Shown here: piece by piece, positions 1 through 24,338 of the stretch | How positions within the stretch are numbered: position 1 is the stretch's first letter | Layout of the letters: the number at the start of each line of letters is the position of its first letter | Source: Actinomycetota bacterium | GTDB lineage: Bacteria > Margulisbacteria > Marinamargulisbacteria > GCA-2716485 > GCA-002719695 | DNA length: 24,338 bases | Direction of reading: 5' to 3' | NCBI GenBank assembly: GCA_002697535.1 | Contig: NZWE01000033.1 | Location: 16,983-41,320, forward strand | Notes under the pieces: model-generated | What the model was told of the DNA's origin: nothing | What the model saw: the letters and a program-made list of their open reading frames with translations, nothing else | Database searches by the model: none | Position numbers and translations under genes: made by a program

Positions 1-155
1 GTTGCGTTTGCTTGGCATTGTGATAATAAGTGTGGATGTGCCAAATGATCCGCTAATACAACATCAGCTTGTTTTAAAATTTGCAGTCCTTTTACCGTGA
101 TTAAATCCGGATCTCCAGGCCCTGCTCCCACAATATAAATCATACCCTTTGTCAT
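1..155 (-). CDS. cobA: Uroporphyrinogen-III C-methyltransferase (SUMT/CobA-type), N-terminal part, truncated by window edge
   Basis: Reverse-strand reading from ATG at 155 gives MTKGMIYIVGAGPGDPDLITVKGLQILKQADVVLADHLAHPHLLSQCQANA..., the classic tetrapyrrole methylase N-terminal VGAGPGDPxLxTxKG motif. Not in the supplied ORF track because it runs off the edge. It could be fused to a HemD domain. Confidence 0.9.
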   Translation of the reverse strand, partial: MTKGMIYIVGAGPGDPDLITVKGLQILKQADVVLADHLAHPHLLSQCQANA

Positions 156-161
156 GTTTGT

Positions 162-1067
162 TTACGTTATACTAGCTTTTATTTGATGACTCAAATCCCT
201 TATTTTTTCCTTTATTATAGGGGTATTACCATGAATAACGTGTTTATTAAACGTTTTACAGGCTTTATCTGACCAACAGGCTGTTAGACTAACACGATTT
301 GCTTGCTTTGTGGCATATACGCCTAACGGATAATCACAGCTTAAACCAATAGATTTAATTACCGCTTGTTCATACAAGGCTAATTCTTGTTGTAGCTTAT
401 CATTTAAAATCTCTAGAAAGGGGTTTAAATGGCTGTCTGAGCGTTTTTTTTGTATTACAACAACTCCTTGGCCAGGAGCAGGGATGATTTGGTTAGGATC
501 GCATATTAAACTTATTTCGTTTTCACGTTGTAGCCGTATTAAGCCTGCTGTGGCTAGCATAAGAGCATCAGCGTAGCCGTTTTGGCATTTTTGGATACGG
601 GTATCGATGTTACCTCGAATGGGTTTGATGGTAATATCAGGTCGATATTCTTTTAATAAAATCTGACGTCTTAAGCTTGATGTTGCTAGGGTGATTCCTG
701 TTGGCAGGTCTGCTAATGATGAATACGATTGGCCATTTGTCATAATGATACAATCGGTTACGGCTTCTGCAGGGCAAAAGGCGATAAGTTCGGTTTGATC
801 TTCGAGGGTTGTTGTTACATCTTTTAGGCAATGCACAGCACAATCAATGGACCCTTTTAGGAGTTCTTCTTCGATGGCTTTAATAAAAACGCCTTTTCCA
901 CCTAGTTCATGTAAGGGTTGTGTTTGATTATGATCCCCAGCCGTTGTAATGGGAATAAGCTCGATTTTTAGGTCAGGAAATTGTGTTTTAAGACGTGTTT
1001 GAATGGTAGTAGCTTGTTGTAAGGCTAATGTTGATTGACGGGTTCCTATTTTAAGTGTTTGAGACAT
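162..1067 (-). CDS. hemC: Porphobilinogen deaminase (hydroxymethylbilane synthase)
   Basis: KIGTRQSTLALQQA start, HxxKDVTT-like region (HCLKDVTT), LATSSLRR, IRGNIDTRIQK, APGQGVVVIQ; lies between cobA and hemA. Confidence 0.96.
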   Translation of the reverse strand: MSQTLKIGTRQSTLALQQATTIQTRLKTQFPDLKIELIPITTAGDHNQTQPLHELGGKGVFIKAIEEELLKGSIDCAVHCLKDVTTTLEDQTELIAFCPAEAVTDCIIMTNGQSYSSLADLPTGITLATSSLRRQILLKEYRPDITIKPIRGNIDTRIQKCQNGYADALMLATAGLIRLQRENEISLICDPNQIIPAPGQGVVVIQKKRSDSHLNPFLEILNDKLQQELALYEQAVIKSIGLSCDYPLGVYATKQANRVSLTACWSDKACKTFNKHVIHGNTPIIKEKIRDLSHQIKASIT

Positions 1068-2073
1068 GGGTTTGTTTGTATAAAAACCATTTCATAATAT
1101 TGGCTAATTCTTCATCAATGATGGCGTTTACTTTTGATAATTCTCCCATTTTTTTCTTAACGTTAATATTAGCAACTTCTTTTAAACCATCAACATTAAT
1201 TAAGGTTGTTTTTGCTTGGTTTTCTAGTTCAGGATTAATGTTACGTGGTAATCCTAAATCAATCATTAAATAAGGTTTTTGTGTGTCAAAGTGTTGTTGA
1301 TTAAATAATGGTTCTCGTACAGATGTTGCACAGATAATAATGTCAAAGTGTTTAATAGAATCTGTGATGGTTTCAAATGAAATGCTGTTAACATCATGAT
1401 CAGTTGTTAATGTATCAATGATGGCTGATGTTCGGTTACAAAGGGTAACATCAGGATGTCCTAAGGCATATAACTTTTTAAAACAACGTGTTCCCATGGT
1501 TCCCATACCAACAATACAAATTGATTTAGAAAAGTAATCTAGTTGTGTTTGACGAATGGCTTCAATGGCAATAGAACTTACCGAATAAGCACCTCGACTA
1601 ATGTCTGTTTCTGTTCGTACTCGTTTGCCAACACTAATAGCCGTTTGAAAACATTTGTTTAAAATAGCTCCTGTTAACCCTTGTTTTGCAGCATGTTCAT
1701 AGGTTTGTTTAATTTGAGTTAAAATTTCATTTTCTCCAAATACCATGGATTGGGTACCCGATACCACATCTAATAAATGATGAATTGTTTCTTCTTGGTC
1801 ATGGTTTTTAAGTAAAGATGTGACGGTGTTTTCAGATACTTTTTTTTGTTTTGCTAAGGTTTTAATTAACCAGGTTTTGGCATCATCTAAATTTTTGGCA
1901 ACCAGATAACATTCAACACGGTTACAGGTTGTTAAGATAATACATTCTTCAATTACGGTTGATGAGCGAATTTGATCATACAAAAGCTGCTTCCCGTCTT
2001 TATTTAAAAAGATCGGTTCAATGTTTTTGATGGCTGTTTGCGTATGATCTACGCCCAATAAGCCTAGTGCCAT
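1051..2073 (-). CDS. hemA: Glutamyl-tRNA reductase
   Basis: LTTCNRVECYLV active-site Cys motif, GENEILTQIK, GRxxRTETDISRGAYSVSSIAIE; overlaps the hemC start by 17 nt. Confidence 0.95.
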   Translation of the reverse strand: MALGLLGVDHTQTAIKNIEPIFLNKDGKQLLYDQIRSSTVIEECIILTTCNRVECYLVAKNLDDAKTWLIKTLAKQKKVSENTVTSLLKNHDQEETIHHLLDVVSGTQSMVFGENEILTQIKQTYEHAAKQGLTGAILNKCFQTAISVGKRVRTETDISRGAYSVSSIAIEAIRQTQLDYFSKSICIVGMGTMGTRCFKKLYALGHPDVTLCNRTSAIIDTLTTDHDVNSISFETITDSIKHFDIIICATSVREPLFNQQHFDTQKPYLMIDLGLPRNINPELENQAKTTLINVDGLKEVANINVKKKMGELSKVNAIIDEELANIMKWFLYKQTHVSNT

Positions 2074-2079
2074 CAGTCG

Positions 2080-2108
2080 ATTGTACCTATTTAGCCCATC
2101 TTTTACAA
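2080..2108 (-). promoter_or_regulatory. hemA promoter candidate, -10 placed for a leaderless start
   Basis: Minus strand reads TTGTAA-N17-TACAAT-CGACTG-ATG. Confidence 0.6.
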
Positions 2109-2188
2109 TAGATCTCTAGTTATTGATAGGTTGTTTTTCTGTTTATTGTATCTTTTGTTTTTAATTTTCACTGGGTATACTAACGGTT

Positions 2189-3484
2189 ATGGATCGTCTT
2201 ACGTCACAAAAATTGTTTAAACAAGCTCAAGAATCCTTGGTTGGAGGCGTTAATAGTCCGGTTCGAGCATATCAAGCGGTTGAAGGAGATCCGGTTTTTA
2301 TTAAACAAGGATCAGGTTCTCATGTAACCTGTGAAGATAATCAGTCTTATATTGACTATGTATTATCTTATGGCCCACTTATTTTGGGGCATGCTCATCC
2401 TGCTGTTTTAGCTAGCTTAGCTAAGACGATGCAAGCAGGAACAACGTTTGGGGCACCTACTCAGTTGGAAACACAATTAGCAGAGACCATTAAATTATTT
2501 TATCCTTATGTTGATAAGGTTCGTTTTGTTAGTTCGGGGACCGAGGCTTCTATGAGTACGATTCGGGTGGCACGTGGTGTTACTAAGCGATCGATTGTTG
2601 TTAAATTTAAGGGTTGTTATCATGGACATGTTGATTCTTTGTTAGTGTCTGCGGGTTCGGGTTCAGCTACGTTGGGGGTTGCTGATAGTGCGGGTGTTTT
2701 ATTAGATTCTGTCTCTCATACGGCTGTTTTAGATTATAATAACTCTCAGCAAATACAGGACTTTTTTAAAGAACATGGTGATGATGTTGCTTGTGTTTTG
2801 TTAGAACCTGTTGCAGGTAATATGGGAGTCATTGTTCCTGATTTAGAATTTATTAAGATATGTCGAGAGTGTTGTGATAATTTTGGATCTTTATTGGTGT
2901 TTGATGAAGTGATGTGTGGGTTTCGTACACAACGATCAGGAACTCATGAATGGATTGGGGTTGAACCCGATATGGTGATTTTAGGTAAAGTTATTGGTGG
3001 GGGTTTGCCATGTGGAGCGTATGCTGCTAAAGCTGATATTATGGATCATGTTGCCCCGTTAGGGCCTGTTTATCAAGCGGGTACTTTGTCGGGCAATCCG
3101 TTAGCCATGGCGGCTGGTTTAGCCACATTAACGGCATTAAAAGATGGTTCTATATTTGAGACGGTAAATCGTTATACGGCCGATTTAGCTAATGGTATTC
3201 GTGAGAGTATTCAATCTTGTGGTATTCCTGCTTCTATCAGTCAAAAAGGGTCGATGTTTACGTTATTTTTTACGGAACAGTTACCACAGACGTTTACGGA
3301 TGTTCAAACCTGTGATTTTGATCGATTTAAACAGTTTTTTCATGCTATGTTAGATCAGGGAATCTTTTTACCTCCATCTCAATATGAAGCTTGTTTTACA
3401 TCAGGCGTTCATGATGATAAGGATTTAAGTAATACGTTGAACTCAATTAACTATGTATTAACAATGTTTAAAGATTCTGTATAA
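2189..3484 (+). CDS. hemL: Glutamate-1-semialdehyde 2,1-aminomutase
   Basis: PLILGHAHPAV, FVSSGTEASMSTIRVARG, FKGCYHGHVDSLLVSAGSG, FDEVMCGFR, PDMVILGKVIGGGLPCGAYAA (PLP lysine). Confidence 0.97.
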   Translation: MDRLTSQKLFKQAQESLVGGVNSPVRAYQAVEGDPVFIKQGSGSHVTCEDNQSYIDYVLSYGPLILGHAHPAVLASLAKTMQAGTTFGAPTQLETQLAETIKLFYPYVDKVRFVSSGTEASMSTIRVARGVTKRSIVVKFKGCYHGHVDSLLVSAGSGSATLGVADSAGVLLDSVSHTAVLDYNNSQQIQDFFKEHGDDVACVLLEPVAGNMGVIVPDLEFIKICRECCDNFGSLLVFDEVMCGFRTQRSGTHEWIGVEPDMVILGKVIGGGLPCGAYAAKADIMDHVAPLGPVYQAGTLSGNPLAMAAGLATLTALKDGSIFETVNRYTADLANGIRESIQSCGIPASISQKGSMFTLFFTEQLPQTFTDVQTCDFDRFKQFFHAMLDQGIFLPPSQYEACFTSGVHDDKDLSNTLNSINYVLTMFKDSV

Positions 3485-3527
3485 AGGGAATTTGATAGTA
3501 ACTCTTTAAAGTGTTGTAAAAGACTCT

Positions 3528-3533
3528 TATAAT
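3528..3533 (+). promoter_or_regulatory. Candidate -10 box for the motor-like cassette
   Basis: Perfect TATAAT 20 nt upstream of ATG 3554; weak -35 TTTAAA at 3505-3510 with 17-nt spacing. Confidence 0.45.
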
Positions 3534-3553
3534 AGTAGGGTAAATTATCAAAT

Positions 3554-4741
3554 ATGAATAAGATGAAAGTAAATGTTTTAGTTATTATTTTTTTGTTGGG
3601 CTTTTCAACAAGTTTATGGGCTGTTGCTGCAGAACCTGATGGAAGTCGTTCAGAATATGATGAAGCTGTTGAATTAGAGTCTCAAGATACTCAAAAAAAG
3701 GATGTTGTTGATACGCCAGAGACTAGTTTAGAACAACCTGTCGAATCGCTTGATACGTTTGATACGGATAATTCAAGCAAAACAGTTGTTAAAGATAATC
3801 GTTCTGATGATGCTACTGTTGATATGATGATGGCAGATGTTGAAGAAGTAAGTGTGGAACTTGATGATGATATTATAGAAGTTTTAGAAGAATATGAGGG
3901 TTTAATTAAACGAAAACAATTTACCAAAGCTAATGAAGTTCTAACTAGTATTCCGATTGGTGCTTTAAATAAAAATCAACGGCGGCAAAAGAAAATGCTT
4001 AATGTTTTTGAGAAAATTGCTGCTGATCAAGCTGAGAATGAGCGACAATTTGGTAAAGATGAATCGTTGGATCAATCTGTTATGAAAACAATAAAACGGT
4101 TACAACGTCAGGCAAAAGTTTATATTTTAGAAGGAAGAACGGTTTTACCGCGTGACTTGTTAATTCAATCTCTTTATTTAGATCGTAAAAATTATTTGTC
4201 GAAACAATTGTTAGATCGATGTTTACAGTTACCTTTAGGATCTTATCAAGTTGAAAATATTGAAAAGAAATATTGGAATAATTCTTTAATAGAATTAAGA
4301 AGTGGGTTTCCTTCAAAATCAGTTGATTCGTTACAAATGTTGGCTAATTTTGATCCTGAAAATCCAATGATTTTTGAACGTATGGGTTCAGCTTTTTATA
4401 TGTCTGGTCAGGTTAAAAAGGCTGTCGAGGCTTGGAAACGTGCTTTATATTTAAGTCCAGAACGAAATGATTTAAAAGAGTTTATTGTTAATGCTGAAAA
4501 AGAAGTGGAGCGACAAGAAAAACTATCAAAAGCTTATTTTGACAGTAAAAAGAAGAAAAGTGATACAGGATCAGTTCAATCTGATGTGCCTATGCAGGTG
4601 TTACGGGTTGTTAATGATTCCAATACAGCCTTTAGTTATGCTCAAGAAGTTCGTCAACAGTTGGGTAAAGGTGTTAATGTGGTTGTAGAAGAACTTGATA
4701 ATGGTAAATGGGCTGTTAAAGTTCCAATCAAAAAAAAATAA
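3554..4741 (+). CDS. Secreted/periplasmic TPR-like protein, first gene of FliFG-MotAB-like cassette; possible SPOR-like C-terminus
   Basis: Signal peptide (MKVNVLVIIFLLGFSTSLWAVA), acidic low-complexity N-terminal region, TPR-like repeat (AFYMSGQVKKAVEAWKRALYLSPER), C-terminal YAQEVRQQLGKGVNVVVEELDNGKWAVKVP. Confidence 0.7.
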   Translation: MNKMKVNVLVIIFLLGFSTSLWAVAAEPDGSRSEYDEAVELESQDTQKKDVVDTPETSLEQPVESLDTFDTDNSSKTVVKDNRSDDATVDMMMADVEEVSVELDDDIIEVLEEYEGLIKRKQFTKANEVLTSIPIGALNKNQRRQKKMLNVFEKIAADQAENERQFGKDESLDQSVMKTIKRLQRQAKVYILEGRTVLPRDLLIQSLYLDRKNYLSKQLLDRCLQLPLGSYQVENIEKKYWNNSLIELRSGFPSKSVDSLQMLANFDPENPMIFERMGSAFYMSGQVKKAVEAWKRALYLSPERNDLKEFIVNAEKEVERQEKLSKAYFDSKKKKSDTGSVQSDVPMQVLRVVNDSNTAFSYAQEVRQQLGKGVNVVVEELDNGKWAVKVPIKKK

Positions 4742-4750
4742 GGGGTTAGT

Positions 4751-6190
4751 ATGAAAAAAATAATTATTTTTATTCTTTGTTTATTATGTTTTTCACAGTG
4801 TTTATTTGCTGCATCAGATCGATATTTAATAGAAGATAATTTAACTGGGATTGCTCAGCAAACATTAGATGCTATGTTTGGAAAAAATAATTTTATTGTT
4901 CGTGTTCAAGTTCAGATGACAGATTCAAAATATAATGTTCGGTATACTAAAGAATCAAATCCGCAACAATCAAAATCAAAATCTAATAAAGAGGGGGAGC
5001 AAGTTTATATTTTACCTGGGGTTCCAGCTTTAAAAAATATTGCACCTGATTCTTTAAAACAGCTTCCTTATGATTCGGTTACAACGTTAACGGAACCTAA
5101 AATTAAACGTATTCTTGTTAAGGTTTTAGTGAATAAGTCTTACCCACGTAGTCAGGCAAAAAAAGCAGAAAAGGCTTTAAAAGATGTTTTAGCGATGAAA
5201 AGTGGTCGGGATAAAATTAAGATGGAATATACAAAATTTTATGAGGATCCTAACGAAAAATCTCAAAATATTACTATTTTACCAGGTCCAGAAAAAATTA
5301 TGTCATTAGGTAATTTGTTTAATGTTCTTATTATTTTATTATTTATTATTTTTATTTTTATTTATAGTCGCTATCAAAAGTTATTATTAGCAAAAGAAGA
5401 TTCATCAGATTCAGGGGGTCCTTCCATTAGTGTTAATCCTAACTTAGAACTTCCAGAAGGCTTAGGTGGAGGAAGTAATGGATCGGATATGAGTATTAAT
5501 ATGAATGCTGATGTTAAACGATATTTTGATTTTGTGACTCAAAATAATATTTCTGATTTTATTTTTCTTATTAAAAGTCAGAACTTAAAACCTGATTATA
5601 TTAGTTTAATTATATCGTTTTTAGCGCCTAATTTATCAGCTAAAATTTTAAATAGTTTGGAACCTAAGGTACAAGCTCAGGTTACAGTTTTATTAACTGA
5701 GCAACGGTTAGGAAAAAAAGATTTGTTGGATAAATTAGAGAAGAAGTTAAAATCTGATGTTGAATGTTTTGTTGGTGGAGATGATAAAGTAGCTGATCTT
5801 TCTGAATCATTATCTAATAAGCAACGAAAAGAAATTACACAATTTTCTAAAAAAATTAATCCAAAAGGGTATAAAAAGTTACGTCCGCATATGGTTTTGT
5901 TTGACGATATTCTTCTTTTAGATGATTCAGAGTTACAATTTGTTTTATCGGATTTAAACTTAGAACAACTTGCTACAGCTTTAGTTGGTGCTGATCAAGG
6001 GTTGTTTTCAAAAATTAATGATAATTTAACAAAAGGTGCCCGAGATATGGTTGGACAGTATTTAGAGCTAAAAAGTGAGTCTTCTAATGAATCTCATATT
6101 GAAAGTGCTCAAGATGCTATAATAAAAGTGTTAAGGAAGTTAGATGCTCAAGGAAAAATTAAATTGGCTGATAAATTAAAGACAGCATAA
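4751..6190 (+). CDS. Chimeric rotor-like protein: signal peptide + FliF C-terminal-like periplasmic part + one TM + FliG middle/C-terminal-like cytoplasmic part
   Basis: Signal peptide; QQTLDAMFGKNNFIVRVQVQM and PKIKRILVKVLVNKSYPRSQAKKAEKALKDVLAMKSGRDKIKMEYTKF resemble the FliF periplasmic C-terminal region; TM LFNVLIILLFIIFIFIYS; PDYISLIISFLAPNLSAKILNSLEPKVQAQVTVLL (FliG-M-like), FVGGDDKVAD (GG linker), MVLFDDILLLDDSELQFVLSDLNLEQLATALVGA...ESAQDAIIKVLRKLDAQGKIKL (FliG-C-like). Confidence 0.85.
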   Translation: MKKIIIFILCLLCFSQCLFAASDRYLIEDNLTGIAQQTLDAMFGKNNFIVRVQVQMTDSKYNVRYTKESNPQQSKSKSNKEGEQVYILPGVPALKNIAPDSLKQLPYDSVTTLTEPKIKRILVKVLVNKSYPRSQAKKAEKALKDVLAMKSGRDKIKMEYTKFYEDPNEKSQNITILPGPEKIMSLGNLFNVLIILLFIIFIFIYSRYQKLLLAKEDSSDSGGPSISVNPNLELPEGLGGGSNGSDMSINMNADVKRYFDFVTQNNISDFIFLIKSQNLKPDYISLIISFLAPNLSAKILNSLEPKVQAQVTVLLTEQRLGKKDLLDKLEKKLKSDVECFVGGDDKVADLSESLSNKQRKEITQFSKKINPKGYKKLRPHMVLFDDILLLDDSELQFVLSDLNLEQLATALVGADQGLFSKINDNLTKGARDMVGQYLELKSESSNESHIESAQDAIIKVLRKLDAQGKIKLADKLKTA

Positions 6191-6199
6191 GGAGATAAT

Positions 6200-6979
6200 A
6201 TGAATTTAAATATTTTTGTAGGTCTTTTTATTGCTTCTTTAGCGATTTATTTAGGAGCTCCTGATGTTCGTAATGATATTACGGTTTATTTGCAGTTTAA
6301 TGCTTTTTTATTGGTTTTTCTGGGTACGTTTGGATCGACGTTAATTAGTACGTCTTTTGCTGATTTTCGTGGGTTATATGTTTTGTTTATTAGTTTGTTT
6401 TTTAGAAAGAAACGATTTTTGTCGCCAGTTGATGCTATTAAAATTATGGTGGATTTATCAGATCAAATTCAACATATTTCTCGACAATCTTTACCTGATA
6501 AAGTCGTTCATTTAAAGGATGCTTATTTGTCTAAAAGTATGGATATGGTTGCAGCAGGTTTGGATAAAGAGTTTGTTTTAGATGCGTTATATACGGATAT
6601 TGATGAACTTAGAAATAGACATTCTAAAAAGATTTCAGCTGTTCGTACTATGGGGTCTTTTGCTCCTATGTTTGGTATGGCTGGTACGGTTATTGGGGTT
6701 ATTCAGGTTTTAAAAAATGTTACTGATATTGAAAATATTGTTGCAGGGATGGCCTTAGCTTTGTTAACTACTTTATATGGTTTAATTTTTACATCTATTT
6801 TATTTCTTCCTTTAGCGAATAAGTTACAAGCTTTAAGTGAAGAAGAAGTGTTATCAAAACAAATTATTAGTCAAGGTACGGAAATGGTGTTAGATAAGGA
6901 AATACCGCTTAAAGTTGAAAAGTATTTAACTGCTTATTTGGAATCGAGTCAGCAAGATAATCTGTTTAAAAAGAAATAG
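6200..6979 (+). CDS. MotA/PomA-like stator protein
   Basis: FAPMFGMAGTVIGVIQVLKNVTDIENIVAGMALALLTTLYGLIFTSILFLPLANKL is a textbook MotA/PomA TM3-TM4 block; SD AAGGAG upstream. Confidence 0.94.
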   Translation: MNLNIFVGLFIASLAIYLGAPDVRNDITVYLQFNAFLLVFLGTFGSTLISTSFADFRGLYVLFISLFFRKKRFLSPVDAIKIMVDLSDQIQHISRQSLPDKVVHLKDAYLSKSMDMVAAGLDKEFVLDALYTDIDELRNRHSKKISAVRTMGSFAPMFGMAGTVIGVIQVLKNVTDIENIVAGMALALLTTLYGLIFTSILFLPLANKLQALSEEEVLSKQIISQGTEMVLDKEIPLKVEKYLTAYLESSQQDNLFKKK

Positions 6980-6988
6980 GGGACCACA

Positions 6989-7684
6989 TTGCCAAAACGT
7001 AAGTTACAAGTTAACAAGCAATCTGGGGGTGATGGAGGTGCTAGTGAGGTTCAAACAATTTATGCTGATTTAGTTACTTTTGTTATGATGTTATTTATTT
7101 TGTTATTTGTTTTGTCTTATAATGACGAGAAATCACAGGACTTTATTACAGAACTACAAATTAAATTTGGTGAAGAAGTAGAAGATAAACAACAAACATT
7201 AACTACGGATGCGTTGTTGGTTAGTAAAATTAATCATTATATTAAAAAAGAAGATTTATCTGAGTATGCTCATGTTGTTGTTGATGAGTATCGGGTTAAA
7301 ATGATTTTAAATCCACCTATTTTGTTTGATAGTGGTAAGGTTGCGATTAAACAAGCTGGTAAAAAAGTTTTAGCGGGGGTTGGTGATATTTTTGATAATG
7401 TTGTTAATCCTTTGGAAATTGAGGGACATACGGATAATGTTCCTATTAATACAGAAGAGTATGCTTCCAATTGGGAATTATCATTTTTTAGAGCTTTTTC
7501 GGTTGTTAAATATTATATTTTTTCACGTGGCTATGATCCTGTTAGAATGACGGCGAAAGGATTTGGTGAATATCGTCCTATTGTTGATAATAGTACAGTT
7601 TTGAATCGTGCTCAAAATCGGCGTATTGAAATTAATGTTATTCGTATTACGGAAACAGATGATTTTGATGATGCGTCTTATTAG
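6989..7684 (+). CDS. MotB-like stator protein with OmpA-type peptidoglycan-binding domain (TTG start)
   Basis: IYADLVTFVMMLFILLFVLS (TM with ion-binding Asp), LFDSGKVAIKQAGKKVLAGVG, LEIEGHTDNVPI, RAFSVVKYYIFSRGYDPVRMTAKGFGEYRPIVDN, NRAQNRRIEINV. Confidence 0.94.
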   Translation: MPKRKLQVNKQSGGDGGASEVQTIYADLVTFVMMLFILLFVLSYNDEKSQDFITELQIKFGEEVEDKQQTLTTDALLVSKINHYIKKEDLSEYAHVVVDEYRVKMILNPPILFDSGKVAIKQAGKKVLAGVGDIFDNVVNPLEIEGHTDNVPINTEEYASNWELSFFRAFSVVKYYIFSRGYDPVRMTAKGFGEYRPIVDNSTVLNRAQNRRIEINVIRITETDDFDDASY

Positions 7685-7736
7685 TTATTAAGTTACTATT
7701 TATTAAATTTATAAGATTTTTTTATGATGTGTTGTT

Positions 7737-7862
7737 ATGGCTTCAATATTATCATATAAATCTTTCAATTTTATGCTAGGAGCTATTATTATAATGCTTG
7801 GTTTTTACATTTTTATTTGGATTAACAGAGTGTTGGGTTTATCTAAAGATTGGGGAATTTAG
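7737..7862 (+). CDS. Small single-TM protein (41 aa), possible fifth member of the cassette
   Basis: [50 protein letters not shown]; one TM; 52 nt after motB-like stop; overlaps the rho 3' end by 24 nt. TATGAT at 7723-7728. Not in the supplied ORF track (below its size cut-off). Confidence 0.4.
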   Translation: MASILSYKSFNFMLGAIIIMLGFYIFIWINRVLGLSKDWGI

Positions 7863-9182
7863 AAAATCATCGTTAGTTTCAGTTTGGCTTAATAGTTTTA
7901 TTAGTTCTTCTGTTGCAGATTCAGAATCGATATTTTTTCGTAATAAATAGGCCTTTTTAAGAATATCATTGGGGATTAGTAATTCTTCTTTTCGTGTTCC
8001 AGAATTAATGATATCAATGGCTGGAAAGATACGTCGATTGGCTAAACGTCTTTCTAGATGCAGTTCCATATTACCTGTTCCTTTAAATTCTTCATAGATA
8101 ATGTCATCCATTCTGGATCCTGTATCTACTAATGCGGTTGATATAATGGTTAAACTACCTCCATTTTCAATGTTTCTTGCTCCTCCAAAAAATCGTTTTG
8201 GTTTATGAAGTGAACTTGGATCTAATCCTCCTGATAATGTTCTACCGGATGGTGGTACAACTAGGTTATAGGCTCTTGCTAAACGCGTGATACTATCTAG
8301 TAAGATCACAACATCTTTTTGAGCTTCAACAAGTCTTTTAGCACTTTCTAATACTAATTCAGATATTCTTACATGTTGCTCGGGGGGTTCATCAAAGGTT
8401 GAATAAATTACTTCACCATTTACAGATCGTTCCATATCGGTTACTTCTTCAGGTCGTTCATCAATTAATAATACTTTAATGATTACTTCAGGATGATTAA
8501 TGGAGATGCTATTAGCGATTTCTTTTAAAATACTAGTTTTTCCTGCTTTTGGGGGTGATACGATCATGGATCGTTGACCTTTTCCTATGGGGCTTAACAT
8601 ATCAATGATACGGCTTGAAATAGGAGTTTGGTCAGTTTCTAGTTTTAGTTGGGTATCAGGATAAATAGGTGTTAATTGTGAAAAATGAGTTCGTGTTTTT
8701 GTATTAGTCGGATCTTGTTCATTAATGGTTTCTATGTGTAATAATGAAAAGTATCGTTCATCTGCTTTTGGCGGACGAATTTCTCCCAGAATAATGTCTC
8801 CGGATGATAGGTTGAATCGACGAATTTGTGCTTGTGACATATAAATGTCGTAGGCACTTGGTAAATAATTTTCTGTTCTTAAAAATCCGTATCCATCAGG
8901 TAATATTTCTAATATCCCATAGGCAATAATAATTTCATCTGCTTCAACTTTTTTTGTTAAAATCTTTTGAAATAATTCTTCCTTATTTAATAATTCAGGG
9001 CTTTCTATTTTTTTTACTTCTGGTAATTCTAGTAATTTTTGTAATGATGTTGATTTTAAAGTATTTAAACTCGTCGATGGTTGTAATATGTTTTTTTTAG
9101 ATTTTGTTTCTTGTGTTTCTTGTGTTTCCTGTGTTTCTTTTAGGTTCTTTTTTTTATCATTACTCTGATTTTTTTTTGTCAT
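7839..9182 (-). CDS. rho: Transcription termination factor Rho with low-complexity N-terminal extension
   Basis: [38 protein letters not shown] (Walker A), [50 protein letters not shown]. Confidence 0.97.
9105..9139 (-). repeat. Tandem 9-nt repeat in rho coding for (QET)n
   Basis: + strand TGTTTCTTG TGTTTCTTG TGTTTCCTG TGTTTCTT (about 3.9 units), encoding QETQETQET. Confidence 0.9.
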
Positions 9183-9231
9183 TATTATATACCTTTTTTA
9201 TGATAATTCTTGGTCTTTTTTTTGGATTCTT

Positions 9232-10017
9232 ATGATGTTTACACTGTTTTTTTTCTTCTTAAACATAAATTTTGTGTTTTGGGTTGTATTGTTTTTTGCT
9301 ATATTTTGCTTGATTTGGTATATTAACAATAGTTCTATGGTTTATTCTTTGCTTTATATTGTTGCTTTTTTTACTTTATTTAATGCTTTTGGTTTAGCTA
9401 GTTTCGCTGAAGAAGGTGTGGTTGTATCTGATTCTGTTGTCACCTCTTCTGTTGTTGAGTTAGATATGTCTCATATGGATTTCTTCTCTAAAGACTTAAA
9501 GTCTTTAGAAACTACTTTAGAAGTCAAAAATTATGTGGATAGTCTTGATATTCTTGAAAAAGTTAGAGATAGAATCCAATTTCAGCAAAACCGTGTTATG
9601 TCTTCTTTTTTCCCTTTATCTTTAGAGGGATGGTCTTTAAAAAAGAAGGAAAGTATTATTGATAATGAGCTGGCTAATACAGATTATGGTGTTATTTTTA
9701 CACAAAGTTATTTTAATAAGCAGGGACATACTATCGAAATTAATGTTGTTAATGCTGAAGAATTAATTCGAGATTATAACGATTTATTTAATAACCCTGG
9801 GTTGGTTAGGGGGATGGGGAATACTCATATTATTGATCAAAAGGGATATAAGACAATTGAAACGGTTTTTGATGATGTTAAACACTATGAACAAAATATT
9901 GTTTTATCTAATACTGTTATTATGACTTTAATTGCTATTGGTATTGATGATGTTAGTATTTTGAATAATTTTATTGAATTTGTTGATATTGAAGCGTTAG
10001 ATTTATATTTAAATTAA
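9232..10017 (+). CDS. Hypothetical membrane protein with N-terminal TM segments and soluble C-terminal region
   Basis: Long ORF divergent to rho with hydrophobic N-terminus (FTLFFFFLNINFVFWVVLFFAIFCLIWYI; MVYSLLYIVAFFTLFNAFGLASFA). Confidence 0.7.
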   Translation: MMFTLFFFFLNINFVFWVVLFFAIFCLIWYINNSSMVYSLLYIVAFFTLFNAFGLASFAEEGVVVSDSVVTSSVVELDMSHMDFFSKDLKSLETTLEVKNYVDSLDILEKVRDRIQFQQNRVMSSFFPLSLEGWSLKKKESIIDNELANTDYGVIFTQSYFNKQGHTIEINVVNAEELIRDYNDLFNNPGLVRGMGNTHIIDQKGYKTIETVFDDVKHYEQNIVLSNTVIMTLIAIGIDDVSILNNFIEFVDIEALDLYLN

Positions 10018-10072
10018 AATGTAATATGGAGTCACTATCATTACTATGATAAAATCCGCAGTAATAGATTTT

Positions 10073-10148
10073 GCTCCTGTAGCTCAGTCGGTAGAGCGCA
10101 TCCATGGTAAGGATGAGGCCGTCGGTTCAAATCCGATCGGGAGCTCCA
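10073..10148 (+). tRNA. tRNA-Thr (anticodon GGU), CCA encoded
   Basis: Hand fold: acceptor GCTCCTG/CGGGAGC, D arm GCTC-AGTCGGTA-GAGC, anticodon arm CATCC-ATGGTAA-GGATG, variable AGGCC, T arm GTCGG-TTCAAAT-CCGAT, discriminator T then CCA. Confidence 0.97.
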
Positions 10149-10185
10149 CTTAATAAAAAATATTTAAATAAGGAGAATATAATAA

Positions 10186-11388
10186 ATGGCAAAAGAAAAA
10201 TTCGAACGAAATAAACCACATGTAAATATCGGAACCGTAGGTCACGTTGATCACGGAAAAACAACGTTAACAGCCGCCATTACAAAGGTATTATCATCTG
10301 CTGGTGGTGCTGAATTTAAGGCATATGATCAGATTGATTCAGCTCCTGAAGAAAAAGAAAGAGGGATTACGATAGCAACAGCTCATGTTGAGTATGAAAC
10401 AGATAATAGGCATTATGCGCATGTTGATTGTCCAGGTCACGCTGATTATGTAAAAAACATGATTACAGGTGCGGCACAAATGGATGGGGGAATTTTAGTT
10501 GTAAGTGCAGCGGATGGTCCTATGCCACAAACAAGAGAGCATATTTTATTAGCAAGACAGGTAAATGTACCTTCATTGGTTGTTTTCTTAAATAAAACAG
10601 ATCAAGTAGATGATCCGGAATTAATTGAATTAGTAGAGATGGAATTAAGAGAGTTATTAACAAAGTATGAGTTTCCAGGAGACGATATACCATTTGTGCA
10701 AGGGTCTGCATTAAAAGCATTAGAAAGTAGTGATAATAGTAAAGATAATGCTGATGTAAAATGTATCTGGGATTTAATGGATCAAGTAGATCAGTATATA
10801 CCAATTCCAGAGCGAGCAACGGATAAGCCATTTTTGATGCCAGTAGAAGATGTATTTAGTATTACAGGGCGAGGAACTGTAGGAACAGGACGTGTAGAAA
10901 GAGGTGTGGTTAATGTTAATGATGAAGTCGATTTAGTAGGAATGGCAGAAGAGATACGAAAAGTAACGGTAACGGGTGTAGAGATGTTCCGTAAGTTATT
11001 AGATCAGGGAGAAGCTGGAGATAACGTTGGTATTTTATTAAGAGGGATAGAAAGAGAAGAATTATTAAGAGGACAGGTATTAGCTAAAGCAGGTTCAATT
11101 AAACCGCATACAAAATTTAAAGCAGAAGTTTATGTCTTGAAAAAGGAAGAGGGTGGAAGACACACTCCATTTTTCAAAGGATATAGACCACAGTTTTATA
11201 TTCGAACGACAGATGTAACTGGATCCGTGATATTACCAGATGGAGTAGAGATGGTAATGCCTGGTGATAATATTTCAATTGATGTTGAATTGATTATACC
11301 TGTAGCATGTGAAGAAGGATTACGATTTGCAATACGAGAAGGTGGCCGAACAGTTGGTGCTGGTGTTGTAACCAAGATTATTGCGTAA
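10186..11388 (+). CDS. tuf: Elongation factor Tu
   Basis: [59 protein letters not shown]; SD AAGGAG; directly downstream of tRNA-Thr as in many bacteria. Confidence 0.99.
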
Positions 11389-11414
11389 TTTAAAGCGTTT
11401 TTTTTAATTCGTGT

Positions 11415-11448
11415 AAAAAGGGTTTCGATTTCGAAACCCTTTTTTTTT
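11415..11448 (+). terminator. Intrinsic terminator after tuf
   Basis: AAAAAGGGTTTCG-ATTT-CGAAACCCTTTTTTTTT: perfect GC-containing stem followed by a T tract. Confidence 0.93.
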
Positions 11449-11568
11449 GATAGGATATTGCTTTATTATATGTGTGCTTTTAGCAATAACAATTAAAGAA
11501 TAGTTTAAATTTTGTTTAGGTTAAATGATGTTTGCCTAATATAAATTTTGGTTGTTTTCTTGTATAGT

Positions 11569-12924
11569 ATGATTATGAATTTAGATCAATTAAAGGATTC
11601 TTTAGTAGGTTCTGTACATAATGATTCAGAGTTTTTATCACATTATTCTGCTGATAAATCTTATCTAGATCCTGTGTTACCTTCATTGGTTATTGTGCCT
11701 GAATGTGAAGCTGATATTGAATATTTATTAGCGTATGCTAATGCTAATAACCAACCTGTTACGGTGAGGGGAGGGGGCTCTGGTAAATCGGGAGGTGCTA
11801 TTCCTGAACTAAATGGGATTGTGGTTTCATTTGAAAAAATGACTGCTATTTCAACCGTAGATATTGCTAATCGTTGTGTTGTGGTTCAACCAGGGGCTAT
11901 TTTAGATGATATTAAGCATGCTGTTGAAGAACAGGGGTTATGGTATCCTATTGATCCATCTAGTTCAGATTGGTGTACGATTGGGGGTAATGTTGCTGAA
12001 AATGCAGGGGGAGCTAATGCATTAAAATATGGAGTTACGGGGGATTATATTTTGGCTGTATCTGGTTTTTTTGGAAATGGAAAACCTTTTTCATTTGGAC
12101 GTAAATGTCATAAGGATGTGGCTGGATATGATATTAAATCGTTGCTTATTGGCAGTGAAGGAACGTTAGGGATTATTACAAGTATTACGTTAAAACTGAT
12201 TCCAAAACCTCGTTTTAGTCAATCATTTTGGTGTTCTTTTTCTTCTTTACAAGCGATTTGTCAATTTTTTCAAACACTTTCGGTATCATCGTATCAACTT
12301 TCGGCTGCTGAATGTATTCAACCGGCTTGTTTAGCCGCTGTTGCTTCGTATTTGGATGAGGATATTTCTTTTTTAAATGGCCCTGCGTTGTTATGTCGTT
12401 ATGAATCTGATTCTCAGGAGGGGCTTGATCAGTTTCGTGATGTTTTGCTTGAACAGTGTAATGTGTTTGATGCTTCCTGTCATATGGAATCTGATGATTT
12501 ATATTGGTTAGTGAGACGCTCTATTTCGGATGCTTTAGGAGATAGGTATCGGCATAAATTTTCTGAAGATATTACGGTTCCTTCAGGGGCTGTTAAGGAT
12601 TATTTGGATTATATTCCTACTTTGGCAATAAAGGGGACGGTGATTGTGTGTTATGGTCATTTAGGGGATGGTAATATTCACACTAATATTTTAAATGAAT
12701 CTTTGTCTGAAGAGGCTTGGGGAGTTGCTAAACGTAGCATGATTGATCAGATTATGGCTTATGCTGTTGAATTAGGGGGAACTTTAACAGGTGAACATGG
12801 TATAGGCTTAACTAAAAAGGATTATATGGATTCTTATTTTTCTGAGTATGAATTAGCTATTTTAAAAGGTGTTAAACGTGTTTTTGATCCCAATACTATT
12901 TTAAATCCATCAAAATTGTTTTAG
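11569..12924 (+). CDS. FAD-binding oxidase, GlcD/lactate dehydrogenase-like (FAD_binding_4 + FAD-oxidase C)
   Basis: DPVLPSLVIVPECEADIEYLLAYANANNQPVTVRGGGSGKSGGAIP, CTIGGNVAENAGGANALKYGVTGDYIL, GSEGTLGIITSITLKLIPKP, YGHLGDGNIHTNIL, TGEHGIGLTK. The listed ORF uses a TTG at 11548; ATG 11569 or 11575 is more likely. Confidence 0.9.
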   Translation: MIMNLDQLKDSLVGSVHNDSEFLSHYSADKSYLDPVLPSLVIVPECEADIEYLLAYANANNQPVTVRGGGSGKSGGAIPELNGIVVSFEKMTAISTVDIANRCVVVQPGAILDDIKHAVEEQGLWYPIDPSSSDWCTIGGNVAENAGGANALKYGVTGDYILAVSGFFGNGKPFSFGRKCHKDVAGYDIKSLLIGSEGTLGIITSITLKLIPKPRFSQSFWCSFSSLQAICQFFQTLSVSSYQLSAAECIQPACLAAVASYLDEDISFLNGPALLCRYESDSQEGLDQFRDVLLEQCNVFDASCHMESDDLYWLVRRSISDALGDRYRHKFSEDITVPSGAVKDYLDYIPTLAIKGTVIVCYGHLGDGNIHTNILNESLSEEAWGVAKRSMIDQIMAYAVELGGTLTGEHGIGLTKKDYMDSYFSEYELAILKGVKRVFDPNTILNPSKLF

Positions 12925-13950
12925 TTATTCTGCCAATTCGAACATTTTTTCAATACAATGAATGGCTTTGTGTCGAGTTTCTGAGTCAATACTTATGTTT
13001 TGTGCTTCAGTTGGACTTTTTAAGACGGCTTCAATATTATCTAAAGAGTTGGCTTTCATGTATTTGCACATGGTACAGGTTCCTACGAATTTTTTGTTTG
13101 GAATTTCGGTTTGTAACCGGCTTGTTAGGCCACATTCAGTCAGTAAAAAATAGGAATCATGGCTAGTATCTTTTACATGATTAATAATTTGTGATGTGGA
13201 TCCTGTATAATCAGCACGATCAACAATGTCAGGGCTACATTCTGGATGGGCTAACACAGAAATGTTAGGGTGTTTTAGTCTTACATAATCAATCATTTCA
13301 GGATTATATTCTTCATGTACATAACAGGATCCGTCCCAATAGCGTATTGTTTTATGACAGTTTCTTCGTTTTAGTTCATTAATTAAATTTTTACCCATTA
13401 GTTTGTCAGGTAAAAAATAGATGTAGTTACTATCAATTTTTTCTGCAATATCGTATACATTGGATGATGTTACACAGACATCACATTCTGCTTTTACAGC
13501 TGCTGTTGTATTGATATAACACATAAAAACATAATTAGGGTATTTCTTTTTTAGTTGTTTGATATCGTGAGTTGTTATTGAATCAGCAAGGCTACAACCA
13601 TTAAAGGTTCCTGGAATATACACATTTTTGCTTGGGTTTAATAGTTTGGCTGTTTCTGCCATAAATTTTACAGCAGAAAAAATAATAGTGTCAGCTGTAG
13701 TGTTTTTGGCTTGTTTGCTAAGGCCATAGGAATCTCCTACATAATCAGCAACACAGCGAACGATTTCTGGTACAACATAAGAATGGGCTAAAATAATAGC
13801 ATTTTTTTCTTTTTTAAGGGTATTAATTCGATTGATTTTGGGGACTAATGTTTCACATATTTCTGGAGTATATAAACAAATATTTCCACCTAATGTTACT
13901 GATTTTAGTTCCTCATATAAGGTTTCAGTTGTCCATGTTATGTGTGACAT
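12925..13950 (-). CDS. nadA: Quinolinate synthase A
   Basis: ILAHSYVVPEI, ADYVGDSYGLSKQA, CYINTTAAVKAECDVCVTSSN, AHPECSPDIVDRADYTGSTSQII, LTECGL, GTCTMCKYMK (three cluster Cys). Start refined to ATG 13950, which overlaps the ferredoxin stop as TAATG. Confidence 0.96.
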   Translation of the reverse strand: MSHITWTTETLYEELKSVTLGGNICLYTPEICETLVPKINRINTLKKEKNAIILAHSYVVPEIVRCVADYVGDSYGLSKQAKNTTADTIIFSAVKFMAETAKLLNPSKNVYIPGTFNGCSLADSITTHDIKQLKKKYPNYVFMCYINTTAAVKAECDVCVTSSNVYDIAEKIDSNYIYFLPDKLMGKNLINELKRRNCHKTIRYWDGSCYVHEEYNPEMIDYVRLKHPNISVLAHPECSPDIVDRADYTGSTSQIINHVKDTSHDSYFLLTECGLTSRLQTEIPNKKFVGTCTMCKYMKANSLDNIEAVLKSPTEAQNISIDSETRHKAIHCIEKMFELAE

Positions 13951-14174
13951 TAATATTTCTCGATTGCTCCTACAGGACATGCGTCTATGGCTTCATTACA
14001 TAAGGATATGTCATTATTTGAATTAGGTTGATTATACACAAAGGCATGGTCATAATCATGGGTTAATTTGAAGTTTTTGGGAGCAATATCTGTGCAGGTA
14101 TCACAGGCGATGCATGCATCATGCACGTAAAAGGGGCCATTTTTATTGTCATCATAAATATATTTTTTGCTCAT
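13950..14174 (-). CDS. 4Fe-4S ferredoxin
   Basis: CIACDTCTDIAP ... CNEAIDACPVGAIEKY; translationally coupled to nadA. Confidence 0.9.
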   Translation of the reverse strand: MSKKYIYDDNKNGPFYVHDACIACDTCTDIAPKNFKLTHDYDHAFVYNQPNSNNDISLCNEAIDACPVGAIEKY

Positions 14175-14278
14175 TTTTCTTACTCAAGTAAGGATAGTTT
14201 AAAAGGTAGGGAAAATGAGTACAAGGGCTTTTATATATTTTTTTTAAAAAAGACAGTATTATTAAGATTAGTTTTTCT

Positions 14279-15796
14279 ATGATTGATTCATCATTTAAGT
14301 CTTTAGGGTCTAGTTTTTTACATGATTTAAGCATGAAATCATGGCAGCGTGGTATTGTTAATTTTTTTTCAGAATCGATTCCATTTTCATTTAGTTCAGG
14401 TAATGAATATGCTGATTTAGTTGTTAAGATGATTCAATTGTTTTCTGATCACTTAAACCAGTCTATTAATATTGTTGAATTTGGTTCGGGTAATGGTGTT
14501 TTTGCTAAGAAATGTATTCAAAAACTAAATGATTCGTCAGTATCCTTTCATTATTTAGTAACGGAAAATATACCTTCTTTAGTTGCTGATTTTGATTCTA
14601 TTCCTATTATTAGTCATTCTAATCATGTGGAATCTAAGTTAGTTGATATTCATAATGTTCAATTAGATCAACCATTTCATGTTGGTATTTTAACGTATTT
14701 ATTGGATACATTTCCTGTTAAAACTTTAGAATTAAGAGAGGGCCAATTATTTGAATGGATGGTGTCTGTTTCAGTTAAAGATGATGCTATTTTACAGTTT
14801 ATGTGTGATGGTGATCTTGTTACTTGGAAAAAAGCTGATATTGATGTTTTTTTATCTAATCCAATTGATGATAATATGTTGCCTGTTTTGTCTCGTATAC
14901 ATGATTGTTTGGATATTGTTTGGGAATCTCAACCTTGTTCAGCCTTAGTGTTAGATTCAACGGGAATTTTGGATGCTTGGTTACAAAAACAATCAAAAAC
15001 AGATCAGGGCTTTTTTAATTTTTCCTCAGCTTGGTGGGAAATGTTGGATTCGTTACAAACACAAATGGCAGATAATTTCATGTTACTTTGTTATGATTTT
15101 TCCTCTATTAATGTGAGCCAATCAAAAGATTATTTAGATAGTTTTGGTCGATTTGGTATTTGTTATTTTTATTCTATTCCATTTTTTTTGCTGCAAGAGT
15201 ATTGTGATCGCCATAACTTACAATTTATATCGTCTCAATTTCCAGATTCTGAAAATCAAATAGGCGTTATAACATACTTAAAAAGTATGACATTTAAACG
15301 TGATGTAACAGCACTTTTAGATACAACAGAACCTGGTCAAGATGTTTATGGTTATACATTAAAGATTCAAGAAGCTAATTCGCTTGATTTATGTTTGGAA
15401 TTTGTGAGGGAGGCTAAACAATCTTTAACACTTGATCAACAATCAGATTATGTTTTTTTATTTTCAATTGCTTCCAAATTGTATGAGTTTGGATGTTATG
15501 ATCAAGTGATACATTATACAGATTTTATTTTGTTTGATTATGGGGGATTTTCTTTAAATGCTATTCTTTTAAAATCTAAAGCATTACGAAAAACAGGGTT
15601 TATTAAAGATGCTTTATCTTTGGTAGATATGGGGCTTAAGCATGCATCTTCTTATGATTTGCTTTATTTAGAAAAGGCTTTTATTGCTCAGGAATTAAAT
15701 CAAATGGATGTTGTTAAAGAGTCTTTAACATTATATTTTGATACGGTTATGGTTAATCCTCAGTGGCAGTTGTTAGATTTATTAAAGTCATTGTAA
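14279..15796 (+). CDS. Putative MidA-like SAM-dependent methyltransferase with C-terminal TPR-like repeats
   Basis: INIVEFGSGNGVFAKKC (SAM motif I-like), LTYLLDTFPVKTLELREGQLFEWMVSVSV (MidA-like NExxDAxPVxR region), C-terminal helical repeats (YDQVIHYTDFILFDYGGFSLNAILLKSKALRKTGFIKDALSL). Confidence 0.6.
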   Translation: MIDSSFKSLGSSFLHDLSMKSWQRGIVNFFSESIPFSFSSGNEYADLVVKMIQLFSDHLNQSINIVEFGSGNGVFAKKCIQKLNDSSVSFHYLVTENIPSLVADFDSIPIISHSNHVESKLVDIHNVQLDQPFHVGILTYLLDTFPVKTLELREGQLFEWMVSVSVKDDAILQFMCDGDLVTWKKADIDVFLSNPIDDNMLPVLSRIHDCLDIVWESQPCSALVLDSTGILDAWLQKQSKTDQGFFNFSSAWWEMLDSLQTQMADNFMLLCYDFSSINVSQSKDYLDSFGRFGICYFYSIPFFLLQEYCDRHNLQFISSQFPDSENQIGVITYLKSMTFKRDVTALLDTTEPGQDVYGYTLKIQEANSLDLCLEFVREAKQSLTLDQQSDYVFLFSIASKLYEFGCYDQVIHYTDFILFDYGGFSLNAILLKSKALRKTGFIKDALSLVDMGLKHASSYDLLYLEKAFIAQELNQMDVVKESLTLYFDTVMVNPQWQLLDLLKSL

Positions 15797-15866
15797 TTTT
15801 CTTTTAGGTTTTTTTTTGCTATGATAAATCTTACGTTTTAATTTATTTATTTTTGGAGGTTTCATT

Positions 15867-16493
15867 ATGTCTTATCAATTACCTGAGTTAGCTTATTCTT
15901 ACGATGCTTTAGAACCACATATTGATGCTAAAACAATGGAAATTCATTATACCAAACATCATGCAGGTTATGCTGCAAAATTAGCAGCGGCTGTTGAAGG
16001 GACTGATATATCTGGGCAACCCGTAGAAGAGTTATTAAAGAATTTAAATGAAGTTCCAGATACGATTCGTGCTGCTGTTCGTAATAATGGAGGGGGATAT
16101 GCTAATCATAATTTGTTTTGGTCTATTTTATCGCCTAATGGTGGTGGAGAACCAACCGGCGATTTAGCAACTGAAATATCGTCTTCTTTTGGTTCGTTTG
16201 ATGCGTTTAAAACGGAGTTTAGTAATGCAGCAGCTACTCGTTTTGGTAGTGGTTGGGCATGGCTTTGTGTCCATTCTGAGGGATCTTTAAAGATTTGTTC
16301 AACGGCTAATCAAGATAATCCTATTATGCCGGGGTGTTGTGAAGATCAAAGTATTCCAGTATTAGGTTTAGATGTTTGGGAACATGCTTATTATTTAAAT
16401 TATCAGAATCGTCGTCCTGATTATATTGCTGCTTTTTTTAATCTTGTTAATTGGGATCAAGTGGCTAAAAATATTGCTTTAGCGCGTAGCTAG
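15867..16493 (+). CDS. Superoxide dismutase (Fe/Mn family)
   Basis: [84 protein letters not shown]; SD GGAGG. Confidence 0.97.
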
Positions 16494-16508
16494 TTTTTTT
16501 TAAACTAG
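16490..16508 (+). terminator. Weak hairpin overlapping the sod stop codon
   Basis: CTAGTTT-TTTTT-AAACTAG followed by a T-rich stretch; short AT-rich stem. Confidence 0.3.
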
Positions 16509-16563
16509 GTTTATTTTTATTGAGATTATGTACAACTCCTTGCTTATCGTATAGAATTTGTGT

Positions 16564-24338: not shown

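Follow-up and report, generated by a model that had tools for sequence, protein, structure and literature searches.

A FliF-FliG fusion encoded with MotA and MotB in a marine Candidatus Marinamargulisbacteria: a probable rotor and stator locus set apart from other flagellar genes

Introduction

Canonical flagellar motors, such as those of Salmonella, Vibrio and Clostridium, combine an MS-ring of about 34 FliF subunits, a separate FliG and stator units of MotA5B2. Engineered Salmonella FliF-FliG fusions are functional. Engineered fusions of Salmonella and Vibrio, in which the MS-ring protein is covalently linked 1:1 to FliG while full-length FliF (RBM1-3) and FliG-N are kept, assemble into rings (PMC11481574; PDB 8z4d/8z4g). 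A natural fusion occurs in Chlamydiaceae, where a protein of about 330 aa consists of a shortened FliF periplasmic region with an RBM2-like and a second RBM-like domain, a transmembrane (TM) helix and a FliG-like cytoplasmic domain comprising only FliG-M (Bergeron 2016, PMC4768692). These organisms carry only a few flagellar genes and are not flagellated (PMC4768692).

Here, we analyze a 24,338-nucleotide stretch of DNA (the window) from an uncultured marine Candidatus Marinamargulisbacteria, which encodes another natural arrangement of this kind. The Chlamydiaceae protein is its closest precedent, although the two differ in domain composition and in genomic company.

Results

We found four genes on the plus strand at 3554-7684, encoding in order a secreted TPR protein, a FliF-like/FliG-like chimera, MotA and MotB, with exactly 9 nt between neighbors (4742-4750, 6191-6199 and 6980-6988). 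In every spacer the stop codon is followed by a Shine-Dalgarno-like GGGG, GGAG or GGGA stretch (TAAGGGGTTAGTATG, TAAGGAGATAATATG, TAGGGGACCACATTG), an arrangement compatible with translational coupling and a single transcript. The ORF listing thus bears out the gene count, strand and spacing given in the first-pass annotation, and the spacers fit the one transcript it had implied. The 9-9-9 spacing itself is not kept, orthologous loci having gaps of 2/10/9 nt or small overlaps. A sigma-70-like promoter candidate (TTTAAA-17-TATAAT, 3505..3533, plus strand, 10/12 matches) lies 21 nt upstream of the first gene; we treat it only as a candidate because such sites are rarer in this region than in shuffled controls. 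The cassette is flanked upstream by hemC, hemA and hemL and downstream by rho, a gene for a 261-aa membrane protein, tRNA-Thr and tuf. As the first-pass annotation had noted for the surroundings between hemL and rho, ORF and domain scans of the window detected no flagellar or chemotaxis genes besides the cassette.

The second gene (4751-6190, plus strand, 479 aa) encodes a fusion of a FliF RBM3 domain with the middle and C-terminal domains of FliG, arranged as a signal peptide, a periplasmic RBM3/S-ring-like domain, one TM helix, a Gly-rich linker, FliG-M and FliG-C. The periplasmic, ring-building domain (aa 22-172, 4814..5266) aligned with RBM3 (236-402) of a canonical FliF in hhalign (probability 96.8%, E = 2e-10), and Foldseek matched its model to the FliF RBM3/S-ring structures 8ftf, 6sd3, 6scn and 7cg7 (E about 5e-5, probability 1.0). 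Pfam YscJ_FliF_C (PF08345) scored below its cutoff at aa 39-93 of the window protein (17.6 vs 23.8); across the family it matched 28 of the 45 sequences scanned (44 distant members plus the window protein), and the assignment to FliF RBM3/S-ring draws on all three lines of evidence. Within this domain, aa 68-106 (VYILPGVPALKNIAP..LPYDSVTT) form a highly conserved insert, to which the monomer model gives no ordered structure. A much weaker Foldseek match linked the domain to the sporulation ring protein SpoIIIAG (5wc3, E = 1e-2), which shares the RBM3-like fold with an insertion forming a beta-barrel collar but has no FliG or stator association. The periplasmic part of the fusion is this single domain of about 150 aa, with no RBM1-RBM2 region (SctJ-like, PF01514).

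On the basis of the structure model and alignment, a single TM helix (aa 186-217, 5306..5401) follows, and then the Gly-rich cytoplasmic linker (aa 218-253, 5402-5509, pLDDT below 50); FliG_N, the domain that binds the FliF tail, was not found in the protein, where the helix and linker stand instead. The FliG middle domain (aa about 257-340, 5519..5770) was recognized by PF14841 (27.8 bits, above the cutoff of 25), and HMM alignment to the T. maritima FliG middle and C-terminal domains gave E = 4e-37. An invariant Gly-Gly pair (G342 G343) follows it. The C-terminal torque domain (aa 369-472, 5855..6166) matched PF01706 at 70 bits, well above the 23.3 cutoff (E = 2.5e-19), and its model superposed on 1qc7 with an rmsd of 0.9 A over 90 columns (Foldseek). 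PDB 8z4d, an engineered FliF-FliG, was among the matches in the HMM search. Against the full FliG equivalog TIGR00207 the protein scored 78, with a cutoff of 226.7. Profile and fold evidence therefore agree with the FliF-like/FliG-like chimera originally proposed, and structure prediction, the check suggested with that proposal, returned the FliF RBM3/S-ring and FliG-C folds.

Residues at the known rotor interfaces are less well kept. At the site of the EHPQR motif for FliM binding, the window protein has a degenerate QN..PD with two inserted residues, and across the family only E or P is partly kept. FliG K264/R281/D288/D289/R297 (E. coli numbering) align with V/G/Q/Y/none, in an alignment with E. 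coli and T. maritima references, the latter taken from the HMM match. The fusion family maintains other charges instead: K/R at 283, D at 284, E at 291 and K at 293.

The third gene (6200-6979, plus strand, 259 aa) encodes MotA, with a MotA_ExbB domain at aa 105-219 (6512-6856, E = 1e-26). Its best NCBIfam matches were flagellar MotA/MotP/PomA (1e-39 to 1e-44, all below equivalog cutoffs), as against only about 1e-6 for ExbB/TolQ, which places it nearer to flagellar MotA/PomA; structure-database matches were to C. sporogenes MotA (8ucs, 3e-33) and PomA (2e-27). The prolines corresponding to P173 and P222 have been retained. The FliG-facing pair R90/E98 is not kept (H/variable and P/variable, respectively, in an alignment with an E. 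coli reference cross-checked against that to 8ucs), and the family has a conserved basic residue, in S[RK]Q.L, about four positions after these sites. The fourth gene (6989-7684, plus strand, 231 aa, TTG start) encodes MotB, whose best matches were MotS/MotD/MotB families and the MotB of 8ucs/6ysf (5e-33). It has the conserved TM Asp27 (7067-7069; YADLVTF aligned to FSDTITL), a plug region at aa 21-57 (7049-7159; MotB_plug 26.8 vs 24) and an OmpA-like peptidoglycan-binding domain at aa 112-211 (7322-7621; E = 9e-14). Domain, NCBIfam and structure matches thus concur with the stator pair named in the first reading.

The first gene (3554-4741, plus strand, 395 aa) was delimited from the ORF listing and domain search. 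Its product begins with a signal peptide (aa 1-25) and continues with an acidic low-complexity stretch and a helical region with TPRs at about aa 206-304 (4169-4465); after a long helix comes a C-terminal beta-alpha-beta-beta domain that is conserved (aa 347-391, 4592-4726). Individual TPR_2/TPR_11/TPR_1 matches were sub-threshold, the domain search indicating a MamA-like protein; the family profile matched consensus TPR proteins at E = 6e-33, and the AF2 model was confident only over aa 260-395. Periplasmic scaffolds of stators or rings with TPR or Sel1-like repeats include Campylobacter PflB, Vibrio MotX and the spirochaete collar protein FlcA. The first gene product resembles them in that it, too, is secreted, has repeats and is encoded with stator units, a likeness of description. 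Judging by gene position, repeat content and strict synteny with the fusion gene, it may likewise act as a scaffold in the periplasm, positioning or stabilizing stators or ring.

We next considered conservation of the cassette. The fusion protein has 51 full-length homologues, and those with a named source all belong to Marinamargulisbacteria or Margulisiibacteriota. Of the four-gene order, whose conservation had been put forward for checking, the first part held throughout: hemL, TPR gene and fusion gene kept their order in all 26 related loci, the TPR orthologue directly upstream of the chimera in each (26/26). The second part held less widely, with motAB following in about 16 of the 26 and missing beside the fusion gene in eight related loci. 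The homologue in a Riflemargulisbacterium has neighbors that do not look flagellar, namely a response regulator, a giant beta-propeller protein and a further FliG_C protein. An Elusimicrobiota MAG repeats the TPR-fusion-MotA-MotB order, with no flagellar gene within 10 kb.

Related genomes carry further flagellar genes. In the non-marine Margulisiibacteriota genome GCA_041650635.1, the fusion homologue (P0110) heads a flagellar operon and is followed by MotA, MotB, FliK, FlgD-like, FlgE-like, FliM, FliN, FliO-like, FliP, FliQ, FliR, FlhB and FlhA. Three other genomes, relatives with 36-46% identity to the window in the fusion protein, contain both the cassette and a separate cluster fliM-flhG-fliN-fliO-fliP-fliQ-fliR-flhB-flhA-fliA, so that export gate, C-ring and fliA co-occur with the cassette in each. 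These are the single-cell genome SAG AAA071-K20 (cassette on QFBU01000140, fliM-flhG-fliN-fliO-fliP-fliQ-fliR-flhB-flhA on QFBU01000009), a 90 kb contig (CAZIFG010000005.1, 90,070 bp; flagellar cluster at 1-21 kb, cassette at about 85 kb) and a 1.92 Mb ENA contig (1,921,586 bp; cassette at about 0.32 Mb, flagellar cluster at about 1.75 Mb). FlhA is widespread in the group (>120 clusters at 72-87% identity), and cassette and flagellar cluster were chromosomally apart in all marine genomes seen. None of the flagellar clusters visible apart from the cassette in related genomes contained its own fliF, fliG or motAB. Giant proteins are common in these genomes and also adjoin the flagellar cluster.

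Discussion

We interpret the cassette as the rotor and stator locus of a flagellar motor, with a fused and shortened FliF-FliG and a position displaced from the other flagellar genes, and give this reading a probability of roughly three in four. It is preferred over a free-standing rotary machine because related genomes carry other flagellar genes elsewhere. The first-pass annotation had favored a stand-alone, non-flagellar motor, which is not supported, given the flagellar cluster in cassette-bearing relatives and the non-marine fusion at the head of a flagellar operon. Its own alternative, in which the locus is one scattered part of an unusual flagellum, describes co-occurrence and operon linkage better. 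What it had named as contrary evidence, a complete conventional flagellar gene set elsewhere without its own fliF, fliG and motAB, was largely encountered in relatives of the same class, to the extent of fliM, flhG, fliN, fliOPQR, flhB, flhA and fliA.

The cassette shares with canonical systems an RBM3-type ring domain with its TM helix, the FliG middle and C-terminal domains with a Gly-Gly hinge, the MotA prolines, and the MotB TM Asp, plug and OmpA-like domain, and related genomes add FliM, FliN, FliOPQR, FlhBA and FliA. It differs from them in that FliF and FliG form one polypeptide, known here as a monomer model, that lacks RBM1, RBM2, the FliF C-terminal tail and FliG-N, in its unconserved torque-interface charges on FliG and MotA and degenerate EHPQR, and in a detached locus with a secreted TPR protein in first place. 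The engineered fusions retain the FliF and FliG-N regions missing here. From the Chlamydiaceae type the protein is set apart by its RBM3-type domain, its FliG-C in addition to FliG-M, its adjoining MotAB and the C-ring and export-gate genes of its relatives.

Several observations count against a flagellar reading: the charges missing on both partners, the degenerate FliM-binding motif, the absence of RBM1/RBM2 (in Salmonella these encircle the export gate), the eight loci without adjacent motAB and the neighborhood of the Riflemargulisbacterium homologue. The diverged charges and motif and the missing RBM1/RBM2 could instead point to a separate rotary or force-transducing envelope machine, for example one moving or energizing a surface protein, beside a conventional flagellum with its own FliF and FliG. 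The cassette's distance from the flagellar cluster in marine genomes, the Elusimicrobiota locus and distant homologues adjoining giants (a 14,454-aa protein in locus L037, a beta-propeller protein of 3,722+ aa in locus L035) would suit such a machine. We nevertheless consider it unlikely: the same architecture heads the GCA_041650635.1 operon, flagellar-associated flbD adjoins motAB in L037 itself, and giants are common in these genomes, the flagellar cluster's neighbors included. Moreover, the flagellar clusters examined apart from the cassette had no separate fliF or fliG and no motAB, so the cassette would be the sole visible stator and rotor.

The vanished torque-interface charges could also mark a flagellum in decay, a remnant of which serves some purpose other than swimming, for example protein export or envelope anchoring, with neither filament nor rotation. 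Reduced flagellar gene sets of this kind are known in Chlamydiaceae and in Buchnera. The marine loci showed only export-gate, C-ring and rotor/stator genes, with no rod, hook, filament or fliI gene in them, and the Chlamydiaceae fusion occurs in a non-flagellated organism (PMC4768692). Against this, 35-85% divergent orthologues retain the MotA prolines, a full FliG-C and, in MotB, the Asp, the plug and the peptidoglycan-binding domain, a pattern that speaks for selection to keep a torque generator working. Together with the preservation of the regulatory genes fliA and flhG (flagellar expression and number) and of fliK and flgE-like genes in the non-marine relative, this makes a remnant quite improbable.

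A displaced flagellar rotor and stator locus would work as follows. After Sec export of the N-terminus of the fusion protein, its RBM3-type domain may oligomerize into an S-ring- or collar-like ring, while the TM helix and flexible Gly-rich linker would hold FliG-M and FliG-C at the cytoplasmic side of the membrane. A covalent 1:1 link would then join the torque ring to the membrane ring, making FliG-N and the FliF C-terminal tail dispensable. MotA and MotB would form an ion-driven stator, with the aspartate, plug and peptidoglycan anchor of MotB, in which ion flow rotates MotA about MotB and pushes FliG-C. FliM and FliN from the distant export-gate cluster could dock on FliG-M, and FliPQR, FlhB and FlhA could be housed within the ring. 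These genomes probably possess no separate fliF or fliG, and the second gene would be a natural fusion standing in for both.

Results

A FliF-FliG fusion lies in a four-gene rotor/stator cassette

The cassette at 3554-7684 consists of four genes on the plus strand, which the ORF listing together with Pfam and NCBIfam searches resolved into gene 1 (3554-4741), encoding a protein with TPR repeats; gene 2 (4751-6190), with FliG_M and FliG_C above cutoff and a sub-threshold YscJ_FliF_C match; gene 3 (6200-6979), matching MotA_ExbB; and gene 4 (6989-7684), matching MotB_plug and OmpA. All three intergenic gaps measure exactly 9 nt, and every one runs from a stop codon into a GGGG, GGAG or GGGA Shine-Dalgarno-like element 4-5 nt ahead of the next start, the arrangement of a translationally coupled operon. 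A candidate promoter (TTTAAA-17-TATAAT) is found 21 nt 5' of gene 1. Other genes in the window, which has a G+C content of ~32%, comprise hemC, hemA, hemL, rho, tRNA-Thr, tuf, an FAD oxidase gene, those for NadA, SOD and a SOUL heme-binding protein, and several unannotated genes. Besides the cassette, no flagellar or chemotaxis gene occurs in the 24 kb, and an Rfam scan of the window returned the tRNA-Thr and no other element. The first-pass annotation had thus described the locus accurately: four plus-strand genes with 9-nt gaps, in the order TPR, FliF-FliG chimera, MotA and MotB, with no flagellar neighbours.

Several further genes in and around the window encode proteins of little recognizable similarity. 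A predicted 261-aa membrane protein with no family match (9232-10017) adjoins rho, a position kept in six of the compared loci (L008, L009, L016, L017, L020 and L021). ORFs at 14279-15796, 16558-18411, 20315-21040 and 21413-23416 encode 505, 617, 241 and 667 aa with no or marginal Pfam matches; the 667-aa product has one TPR, and the 241-aa product has the appearance of a multi-pass membrane protein. Just beyond the left end of the window (L001:1-3245), ~5 kb upstream of the cassette and past the heme-biosynthesis genes, lies the gene for a ~1,770-aa protein without Pfam match. Giant proteins also flank two flagellar clusters of the compared set (L042 and L045).

We modeled the 479-aa gene 2 product with AlphaFold2, using 39 homologues in the alignment (mean pLDDT 73.7). 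The model begins with a hydrophobic, signal-peptide-like helix (LFA/AS), followed by a periplasmic domain (aa 25-161) of alpha-beta-beta ... beta-beta-alpha-beta order, a single TM helix (aa 186-217), a Gly-rich, low-confidence linker (aa 218-253) and an all-helical region (aa 267-478). The segment that interrupts the periplasmic domain (aa 68-106, VYILPGVPALKNIAP..LPYDSVTT) is disordered in the monomer model yet shows the highest conservation in the family, with P89, G90, P92, P106, S109 and T111 invariant in this region of the family alignment. The family profile matched the middle and C-terminal domains of T. maritima FliG at E 4e-37, and Foldseek matched the model to FliG MC structures at 7e-10. 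A separate Foldseek match covered ~15 cryo-EM structures of the FliF RBM3/S-ring (~5e-5, probability 1.0), followed by SpoIIIAG, and hhalign aligned the periplasmic-domain profile with canonical FliF RBM3 (236-402) at 96.8% probability (E 2e-10). Because the N-terminal profile returned only noise against PDB sequences, the FliF link of this domain rested on the fold search and hhalign; one match in a wider profile search, a genuine FliF, adds a link at the sequence level. From these profile and fold matches, we assign the gene 2 product as a FliF(RBM3)-TM-FliG(M+C) fusion, which has neither FliF RBM1/RBM2, nor the FliF C-terminal tail, nor FliG-N.

For the TPR protein, a single-sequence structure model was poor outside aa 260-395, and a fold search with this model gave generic TPR matches only. 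An impression of a SPOR-like C-terminal domain found no confirmation in Pfam.

The fusion family is rare, and the invariant core of the compared loci is the TPR-fusion pair

The gene 2 protein recurs with an identical sequence on marine metagenome contigs (Tara Oceans and others) as long as 81.5 kb. Full-length homologues number 51 (35-100% identity, 467-500 aa), and those with names belong to Candidatus Marinamargulisbacteria single-cell genomes or Margulisiibacteriota MAGs; AG-333-B06, SP4154 and SP317, at 75-80% identity, are the closest relatives of the window's genome. Searching the periplasmic-domain profile against 1.84 billion representative proteins recovered only 120 proteins at E ≤ 0.001; in nearly all of them the length is 460-510 aa and the domain spans residues 25-175. 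A Pfam scan of 45 sequences, the window protein and 44 more distant family members, detected FliG_C in 41, FliG_M in 39 and YscJ_FliF_C in 28; some distant members carry extra C-terminal TPRs, and the named ones come from other Margulisiibacteriota (GWD2_39_127) and Elusimicrobiota. Judged by these searches, the family is rare and occurs in Margulisbacteria, Elusimicrobiota and unclassified lineages.

Taking one genome per GTDB species, we compared 26 loci, nearly all labelled Marinamargulisbacteria; the few with a Rickettsiales or Actinomycetota label have the same synteny. The TPR gene lies directly 5' of the fusion gene in all 26, hemL lies upstream in most, with rho nearby, and MotA and MotB follow the fusion gene in ~16. 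In eight loci (L019, L021, L022, L023, L024, L025, L029 and L030), mostly from lake/freshwater or groundwater, motAB is not adjacent and rho or unrelated genes come next. Since every locus has the TPR-fusion pair and only some have motAB, the invariant core consists of the TPR protein and the fusion protein.

Loci of the Marinamargulisbacteria type also appear under Rickettsiales, Actinomycetota/Actinobacteria and even Thermoproteota labels (L014, L015, L016 and L026, and the FlhA matches P0361, P0403 and P0422); these odd labels on MAG records are likely mislabels or bin contamination. On two Marinamargulisbacteria contigs of 1.92 Mb and 426 kb (L033:11447-12874 and L034:11447-12874), motA continues in frame into motB without an intervening stop. 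The L034 reading frame yields a complete 475-aa MotA-MotB polypeptide, and that of L033 has the same junction followed by a frameshift inside the MotB part, ending at 400 aa. This junction is either a natural fusion, which would be difficult to reconcile with a stator stoichiometry of 5:2, or a homopolymer error that nanopore-plus-pilon assembly makes reproducibly.

Distant homologues occupy other contexts. In Margulisbacteria GWD2_39_127 (L035/L036:9216-21650), a 549-aa homologue has a CheY-like response regulator before it, and after it come proteins of 225 aa (carrying a second FliG_C) and 197 aa and a beta-propeller protein of >3,722 aa; no motAB or flagellar gene was found within 10 kb. 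The TPR-fusion-MotA-MotB order recurs outside Margulisbacteria in GCA_002412545.1 (L037:1-16306), together with a 14,454-aa protein upstream, extra C-terminal TPRs on the fusion, an 800-aa protein of no known family, flbD and two OmpA/MotB genes, and in an Elusimicrobiota MAG (L038:7483-14261), together with a TPR+LysM protein, two MotB paralogues and, again, rho nearby.

The stator is of flagellar type, with divergent rotor-stator contact residues

The gene 3 product is nearest to flagellar MotA/PomA: its matches were 3e-33 for the C. sporogenes MotA that is bound to FliG in 8ucs and 2e-27 for PomA, compared with only ~1e-6 for ExbB and TolQ. In the gene 4 product, the TM helix bears the universal aspartate (Asp27, within YADLVTF), and a plug segment and an OmpA-like domain are also present. 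We compared contact residues through alignments with T. maritima FliG and E. coli FliG and MotA; the E. coli sequences were cross-checked against PDB alignments. Of the five FliG charges implicated in stator contact, the fusion protein replaces K264, R281, D288 and D289 by V, G, Q and Y, respectively, and has no counterpart of R297, with Q and Y/F at these positions conserved family-wide. MotA R90 and E98 are not conserved, a basic residue ~4 positions on, in S[RK]Q.L, is, and prolines equivalent to P173 and P222 are kept. The EHPQR FliM-binding motif of the fusion protein is degenerate. Other charged residues on the FliG helix are conserved in the family and could form an alternative stator interface. 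In the cassette on CAZIFG010000005.1 (L026), the FliG helix is a more canonical R..DE. At the divergent loci L026 and L031, we do not claim that charges of the FliG torque helix co-vary with those of MotA, the L026 MotA arginine being offset by one position.

Related genomes encode flagellar clusters that lack fliF, fliG and motAB

In Margulisiibacteriota GCA_041650635.1, a homologue with the same architecture (P0110) is directly followed by MotA, MotB, FliK, FlgD-like, FlgE-like, FliM, FliN, FliO-like, FliP, FliQ, FliR, FlhB and FlhA. By gene content and order, this locus is a flagellar operon with the fusion in the fliF-fliG position. Its non-marine FlhA, used as a query, gave predominantly Firmicutes-like matches and yielded a Marinamargulisbacteria FlhA. 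This FlhA is encoded on QFBU01000009 of SAG AAA071-K20, in the order fliM-flhG-fliN-fliO-fliP-x-fliQ-fliR-flhB-flhA, and on another contig of this SAG, QFBU01000140 (L013), is a TPR-fusion-MotA-MotB cassette. When an alignment of marine FlhA sequences served as the query instead, >120 clusters at 72-87% identity were recovered. Among them are the FlhA of a 1,921,586-bp contig encoding the fusion protein P0043, which carries the cassette at ~0.32 Mb and a flagellar cluster at ~1.75 Mb, and that of CAZIFG010000005.1 (90,070 bp), whose flagellar cluster spans 1-21 kb and whose cassette is near 85 kb; both clusters also include fliA. In every marine flagellar cluster examined, fliF, fliG and motAB are absent.

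Three conserved genes upstream of the marine fliM were considered as FliK, FlgD or FlgE and are not recognizably so. Two conserved, unannotated genes, one encoding a secreted protein, lie between a radical-SAM gene and fliM. Between fliP and fliQ, the SAG cluster and two others (L040:6695-7696, L042:6968-7864 and L045:6697-7713) have a gene for a secreted protein of ~300-340 aa with a weak DUF3370 match. That this insert and the genes upstream of fliM replace FliF RBM1/2 is pure speculation.

Discussion

The reading that best fits the cassette is a rotor/stator locus displaced from the other genes of an unusual flagellum, because three relatives have a flagellar cluster that lacks fliF, fliG and motAB. 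The first-pass annotation had put forward a candidate stand-alone motor, and such a categorically new machine is not borne out, since relatives with the cassette carry a flagellar cluster elsewhere; the arrangement it had named as telling against that proposal, flagellar genes at another site of the genome without their own fliF, fliG and motAB, is largely what these three relatives display.

One could instead suppose that the TPR protein, the chimera and MotAB make up an autonomous rotary machine of flagellar descent, separate from the organism's flagellum, with a minimal ring and a re-wired rotor-stator interface, which drives a non-filament load such as a giant surface protein. Chimera homologues adjoin giant proteins in other phyla, among them the 14,454-aa protein upstream in L037, and the Riflemargulisbacterium homologue has as neighbours a response regulator, a giant beta-propeller protein and one more protein with FliG_C; the lineages without motAB beside the fusion gene, the lack of RBM1/2 and the divergent interface point the same way. 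Against this stand the P0110 architecture inside a flagellar operon and the three cassette-bearing relatives whose flagellar clusters lack fliF, fliG and motAB, and we consider such a machine unlikely, putting the non-flagellar reading at roughly one in eight.

From the domain identities, homologies, synteny and genomic co-occurrence in relatives, all of which are observed, we infer how a displaced flagellar rotor/stator locus might work. The RBM3-type periplasmic domain would build a ring, its conserved insert plausibly forming a collar as in FliF and SpoIIIAG, and the TM helix and linker would hold FliG-M and FliG-C 1:1 beneath the membrane. MotB would anchor MotA5B2 units to peptidoglycan, and these would turn the ring by acting across the re-wired interface on FliG-C. 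FliM and FliN, encoded in the distant cluster, would complete the C-ring, and the secreted TPR protein may act as a periplasmic scaffold.

The nearest precedent is the FliF-FliG fusion of Chlamydiaceae described by Bergeron, which combines RBM2-like and RBM-like domains with FliG-M only, in a non-flagellated organism with only a few flagellar genes (PMC4768692); its domain set differs from the RBM3-type, FliG-M plus FliG-C composition found here. Engineered fusions that join FliF and FliG at full length, made from the Salmonella and Vibrio proteins, assemble into rings (PMC11481574; PDB 8z4d). A literature search covering Marinamargulisbacteria, Termititenax, Margulisbacteria flagella and non-flagellar FliG with MotAB returned no description of the fusion family or its locus.

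For genome scans, the cassette is a caution against taking a detached rotor/stator locus as evidence for a stand-alone motor. If the fusion is the sole FliF/FliG of these bacteria, their motor would be built on a membrane ring without RBM1/RBM2 and FliG-N; ring and rotor would necessarily stand in a 1:1 ratio, and the rotor-stator interface would do without the classical charged residues. Such a motor would offer a natural experiment on the minimum housing of the export gate, on torque transmission and on how the FliF-FliG handshake evolved.

What the first reader, a model, noticed from the sequence alone, without database searches (positions are those of the whole stretch)
4751..6190. Natural fusion of a reduced FliF-like periplasmic part to FliG-like domains through a single TM
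Canonical FliF has two TMs and several ring-building motifs upstream of the C-terminal part, and FliG is a separate soluble protein. Here a signal peptide leads directly into a region resembling only the late FliF periplasmic domain (PKIKRILVKVLVNKSY...), then one TM (about 5312-5367), then FliG-M-like and FliG-C-like segments (FliG-C-like from about 5891). This removes the normal FliF-FliG interface and most MS-ring architecture, so the ring would need to assemble differently.
Basis: partly seen in the sequence, partly recalled or inferred. Interest (0 to 1): 0.88.

Follow-up and report, generated by a model that had tools for sequence, protein, structure and literature searches.

The report
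Natural FliF–FliG rotor fusion protein
A marine Margulisbacteria gene makes one membrane protein that joins the ring-forming outer domain of the flagellar base protein FliF to the torque-receiving part of FliG; it sits beside stator genes (MotA/MotB) and looks like a stripped-down rotary-motor rotor that I could not find described in the papers I searched.

Summary
ORF 4751-6190 is one 479-aa gene. It has a signal-peptide-like N-terminus, a periplasmic domain whose best fold matches are all FliF RBM3/S-ring, one TM helix, a Gly-rich linker, then FliG middle and C-terminal domains (profile E 6e-37 to Thermotoga FliG). FliF RBM1/RBM2, the FliF C-tail and FliG-N are absent.

The architecture is conserved at full length in more than 50 Marinamargulisbacteria proteins (35-100% identity). 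A secreted TPR protein is always encoded directly upstream. MotA-MotB lies directly downstream in 15 of 24 species genomes.

Distant relatives with the same RBM3-TM-FliG build occur in other Margulisbacteria and in Elusimicrobiota. There they sit beside a TPR/beta-barrel protein, giant proteins and often FlbD-MotA-MotB.

Published gene tables show that Marinamargulisbacteria also carry a separate canonical FliF and a filament-less flagellar gene set, so this protein does not replace FliF. It appears to be their only FliG-like protein.

Most likely it forms its own RBM3 ring carrying a FliG ring that MotAB turns. Whether that ring works alone or within the reduced flagellar basal body is unresolved. 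The closest natural precedent, the Chlamydiaceae FliF-FliG fusion, has a different domain set.

The parts
3505..3533 (+). Promoter-like site (TTTAAA-17-TATAAT) 20 nt upstream of the TPR gene; possible start of a four-gene operon
   Evidence: Best consensus match in the region, 10 of 12. This is a consensus match only, and the region holds fewer such sites than shuffled sequence.
3554..4741 (+). Secreted TPR protein (395 aa): signal peptide, acidic low-complexity region, helical/TPR core, small C-terminal domain with weak SPOR-like signal. It is the invariant upstream partner of the fusion gene.
   Evidence: TPR hits in Pfam and in the PDB profile search. Present directly upstream of the fusion gene in all 24 genome loci. 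Homologous to the upstream TPR/UPF0164 proteins of the Elusimicrobiota relatives (hhalign prob 96-97%). SPOR hit in only 2 of 18 members.
4751..6190 (+). The fusion gene (479 aa): signal peptide, FliF-RBM3-like domain, TM helix, linker, FliG-M, FliG-C
   Evidence: Full-length conservation in 51 homologues.
4751..4810 (+). N-terminal hydrophobic segment, residues 1-20 (MKK + 16 hydrophobic residues + LFA|AS). Likely a cleaved Sec signal peptide; an uncleaved anchor is not excluded.
   Evidence: Hydropathy scan. The 'FA' then A/V-S-D pattern is conserved in the alignment. AlphaFold models it as one helix continuous with helix 1.
4817..5242 (+). Periplasmic FliF RBM3 (S-ring)-like domain, residues 23-164, with secondary structure alpha-beta-beta-[insert]-beta-beta-alpha-beta
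   Evidence: Foldseek top 18 hits are all FliF RBM3. PF08345 hits 19 of 26 members. hhalign to E. coli FliF E 7e-5. The model has 73 residues at pLDDT of at least 90.
4949..5086 (+). Shortened beta-collar-like insert, residues about 67-112, holding the most conserved motif of the family, (V)YILPGVPALKNIAPDxLNQLPYDSVTT. Compare E. coli FliF ...GYPGGVPGALSNQPAP....
   Evidence: Invariant P89, G90, P92, P106, S109 and T111, yet pLDDT below 50 in the monomer models. E. coli FliF sequence.
5306..5368 (+). Single transmembrane helix, residues 186-206, followed by basic residues (YSRYQK), so the C-terminal half is cytoplasmic
   Evidence: Hydropathy scan. AlphaFold helix 186-217.
5414..5473 (+). Conserved motif GGPxIxVNPNxELPEGxGGG inside the otherwise low-complexity cytoplasmic linker (residues 219-254); role unknown
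   Evidence: Near-invariant P230, E233 and P235. pLDDT below 50.
5519..5785 (+). FliG middle (ARM-M) domain through the invariant Gly-Gly (G342-G343). The EHPQR FliM-binding motif is not conserved.
   Evidence: PF14841 at 280-337. 1lkv alignment. Column counts against E. coli FliG.
5855..6166 (+). FliG C-terminal domain, residues 369-472. It includes the MFxF-equivalent MVLFDD (5891-5908) and the torque-helix equivalent NLTKGARDMVGQYLELK (6023-6073).
   Evidence: PF01706 E 2.5e-19. The torque-helix charges K264, R281, D288, D289 and R297 are replaced by V/I, S/G/N, Q, Y/F and S/T/N.
6200..6979 (+). MotA-type stator A subunit (259 aa), 9 nt after the fusion gene
   Evidence: PF01618 E 1e-26. 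Best NCBIfam models are flagellar MotA/MotP/PomA, E 4e-44 to 5e-39, all below the equivalog cutoffs. P173 and P222 equivalents conserved; the R90 equivalent is Q in 15 of 16.
6989..7684 (+). MotB-type stator B subunit (231 aa, TTG start) with plug and OmpA-like peptidoglycan-binding domain
   Evidence: PF13677 plug and PF00691 OmpA. The Asp32 equivalent is conserved wherever it aligns.

Best explanation
The protein is the rotor subunit of a compact ion-driven rotor-stator module encoded by four adjacent genes: TPR protein, fusion, MotA, MotB.

Shown:
- After export of its N-terminal half, a FliF-RBM3-type domain lies in the periplasm.
- One TM helix crosses the membrane.
- FliG-M and FliG-C lie in the cytoplasm.
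- The two interfaces that normally plug FliG into a flagellum are missing: FliG-N for the FliF tail, and EHPQR for FliM.

Inferred:
- The RBM3 domains polymerise side by side into an S-ring-like annulus of a few tens of subunits. The short, highly conserved collar insert would fold only in the oligomer.
- Each subunit would then contribute one FliG-MC unit, giving a 1:1 FliG ring under the membrane.
- MotA/MotB units encoded next door would anchor to peptidoglycan and push on the FliG-C ring through a co-evolved, non-canonical interface.
- The rotating periplasmic face would act on, or be held by, the co-conserved secreted TPR protein.

I judge it somewhat more likely that this ring is a self-standing machine, a paralogue of the flagellar rotor, than that it docks onto the canonical FliF ring. 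Its output is unknown.
For: Domain anatomy.

RBM3 is the ring-forming S-ring module. The PDB hits include a '33-mer RBM3' ring of the Salmonella MS-ring (8ftf) and the SpoIIIAG ring.

The collar-like insert holds the family's invariant residues but is disordered in the monomer models. That fits a segment which orders on assembly.

Laboratory FliF-FliG fusions in Salmonella are motile. This includes a deletion fusion that lacks most of FliG-N (PMC7355467). Vibrio FliF-FliG fusion proteins form rings (abstracts).

Gene neighbourhood:
- The TPR gene is directly upstream in 24 of 24 genomes.
- MotA-MotB is directly downstream, on the same strand with 9-nt gaps, in 15 of 24.
- In the Elusimicrobiota sister family the TPR partner is upstream in 33 of 36 long loci. 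FlbD-MotA-MotB lies within 10 kb in at least 10 of 36.

Stator function looks intact. The MotB Asp32 and MotA P173/P222 equivalents, the plug and the OmpA domain are all present.

Both sides of the canonical charge pairs changed together. FliG D288/D289 became Q-Y/F in 27 of 28 sequences. MotA R90 became Q in 15 of 16.

Evidence for independence from the flagellum:
- The Riflemargulisbacteria homologue P0161 lies next to a CheY-like receiver, a second soluble FliG-like protein and a 3722-aa protein.
- That lineage is tabulated with a complete flagellar set, including normal FliG and FliM.
- No flagellar gene lies within 10 kb in any Marinamargulisbacteria locus.
- Elusimicrobiota relatives sit among giant proteins, UPF0164/FadL-like barrel-TPR proteins and CHU_C and PorP/SprF-like proteins.
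Against: No oligomer was modelled or observed, so ring formation and rotation are inferred from homology only.

All five canonical torque-helix charges and the MotA R90/E98 equivalents are absent. The MotA loop alignment is uncertain there. The rotor-stator contact is therefore unproven.

Eight of 24 Marinamargulisbacteria genomes have the TPR-fusion pair without adjacent MotAB.

In Marinamargulisbacteria this seems to be the only FliG-like gene and the only flagellar-type MotAB, while FliF, FliM/N, the export gate, rod, P/L rings and hook are present. That fits a flagellar role at least as naturally.

In the R. eludens transcriptome the 'FliG' next to MotA is expressed (mean about 506). MotA (0), MotB (36) and the upstream gene (41) are barely expressed.
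Confidence: 0.45

Rival explanations
1. It is the lineage's flagellar FliG. Marinamargulisbacteria would have replaced the non-covalent FliF-tail/FliG-N joint with a FliG that carries its own FliF-derived RBM3-TM anchor. This anchor would co-assemble with, or encircle, the canonical FliF ring. The adjacent MotAB would be the flagellar stator and the TPR protein a periplasmic stator or rotor scaffold.
For: Only one FliG is annotated in the high-quality 'Ca. Ruthmannia eludens' genome, and it lies directly before MotA and MotB. FliF, FliM, FliN, FliI, FlhA/B, FliP, FlgE/F/G/H/I are annotated elsewhere in that genome.

In the single-cell genomes FliG is flagged 'check_length', while FliF, the export gate, rod, P/L rings and hook are found.

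The stator is of the flagellar type, with plug, OmpA domain and best models MotA/PomA.

Fused FliF-FliG rotors work in Salmonella.

Periplasmic TPR proteins are known stator scaffolds in some flagellar motors, such as PflB in Campylobacter (my own knowledge, not tested here).
Against: - The RBM3 domain is very far from canonical FliF (15-18% identity; Pfam E about 1e-4 to 1e-7; no PDB sequence hit). That makes a mixed ring with FliF unlikely.
- EHPQR is not conserved.
- Family members coexist with a normal FliG in Riflemargulisbacteria.
- The operon is never next to flagellar genes.
- These genomes lack annotated flagellin, FlgK/L and FliD. A swimming flagellum is therefore doubtful.
- I could not verify by sequence that R. 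eludens peg.420 is the fusion.
Confidence: 0.33
2. It is a non-rotating membrane scaffold. The RBM3/FliG protein would form a static platform that recruits, parks or regulates MotAB units, or uses their ion flow for envelope signalling or energy transduction to the TPR protein. That would be more like Tol/Ton systems than like a motor.
For: The canonical torque-generating charges are lost on both the FliG and MotA sides. The partner is a TPR protein with a possible peptidoglycan-binding end. No obvious output structure is encoded nearby.
Against: The replacement residues (Q-Y/F) are themselves near-invariant. The Gly-Gly and MFxF-type hinges used in FliG mechanics are kept. MotA-type units are thought to rotate in all characterised relatives (general knowledge; reviewed in PMC12505986).
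Confidence: 0.1
3. It is a decaying relic of a flagellar operon or an annotation/assembly artefact, either two genes read as one or a chimeric contig.
For: The group has a reduced flagellar gene set. Some related assemblies show frameshifts in the neighbouring stator genes.
Against: - The frame is continuous in 51 proteins and 24 independent genomes down to about 30% identity, with near-constant length.
- Linker motifs are conserved.
- No conserved internal Met precedes the FliG part.
- Synteny is stable.
- The putative R. eludens orthologue (peg.420, orthology inferred from gene order) is transcribed.
Confidence: 0.03

Closest known systems
Salmonella/Vibrio FliF-FliG fusion rotors (spontaneous and engineered; full-length and deletion fusions)
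   Same: FliF is covalently joined to FliG at 1:1. [quoted passage not shown] Vibrio FliFG fusions give S-ring structures, 8z4d/8z4g, which are among the fold and sequence hits.
   Different: Those keep both TM helices and RBM1, RBM2 and RBM3 of FliF, and they work inside a complete flagellum with FliM/FliN. The natural protein keeps only RBM3 with a short collar, has a signal peptide in place of TM1, lacks EHPQR and the canonical torque charges, and has a dedicated TPR partner.
Chlamydiaceae natural FliF-FliG fusion (Bergeron 2016, PeerJ, PMC4768692)
   Same: It is a natural, shortened FliF fused at its cytoplasmic end to a FliG-like domain, in bacteria without a full flagellum.
   Different: As described in that paper, the chlamydial protein is about 330 aa. 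It has two TM helices, RBM2 plus an RBM-like domain and no SpoIIIAG-like RBM3, and only FliG-M. The present family has the complementary set (RBM3 only; FliG-M plus FliG-C) and sits beside MotAB.
Canonical FliF (MS ring) plus FliG (C-ring top) of bacterial flagella
   Same: The domain families are the same: PF08345, PF14841 and PF01706. The Gly-Gly and MFxF-type hinges are kept, and the stator is of flagellar type.
   Different: This is one polypeptide with no RBM1/2, no FliF C-tail and no FliG-N. It shares only 23-26% identity with the nearest canonical FliGs found. Normal operons read fliE-fliF-fliG-fliH-fliI, whereas this gene lies between a TPR gene and motAB in a housekeeping neighbourhood.
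SpoIIIAG sporulation ring
   Same: It is an RBM-type domain with a beta insert that forms a large homo-oligomeric ring. It is the next-best fold match after FliF (5wc3, E 4e-4).
   Different: SpoIIIAG has an N-terminal anchor, no cytoplasmic FliG part and no link to MotAB.
Bacteroidota gliding/T9SS motor (GldLM moving the giant adhesin SprB, with PorP/SprF-type partners)
   Same: This resemblance concerns the Elusimicrobiota relatives only, and only as a working analogy. There, a MotAB-type ion motor is encoded with giant proteins and with CHU_C and PorP/SprF-like proteins.
   Different: No GldL/GldM homologues are involved. The rotor here is FliF/FliG-derived. No such neighbours occur in this window. 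The analogy rests on my own knowledge and was not tested.

Membership tests
FliF (flagellar M-ring protein) | RBM1-RBM2 region (Pfam PF01514 YscJ_FliF) after an N-terminal TM helix | tested here: not met
   There is no PF01514 hit at E up to 1. The RBM3-like domain starts at about residue 23, directly after the signal-peptide-like segment. True FliFs in the same searches show PF01514 plus PF08345 (P0120).
FliF (flagellar M-ring protein) | RBM3/S-ring domain with beta-collar (Pfam PF08345) | tested here: met
   Foldseek top 18 hits are all FliF RBM3. PF08345 hits 19 of 26 members; the window protein itself is just below cutoff. hhalign E 7e-5. The collar insert is about 40 residues, against roughly 100 in E. 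coli FliF.
FliF (flagellar M-ring protein) | C-terminal cytoplasmic tail that binds FliG-N | tested here: not met
   After the TM helix come a Gly-rich linker and then FliG-M directly.
FliG (rotor/switch protein, TIGR00207) | N-terminal domain (PF14842) that binds FliF | tested here: not met
   There is no PF14842 hit. The TIGR00207 match covers only model positions 106-327 of 338 and scores 78 bits against a cutoff of 226.7.
FliG (rotor/switch protein, TIGR00207) | Middle and C-terminal ARM domains with Gly-Gly linker and MFxF hinge | tested here: met
   PF14841 and PF01706 score above cutoff. 1lkv E 6e-37. G194-G195 equivalents are invariant, and the hinge reads (V/L)LFDD.
FliG (rotor/switch protein, TIGR00207) | EHPQR motif that binds FliM | tested here: not met
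   Column counts: E125 gives E18/Q9; H126 gives K/N/T/S; P127 gives P13/V5/L4; Q128 gives E/D; R160 is variable.
FliG (rotor/switch protein, TIGR00207) | Conserved charged residues of the torque helix (E. coli K264, R281, D288, D289, R297) that pair with MotA R90/E98 | tested here: not met
   They are replaced by V/I, S/G/N, Q (27 of 28), Y/F (27 of 28) and S/T/N. Other charges lie nearby on the helix (K, R/K-D, E, K). The MotA R90 equivalent is Q in 15 of 16 and E98 is variable, although the loop alignment is uncertain.
Flagellar-type MotA/MotB stator (neighbouring genes) | MotA with conserved channel prolines; MotB with the essential Asp, a plug and an OmpA-like peptidoglycan-binding domain | tested here: met
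   The best NCBIfam models are flagellar MotA/MotP/PomA and MotS/MotB, but all fall below the equivalog cutoffs. It is not Zorya: ZorA scores only E 0.009 and there are no ZorC/D.
Chlamydiaceae FliF-FliG fusion | Two TM helices, RBM2 plus an RBM-like domain, FliG-M only, about 330 aa (as described in PMC4768692) | tested here: not met
   The comparison was by architecture only, against the paper's description. The domain subset is different. No sequence-level comparison was made.
Ring-forming RBM proteins in general | Assembly into a closed homo-oligomeric ring | not testable with these tools
   Only monomer prediction was available. Multimer modelling or electron microscopy is needed.

The most novel reading that the evidence does not exclude
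The RBM3-TM-FliG protein, its TPR partner and MotAB form a flagellum-independent rotary machine, a second descendant of the flagellar rotor shared by Margulisiibacteriota and Elusimicrobiota. Its rotating periplasmic ring would drive something other than a flagellar rod. In Elusimicrobiota the partner is a TPR protein fused to an outer-membrane-barrel-like domain, and the cluster carries giant proteins of up to about 19,000 aa together with CHU_C and PorP/SprF-like proteins. That would amount to a new envelope-spanning apparatus for moving or presenting giant surface proteins, that is, a new kind of surface motility or adhesion motor.
Probability: 0.3. Interest if true: 0.93.

Novelty: new variant of a known kind. 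Interest (0 to 1): 0.8.

Why it matters
The flagellar rotor is normally built from two proteins, FliF and FliG, joined by a dedicated interface and embedded in a machine of about 30 proteins. This family is a natural minimal version. It keeps only the S-ring-forming domain, one TM helix and the two FliG domains that stack into a ring and meet the stator, and its own stator genes and one periplasmic partner are encoded beside it.

If it rotates, it would give a much simpler system for several questions:
- what a MotAB-driven rotor minimally needs;
- how ring size and FliG stoichiometry are set;
- how a rotor-stator interface can be rebuilt without the classic charge pairs.

If it acts independently of the flagellum, it would be a new member of the small set of ion-driven rotary machines (flagellum, Exb/Tol, GldLM, Zorya), and the first to use a FliG ring outside the flagellum. 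It also bears on how flagellar parts are reused in lineages close to Cyanobacteria that keep only filament-less flagellar gene sets.

Tried and rejected
1. A sequence-profile search of the N-terminal domain against PDB sequences found no FliF. The relationship appears only by fold, by Pfam across members and by hhalign.
3. Two genes or a frameshift: rejected. The frame is continuous in all homologues and the Met codons just before the FliG part are not conserved.
4. Zorya or another defence system: rejected. PADLOC gives only generic MotB similarity, ZorA scores E 0.009, and there are no partner genes.
5. 'Marinamargulisbacteria have no flagellar genes, so this must be non-flagellar': rejected after reading the published gene tables.
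6. Searching for a canonical FliG of the same lineage with the FliG-MC part returned only five canonical FliGs, at 23-26% identity. I looked up two of them, and both sit in complete flagellar operons with flagellin genes, so they are probably from other organisms. The search was uninformative on presence or absence.
7. SPOR domain at the C-terminus of the TPR protein: only 2 of 18 members hit weakly, so it is kept as a hint only.
8. Literature searches for a prior description of this architecture found none. Terms covered FliG-like/MotA/non-flagellar, FliF-FliG fusion, RBM3/stator/fusion, Elusimicrobia/FliG and rotary/non-flagellar. The searched library is incomplete.
9. The promoter and terminator scan gives only one decent promoter-like site before the TPR gene and no convincing terminator after motB.
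Full report
**What is in the sequence.** Window 4751-6190 (+) is one ATG-initiated ORF of 479 codons. An AAGGGG ribosome-binding motif precedes it, and the stop of the upstream gene lies 9 nt before its start. The next two genes follow at 9-nt gaps on the same strand: 6200-6979 and 6989-7684. The best promoter-like site of the region lies just before the upstream gene, at 3505-3533. The four genes therefore look like one operon, which is an inference. The rest of the 24-kb window is housekeeping: hemC, hemA and hemL upstream, then rho, EF-Tu, nadA, sodB and others, with no other flagellar gene.

**Anatomy of the protein.** A hydropathy scan finds exactly two hydrophobic stretches, residues 1-20 and 186-206. 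The first ends in LFA|AS and looks like a Sec signal peptide. The second is followed by basic residues, which places the C-terminal half in the cytoplasm.

Pfam reports FliG_M (280-337, above cutoff), FliG_C (369-472, E 2.5e-19) and a sub-threshold YscJ_FliF_C match at 39-93. NCBIfam's FliG equivalog model matches only its positions 106-327 of 338, at 78 bits against a cutoff of 226.7. FliG-N is therefore missing. A profile of 28 family members hits Thermotoga FliG middle-plus-C structures at E 6e-37 (1lkv) and hits no FliF.

**The periplasmic domain.** I modelled residues 21-186 with a 26-sequence alignment. The result was mean pLDDT 73.6, with 73 residues at 90 or above. The fold is alpha-beta-beta, a roughly 40-residue low-confidence insert, then beta-beta-alpha-beta.

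- Foldseek against the PDB returned 18 FliF S-ring/RBM3 chains as the top 18 hits. The best was 6scn at E 1.5e-6 and probability 1.0. The set includes a 33-mer ring made of RBM3 alone (8ftf). SpoIIIAG (E 4e-4) and PrgK followed.
- Independently, Pfam YscJ_FliF_C hits 19 of 26 family members scanned one by one, with best E 1.5e-7.
- hhalign of the family profile against E. coli FliF 225-468 gives E 7e-5.

Read by eye against E. coli FliF, the segments line up in order:
- helix 1 and strand 1 (YLIEDNLTGIAQQTLDAMFGKNNFIVRVQV against YASDVEGRIQRRIEAILSPIVGNGNIHAQVTA);
- the collar-tip motif (LPGVPALKNIAP against GGVPGALSNQPAP);
- the last helix and strand, then the TM helix.

A profile search of the domain against PDB sequences alone found nothing, so the relationship is remote.

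**Is it one protein?** Fifty-one homologues were found, nearly all 467-500 aa, at 35-100% identity and 95-100% coverage. tblastn matches cover residues 1 to about 476 in 24 species-representative genomes. The linker contains a conserved motif, GGPxIxVNPNxELPEG, and the Met codons just before the FliG part are not conserved. A two-gene or artefact reading is not tenable.

**Who has it and what travels with it.** Named hits are Candidatus Marinamargulisbacteria single-cell genomes and marine or freshwater MAGs.

In all 24 genome loci the gene order hemL, TPR protein, fusion is kept. MotA-MotB follows directly in 15. Eight have downstream sequence but no adjacent stator genes, and one is cut by a contig end.

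The TPR protein (395 aa here) has a signal peptide, an acidic region, a TPR core and a small C-terminal domain with only a weak SPOR signal.

The stator genes are of flagellar type. MotB has the plug and the OmpA-like domain, and its Asp32 equivalent is kept. MotA keeps the P173 and P222 equivalents. The best NCBIfam models are MotA/MotP/PomA, all below equivalog cutoffs.

**A wider family.** An exhaustive profile search with the periplasmic domain alone found 119 proteins at E up to 1e-3, most 460-680 aa with the domain at the N-terminus. Of 47 distant ones, 39 carry FliG_C, 36 carry FliG_M and 30 carry YscJ_FliF_C. Only two are ordinary FliFs. Named members come from other Margulisiibacteriota and from Elusimicrobiota.

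- **Elusimicrobiota branch.** This branch adds a C-terminal TPR region. In 80 metagenome loci it is preceded almost always by a protein that combines a UPF0164/FadL-like outer-membrane-barrel signature with TPR repeats (33 of 36 loci of at least 12 kb). It is often followed by large proteins of unknown function. FlbD-MotA-MotB lies within 10 kb in at least 10 of 36. Giant ORFs (14,454 and 18,879 aa in two genomes), CHU_C and PorP/SprF-like proteins lie nearby in several.
- **The TPR partner is shared.** The TPR part of that upstream protein is homologous to the Marinamargulisbacteria TPR protein (hhalign probability 96-97%).
- **Riflemargulisbacteria member.** P0161 (549 aa) lies next to a CheY-like receiver, a soluble 225-aa FliG-like protein and a 3722-aa repeat protein.

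Carnevali et al. 2019 (PMC6349859, Supplementary Data 2) tabulate flagellar genes per genome. AA1A is named in the text as the Marinamargulisbacteria representative. For AA1A the table lists FlhA, FlhB, FliO/P/Q/R, FliN, FliF ('reliable'), FlgC/F/G/H/I/A and FlgE. It lists no FliM, FliE, FlgB, FliK, FlgD, FlgK/L, FliD or FlgM. FliG is marked 'check_length', which is what a 480-aa FliG-like protein would trigger (my inference). Columns AG2A and AG3B, which I take to be the AG-series single-cell genomes, look similar.

The RAST-annotated 'Ca. Ruthmannia eludens' genome (Marinamargulisbacteria; PMC6784892, supplementary file 3) lists a single FliG, peg.420. It lies between a hypothetical protein (peg.419) and MotA/MotB (pegs 421, 422). 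FliF, FliM/N, FliI, FliP, FlhA/B and FlgE/F/G/H/I are listed elsewhere, and no flagellin or hook-associated proteins are listed. Orthology of peg.420 to this gene is inferred from gene order, not checked by sequence.

The cell therefore keeps a normal FliF. What is unusual is that its only FliG-like protein carries its own FliF-derived ring module. The Riflemargulisbacteria genomes in the same table have complete flagellar sets with normal FliG and FliM. There the fusion is a paralogue. Identifying P0161's genome with those table columns is an inference from names.

**Residue-level tests against E. coli FliG.**
- The Gly-Gly pair is invariant and the MFxF hinge is kept as (V/L)LFDD.
- The FliM-binding EHPQR motif is not conserved.
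- All five torque-helix charges are replaced: K264 by V/I, R281 by S/G/N, D288 by Q in 27 of 28, D289 by Y/F in 27 of 28, and R297 by S/T/N.
- Other charged positions flank them (NLTK-x-A-[KR]-D-MV-x-QYLELK).

In the cognate MotA the R90 equivalent is Q in 15 of 16 sequences and E98 is variable. That loop is hard to align between MotA types. The Elusimicrobiota branch keeps K/R at 264 and E-E at 288-289. I read this as a co-evolved, non-canonical rotor-stator surface in the Margulisbacteria branch. It could also mean that the contact is lost.

**How it most likely works.**

Shown: the topology, the domain identities, the missing FliG-N, FliF-tail and EHPQR interfaces, the conserved TPR and MotAB neighbourhood, and intact stator catalytic residues.

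Inferred:
- The RBM3 domains polymerise into an S-ring-like annulus, as FliF RBM3 and SpoIIIAG do.
- The collar insert is invariant yet disordered in the monomer, and would fold on assembly.
- Each subunit delivers one FliG-MC unit below the membrane, which would give a 1:1 FliG ring like that of laboratory FliF-FliG fusions. Those fusions are motile in Salmonella even when most of FliG-N is deleted.
- MotAB units turn this ring.

Two readings remain for what the ring is attached to.
- **Autonomous machine (about 0.45).** Comparative evidence favours this: paralogy with normal FliG in Riflemargulisbacteria, a TPR partner and non-flagellar neighbours in Elusimicrobiota, no linkage to flagellar genes, loss of both docking interfaces, and an RBM3 too divergent for a mixed ring with FliF.
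- **Motor part of the reduced basal body (about 0.33).** The gene inventory of Marinamargulisbacteria favours this: no other FliG or flagellar stator is annotated, while FliF, FliM/N, rod, bushings and hook are present.

A static scaffold (about 0.1) and a relic or artefact (about 0.03) are less likely.

**Comparison with what is known.** The nearest natural precedent is the Chlamydiaceae FliF-FliG fusion (PMC4768692). It has two TM helices, RBM2 plus an RBM-like domain, and only FliG-M, so it is a different and almost complementary subset. It is not described there as linked to MotAB. Engineered or spontaneous Salmonella and Vibrio fusions keep the whole FliF.

The protein fails membership tests for FliF (no RBM1/2, no tail) and for FliG (no N domain, no EHPQR, no canonical charges, far below the equivalog cutoff). 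It clearly descends from both. I found no paper describing this architecture or its operon. The searched library is incomplete, so prior description cannot be excluded.

**Verdict.** I rate it a new variant of a known kind (flagellar rotor-stator parts in a new, minimal and conserved arrangement), interest 0.8. There is a real chance, about 0.3, that it marks a flagellum-independent rotary machine.

Noticed in passing
L001 11447-12649 and L002 11447-12874 (Marinamargulisbacteria contigs carrying P0043, from two samples): MotA and MotB are read as one continuous frame (475 aa in L002). The junction DNA is identical in both assemblies (...LESSEKQDGKKNNPPPVDDGDDGSAEIGTVYGDM...). L001 has an extra frameshift inside MotB. 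This is either a natural MotA-MotB fusion, which would clash with the 5:2 stoichiometry, or a shared long-read assembly error.
   Followed up: partly
L030, L031, L032 and L036-L115 (Elusimicrobiota-type loci): A sister family has the build RBM3-TM-FliG_M-FliG_C plus a C-terminal TPR region. It is almost always preceded by a UPF0164/FadL-like barrel-TPR protein. Giant ORFs (up to 18,879 aa), CHU_C and PorP/SprF-like proteins and FlbD-MotA-MotB cassettes are frequent nearby. The arrangement recalls an adhesin-moving surface machine.
   Followed up: partly
L033/L034 9216-21650 (Candidatus Margulisbacteria GWD2_39_127-type genome): The Riflemargulisbacteria homologue (549 aa) is flanked by a stand-alone CheY-like receiver, a soluble 225-aa FliG-M/C-like protein, a 197-aa protein of unknown function and a 3722-aa Kelch/beta-propeller protein. 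No MotAB lies nearby.
   Followed up: partly
L016, L018-L022, L026, L027: Eight Marinamargulisbacteria genomes, several of them from freshwater or groundwater samples to judge by their isolate names, keep the TPR-fusion gene pair but have no MotA/MotB next to it. Rho or opposite-strand genes follow directly.
   Followed up: partly
L012, L013, L023 (GenBank titles 'Rickettsiales bacterium'): Three MAGs labelled Rickettsiales carry the Marinamargulisbacteria-type operon with the same hemL-TPR-fusion-motAB synteny. Their taxonomic labels are probably wrong.
   Followed up: no
window 4640-4738 (C-terminal ~35 residues of the TPR protein): The conserved C-terminal module (…QVLRVVNDSNTAFSYAQEVRQQL…VVVEELDNGKWAVKVP) resembles half of a SPOR-type peptidoglycan-binding fold. 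Only 2 of 18 homologues reach a weak Pfam SPOR hit.
   Followed up: partly
window 9232-10017 (+), 16558-18411 (+), 20315-21040 (-): Three sizeable ORFs (261, 617 and 241 aa) have no Pfam match at E up to 1e-3. ORF 21413-23416 (667 aa) has only a C-terminal TPR.
   Followed up: no
Published gene tables (PMC6349859 Supplementary Data 2; PMC6784892 supplementary file 3): Marinamargulisbacteria, like Saganbacteria in the same table, appear to keep export gate, FliF, rod, P/L rings and hook. They lack annotated flagellin, hook-filament junction and cap proteins. This filament-less flagellar gene set has an unclear function.
   Followed up: partly
window 6989: motB starts with TTG, 9 nt after the motA stop. 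Spacing through the four-gene cluster is uniformly 9 nt between the last three genes.
   Followed up: no
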